DNA from: an uncultured bacterium
GTDB taxonomy: Bacteria; Bacillota; Clostridia; Oscillospirales; Oscillospiraceae
Assembly: GCA_905215475.1 (NCBI GenBank)
Contig: CAJMPW010000001.1
Coordinates: forward strand, 111,109-175,108
Direction of reading: 5' to 3'
Length of the DNA: 64,000 nt
Position 1 is the stretch's first letter, and every line of letters begins with the position of its first letter. A program made the translations under genes and the position numbers. Below, piece after piece: positions 1 to 64,000 of the stretch. The notes beneath the pieces were generated by a model, which had not been told where the DNA came from, ran no database searches, and worked only from the letters and a program-made list of their open reading frames with translations.

Positions 1-534
1 TTCTACGCACCCGACGGGGTGTACGCCTTGGACGGCAAGGTGGTGCTGCCGCTGGCGGATCTGGAGAAGATCTTCGGCGTCACGGCCACGTTCAGCGCGG
101 ACAATACCAGCCTGCGCGTCGATGCGTCCGGGCAGCAGCTGCTCGAGAGCGGCGAGAGCTTCTACGGCACGCGTGACGTCTACTGGCTCAGCCACATCAT
201 CAATGCCGAGGCCGGCAACCAGCCCATGGACGGGCAGATCGCGGTCGGCAATGTCGTGCTCAACCGCGTGGCGGACGAGCGCTTCCCCAACAGCGTCAAG
301 GAGGTCGTGTTCGACCGGCGCAGCGGTGTGGCGCAGTTTTCGCCCACGGCGGACGGCAGCATCGGTCTCACGCCGGATGAGGATGCCGTGCTCGCGGCAA
401 AGCTTGCCTTTGAGGGGTATAACACGGTCGGTGAGAGTATGTACTTCATCAACCCCGCGGCCTGCAACTCCGCGTGGTTCAACCGCTGCCTGACCTATAC
501 GACTACGATCGGCGACCACGTCTTTTACGCATAA
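1..534 (+). CDS. SleB/CwlJ-family cell wall hydrolase (spore cortex-lytic enzyme-like), 5'-partial; the gene starts before the window
   Basis: Frame-1 translation from nt 1 reads ...TRDVYWLSHIINAEAGNQPMDGQIAVGNVVLNRV...GVAQFSP..., the conserved Hydrolase_2 (SleB C-terminal) signature. An intrinsic terminator follows at 555-588. Confidence 0.8.
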   Translation, partial: FYAPDGVYALDGKVVLPLADLEKIFGVTATFSADNTSLRVDASGQQLLESGESFYGTRDVYWLSHIINAEAGNQPMDGQIAVGNVVLNRVADERFPNSVKEVVFDRRSGVAQFSPTADGSIGLTPDEDAVLAAKLAFEGYNTVGESMYFINPAACNSAWFNRCLTYTTTIGDHVFYA

Positions 535-554
535 TAGCTGCACAGACAGCATTT

Positions 555-588
555 CCGCCCGCACGGAGACCCGTGCGGGCGGTTTTTA
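555..588 (+). terminator. Rho-independent terminator after the sleB-like gene
   Basis: Hairpin ccgcccgcacgg-agac-ccgtgcgggcgg followed by ttttta. Confidence 0.7.
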
Positions 589-766
589 TATGGCGCAAAA
601 ACAAGAGCCTTCCCCGCGCAACCGCGCGACAGCGAACGCTGAGAACGCGGGATAGCGCGGAGAACGCCCCTGCCAAAAACAGTATATCACACGAGCGGGG
701 AAAGTCAAGGCAGGGGAACATGCCATCTGCGGTTTCTGAAAGTGGGATATTTCCCCAGATTCATCA

Positions 767-795
767 TTGACATTCCGGACGCTGCAGGGTATGCT
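767..795 (+). promoter_or_regulatory. Sigma-A-like promoter (TTGACA-17-TATGCT) about 235 nt upstream of rsmG
   Basis: ttgaca at 767-772 and tatgct at 790-795 with a 17-nt spacer. Confidence 0.4.
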
Positions 796-912
796 GTTTT
801 CAGCGAAAGCGCTTGCGCGATGACGCATCTCGGGTGTGAGGCTGCGGGCCGCTTGCGGCATGTTCAGCACTTCGCCGGCGCTTTCGTGTTTTTTGCGCAT
901 CGTTATACCATT

Positions 913-945
913 CGCGCCCGGATCGTCGAGCCGGGCACTTTTTTG
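913..945 (+). terminator. Intrinsic-terminator-like hairpin inside the rsmG upstream leader (possible attenuator or sRNA 3' end)
   Basis: gcccgg-atcgtcgag-ccgggc followed by ac-tttttt. A second T6 tract preceded by the palindrome gcgccggcgc lies at about 866-895. Confidence 0.4.
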
Positions 946-989
946 CGGCGCTGCGTGCGCCCTGCCCGGGGCTGGACGTGCGCGCGGGA

Positions 990-1001
990 ATGTGGTAAGA
1001 T
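990..1001 (+). promoter_or_regulatory. Extended -10-like element (tgtggTAAGAT) about 30 nt upstream of the rsmG start
   Basis: tgtggtaagat ending at 1001; the GGAGG RBS at 1021-1025 precedes the ATG at 1031. Confidence 0.3.
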
Positions 1002-1030
1002 GGCGGCAACAGATACATTCGGAGGCGCAC

Positions 1031-1729
1031 ATGGAAAAACTGCTCCGCGCGGGCTTTGCCGCGCTGGGTCTGCCGCTCGACGAGACGGCGCTGACCCGCT
1101 TTGAGACATACTACGAGCTGCTTGACGAGCGCAGCAAGGTCATGAACCTGACGGCCATCCACGGCGAGACGGATGTGGCGCAGCTGCACTTTCTCGACTC
1201 GGCGGCGCTGCTGACGGTCGAGCCGCTCGCCGGAAAGGCGGTCATCGACGTCGGCACGGGCGCGGGCTTTCCCGGTCTGCCGCTGAAGATCGCGCAGCCG
1301 GACATTTCGCTCACGCTGCTCGACAGCTTGGATAAGCGCGTGCGCTTTCTCGGCGACGTCTGCGCCGCGACCGGGCTCACGGACGTGACGTGCCTGCACG
1401 CGCGCGCGGAAGAAGCGCCGGAGCTGCGCGGTCAGTTCGACGCGGCGGTCTCGCGCGCGGTCGCGCGGCTGTACCTGCTGTGCGAGCTGTGCCTGCCGTT
1501 TGTGCGCACGGGCGGCGTGTTTCTGGCCATGAAGGGGCCTGACTGTGCCGAGGAGCTCGACGAGGCGCGCAGCGCCATCCGGAAGCTCGGCGGCACATAT
1601 GAGCGCACGGTCACTTATACCGTGCCCGGCACGGATGTGACGCACAGTGTCGTCGTCATCCGCAAGACGGCAGACACGCCGCCGAAGTATCCCCGCCGCT
1701 GGGCGAAGATGCAAAAGGAGCATTTATAA
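1031..1729 (+). CDS. rsmG: 16S rRNA (guanine527-N7)-methyltransferase RsmG (GidB)
   Basis: MEKLLRAGFAALGL... with SAM-binding motif DVGTGAGFPGLPL. Start chosen at the ATG at 1031 with GGAGG 5 nt upstream. The longer track ORF (836) lacks an RBS and overlaps leader hairpins. Confidence 0.9.
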   Translation: MEKLLRAGFAALGLPLDETALTRFETYYELLDERSKVMNLTAIHGETDVAQLHFLDSAALLTVEPLAGKAVIDVGTGAGFPGLPLKIAQPDISLTLLDSLDKRVRFLGDVCAATGLTDVTCLHARAEEAPELRGQFDAAVSRAVARLYLLCELCLPFVRTGGVFLAMKGPDCAEELDEARSAIRKLGGTYERTVTYTVPGTDVTHSVVVIRKTADTPPKYPRRWAKMQKEHL

Positions 1730-1732
1730 GCT

Positions 1733-1763
1733 AAGCGCCCGACGCAGTTTGCGTCGGGCGCTT
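1733..1763 (+). terminator. Stem-loop immediately after the rsmG stop (13-bp stem), followed by an A6/T6 palindrome at 1769-1793
   Basis: aagcgcccgacgc-agttt-gcgtcgggcgctt, then gtcaaaaaagta-c-tacttttttgac. Confidence 0.5.
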
Positions 1764-1937
1764 AGACTGTCAAAAAAGTACTACTTTTTTGACAAATGGG
1801 CTGCAGTCTGCTGCGCACAAATTCCACACTTGCAGCCTGAACGGTATTTTCTCCGCCGCACATGTCGCCGGAGAAAATGATCGGACTTTCTTTGCGCCTG
1901 CGGGCGCAAACTCTACGAGGCCCTTTGGACAAGCTGA

Positions 1938-1976
1938 GGGGCGGACGCCATGCGGCGTCCGCCCCCTTGTTTTATT
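1938..1976. terminator. Strong GC hairpin plus T-tract (plus-strand polarity) between convergent rsmG and ltaE; the A-tract on the other side makes it usable in both directions
   Basis: ggggcggacgcc-atgc-ggcgtccgcccc followed by cttgttttatt; preceded by an A-rich run when read on the minus strand. Confidence 0.6.
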
Positions 1977-1999
1977 CAGCAAACCCTGCGGGCATCTGC

Positions 2000-3049
2000 T
2001 CAGCCCAACACTTCGTTCAGCACTGCAAGCAGCGCATCGACCTGTGCATCGGTCGTCGCCCACGAGGTCACAAAGCGCACGGCCTGGTGCGTTTCGTCCA
2101 CGCGGGTGTTCGTGTGAAACGCCACCCGCTCCTGCAGCCGCGCGATCTGATCGTCCGGCAGGATGGGGAAGATCTGGTTCGTCGGTGAGGGCACAAACAT
2201 CGGCACGCCGAGGTTCGAGAACGCGGCCGCGATGCGCTGCGCCTGCGTATTTGCGTGGCGGCCCATGTCGAGCCAGAGGTCCTGCTCCAGCGCGGCGGCA
2301 AACTGCACGCCGAGCAGACGGCCCTTTGCCAGCATCGCGCCGCCGCGCTTCATCGCGCGGCGAAAGCCCGGCTTGAGCGCGTCGTTGACGATGACCATCG
2401 CCTCACCGAAGAGCAGACCGTTTTTCGTGCCGCCGATGTAAAACGCATCACACAGCTGCGGCAGATCCTCGGGGCGCAGGTCGTTGCCCGCGGCCGTGAG
2501 CGCCTGCGCAAGGCGCGCGCCGTCAAGATACAGGCACAGCCCGTGCGCATCGCACGCTGCGCGCAGCGCGGTCAGCTCCGCCTTCGTGTACACCGTGCCG
2601 AGCTCCGTCGAGTCGGATATGTATGCCATGCGCGGCAGCACCATGTGCTCATCGTAGACGCAAGGCTCTGCGCAGTGCTGCGCGGCGGCGGCCGCAATGG
2701 CGGCGGGGGTGAGCTTGCCGTCTGCACCGGGCATGGCGATCACCTTGTGACCGGTGGCTTCGATCGCGCCGGTCTCGTGCACGTTGACGTGACCGGTGTC
2801 GGCTGCGACCATGGCCTCCCACGGGCGCAGGAACGTGGTCGCGGCGAGCAGGTTCGTCTGCGTGCCGCCGACGAGAAAATGCACGTCGGCATCCGGACAG
2901 GCAAAGCGGGCACGGATGGCATCGGCCGCGCGGCGGCAGTCATCGTCGAGCCCGTAGCCGGGGGTGGCGTTGAGATTCGTGTCGCACAGGGCGCGCAGCA
3001 CGTTCGGGTGCGCACCTTCGGAATAGTCATTCTGGAAGCGGAGCATGGT
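2000..3049 (-). CDS. ltaE: Low-specificity L-threonine aldolase (beta-eliminating lyase family, PLP-dependent)
   Basis: MLRFQNDYSEGAHPNVLRAL...GGTQTNL...YISDSTELGTVYT...FYIGGTKNG... Start at the internal ATG (3049) with RBS AGGAGAG. The sigma-A promoter TTGACA-17-TTATCA lies at 3102-3130 on the minus strand. Confidence 0.85.
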   Translation of the reverse strand, partial: TMLRFQNDYSEGAHPNVLRALCDTNLNATPGYGLDDDCRRAADAIRARFACPDADVHFLVGGTQTNLLAATTFLRPWEAMVAADTGHVNVHETGAIEATGHKVIAMPGADGKLTPAAIAAAAAQHCAEPCVYDEHMVLPRMAYISDSTELGTVYTKAELTALRAACDAHGLCLYLDGARLAQALTAAGNDLRPEDLPQLCDAFYIGGTKNGLLFGEAMVIVNDALKPGFRRAMKRGGAMLAKGRLLGVQFAAALEQDLWLDMGRHANTQAQRIAAAFSNLGVPMFVPSPTNQIFPILPDDQIARLQERVAFHTNTRVDETHQAVRFVTSWATTDAQVDALLAVLNEVLG

Positions 3050-3101
3050 GCTCTCCTTTCGTCTGTGTGGATTCGGCACGCAGCGCGTGCCGCCGCAGCT
3101 A

Positions 3102-3130
3102 TGATAAGCCCGGCAGCGAGAGATTGTCAA
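3102..3130 (-). promoter_or_regulatory. Sigma-A promoter for ltaE (TTGACA-17-TTATCA on the minus strand)
   Basis: rc of tgtcaa at 3125-3130 and rc of tgataa at 3102-3107 with a 17-nt spacer; gives a ~45-nt leader. Confidence 0.5.
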
Positions 3131-3164
3131 TGCATGGCACTACTTTTCCCGCCTCGAATGAAAT

Positions 3165-3219
3165 CCGGCTTTTTTCTTGCCTAAAGGCAAGAAAAAAGCC
3201 GGCAGCTTTCGCTGCCGGC
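3165..3219 (-). terminator. Composite hairpin region: minus-strand intrinsic terminator overlapping a perfect 17-bp A6/T6 palindrome
   Basis: Terminator gccggcagc-gaaa-gctgccggc + uuuuuu on the minus strand (3192-3219). Palindrome ccggcttttttcttgcc-taaa-ggcaagaaaaaagccgg at 3165-3202 shares 5 nt with it. Confidence 0.55.
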
Positions 3220-3462
3220 CAGCCCGCCAATGCCGTGTGAGCCCAGTTACAACCTGCACAAGAAGGCAGGTGGGTCGCCTCTCTGCTGTTTCCTTGCTTC
3301 CAACGTCCAACCGGCATCTTTCAGCCGGCCGGGAGGCCTGCAATCCGCAGCGGAAGTTCTGGCATCCCTTATGAGAGATGTGGGTTTAAATGGGCTCCGA
3401 GCACAAACCGTGCTCCACGCACACAGCAGGACTTATTCCCATACTATGCACAGCGCGGAAAG

Positions 3463-3759
3463 TTATTCCTCCGCGTCCGCCGCTTCGTCCTCGTCGGCGA
3501 AGACTTCCTGCATATAATAATTGTACACCTTGTCCAGCTCGTCATCGTCGTCGATCGAGCCGAAGAGCTCCTCACCGTTTTCTTCGATGATCTTGAGCAG
3601 GATGATGCCGAAATCGGGGTCGTCCTCGTCCATGTCGGCGGGGAGCGCCGCGAGATAACTCTGACCGTCGAGCTCAAACTCGTCGAGCACTTCCAGCTCG
3701 AACTCGTTGCCGTCCTCGTCCTCGATCGTCAGATAATCACTGCCGAATGCTTCACTCAT
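3463..3759 (-). CDS. DUF1292/UPF0473-family small acidic protein
   Basis: MSEAFGSDYLTIEDEDGNEFELEVLDEFELDGQSYLAALP...; GGAGG RBS 8 nt upstream of the ATG. Confidence 0.75.
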   Translation of the reverse strand: MSEAFGSDYLTIEDEDGNEFELEVLDEFELDGQSYLAALPADMDEDDPDFGIILLKIIEENGEELFGSIDDDDELDKVYNYYMQEVFADEDEAADAEE

Positions 3760-3831
3760 CGGGGTATCCTCCAGTCGTGATCTTTTTTCTGATTTCAGTG
3801 TACCCTATTCGGCGGCTAAAATCAAGTCTTT

Positions 3832-4149
3832 TTACGAGCCGAGATCCTCCAGCAGCAGCAAAAGCTGCTCCTGGCTGCCGACGGTGATGCCGCCGCGCAG
3901 CAGCTCGCGGTCGGCGCGGCGCAGTCCGGCGGTCTCGATGCCGGTCACCTGCAGGGGCTTGCGGTCGCCGCCGGAGGCAAATACGCTCACATATCCCTCA
4001 TAATCGCGCAGAACAAATTCCGCCTGCGCACCGTCATACGATGTGACCGGCGTGCCCGGCTGCTGCAGGGAAGAGATCGCCGCGCCCGCGACGAAGGGCG
4101 ACACGGCGCACAGCGCCGTCACGACCGTCAGTGCCAGCGTTCGTTTCAT
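3832..4149 (-). CDS. Small secreted protein of unknown function (signal peptide, about 105 aa)
   Basis: Start at the internal ATG (MKRTLALTVVTALCAVSPFVAGAA...) with AAAGGAG RBS. The upstream part of the track ORF lacks coding character. C-terminal ...GITVGSQEQLLLLLEDLGS. Confidence 0.6.
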   Translation of the reverse strand: MKRTLALTVVTALCAVSPFVAGAAISSLQQPGTPVTSYDGAQAEFVLRDYEGYVSVFASGGDRKPLQVTGIETAGLRRADRELLRGGITVGSQEQLLLLLEDLGS

Positions 4150-4245
4150 ATGCCACGCTCCTTTCACCGGAAAGTTTGCCCAATGTGCGCGCGATCCATA
4201 CGCGCCGGACAAAAACGCGCGAAGGACTATCCGGTGTTGACAGGG

Positions 4246-4256
4246 TGTGCTATAAT
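4246..4256 (+). promoter_or_regulatory. Extended -10 promoter (gTGcTATAAT) for the PBP1A gene
   Basis: tgctataat at 4248-4256. The ~95-nt leader contains the direct repeat CTTTGACC x2 at about 4283-4305. Confidence 0.4.
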
Positions 4257-4351
4257 ATCTTTTAACCGTTTTTATGCGCTGGACTTTGACCGGGTCTTTG
4301 ACCCGCTGTTTCACTCGCTTACATGTATTCTCAGGGAGGTGGCCATTGCCT

Positions 4352-6391
4352 ATGGCAAAACGACCGAAACCGGCATCCGCCCCACGCGCGGCACAGGCTG
4401 CGGACGCGACCGTCAGCGTCGCGGGCACGATCCTGCGCGTGATCGGCACGATCTTTTTGATCCTGCTCGTCACGGGGCTTTTGTTTTTGTGCATCTTCGC
4501 GTACTACGTGAAAAACTGCCTGTCCACGGATCTGGACGTGCAGCTCTCGGACTTCACGGTCTCGCTCTCAAGCTCGATCCTGTATGAGGACGCCGACGGC
4601 AACTGGCAGAACCTCACGAATCTCTCGAGCACGGAAAACCGTGTCTGGATCGACTACGACGAGATCCCGAAGGCCATGGAGCACGCTGCCGTCGCCATCG
4701 AGGACAAGCGCTTTTATAAGCACAAGGGCGTGGACTGGTACCGCACGACGGGCGCGTTTATCAATATGTTCCTGTCGATGAAAAACGACTTCGGCGGCTC
4801 GACCATCACGCAGCAGCTCATCAAAAACCTCACCAAGCAGGACGATATCACCGTGCAGCGCAAGCTGCTTGAGATCTTCCAGGCGCTCGAATTCGAGAAG
4901 TCCTATGATAAGAAGGAGATCATGGAGTGGTATCTCAACATCGTCTACTTCGGCGAGGGCTGCAACGGCGTCTACACCGCCGCCGAGACCTACTTCGGCA
5001 AAGAGCCGAAGGATCTCACGATCGCCGAGTGCGCGAGCATCATCGGCATCACGAACAACCCCTCGAAATACGACCCCTTCATCAGCCGCGAGAACAACAA
5101 GACCCGGCAGGAGACCATTCTCAAGCAGATGTACGAGCAGGGGTATATCTCAAAGCAGGAGTATGACGAGGCTGTGGCGCAGGAGCTCGTGTTCGTGCGC
5201 AGCGAATCCGACGAGCCCACCCAGACCATCTACAGCTACTATGCCGAGGCCGTCATCAACGACGTGCTCAACGACCTCGTCGAGCAAAAGGGCGTCAGCC
5301 GCGACACGGCGCGCACGCTGCTCTATTCCGGCGGCTATCAGGTCTATTCCTGCTACGATGCGAGCATCCAGCAGGCGATCGACAACATCTATACCGACCT
5401 CGAAAAGATGCCGCAGCGCCCGTCGGCCTCCGGCCAGCAGTTCGAGTCCGCCATCGTCATCATGGATCCCTATACCGGTGAGATCAAGGGCCTGTCCGGC
5501 GGCACGGGTGAAAAGACCATCAACTTCGGCACGAACCGCGCCACGCAGTCCAAGCGCCCGCCCGGATCGTCCCTCAAGCCGATCGCGACCTACGGTCCTG
5601 CGATGGAGCTCGGCCTCATCACGCAGTATACGCAGGTCGACGACGCGCCGGATATCAAGCTGACCGGCACGAGCTGGTATCCGAAAAACTCCGGCGGCGG
5701 CAACTACGGCGTCATCACCATCCGCGAGGCGCTGCAGCGCTCGCTCAACACCGTCTCGGCACAGATCCTCGACAAGCTCACGCCGCGCGCGTCGTATGAG
5801 TTCCTCAAGGACAAGCTCGGCGTCACGAGCCTTGCCGAGTCCGACTGCGACTATGCGCCGCTCTCCCTCGGCCAGCTCACCAACGGCATCACCGTGCGCG
5901 AGATGACGCAGGCGTTCTCCGCCTTCGTCAACGACGGCGTGTTCACCTACGGCCGCACGTATTCCTACGTCAAGGACGCCAACGGTGAGATCGTGCTCGA
6001 GAATCCCGCGCGCACGATCGTGGCCTTCAAGGCCAACACCGCGTGGAACATGGCCGATATGCTCTGCAACGCCGTCAACAGCGGCACGGGCTCTGAGGCG
6101 CGTCTGACCGGTATGCCCGTCGGCGGCAAGACCGGTACGACCACGAACAACTGCGATCGCTGGTTCGTCGGCTTCACGCCGTACTATGTGGCCGCCGTCT
6201 GGACCGGCTATGATATGCCGGAGTATATGAACTTCTCTGGCAACCCCGCCTCCCAGATCTGGAAGCTGGTCATGGATCCGATCCACAAGGATCTGGCGAC
6301 CAAGAGCTTCCCGACGCCGAACGTCGGCACACCGACCGGCATCTTCGGCGACTTCTCCAGGCAGGCGCAGGACGTGGACGACGTGGAATAA
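4352..6391 (+). CDS. Class A penicillin-binding protein (bifunctional glycosyltransferase/transpeptidase, PBP1A-type)
   Basis: GT51 motifs EDKRFYKHKGVD, GGSTITQQL, RKLLEIF...; TP motifs SLKP (SxxK), SLN, KTGT; N-terminal TM helix. Start at the ATG at 4352 with AGGGAGG RBS. Confidence 0.9.
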   Translation: MAKRPKPASAPRAAQAADATVSVAGTILRVIGTIFLILLVTGLLFLCIFAYYVKNCLSTDLDVQLSDFTVSLSSSILYEDADGNWQNLTNLSSTENRVWIDYDEIPKAMEHAAVAIEDKRFYKHKGVDWYRTTGAFINMFLSMKNDFGGSTITQQLIKNLTKQDDITVQRKLLEIFQALEFEKSYDKKEIMEWYLNIVYFGEGCNGVYTAAETYFGKEPKDLTIAECASIIGITNNPSKYDPFISRENNKTRQETILKQMYEQGYISKQEYDEAVAQELVFVRSESDEPTQTIYSYYAEAVINDVLNDLVEQKGVSRDTARTLLYSGGYQVYSCYDASIQQAIDNIYTDLEKMPQRPSASGQQFESAIVIMDPYTGEIKGLSGGTGEKTINFGTNRATQSKRPPGSSLKPIATYGPAMELGLITQYTQVDDAPDIKLTGTSWYPKNSGGGNYGVITIREALQRSLNTVSAQILDKLTPRASYEFLKDKLGVTSLAESDCDYAPLSLGQLTNGITVREMTQAFSAFVNDGVFTYGRTYSYVKDANGEIVLENPARTIVAFKANTAWNMADMLCNAVNSGTGSEARLTGMPVGGKTGTTTNNCDRWFVGFTPYYVAAVWTGYDMPEYMNFSGNPASQIWKLVMDPIHKDLATKSFPTPNVGTPTGIFGDFSRQAQDVDDVE

Positions 6392-6446
6392 ACGCACTAT
6401 GCCACACGCAGCCGGGTCGGGATCTCCTGGCCCGGTTTGCGCGGTG

Positions 6447-6475
6447 TTGACAAAACAATTGAAATGTGTTACAAT
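6447..6475 (+). promoter_or_regulatory. Near-consensus sigma-A promoter (TTGACA-17-TGtTACAAT) for the 96-aa gene / NlpC-P60 operon
   Basis: ttgaca at 6447-6452, tacaat at 6470-6475 preceded by tgt. Confidence 0.55.
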
Positions 6476-6506
6476 TTGAAAACAGTGGCTTCGGAGGTGT
6501 ATCTCA

Positions 6507-6797
6507 TTGGCAGCAAAAACGAACGAATTGTGTTATAAAGGCCATCCGCTGCGCCGCAAGGATAATCTGCTCTATTACGGCAGCATGGCTGACAAGTACA
6601 TCATTATGATGCAGATTCTCGACACGAAGAAGGTCAAAGATCTCGACGTGGCGACGCGGGTCTCCGTGCAGCTCCAGCTGACGGACCCGGATCTGAAATC
6701 CCGCGACCGCGTGGTCAAAAAGACAGAAAAGGACGGGCTGTACAACGCCATGGATGTGGCGGCTGTGTGGCTGGACCGCGCGCTTGCGAATAACTAA
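6507..6797 (+). CDS. Hypothetical 96-aa protein (TTG start)
   Basis: TTG at 6507 with GGAGG 8 nt upstream. ...ELCYKGHPLRRKDNLLYYGSMADKYIIMMQILDTKKVKDLDV... No recognisable domain. Ends 16 nt before the NlpC/P60 gene. Confidence 0.5.
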   Translation: MAAKTNELCYKGHPLRRKDNLLYYGSMADKYIIMMQILDTKKVKDLDVATRVSVQLQLTDPDLKSRDRVVKKTEKDGLYNAMDVAAVWLDRALANN

Positions 6798-6812
6798 GCA
6801 AAGGATGATTCT

Positions 6813-8318
6813 ATGGCGAAACGATTTCTGAAAACAACGGTTGCCTCCGTGATCTTCGCGCTCACGCTGGCCGTTTCGGCCTCCGCGGCGACTGCCGGCG
6901 GTGCGACCACGACGACGGCCGTGAACTTCCGAAAGGGCGCCGGTACGAATTACGGCATTATCTCGACGCTCCCGGCCGGCACAAAGGTCGTGGTGTCCGA
7001 GCGGTCTAACGATGCGTGGTCCATGGTGGTCTATAACGGCACCTTCGGCTACATATCCTCCGATTACCTCAAGCGCGCCAATGACCTCAATGCCAGCTTC
7101 GGCACCGGTACGATCAACAGCAGCTACGTGCGTATGCGCTCCGGCGCGAGCACGAGCAGCTCCATTCTCGGCACCTACAATCCCGGCACCACGATGACGG
7201 TCACCGGCGTCAGCGGTGCCTGGTTTAAGGTCAGCTATAACGGCACTGCCGGCTATGTCCACTCGGATTACCTGTCCCTGTCGGGCGTGACGTCCGGCGG
7301 CAGCACGTCCGGCTCCAACGGCTCTGTCAAGGGCAGCGATGTGCGTATGCGCTCCGGCCCGGGCACGAACTATTCCATCCTCGGCACGTACCAGAACGGC
7401 ACGGCGCTGACCGTGACCGGTACGGAAAACGGCTGGACGAAGGTCACCATCGGCGGCACGAACGGCTACATCCGTTCGGACTATGTCTCCGGCGGCGCGG
7501 ACAGCAAGACCGGCTATATCAAGGGCACGGGCGTGCGTATGCGCTCCGGCGCGAGCACGACCAGCTCCATCCTCGGCGTGTATAACACCGGCACCGAGAT
7601 GACGATCACCGGCGAGAGCGGCAACTGGTACAAGGTCAGCCACAGCGGCAAGGACGGCTATGTCAGCAAGGACTATATGTCCATGACCAAGCCCGGCAGC
7701 GGCGGCGGCTCGACGAGTCAGAGCGGCTACATCAAGGGCAACGGCGTGCGTCTGCGCTCCGGCGCCGGCACGAGCTACTCCATCCTTGGCACGTATAATA
7801 ACGGCACGCCGCTGACCATCACCGGCACGAGCGGCGACTGGACGGCCGTCACCATCAACGGTGTCAAGGGCTACGTCAACAGCGCCTATGTCTCCACCAC
7901 GAAGAGCGAGGGCGGCAACGGCGGCGGCAGCACGCCGAGCGTTTCCATCGGCGAGACGATCGTCTCCACGGCCAAGCAGTACATGGGTGCGCCGTATGTC
8001 TACGGCGGCATGAGCCCGTCCGGCTTTGACTGCTCCGGCTTTGTCAACTATGTGTACAAGCTCTGCGGCTACTCCATGAGCCGTGTGGCCAGCAGCATCT
8101 ACAACAACAACGGCACCTACGTCGAGAAGGCCAACCTCCAGATCGGCGACCTGGTGTTCTTTGCGAGCAACAGCTCCAGCATCGGCCACGTCGGTATCTA
8201 CATCGGCAACGGCCAGTTCATCCACAGCAGCTCCGGCGCAGGCTGCGTCGTCATCAGCGACCTGAGCTCGAACTACTACCTGAAAAACTACGTGGGCGCA
8301 AAGCGCATCGCAGGCTAA
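6813..8318 (+). CDS. Secreted peptidoglycan endopeptidase: five bacterial SH3 (SH3b) repeats plus a C-terminal NlpC/P60 domain
   Basis: Signal peptide MAKRFLKTTVASVIFALTLAVSASA. Five roughly 70-aa repeats (VNFRKGAGTNY...Y..DYL). C-terminal YVYGG...GFDCSGFVNYVY...IGHVGIYIGNGQFIHSS (Cys/His/His). Confidence 0.85.
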   Translation: MAKRFLKTTVASVIFALTLAVSASAATAGGATTTTAVNFRKGAGTNYGIISTLPAGTKVVVSERSNDAWSMVVYNGTFGYISSDYLKRANDLNASFGTGTINSSYVRMRSGASTSSSILGTYNPGTTMTVTGVSGAWFKVSYNGTAGYVHSDYLSLSGVTSGGSTSGSNGSVKGSDVRMRSGPGTNYSILGTYQNGTALTVTGTENGWTKVTIGGTNGYIRSDYVSGGADSKTGYIKGTGVRMRSGASTTSSILGVYNTGTEMTITGESGNWYKVSHSGKDGYVSKDYMSMTKPGSGGGSTSQSGYIKGNGVRLRSGAGTSYSILGTYNNGTPLTITGTSGDWTAVTINGVKGYVNSAYVSTTKSEGGNGGGSTPSVSIGETIVSTAKQYMGAPYVYGGMSPSGFDCSGFVNYVYKLCGYSMSRVASSIYNNNGTYVEKANLQIGDLVFFASNSSSIGHVGIYIGNGQFIHSSSGAGCVVISDLSSNYYLKNYVGAKRIAG

Positions 8319-8330
8319 CAGGATTCCTTT

Positions 8331-8361
8331 GTCCCCCGGCAGCACCGGGGGACATTTTTTA
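8331..8361 (+). terminator. Rho-independent terminator
   Basis: gtcccccgg-cagcac-cgggggac + atttttta. Confidence 0.7.
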
Positions 8362-8407
8362 TCTTGCGGCAGAATGTATGGCCGTGATATATTGAGGAAA
8401 ATAATGT

Positions 8408-9172
8408 GTGTGTGGGAAAGGGCAGGTGAAGCCAATGCAGTGTACCTACTGCGGACGAGACATTCCGGACGATGCGGTCTGGTGCCCCTACTGCGGGGCG
8501 GAACAGACACCGCCGGACGAGACCACGCCGCCGGACGGCTGGCAGGACGAAAACATCCCGGTCGGCGACTGGGATGACGAGGCAGATCCGCCGTCCGACA
8601 ACACGTGGGCCGACGACCCGCCCGTGCCCGGGTGGGAGGATGATGCACCCTATGAGCCTGCGCAGGATGCGGACGCGCCGCGCAGCAAGGCGCTGCTCAT
8701 TGCGATCTTCGCCGCGCTCGGCGTGTCGCTGATCGTGCTGCTCATCGCGCTCAACGTCAAGCCCAAGCCGAAAGATCCGGTCGCCGCCGTGACGCCGGTC
8801 GTGACAGCCACGGCGCAGCCCTCCGCCGCGCCGACGCAGGCCCCGACCCCGACGCCGACGCCCACGCCGAAGCCGGCCTCCGGCAGCTATATCCTGCCGG
8901 ACAGCGCCACGCGCCGGCTCACGCAGGCAGATGTGGCAGACCTCACGTGGGAGCAGTGCTGCCTTGCGCGCAACGAGATCTACGCGCGCCACGGCCGCAT
9001 CTTCCAGACGCCGCAGATCGCGGCATATTTCGAGGCGCAGAGCTGGTATCACGGTACGGTGCCGGGTGCGTCGTTCGATAGCAATACGCTCTCGCCAATC
9101 GAGCACGCAAATATTGATTTCCTCGCCGGCTACGAAAACGCCACGTGGGGACATCCGTACATCTATTCCTGA
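8408..9172 (+). CDS. Zinc-ribbon / proline-acidic linker / single-TM / YARHG-domain membrane protein
   Basis: CTYCGRDIPDDAVWCPYCG zinc ribbon; TM LLIAIFAALGVSLIVLLIAL; Pro/Thr-rich linker; C-terminal ...CCLARNEIYARHGRIF... (YARHG motif). Alternative start at the ATG at 8435. Confidence 0.7.
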   Translation: MCGKGQVKPMQCTYCGRDIPDDAVWCPYCGAEQTPPDETTPPDGWQDENIPVGDWDDEADPPSDNTWADDPPVPGWEDDAPYEPAQDADAPRSKALLIAIFAALGVSLIVLLIALNVKPKPKDPVAAVTPVVTATAQPSAAPTQAPTPTPTPTPKPASGSYILPDSATRRLTQADVADLTWEQCCLARNEIYARHGRIFQTPQIAAYFEAQSWYHGTVPGASFDSNTLSPIEHANIDFLAGYENATWGHPYIYS

Positions 9173-9173
9173 G

Positions 9174-9211
9174 AAAAAAATCTCCGCAGCTTCTGCTGCG
9201 GAGATTTTTTT
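9174..9211. terminator. Bidirectional terminator between the YARHG gene (+) and metK (-)
   Basis: aaaaaaa-tctccgcagc-ttc-tgctgcggagat-ttttttt. Confidence 0.75.
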
Positions 9212-9222
9212 CGGTGATTCGT

Positions 9223-10410
9223 TTATGCCTTGGCGATGGCTGCGCGCAGCGCGTCGACGCGGTCGGTGTCCTCCCAGCGGACGCCGAGCTCCTCGCGGCC
9301 CATGTGACCGTAGGCGGCGAGCTGGCGGTAGATCGGGCGGGACAGCTCGAGGTCGCGGATGATGGCCGTCGGGCGCAGGTCAAATACCTGCTGCACGGCC
9401 GCGGCGATCTGCGCGTCCGGCACGGTGCCCGTGCCCTGCGTGTCGACGAACACGCTCACGGGCTCGGCCACGCCGATGGCGTAGGCCAGCTGCACGAGGC
9501 AGCGCTTGGCGAGTCCGGCGGCGACGATGTTCTTGGCCACGTAGCGCGCGGCGTAGGCGGCGCTGCGGTCGACCTTCGTCGGGTCCTTGCCGGAGAATGC
9601 ACCGCCGCCGTGCGGGGCGCTGCCGCCGTAGGTGTCGACGATGATCTTGCGGCCGGTCAGACCGGAGTCCGCCTGCGGGCCGCCGATGACAAAGCGGCCG
9701 GTGGGATTGATGAGGTAGCGGGTCTCGGCGTCGAGCAGCTCGGCCGGGATGGTCGGGCGGATGACGAGCTCGATCATGTCCGCGCGCAGCTTGGCCATGT
9801 CGACCTCCGGCGCGTGCTGCGTGCTGAGCACGACGGTGTGCACGCGCACGGGGCGGTTCTGCTCGTCGTACTCGACGGTGACCTGCGTCTTGCCGTCGGG
9901 ACGCAGATAGTCCACAAGCTCCTGCTTGCGCACGGCGGTCAGGCGCTTGGCAAGCTTGTGCGCCAGCGAGATCGGCAGCGGCATGAGCTCCGGCGTCTCG
10001 TCGCAGGCGTAGCCGAACATCATGCCCTGATCGCCCGCACCGTTGTCGAGCGCGTCCTCGCCGGCCTGCTTGCTCTCGAGCGACTGGTCGACGCCGAGGG
10101 CGATGTCGGCGCTCTGCTCGTCGATGTTCGTGATGACGGCGCAGGTCTCGCAGTCAAAGCCGTACTTGGCGCGGTCATAGCCGATCTCGCACACGGTCTG
10201 GCGCACGACCTTCGGAATGTCAACGTAGCACTCGGTCGTGATCTCGCCCATGACGTTCACGACGCCGGTCGTGACCGTACACTCGCAGGCGACGCGGCCG
10301 TTCGGATCCTGTGCCAGGATCGCGTCGAGGATCGCGTCGGAGACCTGATCGCAGATCTTATCGGGATGTCCCTCAGTCACGGATTCGGATGTAAAAAGAT
10401 GATGTGCCAT
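9223..10410 (-). CDS. metK: S-adenosylmethionine synthetase
   Basis: [29 protein letters not shown]... Start at the internal ATG (10410) with GAGGAAAA RBS. The extended track ORF runs into the riboswitch. Confidence 0.95.
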
Positions 10411-10451
10411 TGTATTTTCCTCACTTTCTGATGTGCCGGGCAAAAGAAACA

Positions 10452-10604
10452 AGCGCCCCGACAGCCGACGGAGCGCTTGGAAAAGGCGAAGATCCTCATC
10501 TTTCGATTTGCACCGCCGGATTTGGCACCTTGCAGAAATCTGCAGGTTGTCGGGCTTCACAGGGCCGGTCCCTCCGCCACTCTTGATAAGGCTGTTGAAT
10601 TGTG
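10452..10604 (-). ncRNA. SAM-I (S-box) riboswitch with terminator, in the metK leader
   Basis: Minus-strand RNA reads ...CUUAUCAAGAGUGGCGGAGGGACCGGCCCUGUGAAGCCCGACAACC...GCAAGGUGCCAAAUCCGGC...GAAAGAUGAGG..., matching the S-box consensus. Then terminator AAGCGCUCCGUCGGCUGUCGGGGCGCUU + GUUUCUUUU. Confidence 0.85.
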
Positions 10605-10610
10605 AGATAC

Positions 10611-10638
10611 ATTATACGCGCTTTTGCGCGCTTGTCAA
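10611..10638 (-). promoter_or_regulatory. Sigma-A promoter (TTGACA-16-TATAAT) driving the SAM riboswitch and metK
   Basis: rc tgtcaa at 10633-10638, rc attata at 10611-10616. Confidence 0.55.
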
Positions 10639-10648
10639 GTCTGTTTCG

Positions 10649-12859
10649 TCAGTTATTTTTGAGCCAGTTCCACAGCCGCCGCCACCACGGCAGCTTTTTC
10701 TGCGGCTCAGATGCGGCGGAGGCTGCGGGCTTTTGCACGGTGCGCCCGGCGAAATACGTGTGCAGATATGTCTGGCTCACGAATGCCTCGCCCGTCGGTT
10801 CCGGGCGCAGATACGAGCCGTCCGGCTGCATGATCCACGCCTGCCGGTTGTCGCGGCGCATGGCACTGAGCACCTCAAGCACCTCCGCGCGCGCCTCGGG
10901 ATCGGTCACGGCGGCAAACGCCTCGATCCGGCGCACGGTGTTTCGCTCGAGCAGGTCGCCCGAACCGATGAACACGCTCTGCGTATCCCCGCGGCCGAAG
11001 ACAAAAATGCGCTCGTGCTCGAGATACCGCCCGATGATGCTGCGCACCGAGATGTGCTCCGTGCGCCCGGGCACGCCCGGCCGCAGGCAGCAGATGCCGC
11101 GCACGAACAGCTCCACCTCCGTGCCCGCCGCGCTTGCGCGCACGAGCTGCGCCATAATGTCCGCGTCGTTCATGGCGTTGACCTTGATGCCGATGTAGCC
11201 CGCCGCACCGAGCCGGATCTGCGACTCGATGTGCGCCATGAGCTGCGGCTTGTAGCCCTCCGGCGCGAGCCAGAGCGATTCCGTCTCGCCGACGGTCTCG
11301 CCGCGCGCGAGCCGGTCAAACGTCCTGGCCGCGTCGCGCCCGATGGCCGGATCACTCGTCAGGAGCATGAGGTCGGTGTATTGCTCGGCGGTCTTTTCGT
11401 TGTAGTTGCCGGTGCCGACCTGCGTGTAGTAGCAGATGCCGCCGGGGCAGCGCCGCGTGATGAGGCAGAGCTTCGTGTGCACCTTGTACTGCGTCAGACC
11501 GTAGAGAATGTCGCACCCGGCGTCCTCAAGCATACGCGAGTAGTCGATGTTGCTCTGCTCGTCAAAGCGGGCGCGCAGCTCAAGCAGGCACTGCACCTGC
11601 TTGCCGTGCTCGGCGGCATAGGCCAGCGCCGCCGCGATGCGGCTGCTGCCGGCGAGCCGGTAGAGCGTGATCTTGATCGACACGACGTCCGGGTCGTCCG
11701 CCGCCTCATACAGCAGATCCACAAACGGGTTTACGCTCTGATACGGCAGCGCGAGCAGCAGGTCGTGCCGCGCGAGATAGGCGAAGTACTCACTCTTTTG
11801 CAGCGCCACGTTTTTGGCAGGTGTCACCTCCGGACACGTCAGCCCCGTGAGGACGAATTCCCCCGGCATCGTGAGCACGAACGACAGATCCGCCGGTGCG
11901 CTCGTGCAAAACAGCTGCCGCTTCGGCAGTCCGAGCAGCGTGCGCGCCGTCTCGCGCATCTCGTCGGTGACCTTGCCCTGCAGCTGCGCGCGCACCGGCT
12001 CGAGCCGTCTCCGGCGGCGCAGCAGGCGCTCCATCGCGGCGCGCAGGTCCGCATCGCAGCCGTCCATGATGTCGCGCACGGAGATGTCGGCGCTGCGCGT
12101 CACGCGCAATATGGCCGTCTCACGCACGCGCCGCTCACCAAAGACCAGCGGTGCAAAATGCGCCACCAGCGGTGCGGTGAGCGCAAGTTTCTGCACCCCG
12201 TCGATCGTCAGGCGGAAAAACTTCGGCAGCTGCGTCGTCGGGATCAGTCCCGCGCCGCCGCGCTTGCCTGCAAAGCGCACGAGTACGTATTGCTCGCGGT
12301 TGCGCAAAAACGGCAGCGGGTGCTCCGCGTCGAGCACCTGTGGGCTCAGCAGCGGGCGCAGCGCGTCAAAGCGCCGCCGCAGCAGCACCTCGTCCGCCTC
12401 GTCGAGCCGGTCGAAGTCGAGGATCTCGACGCGCTGCTTTGCCAGCGCCGCCGTCACCTTGCGCCAGAGCGACTCAAAGTCCTTTTGCTGCCGCGCCGTT
12501 TCCGCGTAGATCGCGCGCAGCTGCTCACGCGGCGTGAGCCCCGTGATGGTCTCCGTGTGCCACGGCTGCAGCAGCGCCCGGTCGAGCAGACCGCCGACGC
12601 GCACCATATAAAATTCATCCAGATTCGAGCAGTAGATCGACAGAAACTTCAGCCGCTCATAGACCGGCAGCGTCTCGTCGGCCGCCTCCGCCAGCACGCG
12701 GCGGTTGAATTGCAGCCAGCTCAGCTCGCGGTTGACAAAGAGGTCTGCATAGGCGGGATCAGGCTGCCGGTCGGAAAACAGCGCGCGGTTGTCGCTCTGC
12801 GCGGCCATCTGGCGCAGCGCCTGCGCGCCCGGCAGCTCTGTGTCATGTTTGCGGGGCAT
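10649..12859 (-). CDS. ppk: Polyphosphate kinase 1
   Basis: ...FVNRELSWLQFNRRVLAEA...LKFLSIYCSNLDEFYMVRV... two PLD-like halves. Start at the internal ATG (12859, MPRKHDTE...) with GGAGG RBS. Confidence 0.9.
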   Translation of the reverse strand: MPRKHDTELPGAQALRQMAAQSDNRALFSDRQPDPAYADLFVNRELSWLQFNRRVLAEAADETLPVYERLKFLSIYCSNLDEFYMVRVGGLLDRALLQPWHTETITGLTPREQLRAIYAETARQQKDFESLWRKVTAALAKQRVEILDFDRLDEADEVLLRRRFDALRPLLSPQVLDAEHPLPFLRNREQYVLVRFAGKRGGAGLIPTTQLPKFFRLTIDGVQKLALTAPLVAHFAPLVFGERRVRETAILRVTRSADISVRDIMDGCDADLRAAMERLLRRRRRLEPVRAQLQGKVTDEMRETARTLLGLPKRQLFCTSAPADLSFVLTMPGEFVLTGLTCPEVTPAKNVALQKSEYFAYLARHDLLLALPYQSVNPFVDLLYEAADDPDVVSIKITLYRLAGSSRIAAALAYAAEHGKQVQCLLELRARFDEQSNIDYSRMLEDAGCDILYGLTQYKVHTKLCLITRRCPGGICYYTQVGTGNYNEKTAEQYTDLMLLTSDPAIGRDAARTFDRLARGETVGETESLWLAPEGYKPQLMAHIESQIRLGAAGYIGIKVNAMNDADIMAQLVRASAAGTEVELFVRGICCLRPGVPGRTEHISVRSIIGRYLEHERIFVFGRGDTQSVFIGSGDLLERNTVRRIEAFAAVTDPEARAEVLEVLSAMRRDNRQAWIMQPDGSYLRPEPTGEAFVSQTYLHTYFAGRTVQKPAASAASEPQKKLPWWRRLWNWLKNN

Positions 12860-13023
12860 ACGGTCGCCTCCTTGGGTGGGCAATTTCATGCATATCATAT
12901 CATTATACCCGAACGGACGATGCTTGGCAATCCCCGCGCGGCAGACCGAAAACGCTGCGAAAGTGCGCCGGGCGTTTGCCCGCATCCGAGCGGGGCATAG
13001 GTGCGCGGCATTGTGCAAAAAGG

Positions 13024-13052
13024 TTGCAAAATCGGAGCGGGACTGCTATAAT
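13024..13052 (+). promoter_or_regulatory. Sigma-A promoter (TTGCAA-17-TGcTATAAT) for hypB
   Basis: ttgcaa at 13024-13029, tataat at 13047-13052. Confidence 0.5.
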
Positions 13053-13094
13053 TTTGGCATAGAAAACCCATAGGAATTTCTGGAGGTAATATAC

Positions 13095-13763
13095 ATGGAT
13101 TCGTTCCGCGTGCTCGAAATCAAAAAGAGCGTTTTTGAAAACAACGACCGGGAGGCCGACCTGCTGCGCGAAGAGCTCAAGCAGAAGCACACCTTCCTGC
13201 TCAACCTCATGTCCTCGCCCGGCAGCGGCAAGACCACGACCCTCATGGCGACCATCAACGCCCTGAAGGACGATCTGCGCATCGGCGTCATGGAGGCTGA
13301 CATCGACTCGGACGTCGATGCGGCGACCATCTCCACCAGCGGCGCAAAGGTCATCCAGCTGCACACCGGCGGTATGTGTCATCTCGATGCGGGCATGACG
13401 CGTCAGGGTCTCGAGGGGCTCGGCACGGAAAACATCGACCTTGCCATCCTCGAAAACGTCGGCAACCTTGTCTGCCCGGCGGAGTTTGACACCGGCGCCG
13501 TGAAAAACGCCATGATCCTCTCCGTGCCGGAGGGCGACGACAAGCCGCTGAAGTACCCGCTCATGTTCTCGATCTGCGACGTGCTGCTCGTCAACAAGAT
13601 CGACGTTGCGCCGTACTTCAACTTCAGCCTTGAAAAGTGCATCGAGCGCGTCAAGAAGCTCAACCCGAACATTCAGGTGTTCCCGATCTCCGCGCTCAAG
13701 GGCGAGGGTATCGAGCCGTGGACCAACTGGCTGCGCGAGCAGACGAAGGCTTGGAACGCATAA
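13095..13763 (+). CDS. hypB: HypB-type G3E GTPase (hydrogenase/nickel-enzyme maturation GTPase); no other hyp or hydrogenase genes in the window
   Basis: P-loop SSPGSGKTT, metal-binding GGMCHLDAG (CH motif), ENVGNLVCPAEFD. Lacks the N-terminal His/Cys-rich extension. Confidence 0.8.
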   Translation: MDSFRVLEIKKSVFENNDREADLLREELKQKHTFLLNLMSSPGSGKTTTLMATINALKDDLRIGVMEADIDSDVDAATISTSGAKVIQLHTGGMCHLDAGMTRQGLEGLGTENIDLAILENVGNLVCPAEFDTGAVKNAMILSVPEGDDKPLKYPLMFSICDVLLVNKIDVAPYFNFSLEKCIERVKKLNPNIQVFPISALKGEGIEPWTNWLREQTKAWNA

Positions 13764-13779
13764 ATATCCGAGATACGAA

Positions 13780-13819
13780 CAGGGACGCTCCCACGGGAGC
13801 GTCCCTGCTTTTCGTTTTT
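13780..13819 (+). terminator. Rho-independent terminator after hypB
   Basis: cagggacgctccc-acg-ggagcgtccctg + cttttcgttttt. Confidence 0.7.
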
Positions 13820-13823
13820 CGGT

Positions 13824-14708
13824 TCACGGGTGCTTTTGCGCCCAGGTGCGCACGAAGGCGGCAAAGGTGCGCACGAGCGGCTTGTCCTCCGATTCCGGCG
13901 GGATGGCCATGGCGATCGTGCGCTGCGCCGGTGGGTCGAGCGGGCGCACGACGACGTTGTGGTTATCCGAACGCAGCACGAGCTCGTGCGCGATGCAGAT
14001 GCCCAGCCCGCTCTCGACCATGGAGATCATGGCATAGTCGTCCGCCGTCTGAAAGCGGATGTCGGGGCGCACGTGCGCGGCGTCGAGCACGCGCAGCGCG
14101 TCGCGGTTCGTGCTGTCGACAAGGCTTACGACCGGCTCTGTGCCGAAGGCCGCGATCGGCACGGCGTCCTGCGCTGCGAGCGGATGCCCCGCCGGCAGCA
14201 CGGCCAGCAGCCGGTCGCTGCACACGGGCACGATCTCGCCCGGCAGCTCGCTCGGCAGCGACACGAAGCCCATGTCCACCGTGCCGCTGCGCACATAGGC
14301 GTCGACCTCGGCATACGCCCCGTCGAACAGGCGAAAGCGCGCCTCCGGGTGCTGCGCCTGAAACTCCTTGATCATCGGCGGCAGCCAGTTGACCGCGACG
14401 CTCTTGAACGTTGCGATGCGGATCGTGCCGCCGGTGCGCTCACGCACCTCCTGAATGCGGTGCTGCAGGTGCGCGTCCGCTGCGCAGACCTGCTCCACGG
14501 CCGGCAGCAGCGCCTTGCCCGCCGGCGTCAGATGCACGCCGCCGCGGTTGCGCACCAGCAGCGGAAAGCCGCAGTCGCGCTCGAGTCCTGCCAGCAGCTG
14601 CGTCAGCGCCGACTGGGACACGCCCAGCTCCCGCGCCGCCGCCGACACGCTCGCGCACGCGACCGTTTTCAGAAATGCCTCGTATTGCCGCAGTGTCACA
14701 CACGGCAC
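13824..14708 (-). CDS. LysR-family transcriptional regulator
   Basis: N-terminal HTH LRQYEAFLKTV...AARELGVSQSALTQLLAGLERD..., then a LysR substrate-binding domain. Confidence 0.85.
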   Translation of the reverse strand: MPCVTLRQYEAFLKTVACASVSAAARELGVSQSALTQLLAGLERDCGFPLLVRNRGGVHLTPAGKALLPAVEQVCAADAHLQHRIQEVRERTGGTIRIATFKSVAVNWLPPMIKEFQAQHPEARFRLFDGAYAEVDAYVRSGTVDMGFVSLPSELPGEIVPVCSDRLLAVLPAGHPLAAQDAVPIAAFGTEPVVSLVDSTNRDALRVLDAAHVRPDIRFQTADDYAMISMVESGLGICIAHELVLRSDNHNVVVRPLDPPAQRTIAMAIPPESEDKPLVRTFAAFVRTWAQKHP

Positions 14709-14735
14709 CTCCCTGTCCGGATTTTTCTCGTTAAA

Positions 14736-14750
14736 ATAAGATTATCTTAT
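14736..14750. promoter_or_regulatory. Palindromic LysR-type box (T-N11-A) in the lysR-putP divergent region
   Basis: ATAAGA-TTA-TCTTAT perfect inverted repeat. Confidence 0.4.
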
Positions 14751-14844
14751 ATTATACGCGCCGACATCAAAAAGTCAAGCACAGAAAAAACCCTTGACGC
14801 GGAAAGAAAAATCTCGAATACCGTCTGAAAAACGAAAGTAATTG

Positions 14845-14873
14845 TTGACACGGCGGCGAATATGGCGTATCAT
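14845..14873 (+). promoter_or_regulatory. Sigma-A promoter (TTGACA-17-TATCAT) for putP
   Basis: ttgaca at 14845-14850, tatcat at 14868-14873. Confidence 0.5.
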
Positions 14874-14932
14874 ACATCCATATTGTTCCGCCGGAAATCA
14901 TATAAGGTTTCCTAATGAAAGGGGTAAAAATT

Positions 14933-16420
14933 ATGGGCACTGCTTCGAGCGGTGAATGGATTGCCATTCTGCTTTACTTTGCGCTGGTCATCGGCGTCGG
15001 TGTGTATTTCTTCTTCCGGGATCGCAAGGTAGAGGGTGAAAAAGAGTATTTCCTCGGTGGCCGCAGCATGGGCGGCTGGGTCGCGGCGCTGTCTGCCGGT
15101 GCGTCGGATATGAGCGCGTGGGTGCTCATGGGTCTGCCCGGCTCGATCTATCTGTACGGCATCGGCAAGGTGTGGATCGCCGTCGGTCTGGTCATCGGCA
15201 CGATCTGCGCGTGGGTGTTTGTCGCGCCGCGTCTGCGCCGGTATTCCATCCGCGCGAACGATTCGATCACGATTCCGCAGTTTCTCACCAATCGCTTCCA
15301 GTCGAAAAACAAGGGCCTGCAGATCATCTCGGCGATCGTGTTCGTCGTGGTCTACTGCATTTACAGCGCCTCGAGCATCTCGGCCTGCGGCACGCTGTTC
15401 AACACCGTCACGGGCATGAGCGCCAAGACGGCCATGATCATCGCCACGGCCATCATCCTCGTGTACGTGTTTCTCGGCGGCTTCAACGCCGTGTGCTGGA
15501 CGGACTTTTTCCAGGGTATGCTCATGCTTGCCGCGCTCATGCTCACGCCGATCCTTGCGCTGTTCGCCATGAAAGGTGCAGACTTTGTCGCGCCGATCAT
15601 GGCCGTGCCGGAAAACTACTTTAACCCCCTCTCCGGCGGCGGCTTCAACTGGAAGAGTATGTCGGATATCCTCTCCGGTCTCGGCTGGGGTCTGGGCTAC
15701 TTCGGCATGCCGCACATCCTTGTGCGCTATCTGTCCATCAAGTCCGAGCATGAGATGCGCAAGAGCCAGATCATCGGCTGCAGTTGGATCGTGCTCATTC
15801 TGGCCATGTCCGCGGTCGTCGGTCTGATCGGCCGTCAGTTCCTCGGCGAGATCGACAACGAGAACCTCGTCTTTGTGCACATGGTGCGCCGCCTGTTCCC
15901 GGCGTTCATCTCCGGCGTGCTCCTCTCGGCCATTCTGGCCGCGGCCATGAGCACGGCCGACTCTCAGCTGCTCGCGAGCAGCAGCGCCTTCGCCTCCGAT
16001 ATCTATAAGCCGGTCATCCGCAAGGATGCCACCGACCATGAGATGCAGTGGGCGGGCCGTGTCATCGTCATGCTCATCTCCGTCGTTGCGTTCTTCATCG
16101 CTGCCAGCCCGAACTGCGGCGGCATCATGGCGCTCGTCGAGTGCGCATGGGCGGGCTTCGGCTCTGCATTCGGTCCGGTTATCCTGCTCTCGCTCTACTG
16201 GCGCCGCCTGACGTACTCCGGCGCGATCGCGGGCGTGTGCGTTGGCTTCGTGGTCGACGCCGTGTGGTATGCGTTCCTGTCCTCGAGCACCGGCCTGTAT
16301 GAGATCATCCCCGGCTTCCTGTGCGGTCTGATCGCGGCGGTCATCGTGTCGCTGTGCAGCAAGGCTCCGTCGAAGGAGGTCACGGATCTGTTCGACCGCG
16401 CCTTCGAACCCACGGACTGA
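14933..16420 (+). CDS. putP: Sodium:solute symporter family transporter (proline-type, PutP-like)
   Basis: MGTASSGEWIAILLYFALVIGVGVYFFFRDRKVEG..EYFLGGRSMG...; 13 or more TM helices. Start at the ATG at 14933 (alternative 14915). Confidence 0.85.
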   Translation: MGTASSGEWIAILLYFALVIGVGVYFFFRDRKVEGEKEYFLGGRSMGGWVAALSAGASDMSAWVLMGLPGSIYLYGIGKVWIAVGLVIGTICAWVFVAPRLRRYSIRANDSITIPQFLTNRFQSKNKGLQIISAIVFVVVYCIYSASSISACGTLFNTVTGMSAKTAMIIATAIILVYVFLGGFNAVCWTDFFQGMLMLAALMLTPILALFAMKGADFVAPIMAVPENYFNPLSGGGFNWKSMSDILSGLGWGLGYFGMPHILVRYLSIKSEHEMRKSQIIGCSWIVLILAMSAVVGLIGRQFLGEIDNENLVFVHMVRRLFPAFISGVLLSAILAAAMSTADSQLLASSSAFASDIYKPVIRKDATDHEMQWAGRVIVMLISVVAFFIAASPNCGGIMALVECAWAGFGSAFGPVILLSLYWRRLTYSGAIAGVCVGFVVDAVWYAFLSSSTGLYEIIPGFLCGLIAAVIVSLCSKAPSKEVTDLFDRAFEPTD

Positions 16421-16435
16421 ACAAAGTGTGCGTAT

Positions 16436-16468
16436 AAAAATCGTCCCTCGTCAGAGGGACGATTTTTT
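16436..16468 (+). terminator. Rho-independent terminator after putP
   Basis: tcgtccctc-gtca-gagggacga + tttttt. Confidence 0.75.
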
Positions 16469-16499
16469 CACATTTTCTGCAAAATATCCCGCGCGGCGC

Positions 16500-16528
16500 T
16501 TGACAGCGGGGCAGGGAGTCTGTATCAT
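16500..16528 (+). promoter_or_regulatory. Sigma-A promoter (TTGACA-17-TATCAT) for the marR-ABC operon
   Basis: ttgaca at 16500-16505, tatcat at 16523-16528. Confidence 0.5.
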
Positions 16529-16603
16529 CGAATGGTAATAGGGAACGGTGTTAGTCAAAAATGCCGCCTGTCCGGTACTGCCGGGGAAACGGAGCGATAT
16601 CCT

Positions 16604-17059
16604 ATGGATTTTTTTGAACAGATCGCGCGCGAGCAGGTGCGCGCCATGATCCTCAACAACGCGCGTCGCGAGGATCTCAGTCAGGTGTTTTCGCAGGGCG
16701 AGATGCGTCTGCTCGGCTGCCTGCACGCCGGGGCGGACGGCCGCACGGCGGGGGAGCTGAGCACGCTGCTCGAGCTGAGCACGGCGCGCATCGCGGCCAT
16801 GCTCAATAATCTTGAGCGCAAGGGTGCGATCACCCGCGCCCGTGACGAGGTGGACCGCCGCCGCGTCGTCGTGCACCTGACCGCACAGGGACGTGAGGAG
16901 GTGCAGACGTCGTATGACGCCGCGGTCGTGTGCCTTGCGGAGGTGTACCGCCGCATGGGTGAGGACGACACGCGCACGCTGCTGCGCCTGAGTGAGCGCG
17001 CGGGCGAGATCGCCCAGCAGATCTATGAGGAGCGGAAGGGGGACGCGCCATGCGGGTGA
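16604..17059 (+). CDS. MarR-family transcriptional regulator
   Basis: MDFFEQIAREQVRAMI... winged HTH (GELSTLLELSTARIAAMLNNLERKGAITRARD..DRRRVVVHLT). Overlaps the start of the downstream ABC gene. Confidence 0.8.
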   Translation: MDFFEQIAREQVRAMILNNARREDLSQVFSQGEMRLLGCLHAGADGRTAGELSTLLELSTARIAAMLNNLERKGAITRARDEVDRRRVVVHLTAQGREEVQTSYDAAVVCLAEVYRRMGEDDTRTLLRLSERAGEIAQQIYEERKGDAPCG

Positions 17060-19173
17060 TGAAATACCTGCGCGGGCACATCCCGTCCGTGGTGCTGATC
17101 GTGCTGCTGCTCGTGGCACAGTCGTTTTGCGAGCTGTCGCTGCCGGCGTACACGAGCCGCATCGTGGACACCGGCATTCAGGGCGGCGGCATCGAATCGG
17201 CCACGCCGCTCGCGCTCACGGATAAGACCATGGACGGCGTGCGCCTGTTTTTGTCCGACGAGGACGCGCAGACGGTCAGCGCCGCCTACACATATGATAA
17301 CGGCGTCTGGACGCTGAATGATACGGCGCAGCAGCCGGAGCTGGAGTCTGTTTTCATCCGGCCGCTGGTCATGTATGCGCGCCTGTCGGAGCAGGGGGCG
17401 AACACCGTGCTCGCCCTGCGCAAGCAGATGCAGGGCGGACTCATCTCGCGCGAGCAGATCCTTGCGCGCGGTGAAGCCGCGCTCGACGGCATGGGCGTGC
17501 TCACGGACGGCGTCCTGCGCAGCGCAGCCGTGCAGTTTCTCAAGACGGAGTACGCCGTTGCGGGGCTGAATGTCGACCACATCCGCACGAGCTATCTGCT
17601 GCGCACCGGCGGGCGGATGCTCCTGCTCACGCTCGGCATGATCGCGGCGGCGGTGCTCTGCAGCTATGTCGGCGCGAAGATGTCGGCCGCCATCGGGCGC
17701 GACCTGCGCGCGCGGGTGTTCCGGAAGGTACTCTCGTTCTCCTCCGCCGAGATGGACAAGTTCTCCACGGCTTCGCTCATCACGCGCAGCACCAACGATG
17801 TCACGCAGATCCAGGCGGTGTGCGTGATGCTCGTGCGCATCGTGCTCTATGCGCCGATCATCGGTCTCGGCGGTGTCGTCATGGTCGCGCGCACAAAGAC
17901 CGGGCTCGGCTGGGTCATCGCGCTGGCTGTCGCGGCGATGCTGCTGCTCGTGGGCGTGCTGATGAAGGTCGCCATGCCGCAGTTTCGCGCCATGCAGCAG
18001 CGTGTGGACGATGTCAACCTCGTCAGCCGCGAGGTCCTGACCGGTCTGCCGGTCATCCGCGCCTTCCACCGCGAGCAGCATGAGCAGGTGCGCTTCGACA
18101 CCGCGAGCGCCGCGCTCATGAACACGCAGCTGTTCGTCAACCGCACCATGGCGTTCATGGGACCGGTCATGACGCTCATCATGTACGGCGTCACGGTCAT
18201 GATCGAGTGGTTCGGCGCCAAGAGCATCAACGCCGGTCATATGCAGATCGGCGACATGATCGCCTTTTCGACCTACGCGTCGATGATCATCATGGCCTTT
18301 ATGATGATCACGATCGTCGCGGTGATGCTGCCGCGTGCGGAGGTCTCGGCGGCGCGCGTGGATGAGATCCTGCGCACGCGCCCGAGCGTGCGCGCCCCGC
18401 GCAGTGCCGAGCCCGCACCCACGGACGCCACCGTCACGTTCGAGCACGTGTCGTTTCGCTATCCCGGCGCGGAGGACGATGTGCTGCATGACGTGAGCTT
18501 CACGGCGCGCCCCGGTCAGGTCACGGCCATTGTCGGCTCGACCGGCTGCGGCAAGTCAACGCTTTTGAACCTCATCCCGCGCTTTTACGATGCGACCGGC
18601 GGCACGGTCAGCATCGGCGGCGTGGATGTGCGCCGGATGCAGCCGGCGGAGCTGCGCGCCATGCTCGGCTATGTGCCGCAAAAGGGCGTGCTCTTCACGG
18701 GCGATATCCTCTCAAACCTCGAATTCGCCGGCGATGTCTCGGAGGCGGACGCCATCCGCGCCGCCGCCACCGCGCAGGCTGAGGATTTCATCTGGTCGCG
18801 GCCGCAGCATTTCCTCACGCCGGTGGCGCAGGGCGGGTCGAACGTCTCCGGCGGACAGCGGCAGCGCCTGTCGATCGCGCGCGCCATCGCCAAGCACCCG
18901 CAGGTGTATCTGTTTGACGACAGCTTTTCCGCGCTCGACTATCAGACCGACGCCGCGCTGCGGCAGGCCCTGGCCAAGCAGACGCACGACGCGACGGTGC
19001 TCATCGTGGCGCAGCGCCTGAGCACGATCCTGCACGCGGATCAGATCCTCGTGCTCGACGGCGGGCGCATCGTCGGCTGCGGCACACACAGCGATCTGCT
19101 GCGCAGCTGTGAAACCTACCGCGAGATCGCGCTCAGCCAGCTCAGCGCCGCGGAACTCGGACAGGAGGGCTGA
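17050..19173 (+). CDS. ABC exporter subunit (TMD-NBD fusion) with a ~150-aa extracytoplasmic insertion between TM1 and TM2
   Basis: Walker A GSTGCGKST, signature LSGGQRQRLSIARA, Walker B VYLFDDSFSALD; six TM helices. Confidence 0.85.
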   Translation: MRVMKYLRGHIPSVVLIVLLLVAQSFCELSLPAYTSRIVDTGIQGGGIESATPLALTDKTMDGVRLFLSDEDAQTVSAAYTYDNGVWTLNDTAQQPELESVFIRPLVMYARLSEQGANTVLALRKQMQGGLISREQILARGEAALDGMGVLTDGVLRSAAVQFLKTEYAVAGLNVDHIRTSYLLRTGGRMLLLTLGMIAAAVLCSYVGAKMSAAIGRDLRARVFRKVLSFSSAEMDKFSTASLITRSTNDVTQIQAVCVMLVRIVLYAPIIGLGGVVMVARTKTGLGWVIALAVAAMLLLVGVLMKVAMPQFRAMQQRVDDVNLVSREVLTGLPVIRAFHREQHEQVRFDTASAALMNTQLFVNRTMAFMGPVMTLIMYGVTVMIEWFGAKSINAGHMQIGDMIAFSTYASMIIMAFMMITIVAVMLPRAEVSAARVDEILRTRPSVRAPRSAEPAPTDATVTFEHVSFRYPGAEDDVLHDVSFTARPGQVTAIVGSTGCGKSTLLNLIPRFYDATGGTVSIGGVDVRRMQPAELRAMLGYVPQKGVLFTGDILSNLEFAGDVSEADAIRAAATAQAEDFIWSRPQHFLTPVAQGGSNVSGGQRQRLSIARAIAKHPQVYLFDDSFSALDYQTDAALRQALAKQTHDATVLIVAQRLSTILHADQILVLDGGRIVGCGTHSDLLRSCETYREIALSQLSAAELGQEG

Positions 19174-19175
19174 CG

Positions 19176-20990
19176 ATGGCGGGACACAGACACGGACCGG
19201 GCCGCATCCCGGAAAAACCGAAAAATTTCAAGGGCACGCTCCGAAAGCTCCTGCACTGCCTCGGGGAGCATCGCTTCGCGCTGGCGCTGGTGCTCGTGCT
19301 CGCGCTGGCGAGCACGGCGTTCGGCATCGTCGGACCGAAGATCCTCTCGACGGCGACGACGGAGCTGGCCACCGGTCTCGGGCGCAAGCTCTCGGGGCTC
19401 GGCGGCATCGACTTCGGCAAGATCGGAAAGATCCTGCTGACGGTGCTCGCGCTCTACCTTGTCAGCGCCGCGTGCAGCTTCTTCCAGTCGTGGATCCTTG
19501 CGGGCGTCACGCAGAAGCTCGCCTACCGTCTGCGCGGGGAGATCAGCGCGAAGATCCACCGGATGCCCATGCGCTACTTTGAGCGCGGCACCGTCGGCGA
19601 CGTGCTCTCGCGCATCACGAACGATGTGGACACCATGTCCTCCGGCATGGCGCAGTCGGTCACGCAGCTGGTCACGAACGTCACGCTGCTCATCGGCGTG
19701 CTGGTTATGATGCTGCGCATCAGCTGGCTCATGACGCTCATCGCGCTCATCGTCCTGCCGGTCACGGGCGTGCTCACGAGCCGCATCGTCAAGCGCAGCC
19801 AGCGCTATTTCGTCGCGCAGCAGAAAAATCTCGGCGCGATCAACGGCAAGGTCGAGGAGACGTATGCCGGGCACAGCGTCGTGTGCGCGTTCAACCGCGA
19901 GGCGGCGACGCAAAAGGAGTTTGACGCCATCAACGCGCGGCTCTACCGCTCGGCGTGGAAGAGTCAGTTCTTGTCCGGGCTCATGATGCCGGTGACGACG
20001 TTTGTCAGCAAGCTCGGCTACGTATGCGTGGTCGTGCTCGGCGGGTCGCTCGCCGCGCACGGCACGATCACGATCGGCGACATTCAGGCGTTCATCAGCT
20101 ATATGGCAAGCTTTACGCAGCCGATCACGCAGCTGGCCCAGATCAGCACGCAGCTGCAGACCATGGCGGCCGCGGCCGAGCGCGTGTTCGACTTCCTTGC
20201 CGAGGCGGAGGAGCCCGCCGATCCCGCGCTGCCCGCCCCGGCGGAGCATATCCGCGGCGACGTGTCGTTCCGCCACGTGCGCTTCGGCTATGATCCCGAG
20301 CAGCCGGTCATCCGCGACTGGAGCTGCGACGTGCCCGCCGGCAGAACGGTCGCCATCGTCGGCCCGACCGGCGCCGGCAAGACCACGATGGTCAAGCTGC
20401 TCATGCGCTTTTACGATGTGGATGCCGGCGCGATCCTCGTCGATGGGCGCGACGTGCGCGATTATGCGCGCGGCGACCTGCGCCGCGCCTTCGGCATGGT
20501 GCTGCAGGACACGTGGCTGTTTAAGGGCACGATCCTGGAAAACATCCGCTACGGCCGCCCGGACGCGACCGATGCTGAGGTCATCGCGGCGGCCAAGGCC
20601 GCGCGCGCTGATGCCTTCATCCGCACGCTGCCCGGCGGCTATCAGATGGAGCTCAACGAGGACGCGACGAACGTCTCGCAGGGACAAAAGCAGCTGCTGA
20701 CCATTGCGCGCGCCGTGCTGGCGAACGCCCCCATCCTCATCCTCGACGAGGCGACGAGCTCGGTCGACACCCGCACCGAGCAGCTCATTCAGGAGGCGAT
20801 GGATCACCTCATGCGCGGGCGCACGAGCTTTGTCATCGCGCACCGCCTGAGCACCATCCGCAATGCCGACTGCATTCTGGTCATGCGCGGCGGCAGCATC
20901 GTCGAGCAGGGCACGCACGCGGAGCTGCTCGCGCGCGGCGGGGTTTACGCGGCGCTCTACAACAGTCAGTTTGAGGACGTGGTCGCATAA
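19176..20990 (+). CDS. ABC exporter subunit (TMD-NBD fusion), partner of the preceding gene (heterodimeric exporter)
   Basis: Walker A GPTGAGKTT, signature VSQGQKQLLTIARA, Walker B ILILDEATSSVD. Confidence 0.9.
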   Translation: MAGHRHGPGRIPEKPKNFKGTLRKLLHCLGEHRFALALVLVLALASTAFGIVGPKILSTATTELATGLGRKLSGLGGIDFGKIGKILLTVLALYLVSAACSFFQSWILAGVTQKLAYRLRGEISAKIHRMPMRYFERGTVGDVLSRITNDVDTMSSGMAQSVTQLVTNVTLLIGVLVMMLRISWLMTLIALIVLPVTGVLTSRIVKRSQRYFVAQQKNLGAINGKVEETYAGHSVVCAFNREAATQKEFDAINARLYRSAWKSQFLSGLMMPVTTFVSKLGYVCVVVLGGSLAAHGTITIGDIQAFISYMASFTQPITQLAQISTQLQTMAAAAERVFDFLAEAEEPADPALPAPAEHIRGDVSFRHVRFGYDPEQPVIRDWSCDVPAGRTVAIVGPTGAGKTTMVKLLMRFYDVDAGAILVDGRDVRDYARGDLRRAFGMVLQDTWLFKGTILENIRYGRPDATDAEVIAAAKAARADAFIRTLPGGYQMELNEDATNVSQGQKQLLTIARAVLANAPILILDEATSSVDTRTEQLIQEAMDHLMRGRTSFVIAHRLSTIRNADCILVMRGGSIVEQGTHAELLARGGVYAALYNSQFEDVVA

Positions 20991-20994
20991 GGTG

Positions 20995-21360
20995 AGACCG
21001 CAAAACCGATGTTATGACAACCAAAACTGTGCAGAAGCACCTGCTCCTGCACGGTTTTCTTTATTGCACCTGTAAATTATGTAAACAAAAACCGTGGAAA
21101 ACTGTGTTATGGTAACTACTTTATGGTAACAGAACGTGCGTAAAAGCACTTGAAACACAAGCAAAAGCTATTCAGAACTATGCGCTTATGTAAACCGAAT
21201 TATGTGAATGACAGCGGAATTCACGTTTTCACATGATTGTGATATTATGAAAACTATATTATGACAACCGACACATGAGAAAAACGATTGCTGTTTCAGA
21301 AAAAGCAAGAATCAGCATACGAATTATGTCAATGCAGTTATGTGAACAAAATGCGCAAAA
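20995..21360. repeat. AT-rich intergenic island with ten direct copies of a TTATGNNAAC motif (iteron-like array)
   Basis: TTATG occurrences at about 21012, 21077, 21107, 21121, 21186, 21200, 21245, 21259, 21325 and 21338, each followed by NNAA(C/T). Four tandem pairs 13-14 bp apart. Base composition is conspicuously AT-rich against the high-GC flanks. Confidence 0.6.
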
Positions 21361-21361
21361 G

Positions 21362-21395
21362 AAAGCCCCGCGCGATCGATTCGCGCGGGGCTGAA
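21362..21395 (-). terminator. Rho-independent terminator of pyk (10-bp GC stem, minus-strand U-tract)
   Basis: gccccgcgcg-atcgatt-cgcgcggggc; on the minus strand followed by uuucuuuugcgcauuuu. Confidence 0.8.
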
Positions 21396-21469
21396 GATGT
21401 TTGCTCGTTTGTGGGACTGCGTCTGCGGGTCATGCGCCGGGGTGCGCGCTGACAGGCGCGCCGGCGGCC

Positions 21470-22882
21470 TTATGCGTACTCGACCTTGATGGTGTTCGTG
21501 TTGCCGCTGCGTCCGTTGATGATGCCGCCGGTGATGATGACCTTGTCGCCCTTTTCGAGCGGCATGACGGCACGGCTGACCTGCAGCGCGTGGTAAAACA
21601 GCACGTCGGTGCTCTCGTACACCTCGCTCATGACGGGCGTGATGCCCCACGAGAGGGCGAGCTTGCGGTAGGCGCGCTCGTTCGTGGTCAGACCGATGAT
21701 GTCCGTCGGGCCGCGGAAGCGCGAGATCAGCCGCGCGGTGCGCCCCGTGATGGAACAGACGGTGATGACCTTCGCGCCGATGTCGATGGCCATGCCGCAG
21801 GTGGCGTGGCTGATGGCGTCGAGCGTGTCGTGGATCTCAAACTGCGTCTTGGGGAAACGCTTGGCGTAGTTGATGTGCGACTCGGTGTATTCGGCGATGC
21901 GCGCCATGGCGCTCAGCGCCTCGACAGGGTGTTCGCCGGCCGCCGTCTCGCCGGAGAGCATGATGGCGCTCGTGCCGTCATAGACGGCGTTGGCCACGTC
22001 CGCGATCTCGGCACGGGTGGGGCGGATGTTGTGCGTCATGCTCTCGAGCATCTCGGTCGCGGTGATGACGCGCTTGCCGAGCAGACGGCACTTGCCGATG
22101 AGCTCCTTCTGGATGCTCGGCAGCTCCTCATACGGCACCTCGACGCCCATGTCGCCGCGGGCGATCATGATGCCGGTGCACTCGGTGAAGATCTCCTCGA
22201 TGTTGTCGATGCCGGGCTGGTTCTCGATCTTGGCGATGACGGTGATGTCCTCGCCGCCGTTGGCGCGCAGGAAGGTGTTGAGGTCGACCAGGTCCTGCTT
22301 GCGCGACACGAAGGACGCGGCCACGAAGTCAACGTCGTTCTCGATGCCGAAGAGCAGGTCGCTCTTGTCCTGCTCGCTCAGGAAGTCCTGCTTGAGCACC
22401 TTGTTCGGGAAGCTCATGCTCTTGCGGTCGGACAGCACGCCGCCGGCGGTGACGCGGCAGATGACATCGGTGTCGGTCGTGTCGGTGACGGTCAGGGCGA
22501 TGAGTCCATCGTTGACGAGCACGGTGTCGCCCGGCTCAAGATCCTTGGCGAGACCGGGGTAGCTCACGGATACGCGCTCATTGCTGCCGACGACCGGCTG
22601 GGTCGTGAAGGTGAAGGTGTCGCCGGTGTCCAGCGTGATCTTGCCGCCTTCGAATGTGCCGATGCGGTACTCGGGCCCTTTCGTGTCGAGCATGATGGCG
22701 ATGGGCAGATTGAGCTCGGCGCGCAGCTTTTTGATGAGGTCGATGCGGCGCTGGTGCTCGTCGTGTGTGCCGTGGGAAAAGTTCAGGCGCGCGACGTTCA
22801 TGCCCGCGAGCATCATGGCGCGCAGGGTCGGCTCGTTGTCGCAGGCGGGGCCGATGGTGCAGACGATTTTCGTTTTTCTCAT
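21470..22882 (-). CDS. pyk: Pyruvate kinase
   Basis: MRKTKIVCTIGPA...MLDTKGPEYRIG...MIARGDMGVEVP...; 470 aa, no PEP-utilizer extension. Confidence 0.95.
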   Translation of the reverse strand: MRKTKIVCTIGPACDNEPTLRAMMLAGMNVARLNFSHGTHDEHQRRIDLIKKLRAELNLPIAIMLDTKGPEYRIGTFEGGKITLDTGDTFTFTTQPVVGSNERVSVSYPGLAKDLEPGDTVLVNDGLIALTVTDTTDTDVICRVTAGGVLSDRKSMSFPNKVLKQDFLSEQDKSDLLFGIENDVDFVAASFVSRKQDLVDLNTFLRANGGEDITVIAKIENQPGIDNIEEIFTECTGIMIARGDMGVEVPYEELPSIQKELIGKCRLLGKRVITATEMLESMTHNIRPTRAEIADVANAVYDGTSAIMLSGETAAGEHPVEALSAMARIAEYTESHINYAKRFPKTQFEIHDTLDAISHATCGMAIDIGAKVITVCSITGRTARLISRFRGPTDIIGLTTNERAYRKLALSWGITPVMSEVYESTDVLFYHALQVSRAVMPLEKGDKVIITGGIINGRSGNTNTIKVEYA

Positions 22883-22911
22883 ATCAGACTCCCTCTCTCC
22901 GGACGGATGGA

Positions 22912-23967
22912 TTACTTTTTCTTCTTGCCGAACCAGCGGCGCTCTTTGCGCTCGGTTTTTTCGGGCTCGTCGACGTTGATGTTCCGGGCGGCCTCGGAAA
23001 TGGCGTCGGCGTCAAAGTTCAGGCCGAGCTCGTTGGCTGCGGCGCGCATCTGGTCGATGAACTCCGTCTGCGCCTGCAGCGTCTGGAGCATTTCACGCGT
23101 GAGCGCAAGACCGCTGCCGACGCCGGGGTCGATGATGATGCCGGTGTCATTCGAGGAGAGCACAAGGGACGTGTAGTCCTTCACGCCGAGCTCGACGCTG
23201 CCCATGTTGCGCCACTGGATGAGACGCGCGCGGTCGGTGAACGCGCAGAAGAACGTGCGTCCGTCGTTCGTGCGCACCTTGCCGAACTGCAGGTGCTGCT
23301 GCCCGTCGTTTGCGGCGGCTGCGCTGTCGGGACGCTGGGCGGGGAAGTAGAGCGGCGCTGCGGCCAGCGTCGCGGTCAGGCGCTGATAATTCTCCTGCGA
23401 GTTGTTGATCTTGCACGCATCGAGCGCGTCGCGCAGCTCGTCGGACAGTGCCGCGCGCATGGCCTGCTCGGGCGTGCGCTCGTTGAGCACGATCTGGAAA
23501 TCCGGGTAGGTGACGCGCAGCATATCCAGCGCCGTGCTCAGCCCCTGCACGTCCTCGTCAGGCGTGTCGTTTGCGGCCACGACGAACAGGCGCGGGTGAT
23601 GCGTGGCGCTGCGCTCGACGATGCCGGACATATAGAGCTCCTCAAGCTTCGTCTGGATGCACAGGGCGACACAGTTGGGGTGCTCGCTCGTGGCGCCGAC
23701 GGCCATGGCATAGGTCTCGTCACTGTCCGGTGCGGGCACCTGCGCGACCTCGAGGATGTGCGGGCGGCCGAGCGCATAGGCGGCCTCGGCCTTGTGCTGC
23801 TCGCGCTCTTCGTCGGTCATGGCGTCGATGTTGGCGGGCTCGGTGTAGGCGTTGGCGGCCAGCAGCTCGGCGATGGCCTTGCGCCGGATGTCCTGAATGC
23901 CGAGCAGCTGGATGGCGCGCGTGCGGTCGGCTGCGACATGGTCGTACAGATCATTAAAGTTACTCAT
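22912..23967 (-). CDS. SseB-family protein (uncharacterised N-terminal domain plus SseB-like C-terminal half), co-oriented immediately upstream of pyk
   Basis: C-terminal ...GRTFFCAFTDRARLIQW...GIIIDPGVGSGLALTREML... plus a basic tail KTERKERRWFGKKKK. Start at the second ATG (23967). Confidence 0.55.
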   Translation of the reverse strand: MSNFNDLYDHVAADRTRAIQLLGIQDIRRKAIAELLAANAYTEPANIDAMTDEEREQHKAEAAYALGRPHILEVAQVPAPDSDETYAMAVGATSEHPNCVALCIQTKLEELYMSGIVERSATHHPRLFVVAANDTPDEDVQGLSTALDMLRVTYPDFQIVLNERTPEQAMRAALSDELRDALDACKINNSQENYQRLTATLAAAPLYFPAQRPDSAAAANDGQQHLQFGKVRTNDGRTFFCAFTDRARLIQWRNMGSVELGVKDYTSLVLSSNDTGIIIDPGVGSGLALTREMLQTLQAQTEFIDQMRAAANELGLNFDADAISEAARNINVDEPEKTERKERRWFGKKKK

Positions 23968-24137
23968 ATATTTCCCTTCCCGGGGCATGGACTGCCCCCT
24001 TGATTTTCATTGCCGTTATTATAACACACCCTTCGGAAAATGGAAAGTGTCGATTCGCGGCGGCAGGCGGCGGCAGATTGCACAAACATTTCCACACGGG
24101 ACGGAAAAATTTCTTGCCGCGATTTGCCGGTTTCTCT

Positions 24138-24165
24138 TTGCAAGCGGCAAAAATGTTGGTATAAT
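24138..24165 (+). promoter_or_regulatory. Sigma-A promoter (TTGCAA-16-TGgTATAAT) for prs
   Basis: ttgcaa at 24138-24143, tataat at 24160-24165. Confidence 0.5.
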
Positions 24166-24241
24166 GATTTCGTATGAAAATATGGATATTTGCGCCTGTG
24201 CGCAGGACGCGGAATTTTTCAAAAAGAGAGGTAGTTACGAA

Positions 24242-25204
24242 ATGATTCCACACGGCAAAGAGATCAAAGTGTTCACCGGCTCGTCCAACCCCGAACTGGC
24301 GGACATGATCTGCAAGAATCTCGGCATCTCCCTGGGCAAGAGCACGGTCACGTCGTTTGCCGACGGCGAGTGCTCCATCTCCATCAACGAGCCCGTCCGC
24401 GGCGTGGACGTGTTCATCGTGCAGAGCACCTGCAAGCCGGTCAATGACAGCCTCATGGAGCTGCTGGTCATGATCGACGCGATGAAGCGTGCCTCCGCCG
24501 GCCGCATCACCGCCGTCATCCCGTACTTCGGCTATGCCCGTCAGGACCGCAAGGCCAAGGCGCGCGATCCGATCTCGGCCAAGCTCGTGGCAAACCTGCT
24601 CACGATCGCCGGCGCTGACCGTGTGCTGACCATGGACCTGCACGCAGCGCAGATCCAGGGCTTCTTTGACATCCCGGTCGACAACCTCTACGGCGCGCCG
24701 CTGTTCGCCAGCCACTATCTGCGCCGCTTCGGCTACGGCCGCGAGGATATGGTCGTCGTCTCGCCGGACGTCGGCAGCGTGGCGCGTGCGCGCTCGTTCG
24801 CTATGAAGATGGGCCTGGGTCTGGCCATCGTGGACAAGCGCCGCGAGAAGGCCAACTGCTCTGAGGTCATGAACATCATCGGCAACGTCGAGGGCAAGAC
24901 CTGCCTGCTGCTCGATGACATGGTCGACACGGCCGGCAGCCTGTGCGGCGCGGCCAAGGCCATCGTCGAGGTCGGCGGCGCGAAGGAAGTGTTCGCCTGC
25001 GCATCCCACGGCGTGCTCTCTGGCCCGGCCGTCGATCGCATCAACGACAGCGTCATCGACGAGCTGCTCCTGCTCGACACCATTCCGTATCCGAAGGACA
25101 AGCCGGCCTGCGACAAGATCCAGTATCTGCCGGTCGCGCCGGTGTTCGCCGAGGCCATCAATCGCATCTATGAGGAGATGAGCATCTCCTCGCTGTTCGA
25201 GTGA
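24242..25204 (+). CDS. prs: Ribose-phosphate pyrophosphokinase (PRPP synthetase)
   Basis: MIPHGKEIKVFTGSSNPELA...DLHAAQIQGFFDIP...VVSPDVGSV...LLDDMVDTAGS. RBS AGAGAGG. Confidence 0.95.
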   Translation: MIPHGKEIKVFTGSSNPELADMICKNLGISLGKSTVTSFADGECSISINEPVRGVDVFIVQSTCKPVNDSLMELLVMIDAMKRASAGRITAVIPYFGYARQDRKAKARDPISAKLVANLLTIAGADRVLTMDLHAAQIQGFFDIPVDNLYGAPLFASHYLRRFGYGREDMVVVSPDVGSVARARSFAMKMGLGLAIVDKRREKANCSEVMNIIGNVEGKTCLLLDDMVDTAGSLCGAAKAIVEVGGAKEVFACASHGVLSGPAVDRINDSVIDELLLLDTIPYPKDKPACDKIQYLPVAPVFAEAINRIYEEMSISSLFE

Positions 25205-25791
25205 TGTTCTTTTCCAATCACGGCGGTGTGCAATGGCTGGTGGTGTTTCTCGGCAATCCCGGCCTGAAGTACCGCAACACGCGGCACAACGCGGGCTTTC
25301 TCGCGGCGGACGCCGTGGAAAAGGACTGCGGCGTGTCCATCGACCGGCTGCGCTTTCATGCGCTCACGGCGCAGGCGGAGCTCGGCGGGCAGAAGGTGTT
25401 GCTCATGAAGCCGCAGACGTATATGAACAACTCCGGCGAGGCCGTGGCACCGGCGGCAAAGTTTTATAAAGTGCCGCCGGAGCATATCCTCGTCGTGTCC
25501 GATGAGATCCATCTGCAGCCGGGGCGGCTGCGCATCCGGACGAAGGGCTCGGCCGGCGGGCACAACGGTCTCAAGAGCATCATCGCCAGCCTTGGCACGG
25601 ACGCGTTTCCGCGCATCCGCATCGGCGTCGGTGCGCCGCCGCACCCGGACTATGATATGCCCGACTGGGTGCTCGGCACGTTTCACGGCGATGATCTGAC
25701 CGCCATGAACGATGCGGCCGCACGCGCGGCGGAGGCCTGCGCGGTCTACATCCGCGACGGGGCGGACCGCGCCATGAGCCGCTTTAACTAA
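25204..25791 (+). CDS. pth: Peptidyl-tRNA hydrolase
   Basis: ...WLVVFLGNPG..YRNTRHNAGF...HNGLKSI... Start codon overlaps the prs stop (GTGATG); the exact start (25201 or 25204, or an internal GTG) is uncertain. Confidence 0.85.
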   Translation: MFFSNHGGVQWLVVFLGNPGLKYRNTRHNAGFLAADAVEKDCGVSIDRLRFHALTAQAELGGQKVLLMKPQTYMNNSGEAVAPAAKFYKVPPEHILVVSDEIHLQPGRLRIRTKGSAGGHNGLKSIIASLGTDAFPRIRIGVGAPPHPDYDMPDWVLGTFHGDDLTAMNDAAARAAEACAVYIRDGADRAMSRFN

Positions 25792-25936
25792 ACACTTGTC
25801 AGGGGTTTCCCACGTCCACCGGAACCGCCGCAGCCGACCGTGGGGCATTCGCCGCGCGCCGGTGTGCGGCCGGTAACGGCGCGGGAGACCCCCCTTGCTT
25901 TTTCTGCAATCTGAGAAATAAGGAGGCGCGCATTTC

Positions 25937-27136
25937 TTGAAAAAACACTGTATTGCCATGCTGCTTGCCGGCGGGCAGGGTTCGCGTCTGTACGCGCTCA
26001 CGGCGAAGGTCGCCAAGCCCAGCATCCCCTTCGGCGGCAAGTACCGCATCATCGACTTTCCGCTGTCCAACTGCGCCAACTCCGGCATCGACACCGTCGG
26101 CGTGCTCACGCAGTACCAGCCGCTGCTGCTCAACCGCTACATCGGCAGCGGTCAGGCGTGGGATCTGGACAGCATCGACGGCGGTGTGTACATTCTGCCC
26201 CCGTATCAGAGCGCGGGTGAGCGCGGGTCGTGGTTTTCCGGCACGGCCAACGCCATCTATCAGAACATGGACTTCATCGAGATGTATGACCCCGACTGCG
26301 TGCTCATCCTCTCGGGCGACCATGTGTATAAAATGGACTATGACAAGATGCTGCGCGCGCATGAGCAGGCAGGCGCTGCCTGCACGATCTCGGTCATCCA
26401 GGTCTCGATGGAGGAGGCTTCGCGCTTCGGCATCATGAACGTCGGGTCTGACGGCTTTATCAACGAGTTTGAGGAAAAGCCCGCCCACCCGAAGAGCGAC
26501 CTTGCCAGCATGGGCATCTATATCTTCGACTGGAAGGTGCTGCGCCGCTATCTCATCGAGGATGAGGCAGACCCGAACTCCGACAAGGACTTCGGCAAGA
26601 ACATCATCCCCAAGATGCTCGCCGCCGGGGAAAAGCTCCTGCCGTACCGGTTCGAGGGCTACTGGCGCGACGTCGGCACGATCGTCAGCCTCTGGGACGC
26701 GAACATGGATATGCTCTCGCCCACGCTCATCAATCTCTACGACCCGCAGTGGCCCATCCGCGCCAAGAGCCCCATCCGTCCGCCGCACAGCATCGGCCGG
26801 CAGGCGCAGGTGGTGCACTCGATCATCACCGAGGGCTGCACGATCGAGGGGCACGTGGAAAACTCCGTGCTCTCCAACTCCGTCACCGTCGGCGCGGGCG
26901 CGCGCGTGCACTACAGCATCCTGCACCCCGGCGTCGTCATTGAGCCGGGTGCGGTGGTGGAGTATGCCATCATCGGCGAGGGCACGGTCGTCGGCGCGGG
27001 CGCGCACATCGGCGCGCAGCCCGACGGGACGGACGGCTGGGGCGTCGCCACGGTCGGACCTGACACGGCAGTGCCCGCCGGCGCAGCAGTCCCGGCAGGC
27101 GCAATGATCTATGACGGAGCGGAGGTGCACGTATGA
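25937..27136 (+). CDS. glgC: Glucose-1-phosphate adenylyltransferase
   Basis: TTG start. [41 protein letters not shown]...; left-handed beta-helix C-terminus. Confidence 0.9.
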
Positions 27137-28236
27137 GTGAAGTTCATGGTATCGTTTACGCGTATCGCAGCTCGGCGCGGCTCGGCGATCTGACGCGCTG
27201 GCGCACGAATGCATCCCTGCCGTTTTGCGGGCGCTACCGTCTGATCGACTTTGCGCTCTCGTCGCTCTCCAACGCGGGCGTGCACAGCGTCGGCGTCATC
27301 ATGCAGCGGGACTATCAGTCCCTGCTCGACCATCTCGGCAGCGGCAAGGCGTGGGATCTGTCACGCCGCAGCGGGGGCCTGCATCTGCTGCCGCCGTTCG
27401 GCGCCAACACCCGCGGCGACTATGCCGGCACGGCGGAGGCGCTCAACGCGGTCATCTCCTATGTGCGCGCCATTCCGGAGCAGGAGATCGTGCTCATGCC
27501 GGCGGACGTCGTGTGCAATCTTGACCTCGCCGCCGCCATCGCGCAGCATGAGGCGGGCGGCTGCGGCATCACGGCCGTCTGCCGGGATGGGGACGTCACG
27601 GGCGAACACCACCGTTTCCTCACGGATGCGCACGGCCGCGTCACGAAGCTCATCACGAGCGCCGCGCCCGATGCGGGGCTCACCTCCATGGAGGTCTACA
27701 TTGTCAATAAGGACGTGCTGCTCACCATGCTCGAGCTCTGCGCGCAGGAAAACCGCGCCTTCTTCCACCGCGACGCGCTGTTTTCCTATCTTGCGCGCGG
27801 CGGCACGATGGACGTGTTCCTGCACCCGGGCTACGCTGTGCGCGTGGACACGGTCGCGGACTATTTCTCCGCCAGCATGGATATGCTCTCTCCGGCGGCG
27901 CGCGCATCGCTCTTCCCGGCTGAACGTCCGGTGCGCACGAAAGAGCGCGCGGATGTCAGCACCTATTACGGCGAGCACGCGCACGTGGAAAACTGCCTCG
28001 TGGCCGACGGCTGCTTCATCGAGGGCACGGTCACGGACTGCATCCTGTTTCCCGGCGTGCGTGTCGCGCGCGGTGCGCAGCTGAGCCGCTGCATCGTCAT
28101 GCAGGACACCTGCATCGCCGCCGATGCGATCCTGCGCAACGTCATCGCGGACAAAAATGTCCGCATCGGTCCCGCCGTCACGCTCACCGGCTGTGAGGCG
28201 CTGCCGATCGTCATCCCCAAGGGCAGTGAGCTCTGA
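27133..28236 (+). CDS. glgD: Glucose-1-phosphate adenylyltransferase regulatory subunit GlgD
   Basis: [38 protein letters not shown]...; degenerate N-terminal G-box typical of GlgD. 4-nt overlap with glgC. Confidence 0.85.
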
Positions 28237-28272
28237 CCCTTCGCACGAACCAAGTAAAGGAAGAATCGTTAT

Positions 28273-30684
28273 ATGCCAATGACCAATCAGATTTCCCGCG
28301 ACGAGCTGCGCAGCGCCATTGCCGACAAGCTCTGCGCACACTTCGGCGTCACGGCCGAGACCGCGACCGACGAGCAGGTCTTTCAGGCCGCGGCCATCGT
28401 CATCCGCGAGATCCTCTCGCGCCTGCACACGTTTGACAGCCGCACCGCGCCCGAGCGCGAGGTGCACTACCTGTCGATGGAGTTTCTCATGGGGCGCTCG
28501 CTGATGAAGGACGCCTTCAACCTCGGCATCGGCGACGCGCTCACCGGCGCGCTCGAGGATCTCGGCCGCAGCGCCGCCGATATTTTTGAGACCGAGCCGG
28601 ATGCCGGGCTCGGCAACGGCGGTCTCGGCCGCCTTGCCGCGTGCTACATGGACAGCCTTGCCACCGAGGGCATCCCCGCCACGGGCTACTCGCTGTGCTA
28701 CGAGCTGGGCATTTTCCGGCAGCGCATCGTCGACGGCCGACAGACCGAGGTCGCGGACAACTGGCGCACCGCCGCCTCGAGCTGGCTCGTGCCGTGCCAT
28801 GAGGACACGGTCGAGGTGCGCTTCGGCGGCCGCGTTGAGCCGCACTGGGACGCCTATGGCCACTACCACGGCGAGCTGCGCGGCTATGAGAGCGTGCTGG
28901 CCGTGCCGCGCGATATGCTCATCGCGCCGTATGGCGACGGGCGCGTCAACACGCTCCGCCTCTGGGAGGCGCACAGCCCGAACGATCTGGATATGTACCT
29001 CTTTGCCGCCGGCAGCTATGTCCAGAGTCTGGAGCAGCGCACGATGGCTGAGGTCATCACGAAGGTGCTCTACCCGGCGGACGACCACATCGAGGGCAAG
29101 ACCCTGCGCATCCGCCAGCAGTATTTCTTCGTCTCCGCGACGGCGCAGAGCATCCTGCGCGCCCACCGCGCGCGCTACGGCACGGTGCGCAACTTTGCCG
29201 AGCACCACGTCATCCAGATCAACGACACGCACCCGACGCTCATCATTCCCGAGCTCATGCGCCTGCTGCTCGATGAGGACGGTCTCGGCTGGGACGAGGC
29301 GTGGGCGATCGTCACCGCCTGCGTCAATTATACCAACCACACCGTCATGTCCGAGGCGCTCGAGACGTGGCCGCAGGGACTCATTCAGAGCCAGCTGCCG
29401 CGCGTGTGGGAGATCATCTGTGAGATCAACCGCCGCTGGTGCGACGACCTGCGCGCCCGCTTCGGCGACGATGCGCGCGTGGGGCGCAACCTCATCATCG
29501 CCGACGGCAGCGTGCACATGGCAAACCTCTGTCTCGCCGCGTGCAAGACCATTAACGGGGTCTCCGCCCTGCACGGGGAGATCCTGCGCCGCGACCTCTT
29601 CCGCGACGTCTGCGCGCTCGATCCGAGCCGCTTTACCTATGTCACCAACGGCATCGACCACCGCCGGTGGCTTGCCCAGTGCAACCCCGGTCTGCACGCG
29701 CTCGTGTGCGACGTGCTCGGCAGCGACGCGTATCTGCGCCATCCGGAGGAGCTCGCGGGGCTTGAGCGCGCGGTGCATGACCCTGCCGTGCTCGCGCGGC
29801 TCGAGGAGGTCAAGGCACTCAACAAGCAGCGGCTGGCCGCGTGGGTGTTCCGCACGGACGGCTTCTCGCTCAACAGCGATGCGATCCTTGACGTGCAGGT
29901 CAAGCGCCTGCACGAGTATAAGCGCCAGCTTCTGTGCGCGATGCACATCACGCAGCTGCAGCTCATGCTGCACGATGATCCGGACCGGTCGTTCCAGCCG
30001 CGCACGTTCCTGTTTGCGGCCAAGGCTGCGCCCGGTTATGCGACGGCCAAGCGCATCATCCAGCTGCTGTGCTCGCTCGCGGCCGATGTGAACAGCGACC
30101 CCGTCTGCCGCGGCAAGCTGCAGGTGTACTTTCTGCCGAACTACCGCGTCTCGGCTGCCGAGATGCTCATGCCCGCCGCGCAGGTGTCCGAGCAGATCTC
30201 GACCGCCGGCAAAGAGGCCAGCGGCACCGGCAACATGAAGCTCATGATGAACGGCGCCGTCACGATCGGCACGCTCGACGGCGCGAACGTCGAGATGTTC
30301 GAGCAGCTCGGTGCGGACAATATGTTCCTCTTCGGTCTGCACGCTGATGAGGCGCAGGCGCTGCGCGCCGCGGGCTACGACCCGCAGACCTACGTCCGCC
30401 GCAGCCCGTGGCTGGGGCGCGTGCTCGAGCATATGAGCCGCGGCTATGCCGACGGCGAGAGCTATGCAGACCTTGTCGGCAGCCTGCTCTACGGCGGCGA
30501 CCCGTACCTGCTGCTCGCGGACTTTGACGACTATGCCGCCACGCACGAAAAGCTGTACGCGGCGATCGCCGACCCCGCCGAGCGCGCGCGGCTCTCGCTC
30601 GTGAACATCGCCCACAGCGGCATCTTCGCCGCCGACCGCGCCGTGCGCGAATACGCCGAGCGCATCTGGGGGGTGAACGTATGA
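28273..30684 (+). CDS. glgP: Glycogen/alpha-glucan phosphorylase
   Basis: PLP-site motif EASGTGNMKLMMNGA; ...LGNGGLGRLAAC... Confidence 0.95.
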   Translation: MPMTNQISRDELRSAIADKLCAHFGVTAETATDEQVFQAAAIVIREILSRLHTFDSRTAPEREVHYLSMEFLMGRSLMKDAFNLGIGDALTGALEDLGRSAADIFETEPDAGLGNGGLGRLAACYMDSLATEGIPATGYSLCYELGIFRQRIVDGRQTEVADNWRTAASSWLVPCHEDTVEVRFGGRVEPHWDAYGHYHGELRGYESVLAVPRDMLIAPYGDGRVNTLRLWEAHSPNDLDMYLFAAGSYVQSLEQRTMAEVITKVLYPADDHIEGKTLRIRQQYFFVSATAQSILRAHRARYGTVRNFAEHHVIQINDTHPTLIIPELMRLLLDEDGLGWDEAWAIVTACVNYTNHTVMSEALETWPQGLIQSQLPRVWEIICEINRRWCDDLRARFGDDARVGRNLIIADGSVHMANLCLAACKTINGVSALHGEILRRDLFRDVCALDPSRFTYVTNGIDHRRWLAQCNPGLHALVCDVLGSDAYLRHPEELAGLERAVHDPAVLARLEEVKALNKQRLAAWVFRTDGFSLNSDAILDVQVKRLHEYKRQLLCAMHITQLQLMLHDDPDRSFQPRTFLFAAKAAPGYATAKRIIQLLCSLAADVNSDPVCRGKLQVYFLPNYRVSAAEMLMPAAQVSEQISTAGKEASGTGNMKLMMNGAVTIGTLDGANVEMFEQLGADNMFLFGLHADEAQALRAAGYDPQTYVRRSPWLGRVLEHMSRGYADGESYADLVGSLLYGGDPYLLLADFDDYAATHEKLYAAIADPAERARLSLVNIAHSGIFAADRAVREYAERIWGVNV

Positions 30685-31565
30685 GCGGCTATGTTTGCGT
30701 CGTCGGCGCGGTGAACCTCGACATCTGCGGCCGCCCGGAGCGTAAGCTCATCTTCCGGGACTCCAATCCCGGCACGGTCACGCTCACGCCCGGCGGCGTC
30801 GGGCGCAACATCGCGCACGATCTGCGTCTGCTCGGCGCGGAGGTGAAATTTTTCACCGCCTTCGGCGGCGACTCGCACGCGCTGCTCCTGCGCGGAGACT
30901 GCGTGCGCCTCGGCATGGATCTCGGCTGCGCGCTCGACGTGCCCGACGGACGCACGTCGACGTATCTGTACATCACGGACGAGCGCGGCGAGATGCAGCT
31001 CGGCCTGTCCGATACGGACATCTCCGCCGCCATCACGCCGGACTATCTGGGCCACCATCTGGATGTGCTCAACGATGCGGCCGCCGTCGTCATCGACGGC
31101 AACCTGACGAGCGAGACCATCACGTGGCTGGGCAAACACTGCACGGCGCCGCTTTTTGCCGACCCCGTCTCCGTCACAAAGGCGGAGCGGATGCGCGCCG
31201 CGCTCGGCGCGCTGCACACGTTCAAGCCCAACCTCACCGAGGGGCAGAACCTCACGGGCGAGTCCACGCCTGAGGGCGTGGTCGCGGCGCTGCTGGCTCA
31301 GGGGGTGCAGCGCGTGTTTCTGAGCATGGGCGCCGAGGGCATCCTTGCCGGAACGCGCGGTGAAACGGTGTATCTGCCGTGCCTGCCCACCCGCATGGTC
31401 AACACGACCGGCGGCGGCGATGCGGTCATGGCGGCGCTTGTCTGGGCGTATCTCGCGGGGCTCGACCTGCGTGAGAGCGCGGCGGCCGCGCTGCGCGCCG
31501 GCAAGGCCACGGTCGAATATCCCGGCACGAACAACCCCGACCTCGGCGTGCTCGTCCACGGCTGA
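30681..31565 (+). CDS. PfkB-family carbohydrate kinase (ribokinase/pseudouridine-kinase-like); start overlaps the glgP stop
   Basis: N-terminal VCVVGAVNLDI..; C-terminal NTTGGGDAVMAAL (GG/DA anion hole). Confidence 0.75.
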   Translation: MSGYVCVVGAVNLDICGRPERKLIFRDSNPGTVTLTPGGVGRNIAHDLRLLGAEVKFFTAFGGDSHALLLRGDCVRLGMDLGCALDVPDGRTSTYLYITDERGEMQLGLSDTDISAAITPDYLGHHLDVLNDAAAVVIDGNLTSETITWLGKHCTAPLFADPVSVTKAERMRAALGALHTFKPNLTEGQNLTGESTPEGVVAALLAQGVQRVFLSMGAEGILAGTRGETVYLPCLPTRMVNTTGGGDAVMAALVWAYLAGLDLRESAAAALRAGKATVEYPGTNNPDLGVLVHG

Positions 31566-31579
31566 GGGCAGAAAACACA

Positions 31580-31613
31580 AGAAGCAGGCTTCCGGTTTCG
31601 GAAGCCTGCTTCT
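31580..31613. terminator. Bidirectional terminator between the PfkB kinase gene (+) and feoB (-)
   Basis: agaagcaggcttccg-gttt-cggaagcctgcttct; A/T tracts on both sides. Confidence 0.7.
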
Positions 31614-31615
31614 GT

Positions 31616-33580
31616 TCATATGTGCACGGCGATGCGGTACACGAGCGCCGCCGCGCACCATGCCGCTGCGCAATATCCCGCCGCCGCTGCAAGCGCAGCG
31701 AGTCTGCTGCCGAGCTCCTGGCGCATGGCCGCCTGCGCCGCCATGCACGGCGCATACAGTGCCGTGAACACGAGAAAGCTCGCGGCGGCCGCCGGGGAGA
31801 ACACCTGCGGCAGCGCTGCCGTCAGCTCGCCGCCGAGCAGCACGCTGAGCGTGGACAGCACCGTCTCCTTGGCCAGCAGCCCGGTCACGAGCGCGGTCGC
31901 GGCGCGCCAGTCGCCGAAGCCGAGCGGCGCAAACACCGGCGCGATCGCCTGTCCGATCGCGGCCAGCAGGCTCTCGTCGGCGCAGGCAGCCACGCGCCAC
32001 GCCGGGGTGAACGTGCGCAGCACCCATACGACCACGCTTGCCGCGAGGATGACCGTGAACGCCCGCGCGAGAAATTCCCGCGTCCGCTGCCACATCCGCC
32101 GCAGCACGCTGCGTGCGTCCGGCCAGCGGTAGTCCGGCAGCTCCATGACAAAGGGCACTGCCGTCCGCTGCTGCCCCGTGCAGACGAGCAGCTTTGCCGC
32201 ACCCACCGCCGTCCCGATGCCGAGCGCGTACAGCGCCAGAAACACCAAGGCGCTGCGCTGTGGGAAAAATGCGGCGGCAAAGGCCGCGTACACCGGCGTT
32301 TTTGCGCTGCAGCTCATCCACGGTGTGAGCAGGATCGTCAGCGTCCGGCTGCGCTGCGCGGGCAGCGTGCGCGCGGCGAGCACTGCCGGTACGCTGCACC
32401 CGAAGCCCAGCAGCAGCGGCACGGCACTCTGTCCGCTCAGCCCCAGGCGCCGCAGCGGACTGTCCATGACGAAGGCCACACGCGCGAGATAGCCCGTGTC
32501 CTCCAGCAGGGAGAGAAAGAAAAACAGCGCCAGGATCACCGGCGCGAATGCCGCCACGCTCCCCACGCCTGCAAACACGCCCTCGCGCACCAGCGCGCGC
32601 AGCAGCGGCCTTGCGTCCAGCGCCAAAAGCGCGCCGTCCGCCGCGTCTGCGAGCCATGCGATGACGCGCGCGAGCATTTGGCTCAGACACGGGCCGACGA
32701 TGTGAAACGTCAGGCAGAACACGCTGCCGAGCAGTACCGCCATTGCGGGGTAGGCCGTATACCGCCCCGTGAGCACGCGGTCGATACGCGCGCTGCGCCG
32801 GTGCTCGGGCAGCGCCTGCGGCAGGGTGAAAAACCGCGTCAGCCTGTCCACCTGCGCAAAGCGCGCCGTGGGCAGCGCATCGCCGCGCGTGAGTCCGGTC
32901 TCGCGCTCCATACGCGCGGCGGCCTGCCGTGCCGCCTCCGGTGCGTGATCGCCGTGTGCACTGTCGAGCCACTGCGTCGCCGCGAACACAGGCGGCAGAC
33001 CCGCCCTGCGCGCCTCGTCTGCAAGCACCCGGGCGAGCGTGCGCACGCAGCTTTGCACCGCGCCCGGAGCCAGCGCGCGCCACGGATCGGGCGGCGCACC
33101 CTGCGCCGCGCGCACGGCAGCGTCGAGCAGGGTGTCCAGTCCCTCACCCAGCGCCGCGCTCACCGGCACGACCGGGATGCCCAGCGCCTGCGCCAGCCCC
33201 GCCGTGTCCACCGCGCCGCCGCCTGCGCGCAGCGCATCCATCACGTTCAGCGCCAGCACGACCGGAACGCCCAGCTCCAGCAGCTGCAGCGTCAGATACA
33301 GACTGCGCGCCGGGCACGTCGCGTCCGCGATGCTGATGACCGCGTCCGGCTCACCGCCGAGCAGATACGCGCGCGTGACGCGCTCCTCGTCCGAGAAGGG
33401 GCGCAGCGCATACACCCCCGGCAGGTCGACGAGCGTCACGTCCGGCCGCGCGCGGCACACGGCCTCGCTGCGTGTGACGGTCACGCCCGGGAAGTTGCCC
33501 GTGCGCGCATTCGCCCCGGTGAGCGCGTTGAAGAGCGTCGTCTTGCCGCAGTTTGGATTTCCTGCGAGCGCGAGGATCAT
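31616..33580 (-). CDS. feoB: Ferrous iron transport protein B (no FeoA fused or adjacent)
   Basis: G-domain ILALAGNPNCGKTTLFNALTG...DLPGVY... plus polytopic membrane domains. Start at the ATG at 33580 (M-A-M-I; the first ATG at 33586 sits too close to the RBS AAAGGAGG). Confidence 0.85.
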   Translation of the reverse strand: MILALAGNPNCGKTTLFNALTGANARTGNFPGVTVTRSEAVCRARPDVTLVDLPGVYALRPFSDEERVTRAYLLGGEPDAVISIADATCPARSLYLTLQLLELGVPVVLALNVMDALRAGGGAVDTAGLAQALGIPVVPVSAALGEGLDTLLDAAVRAAQGAPPDPWRALAPGAVQSCVRTLARVLADEARRAGLPPVFAATQWLDSAHGDHAPEAARQAAARMERETGLTRGDALPTARFAQVDRLTRFFTLPQALPEHRRSARIDRVLTGRYTAYPAMAVLLGSVFCLTFHIVGPCLSQMLARVIAWLADAADGALLALDARPLLRALVREGVFAGVGSVAAFAPVILALFFFLSLLEDTGYLARVAFVMDSPLRRLGLSGQSAVPLLLGFGCSVPAVLAARTLPAQRSRTLTILLTPWMSCSAKTPVYAAFAAAFFPQRSALVFLALYALGIGTAVGAAKLLVCTGQQRTAVPFVMELPDYRWPDARSVLRRMWQRTREFLARAFTVILAASVVVWVLRTFTPAWRVAACADESLLAAIGQAIAPVFAPLGFGDWRAATALVTGLLAKETVLSTLSVLLGGELTAALPQVFSPAAAASFLVFTALYAPCMAAQAAMRQELGSRLAALAAAAGYCAAAWCAAALVYRIAVHI

Positions 33581-33671
33581 GGCCATGCCTCCTTTCCCGG
33601 ATGGCACAGCTTATGCGCAGACAAAAAGCGGTAGACTTGTACACGCGCGGGATGGTAAAATAAAGCTGCGG

Positions 33672-33700
33672 CAAAAAAATGCCGCCCGTGATCGGGCGGC
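33672..33700 (-). terminator. Intrinsic terminator-like hairpin in the feoB upstream region (second of a tandem pair)
   Basis: Minus strand: GCCGCCCG-AUCA-CGGGCGGC + AUUUUUUUG. Confidence 0.55.
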
Positions 33701-33830
33701 GTGCGTTTTGCTGAGATGATGCGATTCCGGGCAGGATGACAGAGCAGCGGGGGCGCTCGAGGGGGCGAAGGGCCCGCCTCGAATGCAATCTGATTGCTGC
33801 CTGTGCGCGGATCTATCCGGGCACAGACAG

Positions 33831-33854
33831 CAAAATGCCGCCCTTTTGGGCGGC
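33831..33854 (-). terminator. Intrinsic terminator just downstream of the 104-aa gene (first of the tandem pair)
   Basis: Minus strand: GCCGCCC-AAAA-GGGCGGC + AUUUUG; shares the flanking motif AAAAUGCCGCCC with the second hairpin. Confidence 0.5.
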
Positions 33855-33865
33855 AAAGGTTTGCT

Positions 33866-34180
33866 TTAGCGGTAGGTGGCGGCGCAGTCGCAGATGTGCA
33901 CGTCGACGCCCTTGCTGGCGGCGAAATCGTTGAGCTTGCTCATGAGCTTCTCGCGGTTGGCATTGACGATCTTCGTGGCCAGACGCTGCTTTTGATCCTG
34001 CGACATGGTGCGCAGAATGCCCTTGACGATGCGTGCCGAGGCCTCGGGCGTGTTGCACGCGAGCTTGAGCACGGGGTTGATGCTGCCGCTCTGGCTCAGT
34101 GCCTCGAGCACGAGCGGGAGCTGGGAATCGAGCTTATCAGTGTAGTCCAGACTCTCGATCCGGAAAGTAACTTCGATCAT
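33866..34180 (-). CDS. Hypothetical 104-aa cytoplasmic protein ending ...HICDCAATYR
   Basis: Start at the internal ATG (MIEVTFRIESLDYTDKLD...) with AAAGGAG RBS 8 nt upstream. No recognisable family. Confidence 0.55.
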   Translation of the reverse strand: MIEVTFRIESLDYTDKLDSQLPLVLEALSQSGSINPVLKLACNTPEASARIVKGILRTMSQDQKQRLATKIVNANREKLMSKLNDFAASKGVDVHICDCAATYR

Positions 34181-34307
34181 GATAAAAACTCCTTTAATGT
34201 ATATACATGAATGGGCAGCATTATAGCAGAAACTTTTTGCGATTTCCACCGTTGCGGCACAAAAAAGCTGACAACATTTCCACAATCACACGCAGGAGGT
34301 GACCCGG

Positions 34308-35483
34308 ATGTACGATAACGATCACTTGGATGCGCAATGGCTGCGTCAAACGCCGCCGCCGCGCCGCCGCGGTGCGGGCTGCGGGCTGACGCTGCTGCTG
34401 GTGCTGCTGCTCGTGCTGGCGGGCGCGATGTTTTATCCGCGCATCCGCGCGCAGCTCACACCGGTGCAGCAGGTGCAGATCCAGCGGGAGTCGTCCGTCC
34501 TGCCGGACACTGCGCCGAACTGCGGCGCGAACCCACGCGCTGCCGCCGTGCTGCACAAGGCGATGCGCGAGCAGACGGACGCGGTCGTCTACGGCTGCGA
34601 TGCCGACACGCTCACCGCCTGCCTGCGCGAGCTGCTCGACGATCCGGAGCTCTGGGTGCGGTCCTACCGCTACACGGTGTACGGCGGGGCGAATGCGCAC
34701 ATCACCGTTGCGTTCGACTGGGTCTATCCCGATGACGGTCCGGCGCGCCGCGCGCAGCTTGCGCAGACGGCAGACGGTCTGCTTGCCGCCGCCCCGGCAG
34801 GGGACTACGAGCGCGCGCTGTATCTCTACGACTGGCTGCTCACGCACGTCGCCTACACCGAGCGCGAGACGTATGACCAGACGGCCTATGCCGCCCTCTG
34901 CGAGGGGCAGGCCGTCTGCGGCGGCATTGCCGATGCGTATGTCTATCTGCTCGAGCGCGGCGGCATCCCGGCGCGCACTGTCACGGGCACGTCCGTGTCC
35001 TCCGACGGCACGAGCGAGCGCCACGCATGGGTCGCAGCCGAGCTCGACGGCGCGGTCTACTACTTTGACCCCACGTGGGATCTGCAGGACGAAGGGAGCG
35101 CGGAGGCACTGCCGGACTATCTCAGCCACACGTGGTTCGCGCTCACGGCGGCGCGCATGGCCGTGCGCCACACGCCGGATGCGCCCGAACTCTGGCCGGA
35201 CAGCCGCGCAAATGCCGATAATTACTACGTCCGCAGCGGTTATACGGCGGCGGAGGCGACCGTCGCCGCGGCGGCTGCCGCCGTGCGCAGCCAATGGGAG
35301 GATGGGCGCGCCGTGCTGGAGTTTCGCTGCGAGTCGCCGGAGGTCTATGATGAGATGCGCGCGCTGCTCTTTGACCGCGAGCGCCTGTGGGATGTCTACC
35401 GCGCGCTCGGAAGCCGCGCCGCCTCATCGGGCTATCAGTGCGTGGACGACCAGCAGATCATCCGCCTCATACCCAGACGATAA
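34308..35483 (+). CDS. Transglutaminase-like (papain-fold Cys-protease-like) domain protein with an N-terminal TM anchor
   Basis: N-terminal TM LTLLLVLLLVLAGAMF. Core QAVCGGIADAYVYLLERGGIPARTVTG..HAWVAAEL..YYFDPTWD (Cys-His-Asp). GGAGG RBS. Confidence 0.75.
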   Translation: MYDNDHLDAQWLRQTPPPRRRGAGCGLTLLLVLLLVLAGAMFYPRIRAQLTPVQQVQIQRESSVLPDTAPNCGANPRAAAVLHKAMREQTDAVVYGCDADTLTACLRELLDDPELWVRSYRYTVYGGANAHITVAFDWVYPDDGPARRAQLAQTADGLLAAAPAGDYERALYLYDWLLTHVAYTERETYDQTAYAALCEGQAVCGGIADAYVYLLERGGIPARTVTGTSVSSDGTSERHAWVAAELDGAVYYFDPTWDLQDEGSAEALPDYLSHTWFALTAARMAVRHTPDAPELWPDSRANADNYYVRSGYTAAEATVAAAAAAVRSQWEDGRAVLEFRCESPEVYDEMRALLFDRERLWDVYRALGSRAASSGYQCVDDQQIIRLIPRR

Positions 35484-35517
35484 GAAAACTGCACGTCCGA
35501 GCGGGCGTGCAGTTTTT
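35484..35517. terminator. Bidirectional terminator between the transglutaminase-like gene (+) and prfB (-)
   Basis: agaaaa-ctgcacg-tccgagcggg-cgtgcag-tttttc. Confidence 0.7.
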
Positions 35518-35522
35518 CACGT

Positions 35523-36644
35523 TTATTTCGCTTCCTGGTCGGCGTTCATGCTCAGGTAGGCGTTGATGAAGCCGTCGATGTCGCCGTCCATGACGGCCTG
35601 AATGTTTCCGTTTTCAAAGCCGGTGCGGTGGTCCTTGGCCAGCGTGTACGGCATGAACACGTACGAGCGGATCTGGCTGCCCCATTCGATCTTGAGCTGG
35701 ACGCCCTTGATATCGGAGATCTTCTCCAGATGCTCGCGCTCCTTGATCTCGGCCAGACGCGCACGGAGCATATTCTTGCAGTTTTCGAGGTTCTGGAAGT
35801 GGCTGCGCTCGACCTGACTGGACACGACGATGCCGGTCGGGATGTGCGTCAGACGCACGGCGGACGAGGTCTTGTTGACCTTCTGACCGCCCGCACCGGA
35901 CGAGCGGTACACGTCCATCTTGATGTCCTCGTCGCGCAGCTCGATCTCACTGTCCTCGGTGATCTCGGGCATGACCTCCACGGCGGCGAACGACGTGTGG
36001 CGGCGGCCGGAGGCGTCGAACGGGCTGATGCGCACGAGACGGTGGATGCCGTTTTCGCTCTTGAGGAAGCCGTAGGCGTTCTCGCCCTCGATCATGATGG
36101 TCGCGCTCTTGATGCCGGCCTCATCGCCGTCGAGATAGTCCATGAGCTTGACGGTGTAGCCGTGGCGCTCGGCCCACATGTTGTACATACGGTAGAGCAT
36201 ACTCGTCCAGTCCTGCGCCTCGGTGCCGCCGGCGCCGGCGTGGAAGGTGAGGATGGCGTTGTTCGTGTCATACTCGCCGGTCAGCAGCGTCTCGAGCCGC
36301 ATGGATTCGAGCGTCTTCTCAAAGGACTGAAACTCGCTCTCAAGGTCGGGCAGCATCGAGTCGTCGTCCTCCTCGACGGCCATCTCGCACATGGTCAGCA
36401 TATCCTCCCATGCGCCGGTGAGCTTGGCGTAGCGCTCGAGCTTGTGCTTGAGCGTCTTGATGCGCTTTTGCACGCGCTGGCTGTTTTCGGTGTCGTTCCA
36501 GAAACCGTCCTGCGCGCTCTCCTCCTCGAGCTTTTCGACCTCGTTGCGCGCTTCGTCGAGATGCAGCGCGCCGCCCAGATCGTCCAGCGCCGGACGGAGG
36601 TTGTTGAGTTTGTTCTTGTATTCCTCAAATGCAATGGATGCCAT
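35523..36644 (-). CDS. prfB: Peptide chain release factor 2, encoded in a single continuous frame (no programmed +1 frameshift)
   Basis: SPF motif RISPFD, GGQ motif SGAGGQKVNKT; MASIAFEEYKNKLNNLRPALDDLGGALHLDEARNEVEKLEE... uninterrupted. Confidence 0.9.
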   Translation of the reverse strand: MASIAFEEYKNKLNNLRPALDDLGGALHLDEARNEVEKLEEESAQDGFWNDTENSQRVQKRIKTLKHKLERYAKLTGAWEDMLTMCEMAVEEDDDSMLPDLESEFQSFEKTLESMRLETLLTGEYDTNNAILTFHAGAGGTEAQDWTSMLYRMYNMWAERHGYTVKLMDYLDGDEAGIKSATIMIEGENAYGFLKSENGIHRLVRISPFDASGRRHTSFAAVEVMPEITEDSEIELRDEDIKMDVYRSSGAGGQKVNKTSSAVRLTHIPTGIVVSSQVERSHFQNLENCKNMLRARLAEIKEREHLEKISDIKGVQLKIEWGSQIRSYVFMPYTLAKDHRTGFENGNIQAVMDGDIDGFINAYLSMNADQEAK

Positions 36645-36721
36645 AGGTTGAATCCTGCCTTTTTTCAGTCTAACTTGCTTATTATAATCAAAAAACACGC
36701 GCTTGTAAAGAAAAACCGCGC

Positions 36722-37216
36722 TTATTCCGCCTCGGCCTTCGGCTGGATGGACTCGTCGTTGACGATCCAGTTTTGCACGTCGATGATCTCGATGCCGTCG
36801 TCGCCGATGCGGTTGACGACGCGCGTGATGCCGGAGTTGATGATCATGCGCCGGCACATGGCGCACGAGGTCGTGTCGTGCAGCAGCTCGCCGTCGGCGG
36901 CGCTGCGCCCGACGAGGTAGAGCGTGCCGCCGATCATGTCGCGCCGCGCGGCGGAGATGATGGCGTTGGCCTCGGCGTGGACGCTGCGGCAGAGCTCGTA
37001 GCGCTGACCGCTCGGAATGTTGAGCTGCTCACGGTTGCAGTAGCCGAGCTGCGAGCAGTTGACGCGGCCGCGCGGCGCGCCGTTGTAGCCGGTGGAGAGG
37101 ATCTCGTCGTTCTTGACGATGATCGCGCCGTATTTGCGCCGCAGGCAGGTCGAGCGGTCGAGCACCGCGTCGGCAATGTTGAGATAGTATTTGTCCTTGC
37201 TCATGCGCTGATCCAT
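36722..37216 (-). CDS. dCMP/cytidine deaminase family protein (ComEB-like)
   Basis: Zinc ligands HAEANAI and CAMCRRMI. Start at the internal ATG (MDQRMSKDKYYLNIA...) with AAGGAGG RBS. Confidence 0.8.
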   Translation of the reverse strand: MDQRMSKDKYYLNIADAVLDRSTCLRRKYGAIIVKNDEILSTGYNGAPRGRVNCSQLGYCNREQLNIPSGQRYELCRSVHAEANAIISAARRDMIGGTLYLVGRSAADGELLHDTTSCAMCRRMIINSGITRVVNRIGDDGIEIIDVQNWIVNDESIQPKAEAE

Positions 37217-37338
37217 GTTGGACGCGCCTCCTTCGTATAATTTCCTATGATATATCATATCGGAAATGCTTCGCCGCGTCAAGAGCTGCGCTGGTATTCT
37301 GTGCGCGTGTGTGCTATACTGACCGGCGGGTGACGCTT

Positions 37339-37965
37339 ATGAAAGAAAACTATCAAAAACAGCTCGATGCGCTCCTTTCTGCCCTTCCGGCGGAGGAAAA
37401 GCCGCGCCTGCTGCTGCACAGCTGCTGCGGTCCGTGCAGCAGCTACGTGCTGGAGTACCTCACGCAGTATTTTCGCGTGACCGTGCTGTACTACAATCCG
37501 AACATCCAGCCGCGCGCGGAATACGACCGCCGTCTCTACTGGCAGCAGGAGCTCATCCGCCGCCTCCCGACGCCGGAGGCGGTGCAGCTGCTCGACTGCG
37601 GCTATGACGGGCAGCGCTACATCGACGCCGTCCGCGGTCTCGAGCGTGAGCCGGAGGGCGGCGCGCGCTGCACGGTGTGCTTCCGTCTGCGTCTCGAGGA
37701 GACGGCGCGGCAGGCACAGGCGCACGGGTTCGACTATTTCGGCACGACGCTCACCGTCTCGCCGCACAAGGACGCGCAGCGTCTCAACGCCATCGGCGCC
37801 GAGCTTGCGCAGCAATACGGCGTGCGCTGGCTGCCGTCGGATTTTAAAAAGCGCGAGGGCTACAAGCGCAGCATCGAGCTGTCCCGCCAATATGGCCTCT
37901 ACCGGCAGGAATACTGCGGCTGCCTGTACAGCAAACCGGTTGACAACAGCCGGACGGAGGAGTAG
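37339..37965 (+). CDS. queH: Epoxyqueuosine reductase QueH (DUF208)
   Basis: MKENYQKQLDALL...LLLHSCCGPCSSYVLEYL...CTVCFRLRLEE...YCGCLYS. Confidence 0.8.
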   Translation: MKENYQKQLDALLSALPAEEKPRLLLHSCCGPCSSYVLEYLTQYFRVTVLYYNPNIQPRAEYDRRLYWQQELIRRLPTPEAVQLLDCGYDGQRYIDAVRGLEREPEGGARCTVCFRLRLEETARQAQAHGFDYFGTTLTVSPHKDAQRLNAIGAELAQQYGVRWLPSDFKKREGYKRSIELSRQYGLYRQEYCGCLYSKPVDNSRTEE

Positions 37966-38054
37966 AATAACCGCTGTCACAATTTCAACAGGCGCAGGTG
38001 CCATACCCCTGCGCGCACAATGTGTGCAACGAAAAAAATGGGAGGAATTGAATC
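37966..38054 (+). promoter_or_regulatory. Structured 5' leader of queT (possible preQ1-responsive element)
   Basis: Two hairpins (cgcagg-tgccatacc-cctgcg; gcaca-atg-tgtgc), then an A7 run and UGGGAGG (RBS) before the ATG. QueT genes are the classic context for preQ1 riboswitches. Confidence 0.3.
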
Positions 38055-38594
38055 ATGCACATCACCACGAGAAAATTGACCGCCGCGGCGGTCACGGGAG
38101 CGGCCTATGCAGCCCTGACGATGCTTTTGGCGCCGATCAGCTACGGAGCGATCCAGTGCCGGGTCTCGGAGGTGCTGTGCATTTTGCCGTTTTTCATCCC
38201 CTGCACGGCATGGGGGCTGTTCGTCGGCTGCGCGATCGCAAATCTGCTGAGCGCGGCGGGTATTTTTGACGTCGTCTTCGGCTCGCTGGCGACGCTGCTG
38301 GCGGCGCTGTGCACGGCGTGGCTCGGCCGCGGGCGCGGCGCGCAGTCATGGCTGCGGTGCGTCCTTGCGGCGCTCATGCCGGTCGTGTTCAATTTTGTGT
38401 TTGTCGGCGCGGTGCTCACGTGGTCGCTCACGGACGCCGCATTCCCGCACCTGAATGCATCGTTCTGGCTCTTCGGCGGTCAGGTCGCGCTCGGCGAGCT
38501 CGCCGTGCTCGGCATTCTGGGCCTGCCGCTCATGCGCCTGCTGCCGCGCAACCCGAAGTTCCGGGAGATCATTCGCAGCTATCAAAAGGAGTGA
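38055..38594 (+). CDS. queT: Queuosine precursor transporter QueT (ECF-type S component, COG4708)
   Basis: Five or six TM helices; MHITTRKLTAAAVTGAAYAALTMLLAPISYGAIQCRVSEVLCILP... Confidence 0.75.
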   Translation: MHITTRKLTAAAVTGAAYAALTMLLAPISYGAIQCRVSEVLCILPFFIPCTAWGLFVGCAIANLLSAAGIFDVVFGSLATLLAALCTAWLGRGRGAQSWLRCVLAALMPVVFNFVFVGAVLTWSLTDAAFPHLNASFWLFGGQVALGELAVLGILGLPLMRLLPRNPKFREIIRSYQKE

Positions 38595-38600
38595 CGGAGC

Positions 38601-40073
38601 ATGACCCGCTCAAGCGGTATCCTGCTGCCGGTGTCGGCTCTGCCGTCGCCGTGCGGCATCGGCGATCTGGGCACAGCCGCCCGGGAGTTTATCGATTTTC
38701 TTGCTGCCGCCGGGCAGCGCCATTGGCAGATCCTGCCGCTCAATCCGCCGGACAGCGCGCACTCGCCGTATCTGTCGGCGTCGACCTTTGCCGGCAGCAC
38801 CGATCTGCTGTCGCCGGAGCCGTTCATGGCGCGCGGCGCGCTCACGGCGGCCGAGGTGTGCGCCGTCAACTGGGGCAGCGATCCCATGCGTGTCGATTAT
38901 GAGCGTGTCCGTGCGGGCAAGACCGCGCTCTGGGCCGCGGCATTTGCGCGCGAACAGGCAGCGGTCACGCCCGCGCTGCGCGCCGCGCTTGAGACCCAGC
39001 CGTGGCTCAAGGATTACTGCCTGTACATGGCCATCAAGGAGGCGCAGGGCGGCGCACCGTGGTATGCCTGGCCGTCCGCGCTGCGTGACCGGGATGCGGA
39101 CGCGCTTACAGAGGCGGCCGCGCAGCTCGACGCGCGCGTGCTGCTGCACGCGTATCTGCAGACGGAGTTTACCCGCCAGTGGGACGCGGTGCGCGCCTAT
39201 GCGCACGCGCACGGTGTGCGCATCATCGGCGACCTGCCCATGTACGTTGCCGCCGACAGCGCGGACGTCTGGGCGCAGCCGGGGCAGTTCTGTCTTGACC
39301 CGGACGGACAGCCGAGCGCCGTCGCCGGTGTCCCGCCGGACTATTTCTGCGCCGACGGTCAGCTCTGGGGCAACCCGCTCTATGCGTGGGACGTCATGAA
39401 GGCGGACGGCTTCCGGTGGTGGAAGGATCGCGTTCGCGGCGCAGCAAAGCGGTATGATGTGGTGCGCATTGACCATTTTCGCGCCATTTCGAGCTATTGG
39501 GTGGTGCCGCGTGGCGAATTGACCGCACGCGGCGGCCATTGGGCGCCCGGTCCCGGACCTGCGCTGCTGCAGGCGCTGCACACGGCGGCGCCGGAGCTCG
39601 AGCTGATCGCGGAGGATCTCGGCACGATCGACGACGACGTGCGCCGGCTCGTTGCGCGCTCCGGCTGTCCGGGGATGCGCGTGCTGCTCTTCGGCTTTGA
39701 TCCCAGCGGCACGTCTGAGCACCGGCCGGATCGCGTGCGCGCACACAGCGTCTGCTATGTCGGCACGCACGACAACGAGCCCGCCGCTGCGTGGGCGGCG
39801 CTCGGCGGTGCGGACGCCGACTATGCCATGCGCTGTCTCGGCGTGTACGATGTGGCGCGTCTGCCCGAGGCGCTGCTGCGCGCCGGTATGGGCTCGCGCG
39901 CGGAGCTGTTCATCGCGCAGATGCAGGACGTGCTCGGTCTCGGCGCGGAGAGCCGCATGAACACCCCAGGCACGGCCACCGGCAACTGGGTCTGGCGGCT
40001 GCTGCCCGGTCAGGCGGATGCACAGACGGCAGCGCGTCTGCGCGCACGCACACAAGCGGCCTGCCGCATCTGA
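38601..40073 (+). CDS. malQ: 4-alpha-glucanotransferase (amylomaltase, GH77)
   Basis: MTRSSGILLPVSALPSPCGIGDLG...WQILPLNPP...RIDHFRA... Confidence 0.9.
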   Translation: MTRSSGILLPVSALPSPCGIGDLGTAAREFIDFLAAAGQRHWQILPLNPPDSAHSPYLSASTFAGSTDLLSPEPFMARGALTAAEVCAVNWGSDPMRVDYERVRAGKTALWAAAFAREQAAVTPALRAALETQPWLKDYCLYMAIKEAQGGAPWYAWPSALRDRDADALTEAAAQLDARVLLHAYLQTEFTRQWDAVRAYAHAHGVRIIGDLPMYVAADSADVWAQPGQFCLDPDGQPSAVAGVPPDYFCADGQLWGNPLYAWDVMKADGFRWWKDRVRGAAKRYDVVRIDHFRAISSYWVVPRGELTARGGHWAPGPGPALLQALHTAAPELELIAEDLGTIDDDVRRLVARSGCPGMRVLLFGFDPSGTSEHRPDRVRAHSVCYVGTHDNEPAAAWAALGGADADYAMRCLGVYDVARLPEALLRAGMGSRAELFIAQMQDVLGLGAESRMNTPGTATGNWVWRLLPGQADAQTAARLRARTQAACRI

Positions 40074-40079
40074 CAGGAA

Positions 40080-40126
40080 AAAACAAACAGCGGACACCGA
40101 AATCGCTCGGTGTCCGCTGCTTTTTT
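40080..40126. terminator. Bidirectional terminator between malQ (+) and the SGNH hydrolase gene (-)
   Basis: aaaaaacaaa-cagcggacacc-gaaatcgctc-ggtgtccgctg-cttttttcc. Confidence 0.75.
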
Positions 40127-40133
40127 CCGGTCG

Positions 40134-40823
40134 TCAGACGATGACGGCGCGTACCTGCTCGATGAGCGTGGCGTAAAACATCTCATAGCCCGCCTCGGAC
40201 AGGTGGATGCCGTCGTCTGCGTTGCTCACGCGCGGATCGACCCCGTCGAGAAAACGCTCGCGCGGGTCGACGCACGGCACGTCCAGCTCGGCGGCGATGG
40301 TGCACACGAGACCGGAATAGCGCTCCTGCGTGCGGTAGATGCGCCGCACGTCGCCCAGCCACTGCATGACGCCGGCGGCGCTCGCGCCGTTGTGGTCGAT
40401 GCAGGCGAGGTACTTCACCTCGTCGATCGGCGGCAGGGTCGTGAAGATGGGGCGCACACCCGCCTCGCGCAGCATCTGCACGATGGACGTGAGATTTGCG
40501 CGGAATTCATCCGCCAGCACCACGGGGTCATGGTGCTGCTCGGGATGGGCAGCCACGTCTGCCCAGTCATAGTTGCAGTCGTTGCCGCCGTACTCGATGA
40601 GCGCCCAGTCATAGCGGTGACCGCGCGCGAGGTCGCGCTGCACGAGCGTAACGCCTTTGCGCGAGGTCGCGCCGAAGACGGACTTGTTCGTCACCTCGGC
40701 GGCTATGCCGGCAAGCGGAGCCTCAAACAGGTCGGTGTGAAAGTGATACCGGAGCTGCTCGTCCGGCAGTGTGCCCTTCATCAGAGAGTCGCCGTATACG
40801 GCGATGCGCAGCTTTTCATCCAT
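40134..40823 (-). CDS. SGNH/GDSL-family hydrolase
   Basis: Start at the internal ATG (MDEKLRIAVYGDSLMKG...) with AGGAGG RBS 9 nt upstream; GDS block, later DGIHLS (DxxH). Confidence 0.75.
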   Translation of the reverse strand: MDEKLRIAVYGDSLMKGTLPDEQLRYHFHTDLFEAPLAGIAAEVTNKSVFGATSRKGVTLVQRDLARGHRYDWALIEYGGNDCNYDWADVAAHPEQHHDPVVLADEFRANLTSIVQMLREAGVRPIFTTLPPIDEVKYLACIDHNGASAAGVMQWLGDVRRIYRTQERYSGLVCTIAAELDVPCVDPRERFLDGVDPRVSNADDGIHLSEAGYEMFYATLIEQVRAVIV

Positions 40824-40904
40824 TGTGAGGTCCTCCTGCAAGGTGGTATTTTCACCATGATACCGACAGACACTTAAAAAACCATTAGAAAAAATGTGAA
40901 GAAA

Positions 40905-40934
40905 GCGAAAACGCGGCATCCGCCGCGTTTTCGC
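40905..40934 (-). terminator. Rho-independent terminator of the nucleotidyltransferase gene
   Basis: gcgaaaacgcgg-catccg-ccgcgttttcgc; minus-strand U-rich tail. Confidence 0.65.
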
Positions 40935-40948
40935 TCTCATTCGATCGG

Positions 40949-41860
40949 TTATTTCCACAGTGCCGGGGGATATGTCCCGTCCGCGTGCAGCGCGCGCAGC
41001 GCCGCGATGACGCCGGGCTTATCCTCCTGATACGTCAGGCCGAACCAGTGCTCATCCGTCTGCAGCACGCACGTGCGCACACGGTTTTGCGCCGTGAGCG
41101 CGTCCATCATCACGGGCAGCAGGCATTCGCCCTTTTCATCGCCTGGGGCAAGGGCGCGCACAAAGTCGTCAAAATACTGCGCCATCACGTCCAGCATCGC
41201 CGGGTGATAGCCCCAGAGATTCATGCTCACGAGCGCCTCGGGGTCGAGCAGGATGCCCTCGCCCTCGCCGGACGTGTCGCGGATCAGACCGTCGGGGCAA
41301 AGGCGGATCTTGTACGTCTCCTGCACCTTGCGCAGCAGGCCGTCCTGCGTTGCGCACACGCCGCGCGTGACCGTGCCGAAGGGGCTGACGGTGTTTTTCA
41401 GCCGGTAGCCGACCATGGCGGCGTCCTGCGCGCCGCCAAGCTCCGGCAGCGCAGCGGCGACGGCGTCGAGCGCACCGCGGCCGTAAAAATCATCGGCGTT
41501 GATGACGGCAAAGGGCGTGCCGATCACATCGCGCGCACACAGCACGGCGTGCACCGTGCCGAGCGGCTTTTTGCGCTGCGACAGCTCCGGGCGCGCCGCG
41601 GTGAAGCGGTCTGGCGTCTGAAACGCGTAATCGATCCGGATGCCGGTGCGCTGCTCGATGCGGTCGCCGAAGAGGGCGCGCACGTCCTCGAGCATTGCCG
41701 GCTTGATGATGAGCACGATGCGGTCAAAGCCGGCGCGCAGCGCGTCATAGATCGCGTATTCCATAAGGATCTCGCCGTCAGGGCCGAGGCGCTCGATCTG
41801 CTTGACGCCGCCATAGCGCGAGCCGAGACCGGCCGCCATTACTACCAGAGTCATGTTCAT
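40949..41860 (-). CDS. Sugar-phosphate nucleotidyltransferase-family protein (NTP_transferase fold) with an uncharacterised C-terminal domain
   Basis: MNMTLVVMAAGLGSRYGGVKQIERLGPDGEILMEYAIYDA... (G-x-G-x-R signature). Start at the internal ATG with AGAGAGG RBS. Confidence 0.7.
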   Translation of the reverse strand: MNMTLVVMAAGLGSRYGGVKQIERLGPDGEILMEYAIYDALRAGFDRIVLIIKPAMLEDVRALFGDRIEQRTGIRIDYAFQTPDRFTAARPELSQRKKPLGTVHAVLCARDVIGTPFAVINADDFYGRGALDAVAAALPELGGAQDAAMVGYRLKNTVSPFGTVTRGVCATQDGLLRKVQETYKIRLCPDGLIRDTSGEGEGILLDPEALVSMNLWGYHPAMLDVMAQYFDDFVRALAPGDEKGECLLPVMMDALTAQNRVRTCVLQTDEHWFGLTYQEDKPGVIAALRALHADGTYPPALWK

Positions 41861-42089
41861 ATGTAGGATGCCTCTCTGTCTGTTACAAATGTCACAACTC
41901 ATAGCATACCACAGACCGACCGGAATTGTCAATCTTTGTGCGTTGCCGCATCCGCACACAGCTGGAAGAGCAAACCATTGCAAAAACAGGATAGGTGCGG
42001 TAAAATCACTGCGGGGTAAAGAACCCAAAAATTTTGATGTGGCATTTTCCGAAAAGGAGGGCGGGCGCACGGCGCGCCCGGAGGAACGG

Positions 42090-43427
42090 ATGAAACGAAT
42101 CTTGTCTTTCTTTCTGACTGTGGCCCTGTCGGCGGCGCTGCTGGCACCGGGGGCGGCTGCGGCAAATGAGGCTGCAGCCAAGGATACCGACTGGCTGTAT
42201 ATCACGATCGACCCCGGTCACGGCGGCGACGGCGCAGGCGGATATGACCCCGGCGCACTCAACAACACCTATGGGTATCAGGAGGCGGACTGCGTGCTCA
42301 GGATCGGGCTCTATCTCAAGCAGGAGCTTGAGACGTACCGCCATGTCCACGTGGACATGACGCGCTCCGATCGTGACGGCACGTATTATACGGCGCCCCT
42401 GAGCAAGGTGCAGAGACGTGTGGACTTTGCGCAGGAGAAGGGATCAGGCCTGCTCGTGAGCCTGCACCTGAACGGTGCCGCCACGCAGTCTGCGCACGGC
42501 GCGCTGATCCTTGCGAGCAATGGCAACTATGACGCCAAGTGCGCGGACATCGTCGACGGTGTCGGCACGAACATCCTCACGCAGCTCGGCAAGCTCGGCC
42601 GCGGCCTCGTCAAGGAGAGCTCTCATGACGGCACAAAGTACCCCAACGGCAAGCTCGCCGATTATTACGGCATCGTCCGCTACGGTCAGCTTGCGCACAT
42701 CCCGTCGCTGATCATCGAGCACTGCTTTATCAGCAGCAACAGCGACTGTGAGAAGTTCCTCTCGAGCGACGCAAAGCTGCAGGCCATCGCGCAGGCGGAT
42801 GCGCGCGGCATTGCGGCCTATTACGGCCTTGAGAAGAAAACGGAGGGCGAGGTCGACCCCGAGCCGACCTTCCGCGACTGCCGCAAGCACTGGGCGCGCA
42901 GCTATGTTGATACCGCTGCGGCCGCCGGCTGGGTGAGCGGCGTCGGCAACGGACTGTTTACCCCGGACGATACGCTCACGCGCGGCGCGTTCGTGACGAT
43001 GCTGGCGGCGCTTGCCGGCGTGAATAAGGCGGACTACCCCGGCAGCCGGTTTGAAGACGTCGCGGAGAGCGCGTGGTATGCGCCCGGCGTGTCCTGGGCG
43101 GCGTCGGAGGGGGTCGTCTCCGGCGTGGGTGAAGGGAAGTTTGCGCCGAACGACAACATCACCCGTCAGGAGATGGCGGTGATCATGACGGCCTACCTCA
43201 AATGGAAGGGCATCGACGCGGCACCGAGTGCTGAGCCTTCGGCCTATCACATTGCGGATCTTGACACCGTTGCCCCGTGGGCGGTCGACAGTGTCTGCTT
43301 CTGCTATGAGAAGGGGCTGCTGACCGGCCGCGGCGCGGGCTTTGCCCCGCTGGCCAACGCTACGCGCGCCGAGGCGTGCGTCGTGCTGTGCGGACTGCAT
43401 AACTTTCTCGCTGCGTCCGGCGGTTGA
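42090..43427 (+). CDS. N-acetylmuramoyl-L-alanine amidase (Amidase_3) with three C-terminal S-layer homology (SLH) domains
   Basis: Signal peptide MKRILSFFLTVALSAALLAPGAAAA. Catalytic IDPGHGGDG...LVSLHLNG...IIEHCFISS. Three SLH repeats (...WARSYVDTAAAAGWVSG..; ..AWYAPGVSWAASEGVVSG..; ..APWAVDSVCFCYEKGLLTG..). Confidence 0.85.
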   Translation: MKRILSFFLTVALSAALLAPGAAAANEAAAKDTDWLYITIDPGHGGDGAGGYDPGALNNTYGYQEADCVLRIGLYLKQELETYRHVHVDMTRSDRDGTYYTAPLSKVQRRVDFAQEKGSGLLVSLHLNGAATQSAHGALILASNGNYDAKCADIVDGVGTNILTQLGKLGRGLVKESSHDGTKYPNGKLADYYGIVRYGQLAHIPSLIIEHCFISSNSDCEKFLSSDAKLQAIAQADARGIAAYYGLEKKTEGEVDPEPTFRDCRKHWARSYVDTAAAAGWVSGVGNGLFTPDDTLTRGAFVTMLAALAGVNKADYPGSRFEDVAESAWYAPGVSWAASEGVVSGVGEGKFAPNDNITRQEMAVIMTAYLKWKGIDAAPSAEPSAYHIADLDTVAPWAVDSVCFCYEKGLLTGRGAGFAPLANATRAEACVVLCGLHNFLAASGG

Positions 43428-43453
43428 CTTCCTGCACCATTGGCGTATAATAA
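43426..43453 (+). promoter_or_regulatory. Sigma-A promoter (TTGACT-16-TATAAT) for mrp/apbC
   Basis: ttgact at 43426-43431, tataat at 43448-43453. Confidence 0.5.
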
Positions 43454-43489
43454 GACCAACACATCGTTGAAACGGAGGAATCCCCAACT

Positions 43490-44332
43490 ATGAGCGACCA
43501 TCACAACGAAAACCCTGAAAATTGCACCCACGACTGCTCGAACTGCAGCGAAAACTGCGAGCACGCGACCGAGTCTCTGCAGCAGGCGCTGCGTCCGGGC
43601 GCCCGTGTTGACAAGGTCATCGCGGTCGTCTCCGGCAAGGGCGGCGTCGGCAAGAGCCTCGTGACGAGCCTGCTCGCCTGCGAGATGCAGCGCCGCGGCC
43701 ATCAGGCAGCCGTGCTCGATGCCGACATCACCGGCCCATCGATCCCGCAGGCGTTCGGCGTCCACGGCGGCGCCATGGGCGGCGAGGATTTTCTGTATCC
43801 CAACCGCACCCGCACCGGCATCGAGATCATGTCCATCAATCTCCTGCTCCCGAACGAGACCGACCCCGTCGTCTGGCGTGGTCCGGTCATCGCCGGCGCT
43901 GTGACCCAGTTCTGGACCGATGTCCAGTGGGAGAACGTGAACTATATGTTCGTCGATATGCCTCCCGGAACGGGCGACGTGCCGCTGACGGTGTTCCAGT
44001 CCCTGCCCGTGGCGGGCGTGGTCGTCGTCACGTCTCCGCAGGAGCTCGTCGGCATGATCGTCGACAAGGCCGTCAACATGGCCGACATGATGCACGTGCC
44101 CGTGCTCGGCATCGTTGAGAACATGGCCTACTACACCTGCCCGGACTGCGGCAAGCAGCACGCCATCTTCGGCGAGAGCCACATCGAGGCCATTGCCGCC
44201 AAGCATGGCATCCCGCACACGGCCAAGCTGCCCATCGACCCCGCCATCGCGGCGGCGTGCGATGCCGGCCGCATCGAGGACGTGCAGGGCGACTGGCTCG
44301 GCGCGCTGGCCGATGCCATCGAGGGCAAGTAA
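43490..44332 (+). CDS. apbC: Mrp/NBP35-family Fe-S cluster carrier ATPase (ApbC)
   Basis: Cys-rich N-terminus (CTHDCSNCSENCEH), deviant Walker A SGKGGVGKS, CPDCG near the C-terminus. Confidence 0.85.
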   Translation: MSDHHNENPENCTHDCSNCSENCEHATESLQQALRPGARVDKVIAVVSGKGGVGKSLVTSLLACEMQRRGHQAAVLDADITGPSIPQAFGVHGGAMGGEDFLYPNRTRTGIEIMSINLLLPNETDPVVWRGPVIAGAVTQFWTDVQWENVNYMFVDMPPGTGDVPLTVFQSLPVAGVVVVTSPQELVGMIVDKAVNMADMMHVPVLGIVENMAYYTCPDCGKQHAIFGESHIEAIAAKHGIPHTAKLPIDPAIAAACDAGRIEDVQGDWLGALADAIEGK

Positions 44333-44374
44333 TTTCCGTAAGAACAGAAAAACCCGGAGGTTTTCCGGCAGACT

Positions 44375-44409
44375 CAAAAACCGCTCTGCAAAATGCAGAG
44401 CGGTTTTTG
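44375..44409. terminator. Bidirectional terminator between apbC (+) and the DUF2804/dnaI/dnaD operon (-)
   Basis: aaaaaccgctctgca-aaa-tgcagagcggttttt. Confidence 0.8.
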
Positions 44410-44412
44410 GCC

Positions 44413-45456
44413 TTACCATTTGTTGATGACCTTCTCGGCGAAGCCGGGGAGGTCTTTTACGTTCAGCACCGTGCCGTCGTCAAGCACGGCGCGGCCGTTA
44501 AAGACGCCGAACACCTGATGCTGGTCGGACTTGATGAGCCCCACGTCCGAGCAGCTCGCGCGGTCGAGCACGGGGGTGTAGTCCATCTCGAAGCGGCCGT
44601 CGTCGCTCGTGAACGTCCACGGCTGCATATAGTCCGGCGTGCGTCTGCCGCTGTCTCCGGGGATGTGGAAGGTCACCTGACTGAGCTTGTGTGCGCGGCC
44701 CTTGTAAAAGAGCATATTCTCGCTCGCGGCGCTCGTGTTGCCGAAGCCGTAGCCGATGTTGAAGCCGAAACGCTCCCCGTCGACGAGCCCGGAGGCGCTG
44801 CCCCAGTACCACGTGTTTTTGTACGTCCATACGCCGCGCCCCCAGTCGAGCACGGCGAAGCTGTCCGCCGGGTCGAAGGTGTAGGTGCGGTTGCAGTAGC
44901 CGTAGGTCACCGTGCCCTCGGCGCGCATACAGTTGATCTTCTGGTTGAAGTAGAAGTGCTTTTCCTTGTCAAAGGGCGTGGCGATGACCATGGACTCGGG
45001 CGGGATGTCCGTGAGCGTCACCTTCGCGTACAGCGATCCCTCGGGACCGAAGTTGTCCATCTGTGCGATGAGTACGCGCTTGTCGCCCTCGTTTTTGAGC
45101 AGGATGCTGTAGTGCTTGCCGGAGCTGCTCACATCGCCGTGCTCGCTGCTCTCGGGCAGACCGATCTTACCGTTGGTGAACGCGCGCATCGGGCTTTTCG
45201 TGATCTGCCAGCCCTCATCGAGGTTGATGAGGGAGATGGAGTCGAGCCCCATGTAGCTGTTGTCCGCGATGGTCAGGGCGAGGGCAAAGTGCCCGTTGTT
45301 GACGCAGTAGTAGTCCCACTCCTTGATGCGCATTTTGCCGGCCTTGATGTCGCTGCGGCGATAGATGGGCAGCAGGGTCTTGGCATAGCCGGGCTCTGTC
45401 AGGTTGCCGCTCGCGTCGAGCAGGGGACGGCGCTCGGTGATCTCGTGCTGATTCAT
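44413..45456 (-). CDS. DUF2804-family protein
   Basis: ...MRIKEWDYYCVNNGHFALALTIADNSYMG...WYWGSASG...; start overlaps the dnaI-like stop by 4 nt. Confidence 0.7.
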   Translation of the reverse strand: MNQHEITERRPLLDASGNLTEPGYAKTLLPIYRRSDIKAGKMRIKEWDYYCVNNGHFALALTIADNSYMGLDSISLINLDEGWQITKSPMRAFTNGKIGLPESSEHGDVSSSGKHYSILLKNEGDKRVLIAQMDNFGPEGSLYAKVTLTDIPPESMVIATPFDKEKHFYFNQKINCMRAEGTVTYGYCNRTYTFDPADSFAVLDWGRGVWTYKNTWYWGSASGLVDGERFGFNIGYGFGNTSAASENMLFYKGRAHKLSQVTFHIPGDSGRRTPDYMQPWTFTSDDGRFEMDYTPVLDRASCSDVGLIKSDQHQVFGVFNGRAVLDDGTVLNVKDLPGFAEKVINKW

Positions 45457-46433
45457 GTTTCGCGCTCCTTTTTGATCTGCCGGATGTCCCGACCCGCGAA
45501 CGGGAGCGTCTGATATTCGCCCGCGATGCGCGACAGGATCTGCGGCGTGTATTTTTTCTGCAGCTCCTCGTTGGAGCAGTTGGTGCTGATGATGGTGGCC
45601 TTTTTGCGCGTCAGGCGCGTGTTGATGAGCGTGTAGAGGGCGCTCGTGGAGTAGGCCGTGATCATTTCCGTGCCGAGATCGTCGAGGATCATCAGGTCGC
45701 AGCCGAGATACTGCTCCACGCGCTGCGCGGCGGCCTCACCGTCGGCGCTGCTGCGCTGGAACTTTGCGCACTCGAACGCATCGAGCGCGCTCGCGGCCGT
45801 CTCGTAGGCGACGGAGTAGCCCGCGCCCGCGACCACGCGTGCGATGCACGCGGACAGATACGTCTTGCCCAGGCCCGTGCTGCCCTGCAGCAGCAGATTC
45901 ATCGTGCCGGGGTGAAACGTCTGCGCGAACGTGCGGCAGACCTGAAACACGCGCTCCATCTTCGGGCGCGCGCTCTCGTCATAGAGCGTGAGGTCAAAGT
46001 GCTCGAACGACTCGTCGCCGCTTTGCAGCAGGCGGCTGAGGTCGCGCGTGAGCTCGGCGTTGTAGCGCCGCAGCAGACACCGGCACGGCTGACCGTGGAT
46101 ATAGCCCGTGTCGCGGCAGTCGGGGCAGGTGTAGATGTCGTCGGTGTAGTCCACCGGCAGGTGATAGCTTGTCAGCAGCTCGGCGCGCTGCGCCTGCGTG
46201 TCAAGATTCGCACGCTCGAGCGCGCGCAGCTCGTCCGTCGGGTCGCTGCCGTGGCGCATCGTCAGACCGACGAGCGTGATCATCTGCTGCTGCAGCGTCT
46301 GGTCAAGTGTGCGCAGACCGGGCACGCGGCGATAGGCGTCGTCCACGCGGCGGCGGTGCTCGCGCTCATTTTCCGCGCGCTGCTGCGCGATCTGCTCGCG
46401 GGCACGCGCCAGATAGATCCCATTGCGGGCCAT
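45453..46433 (-). CDS. dnaI: DnaI/DnaC-type helicase loader ATPase with an N-terminal 4-Cys zinc module
   Basis: CPDCRDTGYIHGQPCRC; Walker A GSTGLGKTYL; Walker B LMILDDLG. Confidence 0.8.
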   Translation of the reverse strand: MARNGIYLARAREQIAQQRAENEREHRRRVDDAYRRVPGLRTLDQTLQQQMITLVGLTMRHGSDPTDELRALERANLDTQAQRAELLTSYHLPVDYTDDIYTCPDCRDTGYIHGQPCRCLLRRYNAELTRDLSRLLQSGDESFEHFDLTLYDESARPKMERVFQVCRTFAQTFHPGTMNLLLQGSTGLGKTYLSACIARVVAGAGYSVAYETAASALDAFECAKFQRSSADGEAAAQRVEQYLGCDLMILDDLGTEMITAYSTSALYTLINTRLTRKKATIISTNCSNEELQKKYTPQILSRIAGEYQTLPFAGRDIRQIKKERET

Positions 46434-46445
46434 GCCGGTCCCTCC

Positions 46446-47444
46446 TTAGGTGTTGGTCTGCTCCATCTTGCGGAGCATTTGTTCCACGCGATCGAGATCA
46501 TCGCGGTCGGCTGCGTGCGCGGCGGCAGCCGCACGGTGCTTGCCCGCTGCGCGCGGGTCGCCGCTGCTGATCTCGTCGAGCGTGTGCAGCCCTTTTTCGT
46601 GCCAGCTCATGAGGATGCGGTTGAGATAGGGCCACTTGCGCGCACCGGTCGCCACGACCGTGCGGTCATATGCCTCGGCGATCGCCTCGCAGTCAAAGCC
46701 CATGTCCAGCCAGCTCGTGATGTAGCCGCGCTCGGTGCGGCTCGGCGCACGGTCGCAGATCTGCAATACCTGCAGCACCTGCTGCGCAAGGTCGCGCCGC
46801 GCCTGACGCCGCTGCAAAAATTCCTCCGCCTGCGCCGTCGTGTGGATCTCCTGATCGGCCCATTCGTAGGCCTCCTTTTCGATCCGGCGCATCGTCGGCG
46901 TGCCGGCGTGACCGCGCTCGGCGCGGTATTCCTGAAAGACGTAGTGGATCAGCTCCATGAGCACGTCGGCCGGGAGGCCGAGATAGTCGCGCAGCCCGAG
47001 CAGCATATTCATTTCGGGTGTCGTGAGCTTGCGGCCGTAGAGCTGCTCGGCCTCGCGGCGCACGGTCTGCATGGGCGCGTCACTGAGCATCCGGGTGGAG
47101 ATGTCCTCCGCCGTGTACTGCGGCAGCTCGGCCGCAGGCACGAGCTTCGGCTCGGCGGCGCTCTGCCGGTCGGCTGCGGGCGCGGCACTGCGCTGCGCCG
47201 GGGCGGGCTGTTCTTTTCCGGCGGCGGAGACGAGCCCGAGCGCGCACAGGCGCTCCATCGTCTGGCGCAGTTCACGCTCGGTCAGGCCGATGCGCTCGGC
47301 AGGGAAGGGCTTTCCCCCGGCGCGCAGCAGCGCGAGATATACCAGGGCACAGCGCCCGTCCTTTTCCTGCAGCAGCTTGTCCGCTTCCTCGATCGGCAGC
47401 GACAGGCAAACCGGCCGCGACAGCGTAAATTCGGCTTGATCCAT
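46446..47444 (-). CDS. DnaD/DnaB(Bsu)-family replication initiation / membrane attachment protein
   Basis: N-terminal winged-helix region (..ALVYLALLRAGGKPFPAERIGL..) and C-terminal DnaD-like DDBH2 region (...YITSWLDMGFDCEAIAEAYDRTV...ILMSWHEKGLHTLDEI..). Confidence 0.75.
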   Translation of the reverse strand: MDQAEFTLSRPVCLSLPIEEADKLLQEKDGRCALVYLALLRAGGKPFPAERIGLTERELRQTMERLCALGLVSAAGKEQPAPAQRSAAPAADRQSAAEPKLVPAAELPQYTAEDISTRMLSDAPMQTVRREAEQLYGRKLTTPEMNMLLGLRDYLGLPADVLMELIHYVFQEYRAERGHAGTPTMRRIEKEAYEWADQEIHTTAQAEEFLQRRQARRDLAQQVLQVLQICDRAPSRTERGYITSWLDMGFDCEAIAEAYDRTVVATGARKWPYLNRILMSWHEKGLHTLDEISSGDPRAAGKHRAAAAAHAADRDDLDRVEQMLRKMEQTNT

Positions 47445-47486
47445 GCAATTACCCCTCGGGTCGATAGAAATTCATGATAGATTCAC

Positions 47487-47536
47487 ATTATAGCATGAAA
47501 ATTGACTTGTAGCAAGAGCAGCGCCTGTGTTATAAT
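47487..47536. promoter_or_regulatory. Divergent extended -10 promoters: TGcTATAAT (minus, dnaD operon) and TGtTATAAT (plus, U32 operon)
   Basis: rc of attatagca at 47487-47495; tgttataat at 47528-47536. Confidence 0.45.
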
Positions 47537-47569
47537 GCGATATGTATGACTATAACTAGGAGTGGGTCT

Positions 47570-49663
47570 ATGCTGGAATTGTTGGCGCCTGCGGGCAACC
47601 TCGATGCCGTCATCGCGGCGGTGCAAAACGGGGCGGACGCGGTGTACATGGGCTTTGGCGACGGGTTCAACGCGCGCCGGAGCGCAGATAATTTCACACG
47701 GGAGTCGTTTGCAAAAGCGGTGCGCTACTGCCATATCCGCGGCTGCAAGGTCTACGTCACGCTCAACACCCTCGTGGGTGACCGCGAGATGGAGTCCGCC
47801 GCCGCGCTCGCGCAGCAGGCGTCGGACGCCGGGGCGGATGCGATCCTCGTGCAGGATCTGGGGCTTGCGCGCGTGCTGCGCGACGCCCTGCCGGATATCC
47901 CGCTGCACGCGAGCACGCAGATGAGCATCCACAACCTCGCCGGAGTCGAGGCTGCGGCCGAGATGGGCATCACCCGCGCCGTGCTCTCGCGCGAGCTCTC
48001 GCTCGAGCAGATCCGCTTCATCTCGCAGCACGCGAGCATCGAGACCGAGGTCTTTGTGCACGGTGCGCTGTGCTTCTGCTATTCCGGTCAGTGCTATATG
48101 AGTGCGCTCATCGGCCGCCGCAGCGGCAACCGCGGCGCGTGTGCGCAGCCGTGCCGTATGCAGTACAGCATGGGCGGCCGCATGGACGAGTACCCGCTGA
48201 GCCTGCGCGACAACTGTCTGGCGGATTATCTGCAGCAGCTTGCCGACGCCGGCGTCGCCTGCGTGAAGATCGAGGGACGCATGAAGCGGCCGGAGTATGT
48301 CGCCGTGGTCACGGATGTGTACGCCAAGTGCATCCATGAGCACCGCGTGCCCACGCAGGAGGAGAGCGACCGTCTTGCGCTGGCGTTTTCGCGTCAGGGC
48401 TTCACGCAGGGCTACCTGCTCGGCGAGAAGGGGCCGGATATGCTCGGCACCCGCGCGGCCGAGCCTGACCGCGAGGCCGAAAAGATGTTCACCGCCGCGC
48501 GCAAGGCATATGCCGACGGTGAGCGCCGCCGCGTGCCCGTGAAGTTTTATGCCAAAGTGCGCGCGGGCGAGCCGGTCATGGCCGCCGTTGCAGATGAGGA
48601 CGGGCATCGCGCCGTGCTCACAGGGCCTGTGCCCGAGCCTGCGCAGCGTGCGCCGCTGACCGAGCAGAGCCTTGCCGATCAATTTGCCAAAACAGGCGGA
48701 ACGCCCTATTATTCCACCGGCACGGAAAGCCGCATCGACCCCGGGCTGTACCTTCCGGCGGCCGCCGTCAACGACCTGCGCCGCCGGCTCATCACCGGTC
48801 TGAAGGACGAGCGCGCGGCGCTGCCCGAGCGGCGCAGCCTGCCGCTGCCGCTGCGTCCGGAGGGCAAGCGCTATTATGCCGACCCCGTGCTCATCGTGCA
48901 GGTGCATCAGCCCGAGCAGCTCACGCCGGAGCTGGCCGCGCTGCACCCGGCGTATGTGTATGTGCCGGTCGAGATCCTGGACACGGCCTTTCCGCGCGTC
49001 GCCCCGTTTCTGGAGCAGGGGGCGCAGGTCGTGGCGGTGTTGCCGCGCGTCATTACGGACGATCAGGCGGAGGATATGCACGCGATGCTCTCCCGCGCCG
49101 CCGAAAACGGCGTGTGCGAGGCGCTCGTCGGCAACATGGGGCACATCTTCTTCGCCCGCCGCGCGGGAATGCGTGTGCGCGGCGACTTTGGGCTCAATGT
49201 CTTTAACTCCTACACCGAGGGAGTCTTGCAGCAGGCCGGGCTCGTGAGTGCGACGGCGTCGTTCGAGCTGCGCGTGGCGCAGATCCGCGACCTTGCCAAG
49301 GCGGTCGACACCGAGATGATCGTCTACGGCCGTCTGCCGTGCATGATCACCGAGCAGTGCATCATCCGCAACAGCGCGGGGCGCTGCAACTGCACCGTGC
49401 CAAACAATCTGGCCGACCGGCGCGGGGCGCTGTTCCCGGTGCTGCCGGCGTTCGGTCACCGCAACCAGATCTTCAACGCGCACAAGCTCTACCTTGCCGA
49501 CAAGCATGAGGACTATGAAACGGCGGGGCTCTGGGGCGTGCGCCTCATGTTCACGACCGAGACGCCGCATGAGTGCGTCGCGGTCACGCAGAGCTATCAG
49601 GGTCTGACGGATTACCGCCCCAACGGGCTGACCCGCGGACTGTATTATCGGGGCGTGGAATGA
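47570..49663 (+). CDS. Peptidase U32-family protein (long two-domain form; possibly an RlhA-like RNA-modifying enzyme)
   Basis: MLELLAPAGNLDAVIAAVQNGADAVYMGF...HASTQMSIHN...EVFVHGALCFCYSGQCYMSALIGRRSGNRGACAQPCR...; AGGAG RBS 7 nt upstream. An in-frame ATG at 47546 is an alternative (near-leaderless) start. Confidence 0.8.
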   Translation: MLELLAPAGNLDAVIAAVQNGADAVYMGFGDGFNARRSADNFTRESFAKAVRYCHIRGCKVYVTLNTLVGDREMESAAALAQQASDAGADAILVQDLGLARVLRDALPDIPLHASTQMSIHNLAGVEAAAEMGITRAVLSRELSLEQIRFISQHASIETEVFVHGALCFCYSGQCYMSALIGRRSGNRGACAQPCRMQYSMGGRMDEYPLSLRDNCLADYLQQLADAGVACVKIEGRMKRPEYVAVVTDVYAKCIHEHRVPTQEESDRLALAFSRQGFTQGYLLGEKGPDMLGTRAAEPDREAEKMFTAARKAYADGERRRVPVKFYAKVRAGEPVMAAVADEDGHRAVLTGPVPEPAQRAPLTEQSLADQFAKTGGTPYYSTGTESRIDPGLYLPAAAVNDLRRRLITGLKDERAALPERRSLPLPLRPEGKRYYADPVLIVQVHQPEQLTPELAALHPAYVYVPVEILDTAFPRVAPFLEQGAQVVAVLPRVITDDQAEDMHAMLSRAAENGVCEALVGNMGHIFFARRAGMRVRGDFGLNVFNSYTEGVLQQAGLVSATASFELRVAQIRDLAKAVDTEMIVYGRLPCMITEQCIIRNSAGRCNCTVPNNLADRRGALFPVLPAFGHRNQIFNAHKLYLADKHEDYETAGLWGVRLMFTTETPHECVAVTQSYQGLTDYRPNGLTRGLYYRGVE

Positions 49664-49683
49664 CCCGCCCGGGAGGAACGACC

Positions 49684-50256
49684 ATGAACTGGATTCTTGC
49701 CTCCGGCTCCCCGCGCCGGCGGGAGCTGCTGGAGATGCTCGGTGTGCCGAACCTGACGATCCGTCCGGCCAAGGGACCCGAGCGCGCGACGCCGGGCGCA
49801 GGACCGGAGCAGACCGTGCGCGAGCTTGCGCTGCACAAGGCGCAGGAGGTCGCGCAGACCTGCGCGCCGGAGGACATCGTCATCGCGGCGGACACGATCG
49901 TCTATCTTGACGGCGTGATCCTCGGCAAGCCGAAGGACACGGCCGACGCCGCGCGTATGCTCGCCGCCCTGTCGGGACGCGAGCACACCGTCTACACCGG
50001 CGTCGCCGTGCTGCGCGGCGGCGAGACGCGGCTGGCGGCCGAGCACACGGCCGTGCGCTTTCGCACGCTGACGCCGGCGGAGATCACGCGCTACATCGCC
50101 ACCGGTGAGCCGATGGACAAGGCCGGCGCCTACGGCGTTCAGGGGCGCGGGGCGCTGTTTGTCGCGCATCTGGACGGGGACTATTTCAACGTCATGGGCC
50201 TGCCGCTGTGCCGGCTCGGACAACTGCTGAACGAACTGGGAGTCGAGCTGCTTTGA
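49684..50256 (+). CDS. maf: Maf-like nucleoside triphosphate pyrophosphatase (septum formation protein Maf)
   Basis: MNWILASGSPRRRELLEMLG...DTIV..DG.ILGKP...AYGVQG...; GGGAGG RBS. Confidence 0.9.
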   Translation: MNWILASGSPRRRELLEMLGVPNLTIRPAKGPERATPGAGPEQTVRELALHKAQEVAQTCAPEDIVIAADTIVYLDGVILGKPKDTADAARMLAALSGREHTVYTGVAVLRGGETRLAAEHTAVRFRTLTPAEITRYIATGEPMDKAGAYGVQGRGALFVAHLDGDYFNVMGLPLCRLGQLLNELGVELL

Positions 50257-51101
50257 ACTGGAAAACATATCTGAAGAAAAAAGGTGCGCGCATCGGCGCG
50301 ATCGTGCTTGCGGTCGTGCTCGTGCTCGCGCTCATCGCCGGGGCGCTCGGCGGCAAGGCGGGATTCCTCACGAATCTCGACGGCATCGTGCGCGCGCCGC
50401 TGCAAAAGGCCGCGACCGTCACGGCGCAGTGGCTCGAGAGCATCTACGGCTACATTTATAAATATGACCAGCTCAAGGCCGAAAACGACCAGCTGCGCGT
50501 CCAGCTTGCCGAGGCGCAGGCGCAGGCGCGCGAGGGGCAGGAGGCGCTGGCGGAAAACGAGCGCTACCGCGAGCTGCTGGGCTTCACGCAGCGGCACACG
50601 GACTTCGAGCTTGAGCCGGCAAACGTCGTGTCCTACGGCGCGTCGAACTGGTCGAGCACGCTCGCGCTCAGCAAGGGCAGCGACTGCGGCATCGAGGTCG
50701 GTGACTGCGTCATGAACGAGGCCGGCGCGCTTGTCGGTCAGGTTATCGAGGTCGGCAGCACATGGGCGACCGTGCGCACGGTCATCGACGTGGACATGAG
50801 CGTCGGCGGCTACATCAGCAGCAGCGGCGCCACGGCCATGGTGCTCGGCGACTTCACGCTCATGCAGGACGGCTGCGTGCGCTTCGGCTACCTGGCCGAG
50901 GGCATGAGCATCTTCACCGGCGACACCGTGCTCACATCCGGCAAGGGCGGCGCGTTCCCGGCGGGGCTCGTCGTCGGCACGATCACCGATGTGCGCACCG
51001 AGGCCGGCGGTCAGCAGACCTACGGCGTCATCACGCCCGCGTGTGATCTCGGCGAGCTGCTGCAGGTGTTCGTCATCAAGGACTTTGATGTGGTGAGCTG
51101 A
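50253..51101 (+). CDS. mreC: Rod shape-determining protein MreC (TTG start overlapping the maf stop)
   Basis: N-terminal TM IGAIVLAVVLVLALIAGAL, coiled coil (YDQLKAENDQLRVQLAEAQAQ), C-terminal beta domain ...GDTVLTSGKGGAFPAGLVVGTI... Confidence 0.8.
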   Translation: MNWKTYLKKKGARIGAIVLAVVLVLALIAGALGGKAGFLTNLDGIVRAPLQKAATVTAQWLESIYGYIYKYDQLKAENDQLRVQLAEAQAQAREGQEALAENERYRELLGFTQRHTDFELEPANVVSYGASNWSSTLALSKGSDCGIEVGDCVMNEAGALVGQVIEVGSTWATVRTVIDVDMSVGGYISSSGATAMVLGDFTLMQDGCVRFGYLAEGMSIFTGDTVLTSGKGGAFPAGLVVGTITDVRTEAGGQQTYGVITPACDLGELLQVFVIKDFDVVS

Positions 51102-51102
51102 T

Positions 51103-51618
51103 ATGTGGGCGGATCTGATCAATAAGGAAAAGATACACCGCGCGCTCTGGTGCGCGCTGTACATGGCGGTCACCGTGATCCTGCAGACCACAGTCTTTGC
51201 GCACGTCGCGCTCTTTGGCGTGCACGCCATGTTCGTGCCGGCGGTCGTCGTGGCGGTCGGCGTGTTTGAGGGCGGCACATGGGGCGCGGTCTTCGGTCTC
51301 GTCACGGGCTATTTCTGCGCCATGAGCTACCCCGAAACGGGGCTGCTGTTTGCCGTGCTCTTCGCGTTCATCGGCTTCGGCGCGGGGATGCTCGCGGCAT
51401 ACCTCATCAATAACAGCATCTTCCCGTTTCTTGTGACGTGTCTGGCCGCGTTTTTGCTCACGGCCTTTTGCCAGATGTTCCGCCTGTGGATCTTCCACGG
51501 CGCGTCGTTCTGGCGGCTGCTCGCCGTGGCGCTGGGGCAGAGCGCGTTCTCGCTCCCGCTCGCCGTGCCGTATTACTACATCAGCCGTGCGTTTCACCGC
51601 CGGCGTGCCCAGCGCTGA
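51103..51618 (+). CDS. mreD: Rod shape-determining protein MreD
   Basis: Polytopic 171-aa membrane protein directly after mreC. Confidence 0.75.
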   Translation: MWADLINKEKIHRALWCALYMAVTVILQTTVFAHVALFGVHAMFVPAVVVAVGVFEGGTWGAVFGLVTGYFCAMSYPETGLLFAVLFAFIGFGAGMLAAYLINNSIFPFLVTCLAAFLLTAFCQMFRLWIFHGASFWRLLAVALGQSAFSLPLAVPYYYISRAFHRRRAQR

Positions 51619-51657
51619 GGCATTCAGCGCGCCCGTACCCCCGAAAGGATCTTCGCT

Positions 51658-53724
51658 ATGGAAAAACCCATCAAGCCCGGCCGTATCGCCGCGCTCGCGT
51701 GTATGCTCACGCTGCTCGTGATCGTGTTCGTGGTTGCGCTCTACAAACTGCAGATCGTGGAAGGTAAGGCGTATTATGAGGAAAACCGCAACAGCGTCGC
51801 CAGCTCCCAGAGCGTGGCGGCCGCGCGCGGCAGCATCCTTGACCGCTATGGCCGCGTGCTCGTGTCGAACACGAGCTGCAACAACCTCGTCTTCAACCCC
51901 GATGACCTCTTCGAGCAGGACGACCCGAACGGCATCCTGCTGCGCCTTGCGCGCACCGTCGTCAGCTGCGGCGACACGTATGTCGACGAGATGCCGGTCA
52001 CGACCGAGCCGCCGTTCGAGTATACGGACATGAACGAGACGCAGCGCACACAGCTCAAGGGCTTTCTCAAATATGCCGGTCTCGACGAGGAGGCCACGGC
52101 CGTGGAGCTTTTGAGCTACTGCCGCGAAAAGTTTGAGATCAACAACAACTACTCCGCAGCCGATATGCGCACCATCGCCGGTCTGCGCTATTCGATCAAG
52201 ACGCGCTATATCGACAAGCTCTATCTGCCCGATTACGTCTTTGTCAAGGACGCGAGCATGGAGCTCATCACCTCCCTGAAGGAGAATAACGTCCCCGGCT
52301 TTGAGGTCACGGTGTCGTATACGCGCCAGTATCACACGAATCTGGCGGCGCATCTGCTCGGCTACACGGGCCTGATGAACGCCGAGGAGTACACGACCTA
52401 TAAGACGCAGGGCTATCCCATGAGCGCGACCGTCGGCAAGGACGGGGCGGAGCTCGCCTTTGAGAAATATCTCCACGGCACGGACGGCACGGCGATCGTG
52501 ACGAAAAACGCTGCCGGTACCGTCACCGGTACGACCTATACCAAGGAGCCGGAGCCCGGCAATCAGGTCAGTCTCACCATTGACCTCGACCTGCAGTCGG
52601 CGGCGGAACAGTCGCTGACCAAGGGCATCGAGAACATGAAGTCAAAATCCACGGAAGACAGCGACGCCGTCGGCGGCGGCGCGCTCGTGGCGGTCGACGT
52701 CGCCACCGGTCAGCCGCTGGCCATCGCAAACTACCCGACCTTCGACCTGCAGACGCTCTTCCAGAGCGAGGAGAACTACAAGGCCGTCTCCGAGGCGGAC
52801 AACCAGCCGCTGTTCAACCACGCGCTGCTCGGCCAGTATTCTCCGGGCTCGACGTTCAAGCCCTGCACGGCCATTGCCGGCCTGACCGAGGGCGTCATCA
52901 CCACCGGAACGGAGATCGAGTGCACCGGCACGTTCCGCAAGTATGAGGACACCGGCTACGCGCCCAAGTGCTGGATCGCCTCCTCCGGCACCACGCACGG
53001 CAATGACAACGTTACCGAGGCTATCCGCGACTCGTGCAACATCTTCTTCTACACCGTCGGCGACAGCCTGCCGATCGACACGCTCGCGCGCTATGCCGCG
53101 GCCTTCGGCCTCGGCGAGCACACCGGCATCGAGCTGCCGGAGAGCACCGGCCAGATGGCCACGGAGGCCGTGAAGAAAAAGCTCGAGAACACGAACTGGT
53201 ATGTCGGCGACTCGCTGCAGGCGGCCATCGGCCAGTCGTACAGCCTGTTCACGCCGCTGCAGCTTTCGGAATACTGCGCCACGATCGCAAACGGCGGCAC
53301 GCGCCACAGCGCGTCCATCCTGAAGTCCGTGCGCAGCTACGACGGCAGCGAGCTCATCTATGAAAACGAGGCTGAGGTGCTCAGCACCGTTGAGACCGGC
53401 GACTACAACTGGGCCGCCGTGCAAAAGGGTATGTACCTCGTCGCCAACGACCCCGCCGGCAGCGCTTACGAGACCTTCGGCAGCTACGGCGTGAAGGTCG
53501 CCGCCAAGACCGGTACCGCCCAGCTCGGCGATAACCAGGTCAACAACGCCATTTTTATCTGCTACGCACCGTATGACAACCCCAAGGTCGCCGTGGCGGT
53601 CGTTGTGGAGCACGGCAGCGCCGGCGCTTCCATCGCCTCCATCGCGCGCGATTTTCTCGACGCATATTTTACCGTCAAGACCGTTGACACCGCCCCCGAG
53701 AGCGAGCTCTCGCTGCTGCGATGA
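51658..53724 (+). CDS. mrdA: Penicillin-binding protein 2 (class B PBP, elongasome transpeptidase)
   Basis: N-terminal TM; SxxK STFKP, SxN SCN, KTG(T) AAKTGTAQ; PBP dimerisation domain. Confidence 0.9.
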   Translation: MEKPIKPGRIAALACMLTLLVIVFVVALYKLQIVEGKAYYEENRNSVASSQSVAAARGSILDRYGRVLVSNTSCNNLVFNPDDLFEQDDPNGILLRLARTVVSCGDTYVDEMPVTTEPPFEYTDMNETQRTQLKGFLKYAGLDEEATAVELLSYCREKFEINNNYSAADMRTIAGLRYSIKTRYIDKLYLPDYVFVKDASMELITSLKENNVPGFEVTVSYTRQYHTNLAAHLLGYTGLMNAEEYTTYKTQGYPMSATVGKDGAELAFEKYLHGTDGTAIVTKNAAGTVTGTTYTKEPEPGNQVSLTIDLDLQSAAEQSLTKGIENMKSKSTEDSDAVGGGALVAVDVATGQPLAIANYPTFDLQTLFQSEENYKAVSEADNQPLFNHALLGQYSPGSTFKPCTAIAGLTEGVITTGTEIECTGTFRKYEDTGYAPKCWIASSGTTHGNDNVTEAIRDSCNIFFYTVGDSLPIDTLARYAAAFGLGEHTGIELPESTGQMATEAVKKKLENTNWYVGDSLQAAIGQSYSLFTPLQLSEYCATIANGGTRHSASILKSVRSYDGSELIYENEAEVLSTVETGDYNWAAVQKGMYLVANDPAGSAYETFGSYGVKVAAKTGTAQLGDNQVNNAIFICYAPYDNPKVAVAVVVEHGSAGASIASIARDFLDAYFTVKTVDTAPESELSLLR

Positions 53725-53757
53725 CGGCCGCTGACCAGAAAGAGAGGAGTTTTCCAC

Positions 53758-54159
53758 ATGAACATTGCACTGATCGCTGACGACGGAAAAAAGGAACTCA
53801 TGGTCCAGTTCTGCATCGCATACTGCGGCATTCTGGCCAAGCACGAACTGAGCTCCACGTTTACGACCGGCCGGCTCATCTCCGAGGCCACCGGACTGAA
53901 GATCCGCACGTATCTGCACTCGGCACAGGGCTGCCAGCAGCTCGATGCGCGCATCGCGTACAACGAGATCGACCTCGTGCTGTTTTTCTGCGATGCGGAA
54001 AACGGCAACTTCGACGAGGTCAACCGCATGGCGCGCCTGTGCGACCAGCGGCAGATCCCGTTTGCCAGCAACGTCGCCACGGCTGAGGTGCTCATCCTCG
54101 GTCTGAGCCGCGGCGATCTCGACTGGCGCGACATCGTCAACCCCAAAAAGAAATCGTAA
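53758..54159 (+). CDS. mgsA: Methylglyoxal synthase
   Basis: MNIALIADDGKKELMVQFCIAY...HSAQGCQQLD... Confidence 0.9.
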   Translation: MNIALIADDGKKELMVQFCIAYCGILAKHELSSTFTTGRLISEATGLKIRTYLHSAQGCQQLDARIAYNEIDLVLFFCDAENGNFDEVNRMARLCDQRQIPFASNVATAEVLILGLSRGDLDWRDIVNPKKKS

Positions 54160-54182
54160 GCCCGAAAGGAAACCAAGACATC

Positions 54183-55541
54183 ATGGACAAGATCAAACCC
54201 CGCACGCTGTCCGGCTTCATGGAGCTGCAGCCGGACAAGCAGGTACAGATGGACAAAATGCGCGCCGTTCTGGCCGAGACCTACGCCCGCTACGGCTTCA
54301 CTCCGCTCGACACGCCCGCGATTGAGGCGGCCGAGGTGCTGCTGGCCAAGGGCGGCGGCGAGACGGAAAAGCAGATCTACCGCTTCACGAAGGGCGAGAG
54401 CGATCTGGCACTGCGCTTTGACCTCACGGTGCCGCTGGCGAAGTATGTCGCTGCCAACTACGGTCAGCTCACCTTCCCCTTCCGCCGCTATCAGATCGGC
54501 AAGGTCTGGCGCGGCGAGCGCGCGCAGCGCGGCCGCTTCCGCGAGTTTTATCAGGCGGACATCGACATCATCGGCGACGGTGCGCTCGATATCCTCAACG
54601 AGGCCGAGATCCCGGCCATCATCTACGACACGTTCACCCGCCTCGGTCTGCACCGCTTCCGCATCCGCGTGAATAACCGCAAGGTGCTCAACGGCTTTTT
54701 CGCCATCCTCGGCCTGAGCGAGCAGGCTGGCGACGTGCTGCGCACCATTGACAAGCTCGACAAGATCGGCGCGGACAAGGTGCGCGAGCTGCTCACCGAT
54801 ACCTGCGGCGTTACGGTCGGGCAGGCGGATGAGATCCTGCGCTTTATCGCCTGCCCGGGCACGAGCGCGGATAAGCTCGCCTTCCTCGAGCAGTACCGCG
54901 GCCGCAGCGACGTCTTTGACACCGGTCTCGATGAGCTGCGCACCGTTGTGGGCTATCTGCCCGCGTTCGGCGTCCCGGAGGAGAACTTCGAGCTCGACCT
55001 CACGATCGCGCGCGGTCTCGATTACTACACCGGCACGGTGTACGAGACCGTCCTGCTCGACCATCCCGAGGTCGGCAGCATCTGCTCCGGCGGCCGCTAT
55101 GACGACCTCGCGGGGTATTATACGAACAAGTCCCTGCCCGGCGTCGGCATCTCCATCGGTCTGACGCGCCTGTTTTACATCCTGCAGGAGCAGAACATGA
55201 TCTCTGACGCCGTGCTCACCGCCCCGGCGGACGTGCTCATCCTGCCGATGACGGACGATCTGTCCGCCGCCGTGTCGCTGGCATCCATGCTGCGTGCAGG
55301 CGGTCTGCGCGTGCAGCTTTACAGCGAGAAGAAAAAGTTCAAGGCCAAGATCGGCTATGCCGACAAGCTCGGCATCCCGTTCGTGATCTTCCTCGGCGAG
55401 GATGAGATCGCGCAAAACGTCTGCGCGCTCAAGAACATGGTCACCGGCGCACAGGAGGCCGTGACGCAGGCCGCCGCGCTCGAGACCATCCGCGCGGAGA
55501 TCGCGCGCCGCACCGCCGGCGCGATCCTGCGCGAACAGTGA
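54183..55541 (+). CDS. hisS: Histidine--tRNA ligase
   Basis: Class II motifs: ...FRRYQIGKVWRGERAQRGRFREFYQ..., GGRYD; anticodon-binding C-terminus. Confidence 0.9.
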   Translation: MDKIKPRTLSGFMELQPDKQVQMDKMRAVLAETYARYGFTPLDTPAIEAAEVLLAKGGGETEKQIYRFTKGESDLALRFDLTVPLAKYVAANYGQLTFPFRRYQIGKVWRGERAQRGRFREFYQADIDIIGDGALDILNEAEIPAIIYDTFTRLGLHRFRIRVNNRKVLNGFFAILGLSEQAGDVLRTIDKLDKIGADKVRELLTDTCGVTVGQADEILRFIACPGTSADKLAFLEQYRGRSDVFDTGLDELRTVVGYLPAFGVPEENFELDLTIARGLDYYTGTVYETVLLDHPEVGSICSGGRYDDLAGYYTNKSLPGVGISIGLTRLFYILQEQNMISDAVLTAPADVLILPMTDDLSAAVSLASMLRAGGLRVQLYSEKKKFKAKIGYADKLGIPFVIFLGEDEIAQNVCALKNMVTGAQEAVTQAAALETIRAEIARRTAGAILREQ

Positions 55542-55608
55542 TCCGGTAATACCACCGCCGCCGCACCGCCGGAGGCGATATTCGATAGAAAGAAAGGGAA
55601 TCAGGAGT

Positions 55609-57402
55609 ATGTTTCAGTCCCGCACACACACTTGCAACGAGCTGCGGCTCGAAAACGTCGGCGAGCAGGTCCGCATCGTCGGCTGGATGGAAAATGTCCG
55701 CGAGGTCGGACAGAATTTTGCCTTTGTCGTCGTCCGTGATTTTTACGGCACGACGCAGGTCGTCATCGAGACCGAGGACATGATGAAGCTCGTCAAGCCC
55801 CTCAACAAGGAGTCCACGATCGCCGTCGAGGGCGTCGTGCGCGAGCGCGCGAGCAAAAACCCCAAGCAGCCCACCGGCGACATTGAGCTCGTGCCCACCA
55901 AGATCGAGGTGCTCGGCCGCTGCCGCTACAATGAGCTGCCGTTTGAGATCAACCGCAGCCGCGACGCCGACGAGGCGCTGCGCCTGAAGTACCGCTATCT
56001 CGACCTGCGCAACCCCGCCGTAAAGCAGAACATCATCCTGCGCTGTCAGGTGGTGGCCGCGCTGCGCGCCGCCATGACCGAGCACGGCTTTCTCGAGATC
56101 ACCACGCCCATCCTCACGGCGTCCAGCCCCGAGGGCGCGCGCGACTATCTTGTGCCGGCGCGCAAGCACCCCGGCAAGTTTTACGCTCTGCCGCAGGCAC
56201 CGCAGCAGTTTAAGCAGCTGCTCATGACGGCGGGCTTCGACCGCTATTTCCAGATCGCCCCGTGCTTCCGCGACGAAGATGCCCGCGGCGACCGCAGCCC
56301 CGGCGAATTCTATCAGCTCGACATGGAGATGGCCTTTGCCACGCAGGACGATGTGTTCGCGGTGCTCGAGGACGTGCTCCCGCCGATCTTTGCCAAGTAC
56401 GGCAAGTACAACATCGCATCCGAGGCGCCCTTCCGCCGCATTTCCTACCGCGACGCGATGGACACCTACGGCTCGGATAAGCCCGACCTGCGCATCGACC
56501 TGACCGTGCAGGATATGACGGCGCTCGTCGCGGGCAGCGCCTTTGCGCCCTTTGCAGAGGGCAACACCGTCAAGGCCATCGTCGTGCCCGAGTGCGCGCT
56601 CGCGCGCAAGGCCGTCGATAAGCTCTGCGCCGATGTCGAGGTGCAGGCCGGCAGCAAGCCCTACTGGTTCAAGGTCGACGAGCAGGGCAATTTCTCCGGC
56701 GGCATCGCAAAGTTCTTCACGGATCACACCGCCGAGATCACGGCGGCGCTCGGCCTCAAGCCCGGCTGCTTCGTCGGCGTGACGGCCGGCAAAAAGACCG
56801 CCGCGCAAAAGACGGCGGGCGTGCTGCGCGCCAAGCTCGGCGCGGCCGTGCCGGGTCACATGGACACCGAGCGGTATGAATTTTGCTGGATCGTCGACTT
56901 CCCCATGTACGAGATCGGTGAGGAGTCCGGCGAGCTGGAGTTCTGCCACAACCCGTTCTCGATGCCCAACGGCGGCCTCGAGATCCTCGAGCAGGCCGAG
57001 CGCGGCGAGGTCGATCCGCTCGACATCAACGCCTTCCAGTACGACCTCGTCTGCAACGGTGTCGAGCTCAGCTCCGGCGCGGTGCGAAACCACGATCCTG
57101 AGATCATGGTCAAGGCGTTCGAGCTCGTGCGCCTCGGCGAGGACGATATGAAGGCCAAGTTCCCGGCCATGTACAACGCCTTCTGCTACGGCGCGCCCCC
57201 GCACGCCGGCATCGCCCCGGGTGTCGACCGTATGGTCATGCTCCTCGCGGGCGAGGACAGCATCCGGGAGATCATCCCGTTCCCGATGAACAAAAACGCG
57301 CAGGACGTCATGATGGGCGCGCCCGGCACCGTTGAGCCGCACCAGCTTGAGGAGCTGCACATCGCCATCGTCGGCGACACGGAGCCCGATACCGAAGCGT
57401 AA
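55609..57402 (+). CDS. aspS: Aspartate--tRNA ligase
   Basis: OB-fold N-terminus; motif 2 FRDEDARGDRSPEF; motif 3 GAPPHAGIAPGVDR; GAD insertion domain. Confidence 0.95.
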   Translation: MFQSRTHTCNELRLENVGEQVRIVGWMENVREVGQNFAFVVVRDFYGTTQVVIETEDMMKLVKPLNKESTIAVEGVVRERASKNPKQPTGDIELVPTKIEVLGRCRYNELPFEINRSRDADEALRLKYRYLDLRNPAVKQNIILRCQVVAALRAAMTEHGFLEITTPILTASSPEGARDYLVPARKHPGKFYALPQAPQQFKQLLMTAGFDRYFQIAPCFRDEDARGDRSPGEFYQLDMEMAFATQDDVFAVLEDVLPPIFAKYGKYNIASEAPFRRISYRDAMDTYGSDKPDLRIDLTVQDMTALVAGSAFAPFAEGNTVKAIVVPECALARKAVDKLCADVEVQAGSKPYWFKVDEQGNFSGGIAKFFTDHTAEITAALGLKPGCFVGVTAGKKTAAQKTAGVLRAKLGAAVPGHMDTERYEFCWIVDFPMYEIGEESGELEFCHNPFSMPNGGLEILEQAERGEVDPLDINAFQYDLVCNGVELSSGAVRNHDPEIMVKAFELVRLGEDDMKAKFPAMYNAFCYGAPPHAGIAPGVDRMVMLLAGEDSIREIIPFPMNKNAQDVMMGAPGTVEPHQLEELHIAIVGDTEPDTEA

Positions 57403-57469
57403 ACCCAAAATCCGAGTGACGGCGCCCCGGTCAACGCCGGGGCATCGTCCGTGAAAGAAGGCGAACGGT

Positions 57470-58993
57470 TTGCTGTCCAAGATCCAGTCCCTCGGCTGCC
57501 GCGGTGTGAGCGGCTACGCCGTGAGCGTGGAGTGCCATGTCTCCAACGGTCTGCCGGGGTTTGATATCGTCGGCCTGCCGGATGCGGCCGTCAAGGAGGC
57601 GCGCGAACGCGTGCGCAGCGCCATCAAGACCAACGGCATGAAGTTTCCGGTCAGCCGCCTGACGGTGAACCTCGCCCCGGCGGACACGCGCAAGGCCGGC
57701 ACGCTCTATGACCTGCCGGTGCTGCTGGGGATCCTCTGCGCCACGGGGGAGATCCGCCAGCCGCCGGCGACGGCGGCGTTCTTCGGCGAGGTGAGCCTCG
57801 CGGGGGAGATCCGCCCCGTCACCGGCGCGCTCACGATGGCGCTCGCGGCCGAACAGATCGGCCTCAGGGAGCTCTTTGTCCCGGCGGGCAATGCGGCCGA
57901 GGCCGCCTTTGCCGAGGGCGTGACCGTGTACCCGGTCGAGAACATTTCGCAGCTCGTGCACCATCTGCGCGGGGAGAAGCCCATCGCGCCCATGTCCCCG
58001 CCGGACTTTGCGGCCGCACCGCACTTTGCGGTCGATTTTGCCGAGGTCAAGGCGCAGGAAAACGTCAAGCGCGCGCTTGAGGTAGCGGCAGCGGGCGGGC
58101 ACAACATCCTGCTCGTCGGACCGCCGGGCGCGGGCAAGTCCATGCTCGCCAAGCGCCTGCCGACCATTCTGCCTGCGATGAACCGCGCCGAAATGATCGA
58201 GACCACGCAGATCTACTCCGTCCTCGGTCTCACGACGCCGGACGATCCCGTCGTGCGTGTCCGGCCGTTTCGCGCCCCGCACCACACGGTGTCGAACGTC
58301 GCCATGTCCGGCGGCGGCAGCGCGCTGCAGCCGGGCGAGATGAGCCTTGCCGACAACGGCGTGCTCTTTCTCGACGAGCTGCCGGAGTTTTCGCCCGCCG
58401 TGCTCGAGACGATGCGCCAGCCGCTCGAGGACGGCAGCATCACCATCTCGCGCGCGACCGGCTCCGTGACGTATCCAAGCCGCTTCATGCTCGTGTGCGC
58501 CATGAATCCCTGCAAGTGCGGTTGGTACGGGCACCCTTCGGGGCGCTGCCGCTGCTCGCCGCGCGACGTGCGCCGCTACCATGCGCGCGTATCCGGTCCG
58601 CTGCTCGACCGCATCGACATCATCGTCGAGGTGCCGGCGCTGGACTTTGACGAGCTCACCGAGCCCTCGGCCGGGGAATCGTCGGAGACCATCCGCGCGC
58701 GTGTCAACGCCGCCCGCGCCGTGCAGCGCGCCCGCTACGGGGACGACACCACCGCGACCAATGCCCACATGGGACCGCGCGCCCTTGCGGAGTTTTGTGC
58801 GCTCTCGCCCGAGTGTGAGCAGCTCATGCATCAGGCGTTTGACGCCATGGCGCTCACCGCCCGCAGCTATGACCGCATCCTGCGCGTCGCGCGCACGATC
58901 GCCGATCTCGACGGGGCGCAGACCATCGGTCTCGCGCATCTGGCGGAGGCCATCCAGTACCGCACGTATGATTTTTCCGTCGCCGAGCCGTGA
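57470..58993 (+). CDS. comM: YifB/ComM-family Mg-chelatase-like AAA+ ATPase (TTG start)
   Basis: Lon-like N-terminal domain; Walker A LVGPPGAGKS; ...NPCKCGWYG...C.C.. Confidence 0.85.
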   Translation: MLSKIQSLGCRGVSGYAVSVECHVSNGLPGFDIVGLPDAAVKEARERVRSAIKTNGMKFPVSRLTVNLAPADTRKAGTLYDLPVLLGILCATGEIRQPPATAAFFGEVSLAGEIRPVTGALTMALAAEQIGLRELFVPAGNAAEAAFAEGVTVYPVENISQLVHHLRGEKPIAPMSPPDFAAAPHFAVDFAEVKAQENVKRALEVAAAGGHNILLVGPPGAGKSMLAKRLPTILPAMNRAEMIETTQIYSVLGLTTPDDPVVRVRPFRAPHHTVSNVAMSGGGSALQPGEMSLADNGVLFLDELPEFSPAVLETMRQPLEDGSITISRATGSVTYPSRFMLVCAMNPCKCGWYGHPSGRCRCSPRDVRRYHARVSGPLLDRIDIIVEVPALDFDELTEPSAGESSETIRARVNAARAVQRARYGDDTTATNAHMGPRALAEFCALSPECEQLMHQAFDAMALTARSYDRILRVARTIADLDGAQTIGLAHLAEAIQYRTYDFSVAEP

Positions 58994-59029
58994 GCCCGGC
59001 GGCCGCGCCTGACAAAAGGAGGCTTTGTC

Positions 59030-59356
59030 ATGGATCACAACAACTACAATTGGTATCAGCCGTCCGGACCGCAGCCCGGCAAGCACGAGGCCACCGTCGC
59101 CATGGTGCTCGGCATCGTGTCGTGTGCGCTGCTCGTGTTCGGCTACACGGCGCTCGGCTCGGTCGTCACGGGCATCATCGGTCTGATCTATTCCGCGCGC
59201 GCCAAGAGCCTCGGCTTCAACGGCACGCCGCGCACGGTCGGCTATGTCTGCTCGCTCATCGGGCTGATCCTCGGTGCGCTCGTGTGCCTGCTGCTCGTGT
59301 GGCTCGGCGCGTGGTCGGTCGGCGTGTTCATCACGCTCATCGAGCGCTGCCTGTGA
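59030..59356 (+). CDS. DUF4190-family small membrane protein
   Basis: Pro/Gln-rich N-terminus then two TM helices; AAAGGAGG RBS. Confidence 0.7.
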   Translation: MDHNNYNWYQPSGPQPGKHEATVAMVLGIVSCALLVFGYTALGSVVTGIIGLIYSARAKSLGFNGTPRTVGYVCSLIGLILGALVCLLLVWLGAWSVGVFITLIERCL

Positions 59357-59385
59357 TATCCTGAAAGAAAAGGAACGAACGATTT

Positions 59386-60558
59386 ATGAATGATCTGCTG
59401 CTCTGCAAGCCCGGGGAGATCTTCCTCAAGGGGCTCAACAAGCACTATTTTGAAGAGAGGCTGGTCGCAAACGTCAAGCGCCGCCTCAAGCCCATCGGTC
59501 ACTTCCGCGTGACGTATCTGCAGTCGGCGCTCTATATCGAGGCCGCTGACGACACGGCCGATCTTGACGCGGCGTATGACGCCGTGCGCAAGGTGTTCGG
59601 CATTGCGACGATCACGCGCGCGGCCGCCTGTGAAAAGGACAAGGACGCCATCACGGCGCTCGCCAAGACCTACCTGCACGACGCGATGACGGCGGCGCGC
59701 AGCTTCAAGGTCGAGACCAAGCGCTCGGACAAGCGCTTCCCCATGACGAGCATTGAGCTCTCGCAGTATGTCGGCGGCGAGCTCGCCGAGGCATTTCCCG
59801 ACACGGCGGTCGATGTACACGACCCGGAGCTGACTGTGCGCATCGAGGTGCGCGAGCAGGCGGCGTATGTCCACGCGCAGGCTGTGGAGGCGGCGGGCGG
59901 TATGCCCGTCGGCTGCAACGGCGCAGCCGTGACGATGCTCTCCGGCGGCATCGACAGCCCCGTGTCCTCGTATATGATCGCCAAGCGCGGCGTGCGCCTG
60001 ATCCCAGTGCACTTTTTCTCCTTCCCGTACACCTCGGAGCTGGCCAAGGAAAAGGTCATCTCGCTGGCCAGGGAGCTCACGGCCTACACCGGCCGCATGA
60101 CGCTGCAGATCGTGCCCTTCACGCACATCCAGGAGGAGATCCGCCGCGCCTGCCCGGAGGAGTATTTCACGCTCATCATGCGCCGGTTCATGATGCGCAT
60201 TGCCGAGGACATCGCCGCGCACAACGACTGCAAGGCCATCGTCACCGGGGAAAACCTCGGTCAGGTCGCCAGCCAGACCATGGAGGCCATGGCCTGCACG
60301 CAGGCCGTGACGAGTTTGCCCGTGCTCCAGCCGCTCATCGGCATGGACAAGCGCGACATCGTCAAGATCGCGCGCGACATCGGCACGTTTGACACCTCCA
60401 TCCTCCCGTATGAGGACTGCTGCACGGTCTTTACCCCGCGCCACCCCAAGACCCGCCCGACCGTGGCGGAGGTCGCGGAGGCGGAGGCCGCGCTCGACAT
60501 CGACGCGCTCGTGCGCGAGGCTGTGGACGGAATTGAAAGGATCCGGATCGATTTATGA
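59386..60558 (+). CDS. thiI: tRNA 4-thiouridine(8) synthase
   Basis: THUMP domain then PP-loop SGGIDSPV. Confidence 0.9.
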   Translation: MNDLLLCKPGEIFLKGLNKHYFEERLVANVKRRLKPIGHFRVTYLQSALYIEAADDTADLDAAYDAVRKVFGIATITRAAACEKDKDAITALAKTYLHDAMTAARSFKVETKRSDKRFPMTSIELSQYVGGELAEAFPDTAVDVHDPELTVRIEVREQAAYVHAQAVEAAGGMPVGCNGAAVTMLSGGIDSPVSSYMIAKRGVRLIPVHFFSFPYTSELAKEKVISLARELTAYTGRMTLQIVPFTHIQEEIRRACPEEYFTLIMRRFMMRIAEDIAAHNDCKAIVTGENLGQVASQTMEAMACTQAVTSLPVLQPLIGMDKRDIVKIARDIGTFDTSILPYEDCCTVFTPRHPKTRPTVAEVAEAEAALDIDALVREAVDGIERIRIDL

Positions 60559-61814
60559 ACGCAGAACTCATTGCCGTCGGCACGGAGCTGCTCCTCGGCG
60601 ACACCATCAATACCGACGCGGCGGCTGTCGCGCGCCTGCTCTCGGAGCTGGGCATCAACGTCTATTGGCAGACCGTTGTCGGCGATAACCGCGCGCGGCT
60701 CGAGCAGGCGGTGCAGCTTGCCCGCACCCGTGCCGACCTCATCATCACGACCGGCGGTCTCGGCCCGACGTGCGACGACCTGACCAAGGAGGTCGTGGCC
60801 GGCGCGTTCGGCATCCCGCTCGAACTCAACGAGGCGGAGGAGGCGCGTCTGCGCGGTCTGTACCGCGAGCGCAACACCTACATGACTGAAAACCACCTGC
60901 AGCAGGTCATGCTGCCGCGCGGCTGCACCGTGCTGCAAAACGACTGGGGCACGGCACCCGCCTGCGCATTCGAGGCCGACGGCTGCATGGTCATCATGCT
61001 GCCCGGACCGCCGCTGGAGTGTGAGCCGCTGCTGCGCTACCGTGTGCGCCCGCTGCTCGCCGCGCGCGGCGACGGGATCATCGTCTCGCACAGCGTCAAG
61101 ATTTTCGGCATCGGCGAGGGCACGATGGAGTACCAGCTGCGCGATCTCATGAACGAGATGCAAAATCCCACCCTTGCGCCCTACGCCAAGGAGGGGGAGT
61201 GCCTCGTGCGCGTCACGGCAAAGGCGGCCACCGAGGCCGAGGCCGAGACCATGATCGCCCCGTGCATCGCGCACCTGCAGCGCGAGCTCGGCGCCTTTGT
61301 CTACGGCATTGACACGCCGAACATCGAGACCTGCGCGGCTCAGCTGCTGCTCCGGCAGCACAAGACCATTGCCGTGGCCGACAGCTGCACCGGCGGTCTG
61401 CTCGGCGATATGCTCACAAACGTGCCGGGTGCGTCGGCGATGTTTGCCGGCGGCATCATCGCCTACAACAACGACACCAAGACCCGGCTGCTGGATATCG
61501 ACCCCGCGCTCATTGCGCGCTGCGGCGCGGTCAGCCCCGAGGTCGCGGGCGCGATGGCGGAGCACGCGCGCGCCATGTTTGGCACGGATCTCGCCCTGAG
61601 CATCACCGGCCTTGCCGGACCGGAGGGCGACGGTGTGCACACCGTCGGCACGCTCTTTGTGGCGCTTGCCACGCCGGACGGGACGTTTTACCGCACGCTG
61701 CACAAGGACAAGTGGGGGCGCGTGCGCATCAAGCACGCCGCCGCCAACCACGCCTTTGACATGGTGCGGCGCTATCTCACCGATCTGCCGGTGGAGATCG
61801 AGGAAAACCGCTGA
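60555..61814 (+). CDS. cinA: CinA-family protein (competence/damage-inducible; MocF-like N-terminal domain plus CinA C-terminal domain)
   Basis: MNAELIAVGTELLLGDTINTDAA...ITTGGLGPTCDDLTKE...; 4-nt overlap with thiI. Confidence 0.9.
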   Translation: MNAELIAVGTELLLGDTINTDAAAVARLLSELGINVYWQTVVGDNRARLEQAVQLARTRADLIITTGGLGPTCDDLTKEVVAGAFGIPLELNEAEEARLRGLYRERNTYMTENHLQQVMLPRGCTVLQNDWGTAPACAFEADGCMVIMLPGPPLECEPLLRYRVRPLLAARGDGIIVSHSVKIFGIGEGTMEYQLRDLMNEMQNPTLAPYAKEGECLVRVTAKAATEAEAETMIAPCIAHLQRELGAFVYGIDTPNIETCAAQLLLRQHKTIAVADSCTGGLLGDMLTNVPGASAMFAGGIIAYNNDTKTRLLDIDPALIARCGAVSPEVAGAMAEHARAMFGTDLALSITGLAGPEGDGVHTVGTLFVALATPDGTFYRTLHKDKWGRVRIKHAAANHAFDMVRRYLTDLPVEIEENR

Positions 61815-61900
61815 CGCTATCATCTGCTTTTTCTGCGGCCGGGGCAGCTGTCCCGGCCGCGTTGTGACCCATGCATGATTTGAGAAACCGGAGGACCGAT

Positions 61901-63088
61901 ATGAACATCACCGTAGCCGGTGTGGGCTATGTCGGTCTGGCGCAGGCGGTGCTGCTCGCGCAGCACAATGCCGTCACCGCCGTGACCACGACCCCCGCCA
62001 AAGCCGAAAACATCAACCGCGGCGTCTCGCCGATCGCCGACGCCGAGATCACGGACTTTCTGCGCACACGGCCGCTCACGCTCACGGCCACCGTGGACGC
62101 CGAGCGGGCCTACCGCACGGCGGACGTGGTCATCATCGCCACGCCGACGGACTATGACCCCGAGCGGCAGATCTTCAATACCTCGACCGTCGAGGCGGTG
62201 CTCTCGCTCGTGGGCAGGGTCAATCCCGGCGCGCTCGTGGTCATCAAATCCACGGTGCCGGTCGGCTATACGGAGCGGATCGTGGAGGCGTTCGGCTGCA
62301 AGCGGCTGTTGTTCTCGCCGGAATTTCTGCGCGAGGGCAGGGCGCTGTATGACAACCTGCATCCGAGCCGCATCGTGGTCGGCCGTCCGCGCGGCGGCAC
62401 GGCGACGGAGGCGGATGCGCGCCTGTTTGCGGCCCTGCTGCAGCAGGGCACGGCAGAGACGGACATCCCGACGCTGTACCCGAACGCGACGGAGGCCGAG
62501 GCCATCAAGCTCTTTGCCAACACGTATCTCGCCGTGCGCGTGAGCTATTTCAACGAGCTCGATACCTACTGCGAGCTCAAGGGACTCGACACGCGCCAGG
62601 TCATCGACGGCGTGTGCCTCGACCCGCGCATCGGCGCACACTACAACAATCCGTCGTTCGGCTACGGCGGTTACTGCCTGCCGAAGGACACGCGGCAGCT
62701 GGTGGCAAACTTCGGCGACATTCCGAACCGGATCATCAGCGCCGCCGTCACGGCCAACGACGAGCGCAAGGATCACATTGCCCGTCAGATCCTGCGCAAG
62801 GCGGCGGGCGGCGTCGTCGGCGTGTACCGCCTGACGATGAAGGCCGACTCGGACAACTTCCGCGAGTCGAGCATCCGCGGCGTTATCGAGCGGCTGCGCC
62901 GCGCGGGCGCAAGCGTCGTGATCTATGAGCCGACGCTCGAGGCGGCCTCCTTCGCCGGTCTGCCGGTGATCGCGTCGCTGGCCGAATTCAAGCGCATGGC
63001 GGCCGTTATTGTTGCCAACCGCGCCGAGCCCGCGCTCGACGACGTGCCGGAGAAGGTATACACCCGCGACCTGTACCGCAGAGACTGA
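61901..63088 (+). CDS. ugd: UDP-glucose 6-dehydrogenase (UDP-glucose/GDP-mannose dehydrogenase family)
   Basis: NAD-binding VAGVGYVGL; catalytic GGYCLPKD; GGAGGA RBS 5 nt upstream of the ATG at 61901. Confidence 0.85.
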
Positions 63089-63105
63089 AAAGGGAGGCAC
63101 AGACG

Positions 63106-64000
63106 ATGAAAGGCATCATCCTCGCCGGGGGCTCCGGCACACGGCTGTACCCGCTCACGCGGGTCACGTCCAAGCAGCTGCTGCCGGTGTACGACAAGCC
63201 CATGATCTACTACCCGCTCTCGACGCTCATGCTCGCGGGCATCCGCGACATCCTCATCATCTCCACGCCGGAGGACACGCCGCGCTTTGAACGTCTGCTC
63301 GGCGACGGCAGCCAGTTCGGCATCCGGCTGTCCTACGCGGTGCAGCCGCATCCGGACGGTCTGGCGCAGGCGTTTCTGATCGGAGAGGATTTCATCGGCG
63401 ATGACACGTGCGCCATGATCCTCGGCGACAATATTTTCTACGGAAACCGCTTTCGCAGCAATCTGCGCGAGGCGGTCAAGGATGCCGAGGCGGGCTGTGC
63501 CACGATCTTCGGCTACCATGTCAAGGACCCCGAGCGCTTCGGCGTTGTGGAGTTCGACCAGAACAAGCGCGTGCTGTCCGTCGAGGAAAAGCCGGAGCAT
63601 CCGCGCTCGAATTACTGCGTCACGGGGCTGTATTTTTACGACAACCGCGTCGTGGAAAAGGCACGGCAGGTGCGACCCTCCGCGCGCGGTGAGCTGGAGA
63701 TCACAGATCTCAACCGGCTCTATCTCGAGGACGACCGTCTGAAGGTGCAGCTGCTCGGCCGCGGCTTTGCGTGGCTCGACACCGGCACGGTCGAGAGTCT
63801 CATGGACGCGGCGGTCTTTGTCCAGACGGTGCAAAACCGGCAGGATGTCATCATTTCCGCGCCGGAAGAGGTGGCCTATCACATGGGCTGGCTCACGAAG
63901 GCGCAGCTGCTGGCTGCCGCTGCGCAGTATCACAACGCGCCCTACGGCGCGCATCTGCGCGCGGTCGCGGAGGACAAGCTGGTGTTTGAGAGGGAACTGC
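63106..64000 (+). CDS. rfbA: Glucose-1-phosphate thymidylyltransferase, 3'-partial (runs off the window end)
   Basis: [39 protein letters not shown]...; AGGGAGG RBS. No stop codon before nt 64000. Confidence 0.85.

Follow-up and report, generated by a model that had tools for sequence, protein, structure and literature searches.

The window, i.e., the whole 64-kb stretch of DNA that was analysed, comes from an uncultured gut Oscillospiraceae bacterium and contains a gap of 479 bp between an ABC exporter gene and pyk, in which ten copies of a short motif, TTATGNNAAY, are lined up on one strand. The features of the locus are as follows (window coordinates; strand in brackets):

19176..20990 (+): ABC exporter gene, the second of two (ABC_membrane and ABC_tran domains, Pfam)
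20991..21469 (no strand): AT-rich intergenic island, bordered by the ABC exporter gene and pyk, whose 3' ends converge on it
21012..21021 (+): site 1, single, TTATGACAAC (TTATGACAAC in 20 of 24 non-redundant arrays)
21023..21058 (no strand): ABC exporter operon terminator, a hairpin with T-runs on both sides (inverted repeat, 88% complementary)
21077..21086 (+): site 2, single, TTATGTAAAC (TTATGTAAAC in 22 of 24 arrays)
21107..21130 (+): pair 1, sites 3 and 4, TTATGGTAAC tact TTATGGTAAC, 14 bp start to start
21150..21152 (+): conserved TTG in the 65-bp spacer, 29 bp past the start of site 4; columns nearly invariant in both alignments
21186..21209 (+): pair 2, sites 5 and 6, TTATGTAAAC cgaa TTATGTGAAT, i.e., the 24-mer TTATGTAAACCGAATTATGTGAAT; best-conserved pair
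21245..21268 (+): pair 3, sites 7 and 8, TTATGAAAAC tata TTATGACAAC
21288..21290 (+): second conserved TTG, 29 bp past the start of site 8
21324..21347 (+): pair 4, sites 9 and 10, TTATGTCAAT gcag TTATGTGAAC
21364..21392 (−): intrinsic terminator of pyk, with a G+C-rich stem of 12 bp and then TTTCTTTTG
21470..22882 (−): pyk, pyruvate kinase (Pfam)

The G+C content of the island is 0.35–0.40 versus approximately 0.65 in the flanks, and among the low-G+C segments of the window the island ranks first in both size and AT-richness. The setting described in an earlier note on this DNA, namely a large low-G+C gap between convergent ABC exporter and pyk genes in a stretch of ~65% G+C, was confirmed. 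The same applies to its statement that no credible open reading frame covers the gap: the annotation of the source contig has zero gene calls inside the island, and small open reading frames of 30–50 aa occurred in single species, with none common in position or sequence. Besides the ABC exporter and pyk genes, SseB-like and prs genes neighbour the array. At 21023–21058, a terminator scan scored the − strand of the hairpin, and a TTTTCTTTATT tail follows directly on the + strand; the hairpin ends the ABC exporter operon and is expected to terminate transcription on the − strand too. Site 1 sits between the ABC stop codon and this hairpin, i.e., in the ABC 3' UTR, and sites 2–10 sit between the hairpin and the pyk terminator (21364–21392). 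A terminal inverted repeat flanking the island (CGCATAAGG and CCTTATGCG) was considered and discarded, as both elements are Ala-stop gene ends; the GCA/GCG choice at these gene ends showed no covariation in 49 loci with both ends readable, and pyk likewise ends in Ala-stop in a relative without the island.

Exact matches to TTATGNNAAY were found ten times in the 64-kb window, every one on the + strand and all within 21012–21347, with starts at 21012, 21077, 21107, 21121, 21186, 21200, 21245, 21259, 21324, and 21338 (successive start-to-start spacings of 65, 30, 14, 65, 14, 45, 14, 65, and 14 bp). Eight of the ten sites form four pairs with exactly 14 bp from start to start and 79, 59, and 79 bp from pair to pair, and the pair unit reads TTATGNNAAC, four free bases, TTATGNNAAC. 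Count, motif, and strand of the ten-copy array in the earlier note were reproduced, as were its four tandem pairs; its ninth start was moved from 21325 to 21324, and the spacing of 13–14 bp was replaced by exactly 14 bp in all pairs. Whole-window shuffles gave 0.55 expected matches with a maximum of 2 (versus 10 observed), and shuffles at the island's 37% G+C gave 0.025–0.04 expected matches and never more than 2 in 20,000. The remaining relatively AT-rich DNA of the window, ~4 kb in total, contained zero copies, and the array is unique in the 64 kb.

The layout of the array recurs in five other species and in more than 70 gut-metagenome contigs, and site order and spacing are constant to 1–2 bp across these contigs. 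TTATG..AA[C/T] is retained in 58 of 58 sites in the six species. Among 24 non-redundant arrays (<93% identical), mean conservation is highest within the sites: pairwise identity is 96.7% in the 80 specified columns, 78% in the 20 variable NN columns, 58.5% in the spacers, and 83% in the adjacent coding sequence. Site 5 is identical in all 24 arrays, and pair 2 is invariant in alignment A1 apart from two spacer columns and one variable motif position of site 6, while spacers between species are saturated with substitutions. Judging from these alignments, the sites are under strong purifying selection while the spacers have decayed. A chance feature or low-complexity satellite of AT-rich DNA, devoid of function, would suit the AT-richness of the island and of the motif itself, but the ten copies stand against 0.03 expected from the local composition, the spacers show no relation to each other, and they diverge around conserved sites. 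Tandem Repeats Finder reported just 1.9 copies at 21242–21268 (sites 7–8). Shuffle statistics and site-versus-spacer conservation together refute the satellite reading, which has practically no probability left.

In six species, the array is found at the same place in this gap, and the order of its sites is unchanged. The earlier note read it as an ordered set of binding sites for a protein; this is the right general reading, strongly backed by phylogenetic footprinting, and the island is very probably a chromosomal protein-docking platform. The additional suggestion of a horizontally acquired remnant is not supported, given the constant place and site order in six species and >70 contigs and the result that blastn of the island against phage and plasmid collections returned no match. 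Furthermore, no phage gene, integrase, or tRNA was found near the array. The fixed position and site order despite saturated spacers argue for a long-standing host function. Site 1 is lost in one lineage (L003/L197), where an inversion breakpoint lies between sites 1 and 2, and the array remains beside pyk through rearrangement (loci L197, L115, and L118). In more distant relatives (pyk 80–81% identity), other genes follow pyk, and the array is absent there.

Action at the RNA level was also considered, either as a transcript whose ten UUAUGNNAAC motifs sponge an RNA-binding protein or as an sRNA of ~150 nt. In the window as well as at the loci L092, L152, and L202, every site shares the strand of the upstream gene, site 1 lies within the ABC 3' UTR, and a promoter scan returned a promoter-like match at 21220–21248, all of which would agree with a transcript. 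However, the proposed promoter is conserved solely where it overlaps site 7, sites 2–10 are downstream of a good terminator, and Rfam searched at permissive thresholds returned only matches far below gathering scores. RNAalifold on 11 diverse arrays gave −4.6 (+ strand) and −0.6 (− strand) kcal/mol over ~300 nt, and inverted versions of the motif with 6-/7-bp spacing at other loci point to recognition of double-stranded DNA. The sRNA with a TTCACG-17-TATTAT promoter put forward in the earlier note was consequently dropped (promoter not conserved off site 7, nothing in Rfam, fold of about −5 kcal/mol), and RNA-level action as a whole is considered very unlikely.

The motif was compared with dif, a site of 28 bp in which a 6-bp central region separates the XerC arm from the inverted XerD arm, each arm having 11 bp. 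The published XerD arm consists of TTATG, two variable positions (23 and 24), and a conserved A25, and tabulated dif XerD arms include TTATGGTAACT, TTATGTAAACT/C, and TTATGAAAACG (PMC2731167). In the Gram-positive reference from S. aureus, dif reads ...TATATATTATGTAAACT, with TTATGTAAACT as XerD arm (PMC11040001). The two free positions of the array motif are the two that vary in dif, the G at position 5 and the AA at positions 8–9 suit a XerD arm and not the Gram-positive XerC arm (outward TTATAGGAAGT), and the XerD-arm pattern is present in all ten sites. The first 10 bases of the XerD arm in S. aureus dif recur unchanged as sites 2 and 5. The resemblance of the repeat core to the XerD arm of Firmicute dif sites, pointed out earlier from the sequence, accordingly fits the published pattern (PMC2731167, PMC11040001), and the setting in low-G+C intergenic DNA is likewise as reported for dif.

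A complete dif, which the first inspection had already failed to assemble, was not found in the window by any of the searches. For none of the window sites was a dif-type inverted partner present at 5–9 bp or a left (XerC) arm of the ATAA/GAA type conserved between species, and the B. subtilis dif sequence had no match in the window at ≤8 mismatches. The array was thus rejected as a dif (ten copies, no XerC arm, no 6-bp centre, no skew switch); it differs from dif in having ten copies versus one, and recombination at its sites is not expected. A tblastn search with E. coli XerD as query detected no xer gene, either in the window or at the fetched loci. Since a xer gene usually lies apart from the sites of its product, this absence is uninformative.

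The window shows no replication-linked GC skew, and after regression with gene strand the replication term was ~0; gene strands, called roughly from codon-position G+C, are 10:5 (+ versus −) to the left and 24:8 to the right of the array. Around the comparable arrays of three other loci (L152, L092, and L202), the skew does not change sign. Within the 64 kb covered, out of a source contig of 235 kb, a position of the array near the terminus is not supported. With respect to origin and partition functions, neither parS (≤2 mismatches) nor a DnaA-box cluster was detected in the window, and no rep or par gene adjoins the array. The rsmG gene at 836–1729 adjoins neither mnmG nor parAB and therefore does not mark oriC. 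The sole ParA-family match (43490–44332) is 22 kb off and represents a NUBPL/Mrp-type Fe-S P-loop NTPase. Consequently, an iteron-type origin is not supported (no rep neighbour, no DnaA-box cluster, conserved chromosomal position, no plasmid or phage match), and neither is a partition site of the parC/parS type (no parS, no adjacent partition genes). Iterons and parC/parS share with the array the ordered direct repeats of a short motif in AT-rich non-coding DNA with divergent spacers. In contrast to them, the array unit measures 10 bp at a period of 14 bp and not 17–22 bp, and the array is chromosomal, vertically inherited, and located between housekeeping genes with no rep or par neighbour.

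The motif also occurs in 14-bp pairs at unrelated chromosomal gaps of other gut bacteria. Arrays were found at housekeeping gaps, i.e., aroB|aroC in L092 and purO|purH in L152, which fits a general chromosomal factor and not a promoter-bound regulon. An operator array of a local transcription factor was rejected for the window, where convergent 3' ends and a terminator on either side enclose the array. The motif points the same way as the genes, both in the window and at L092, L152, and L202. In the azlD/PPIase gap of L152, a perfect dif-like palindrome of 10 + 6 + 10 bp is present (GTTAACATAA-AATAAT-TTATGTTAAC), and the same gap of L202, which is syntenic with L152, carries eight direct sites in 14-bp pairs.

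Additionally, an uncultured phage family carries the motif in direct 14-bp pairs and in an inverted pair with 7 bp spacing. These phage arrays are degenerate (TTATGT[AC]AAC) with identical pair spacing, and some share the CGAA spacer of sites 5–6. The inverted motif in 6-/7-bp core-site geometry, as seen in L152 and the phages, was counted in favour of a recombinase. On the phage-like contigs, the array is part of a conserved module and is flanked by paralogous proteins of ~112–120 aa. The 119-aa family was modelled with confidence as a PadR/MarR-like winged-helix fold with a highly conserved putative recognition helix, and a 113-aa paralog had a weak Pfam match to MarR_2. Homologues of the flanking proteins are encoded neither in the window nor in any fetched chromosomal locus, and the winged-helix protein is absent from INPHARED. 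The phage contigs have a G+C content of 38–50% versus 63–65% in this host; given this mismatch, the phages with the motif probably infect other hosts. Pattern matches of no relevance were numerous in the scans of metagenome and viral collections and were set aside, comprising exact 14-bp satellites (L082, L084, L088, L098, L103, L183, and others) and MORN-type protein-coding repeats (L140, L141, L143, L171, and L190).

As the phage arrays are flanked by winged-helix proteins, a protein other than XerD may recognise the motif. In that case, the XerD-arm resemblance would be coincidental, and the array would be occupied by a different sequence-specific protein, with a role in architecture, anchoring, or silencing. 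Conceivable binders are a nucleoid-associated protein, an adaptor of the centromere type, or a winged-helix protein like those that flank the phage arrays. A binder of this kind would agree with the same 14-bp pairs in a conserved phage module beside paralogous ~112–120 aa proteins, with the predicted winged-helix fold and conserved putative recognition helix of that phage family, and with the location of arrays in non-promoter gaps with motif orientation following gene direction. On the other hand, homologues of the phage proteins are missing from the window and the fetched chromosomal loci, no par or rep gene is near the array, the match to the XerD arm spans every specified and both free positions, and inverted versions with 6-/7-bp spacing are typical of recombinase core sites. 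Coincidental resemblance with another binder is regarded as rather unlikely, at a probability somewhat below that of the favoured explanation.

Domesticated or decoy iterons or operators of a phage or plasmid are a further explanation, by which the array would titrate an initiator or repressor (an incompatibility-type defence) or would be what an old integration has left behind as a fossil. Motif and pair spacing, in some cases with the CGAA spacer, are indeed shared with the phage arrays, and two rearrangement breakpoints touch the array. Moreover, when three permuted control motifs were searched in viral contigs, the matches were exact satellites or chance groups of three sites and never degenerate arrays. 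Against such an origin stand the fixed position and site order across species with saturated spacers, the lack of a phage gene, integrase, or tRNA nearby and of any phage or plasmid sequence match, and the phage G+C of 38–50% versus 63–65% in the host. A decoy or fossil was considered quite improbable.

The explanation favoured here, tentatively and at somewhat less than even confidence, is that the array is bound, and not recombined, by a recombinase of the Xer type, similar to the XDS sites of B. subtilis. The assignment to XerD rests on motif resemblance and site geometry. We infer XerD or a relative as the binder, non-recombinational binding, and an effect on SMC or another motor. Each 10-bp site would act as a recombinase half-site without a partner arm, so that neither cutting nor exchange would take place. 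As many as ten monomers would line up head-to-tail on the array, with four adjacent 14-bp pairs among them; 14 bp corresponds to one 11-bp arm plus half of the 6-bp central region, i.e., to the footprint of one monomer at dif. The outcome would be a polar nucleoprotein block of ~340 bp between the two terminators, which, by analogy, may stop or unload a DNA translocase (Smc-ScpAB, possibly FtsK/SpoIIIE) and would mark a boundary in chromosome organisation. To our knowledge, tandem head-to-tail XerD half-sites at 14 bp have not been reported.

The XDS of B. subtilis reportedly go back to a study by Karaboja et al. (2021, Mol Cell). XerD on dif-like XDS is described as unloading Smc-ScpAB, and an artificial XDS array as blocking Smc-ScpAB (PMC11840125, PMC10945525, PMC11894783). 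By these descriptions, XDS resemble the present sites in being dif-related XerD recognition elements without a role in dimer resolution, several of which act together; with regard to the defining arms, XerD-type arms are present in the array and the XerC arm is absent. The engineered XDS array that is described as blocking SMC translocation (PMC11840125) would have its natural counterpart in the present array. In contrast to XDS, which are described as dispersed in the terminus region, ten direct half-sites are placed here within 340 bp in fixed 14-bp pairs, and nothing places the present array at the terminus.

Extra core-type recombinase sites in direct orientation are also known from FRT, which has a third 13-bp element 14 bp from its neighbour, and from integron attI with DR1/DR2, and the FRT spacing equals the 14 bp of the array. 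However, these accessory sites flank a functional inverted core, whereas the window array is coreless; the phage arrays and L152 have a core. Recombinase-type recognition used purely for DNA binding is represented by MrpR of phage SPbeta, a recombinase-fold protein which has lost catalysis and binds an element (SPBRE) repeated across intergenic regions (PMC10516654). SPBRE differs from the array in being a different motif of 15 bp, which is located in a prophage, controls lysogeny, and is described as scattered over various intergenic regions instead of compact.

A wider proposal, which is speculative and on balance improbable, is that gut Clostridia carry a new class of cis-element, namely compact polar XerD half-site arrays of 14-bp tandem pairs. 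On these, XerD or a catalytically idle Xer relative would serve as a roadblock programming stops of Smc-ScpAB/FtsK-type motors away from dif and the immediate terminus, and a phage family would copy the arrays to manipulate the host machinery or to recruit a host recombinase.

XerD is known to have a second role in B. subtilis, where it unloads SMC at dif-like sites; supporting evidence exists for S. aureus. A natural, selected array of ten XerD-type half-sites would be a test object for the generality of this role, and, given the identity of sites 2 and 5 to the start of the S. aureus arm, the 340-bp island would be transferable to the B. subtilis chromosome. If the binder is not XerD, the array would still define a new DNA–protein recognition system, found in several uncultured Clostridia of the gut as well as in a phage family of theirs.

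The ABC exporter gene and pyk are separated by a 479-bp gap, whose G+C content drops to 35–40% in a surrounding stretch of ~65%. An exact search for TTATGNNAAY returned ten matches in the 64 kb, all on the + strand and with zero matches outside the gap, which bears out the ten-repeat array read from the sequence in the earlier note, with one start corrected to 21324.

Features of the gap and its flanking genes (window positions)
19176-20990, + strand: ABC exporter gene (Pfam)
21012, 21077, 21107, 21121, 21186, 21200, 21245, 21259, 21324, 21338, + strand: starts of sites 1-10 (exact search)
21023-21058: hairpin with T-runs on either side, between site 1 and site 2
21364-21392: pyk terminator, 3' of the site 10 side of the array
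21470-22882, - strand: pyk (Pfam)

Site 1 is placed between the ABC stop codon and the hairpin, and sites 2-10 are bounded by the hairpin and the pyk terminator. Start-to-start spacings along sites 1-10 are 65, 30, 14, 65, 14, 45, 14, 65, and 14 bp, and four pairs (sites 3/4, 5/6, 7/8, and 9/10) are spaced by exactly 14 bp each. The expected number of chance matches was 0.55 in shuffles of the whole window and 0.025–0.04 when shuffles retained the island composition (maximum of 2 in 20,000 shuffles), and the motif was absent from the remaining ~4 kb of low-G+C DNA of the window; a chance origin of the array is excluded. By these data, the array is a row of ten putative protein-recognition sites whose unit is the 14-bp tandem pair.

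The closest pyk relatives are MAGs of uncultured Oscillospiraceae (Clostridia) with ~63–65% G+C. The array was found at the same place in five other species, whose pyk is 93–96% identical, and in the species alignment the motif columns are invariant and the intervening DNA is barely alignable. A pattern scan of metagenome contigs yielded at least 120 matches, and most of those listed were the same locus, with the spacing series kept within 1–2 bp. Across 24 arrays mutually <93% identical, pairwise identity was 96.7% in the 80 specified columns, 78% in the 20 NN columns, and 58.5% across the 237 columns of spacer; the adjoining coding sequence was 83% identical. These alignments present a textbook phylogenetic footprint, with the ten sites and their spacing evidently under selection. 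In relatives with pyk 80–81% identical, pyk had other neighbours and the array was not found after it. Each internal 65-bp spacer additionally holds a nearly invariant TTG (window 21150-21152 and 21288-21290) exactly 29 bp past the start of the preceding site (site 4 and site 8, respectively), in a sequence of the loose form AAAA.C..TTG; the TTG may belong to a second recognition element of lesser strength.

Rearrangements were seen at some of the fetched comparison loci (L numbers). In one sub-lineage (L003, L197, and others; L197:1355-10293), an inversion has cut between sites 1 and 2, leaving the array beside pyk and the ABC genes 7 kb off in opposite orientation, and L117:8238-8552 kept only sites 1-6, beside the ABC gene. 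Two breakpoints at or inside the array may be a coincidence or may hint at a recombinogenic array.

Other readings of the island were rejected. The array is not a satellite, as Tandem Repeats Finder reported just 1.9 copies (at sites 7-8), and it is not coding: no gene is called in the gap on the source contig, and no small ORF is common to the species. (Elsewhere in the window, a 714-aa ORF at 6504-8648 on the - strand has good coding statistics and is without a Pfam domain at E<1e-5.) Nor is it a known or structured RNA: every Rfam match fell far under its gathering score, and a consensus folded from 11 diverse arrays reached -4.6 (+ strand) and -0.6 kcal/mol (- strand) over ~300 nt. The promoter that the earlier note had proposed for a small RNA was recovered at 21220-21248 in a promoter scan, but its conservation is confined to the overlap with site 7; an RNA role for the array is highly improbable. 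The array is not on a mobile element either: neither an integrase nor a tRNA was found, no rep or par gene is nearby, and the island had no match in phage/plasmid collections. Both the ABC exporter gene and pyk terminate in ...GCATAA (window 20982-20990 and 21470-21478), so that the island is enclosed by a perfect inverted repeat of 9 bp (CGCATAAGG / CCTTATGCG). The repeat did not covary in 49 loci with both gene ends readable and was rejected as a meaningful terminal repeat; the two genes merely happen to end alike, each in an Ala codon and a stop.

The motif was compared with dif, the XerC/XerD recombination site, in which conservation is highest in the XerD arm, with the inner bases most conserved, positions 23 and 24 variable, and A25 highly conserved (PMC2731167). 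Spelled out, this description is TTATG-NN-A, and the fixed and free positions of the array motif coincide with it. Tabulated XerD arms include TTATGGTAACT, TTATGTAAACT, TTATGTAAACC, TTATGAAAACG, and TTATGTTAACT among others (PMC2731167), the Gram-positive reference dif is S. aureus ACTTCCTATAATATATATTATGTAAACT (PMC11040001), and sites 2 and 5 read TTATGTAAAC. Read outward, the XerC arm of Gram-positive dif is TTATAGGAAGT and mismatches the motif at position 5, strictly G in the array, and at position 10, strictly C/T; because of these differences the sites are XerD-type and not XerC-type. None of the ten sites has a conserved inverted partner, and hence there is no dif in the array.

Pattern scans of metagenome and viral collections also returned arrays not orthologous to the window locus. 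An uncultured gut phage-like family of 38–50% G+C (L085, L102, L109, L111, L113, L122, L150, L161, L165, L173, L201, and L210) carries degenerate TTATGT[AC]AAC arrays in 14-bp pairs (located at L085:9300-9820 and L210:8900-9330) and adds one pair of inverted sites separated by 7 bp (GTTTACATAA-CACCGCG-TTATGTMAAC). As a control, three permuted motifs were scanned in the viral collection and had 5–8 matches each, without exception either exact satellites or chance matches of three sites; the array motif itself had 9 matches, three of them degenerate arrays. The phage-like arrays lie in a conserved module between paralogous proteins of ~112–120 aa. The 119-aa flanking family has >1,100 members and no Pfam domain, and its AlphaFold model (pLDDT 90.5) predicts a long helix and, after it, a winged helix resembling PadR/MarR. 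Since the phage arrays are thus flanked by a plausible winged-helix candidate binder of their own, recognition of this sequence by a protein other than Xer is a serious rival reading for the island array, albeit a rather doubtful one. That the island array is a decoy or a relic of phage iterons is unlikely. Strong TTGACA/TATAAT promoters were noted downstream of the L210 array. On a viral contig (L083:4042-4260), at least eight degenerate copies, some inverted, directly precede the gene for the small terminase subunit and lie close to the large subunit; pac/cos recognition sites usually occupy this position.

Chromosomal examples came from bacteria of ~45% G+C. In L092, 11 sites at alternating 14/15-bp spacing (6500-6688) occupy the whole 225-bp aroB|aroC gap of an aromatic amino-acid operon, and a 3-site array (4257-4296) lies 2 kb away on the opposite strand; the two groups face each other, the smaller one falling within the linker that joins aroE and aroK in a fusion ORF. 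In L202/L130, four 14-bp pairs (eight direct sites, L202:5065-5194) lie in the gap that separates azlD from a trigger-factor-like PPIase gene. The corresponding gap of the syntenic L152 is occupied by a perfect dif-like palindrome, GTTAACATAA-AATAAT-TTATGTTAAC (6631-6656), i.e., two arms inverted around 6 bp in recombinase core-site geometry. In L152, five further sites form an array in the purO|purH gap, and a site pair 77 bp apart is kept in L202 at 78 bp despite a diverged spacer. Shortly downstream of this pair (L152:4080-4350 / L202:7440-7700) are NrdR-box-like palindromes (ACAATATATTGTG) preceding nrdD, the anaerobic ribonucleotide reductase gene. Matches in L140, L141, L143, L171, and L190 were inside protein-coding MORN-like ...YENGQLK... 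repeats of 72-bp units and were discarded as false positives.

GC skew keeps a single sign along each chromosomal example contig, so these arrays are not at a skew switch, nor is the L152 palindrome a classical terminus dif. The main chromosomal arrays are oriented with the genes and with the G-rich strand, and so is the window array, provided that the gene-strand majority, + on both sides by rough gene calls, marks the leading strand. There is no replication-linked skew signal in the window, and the array does not look terminus-proximal.

The favoured candidate binder is a Xer-family recombinase, because the motif agrees with the XerD arm in all informative positions, because it occurs elsewhere in inverted pairs spaced by 6 or 7 bp, the way tyrosine recombinases sit on core sites, because 14 bp is an 11-bp arm plus half of the 6-bp central region, the length covered by one monomer at dif, and because a non-recombinational role of XerD at dif-like sites is established. 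Flp likewise binds a third FRT element, a direct repeat with a 14-bp period. XerD unloads Smc-ScpAB at the B. subtilis XerD-specific sites (XDS), of which several are thought necessary, and an artificial XDS array stops SMC and makes a boundary (PMC11840125, PMC10945525, PMC11894783). MrpR and SPBRE exemplify a recombinase-fold protein acting as a pure DNA binder on a repeated element (PMC10516654). With its half-sites all in direct orientation, the array would offer no synapse-competent core, so that it would bind without recombining; once bound, it would form a polar block of ~340 bp that would act as an SMC or translocase roadblock. Both steps beyond a binding array, to XerD and on to the roadblock, we infer, and the complete reading is put forward tentatively, at somewhat less than an even chance.

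The literature searched, of which coverage was incomplete, yielded no account of XerD-type half-sites in natural tandem arrays. The array was classified as a Xer/dif-related cis-element closest to XDS, as these are described in PMC11840125, PMC10945525, and PMC11894783. If its binder is not a Xer protein, the array would represent a new recognition system.
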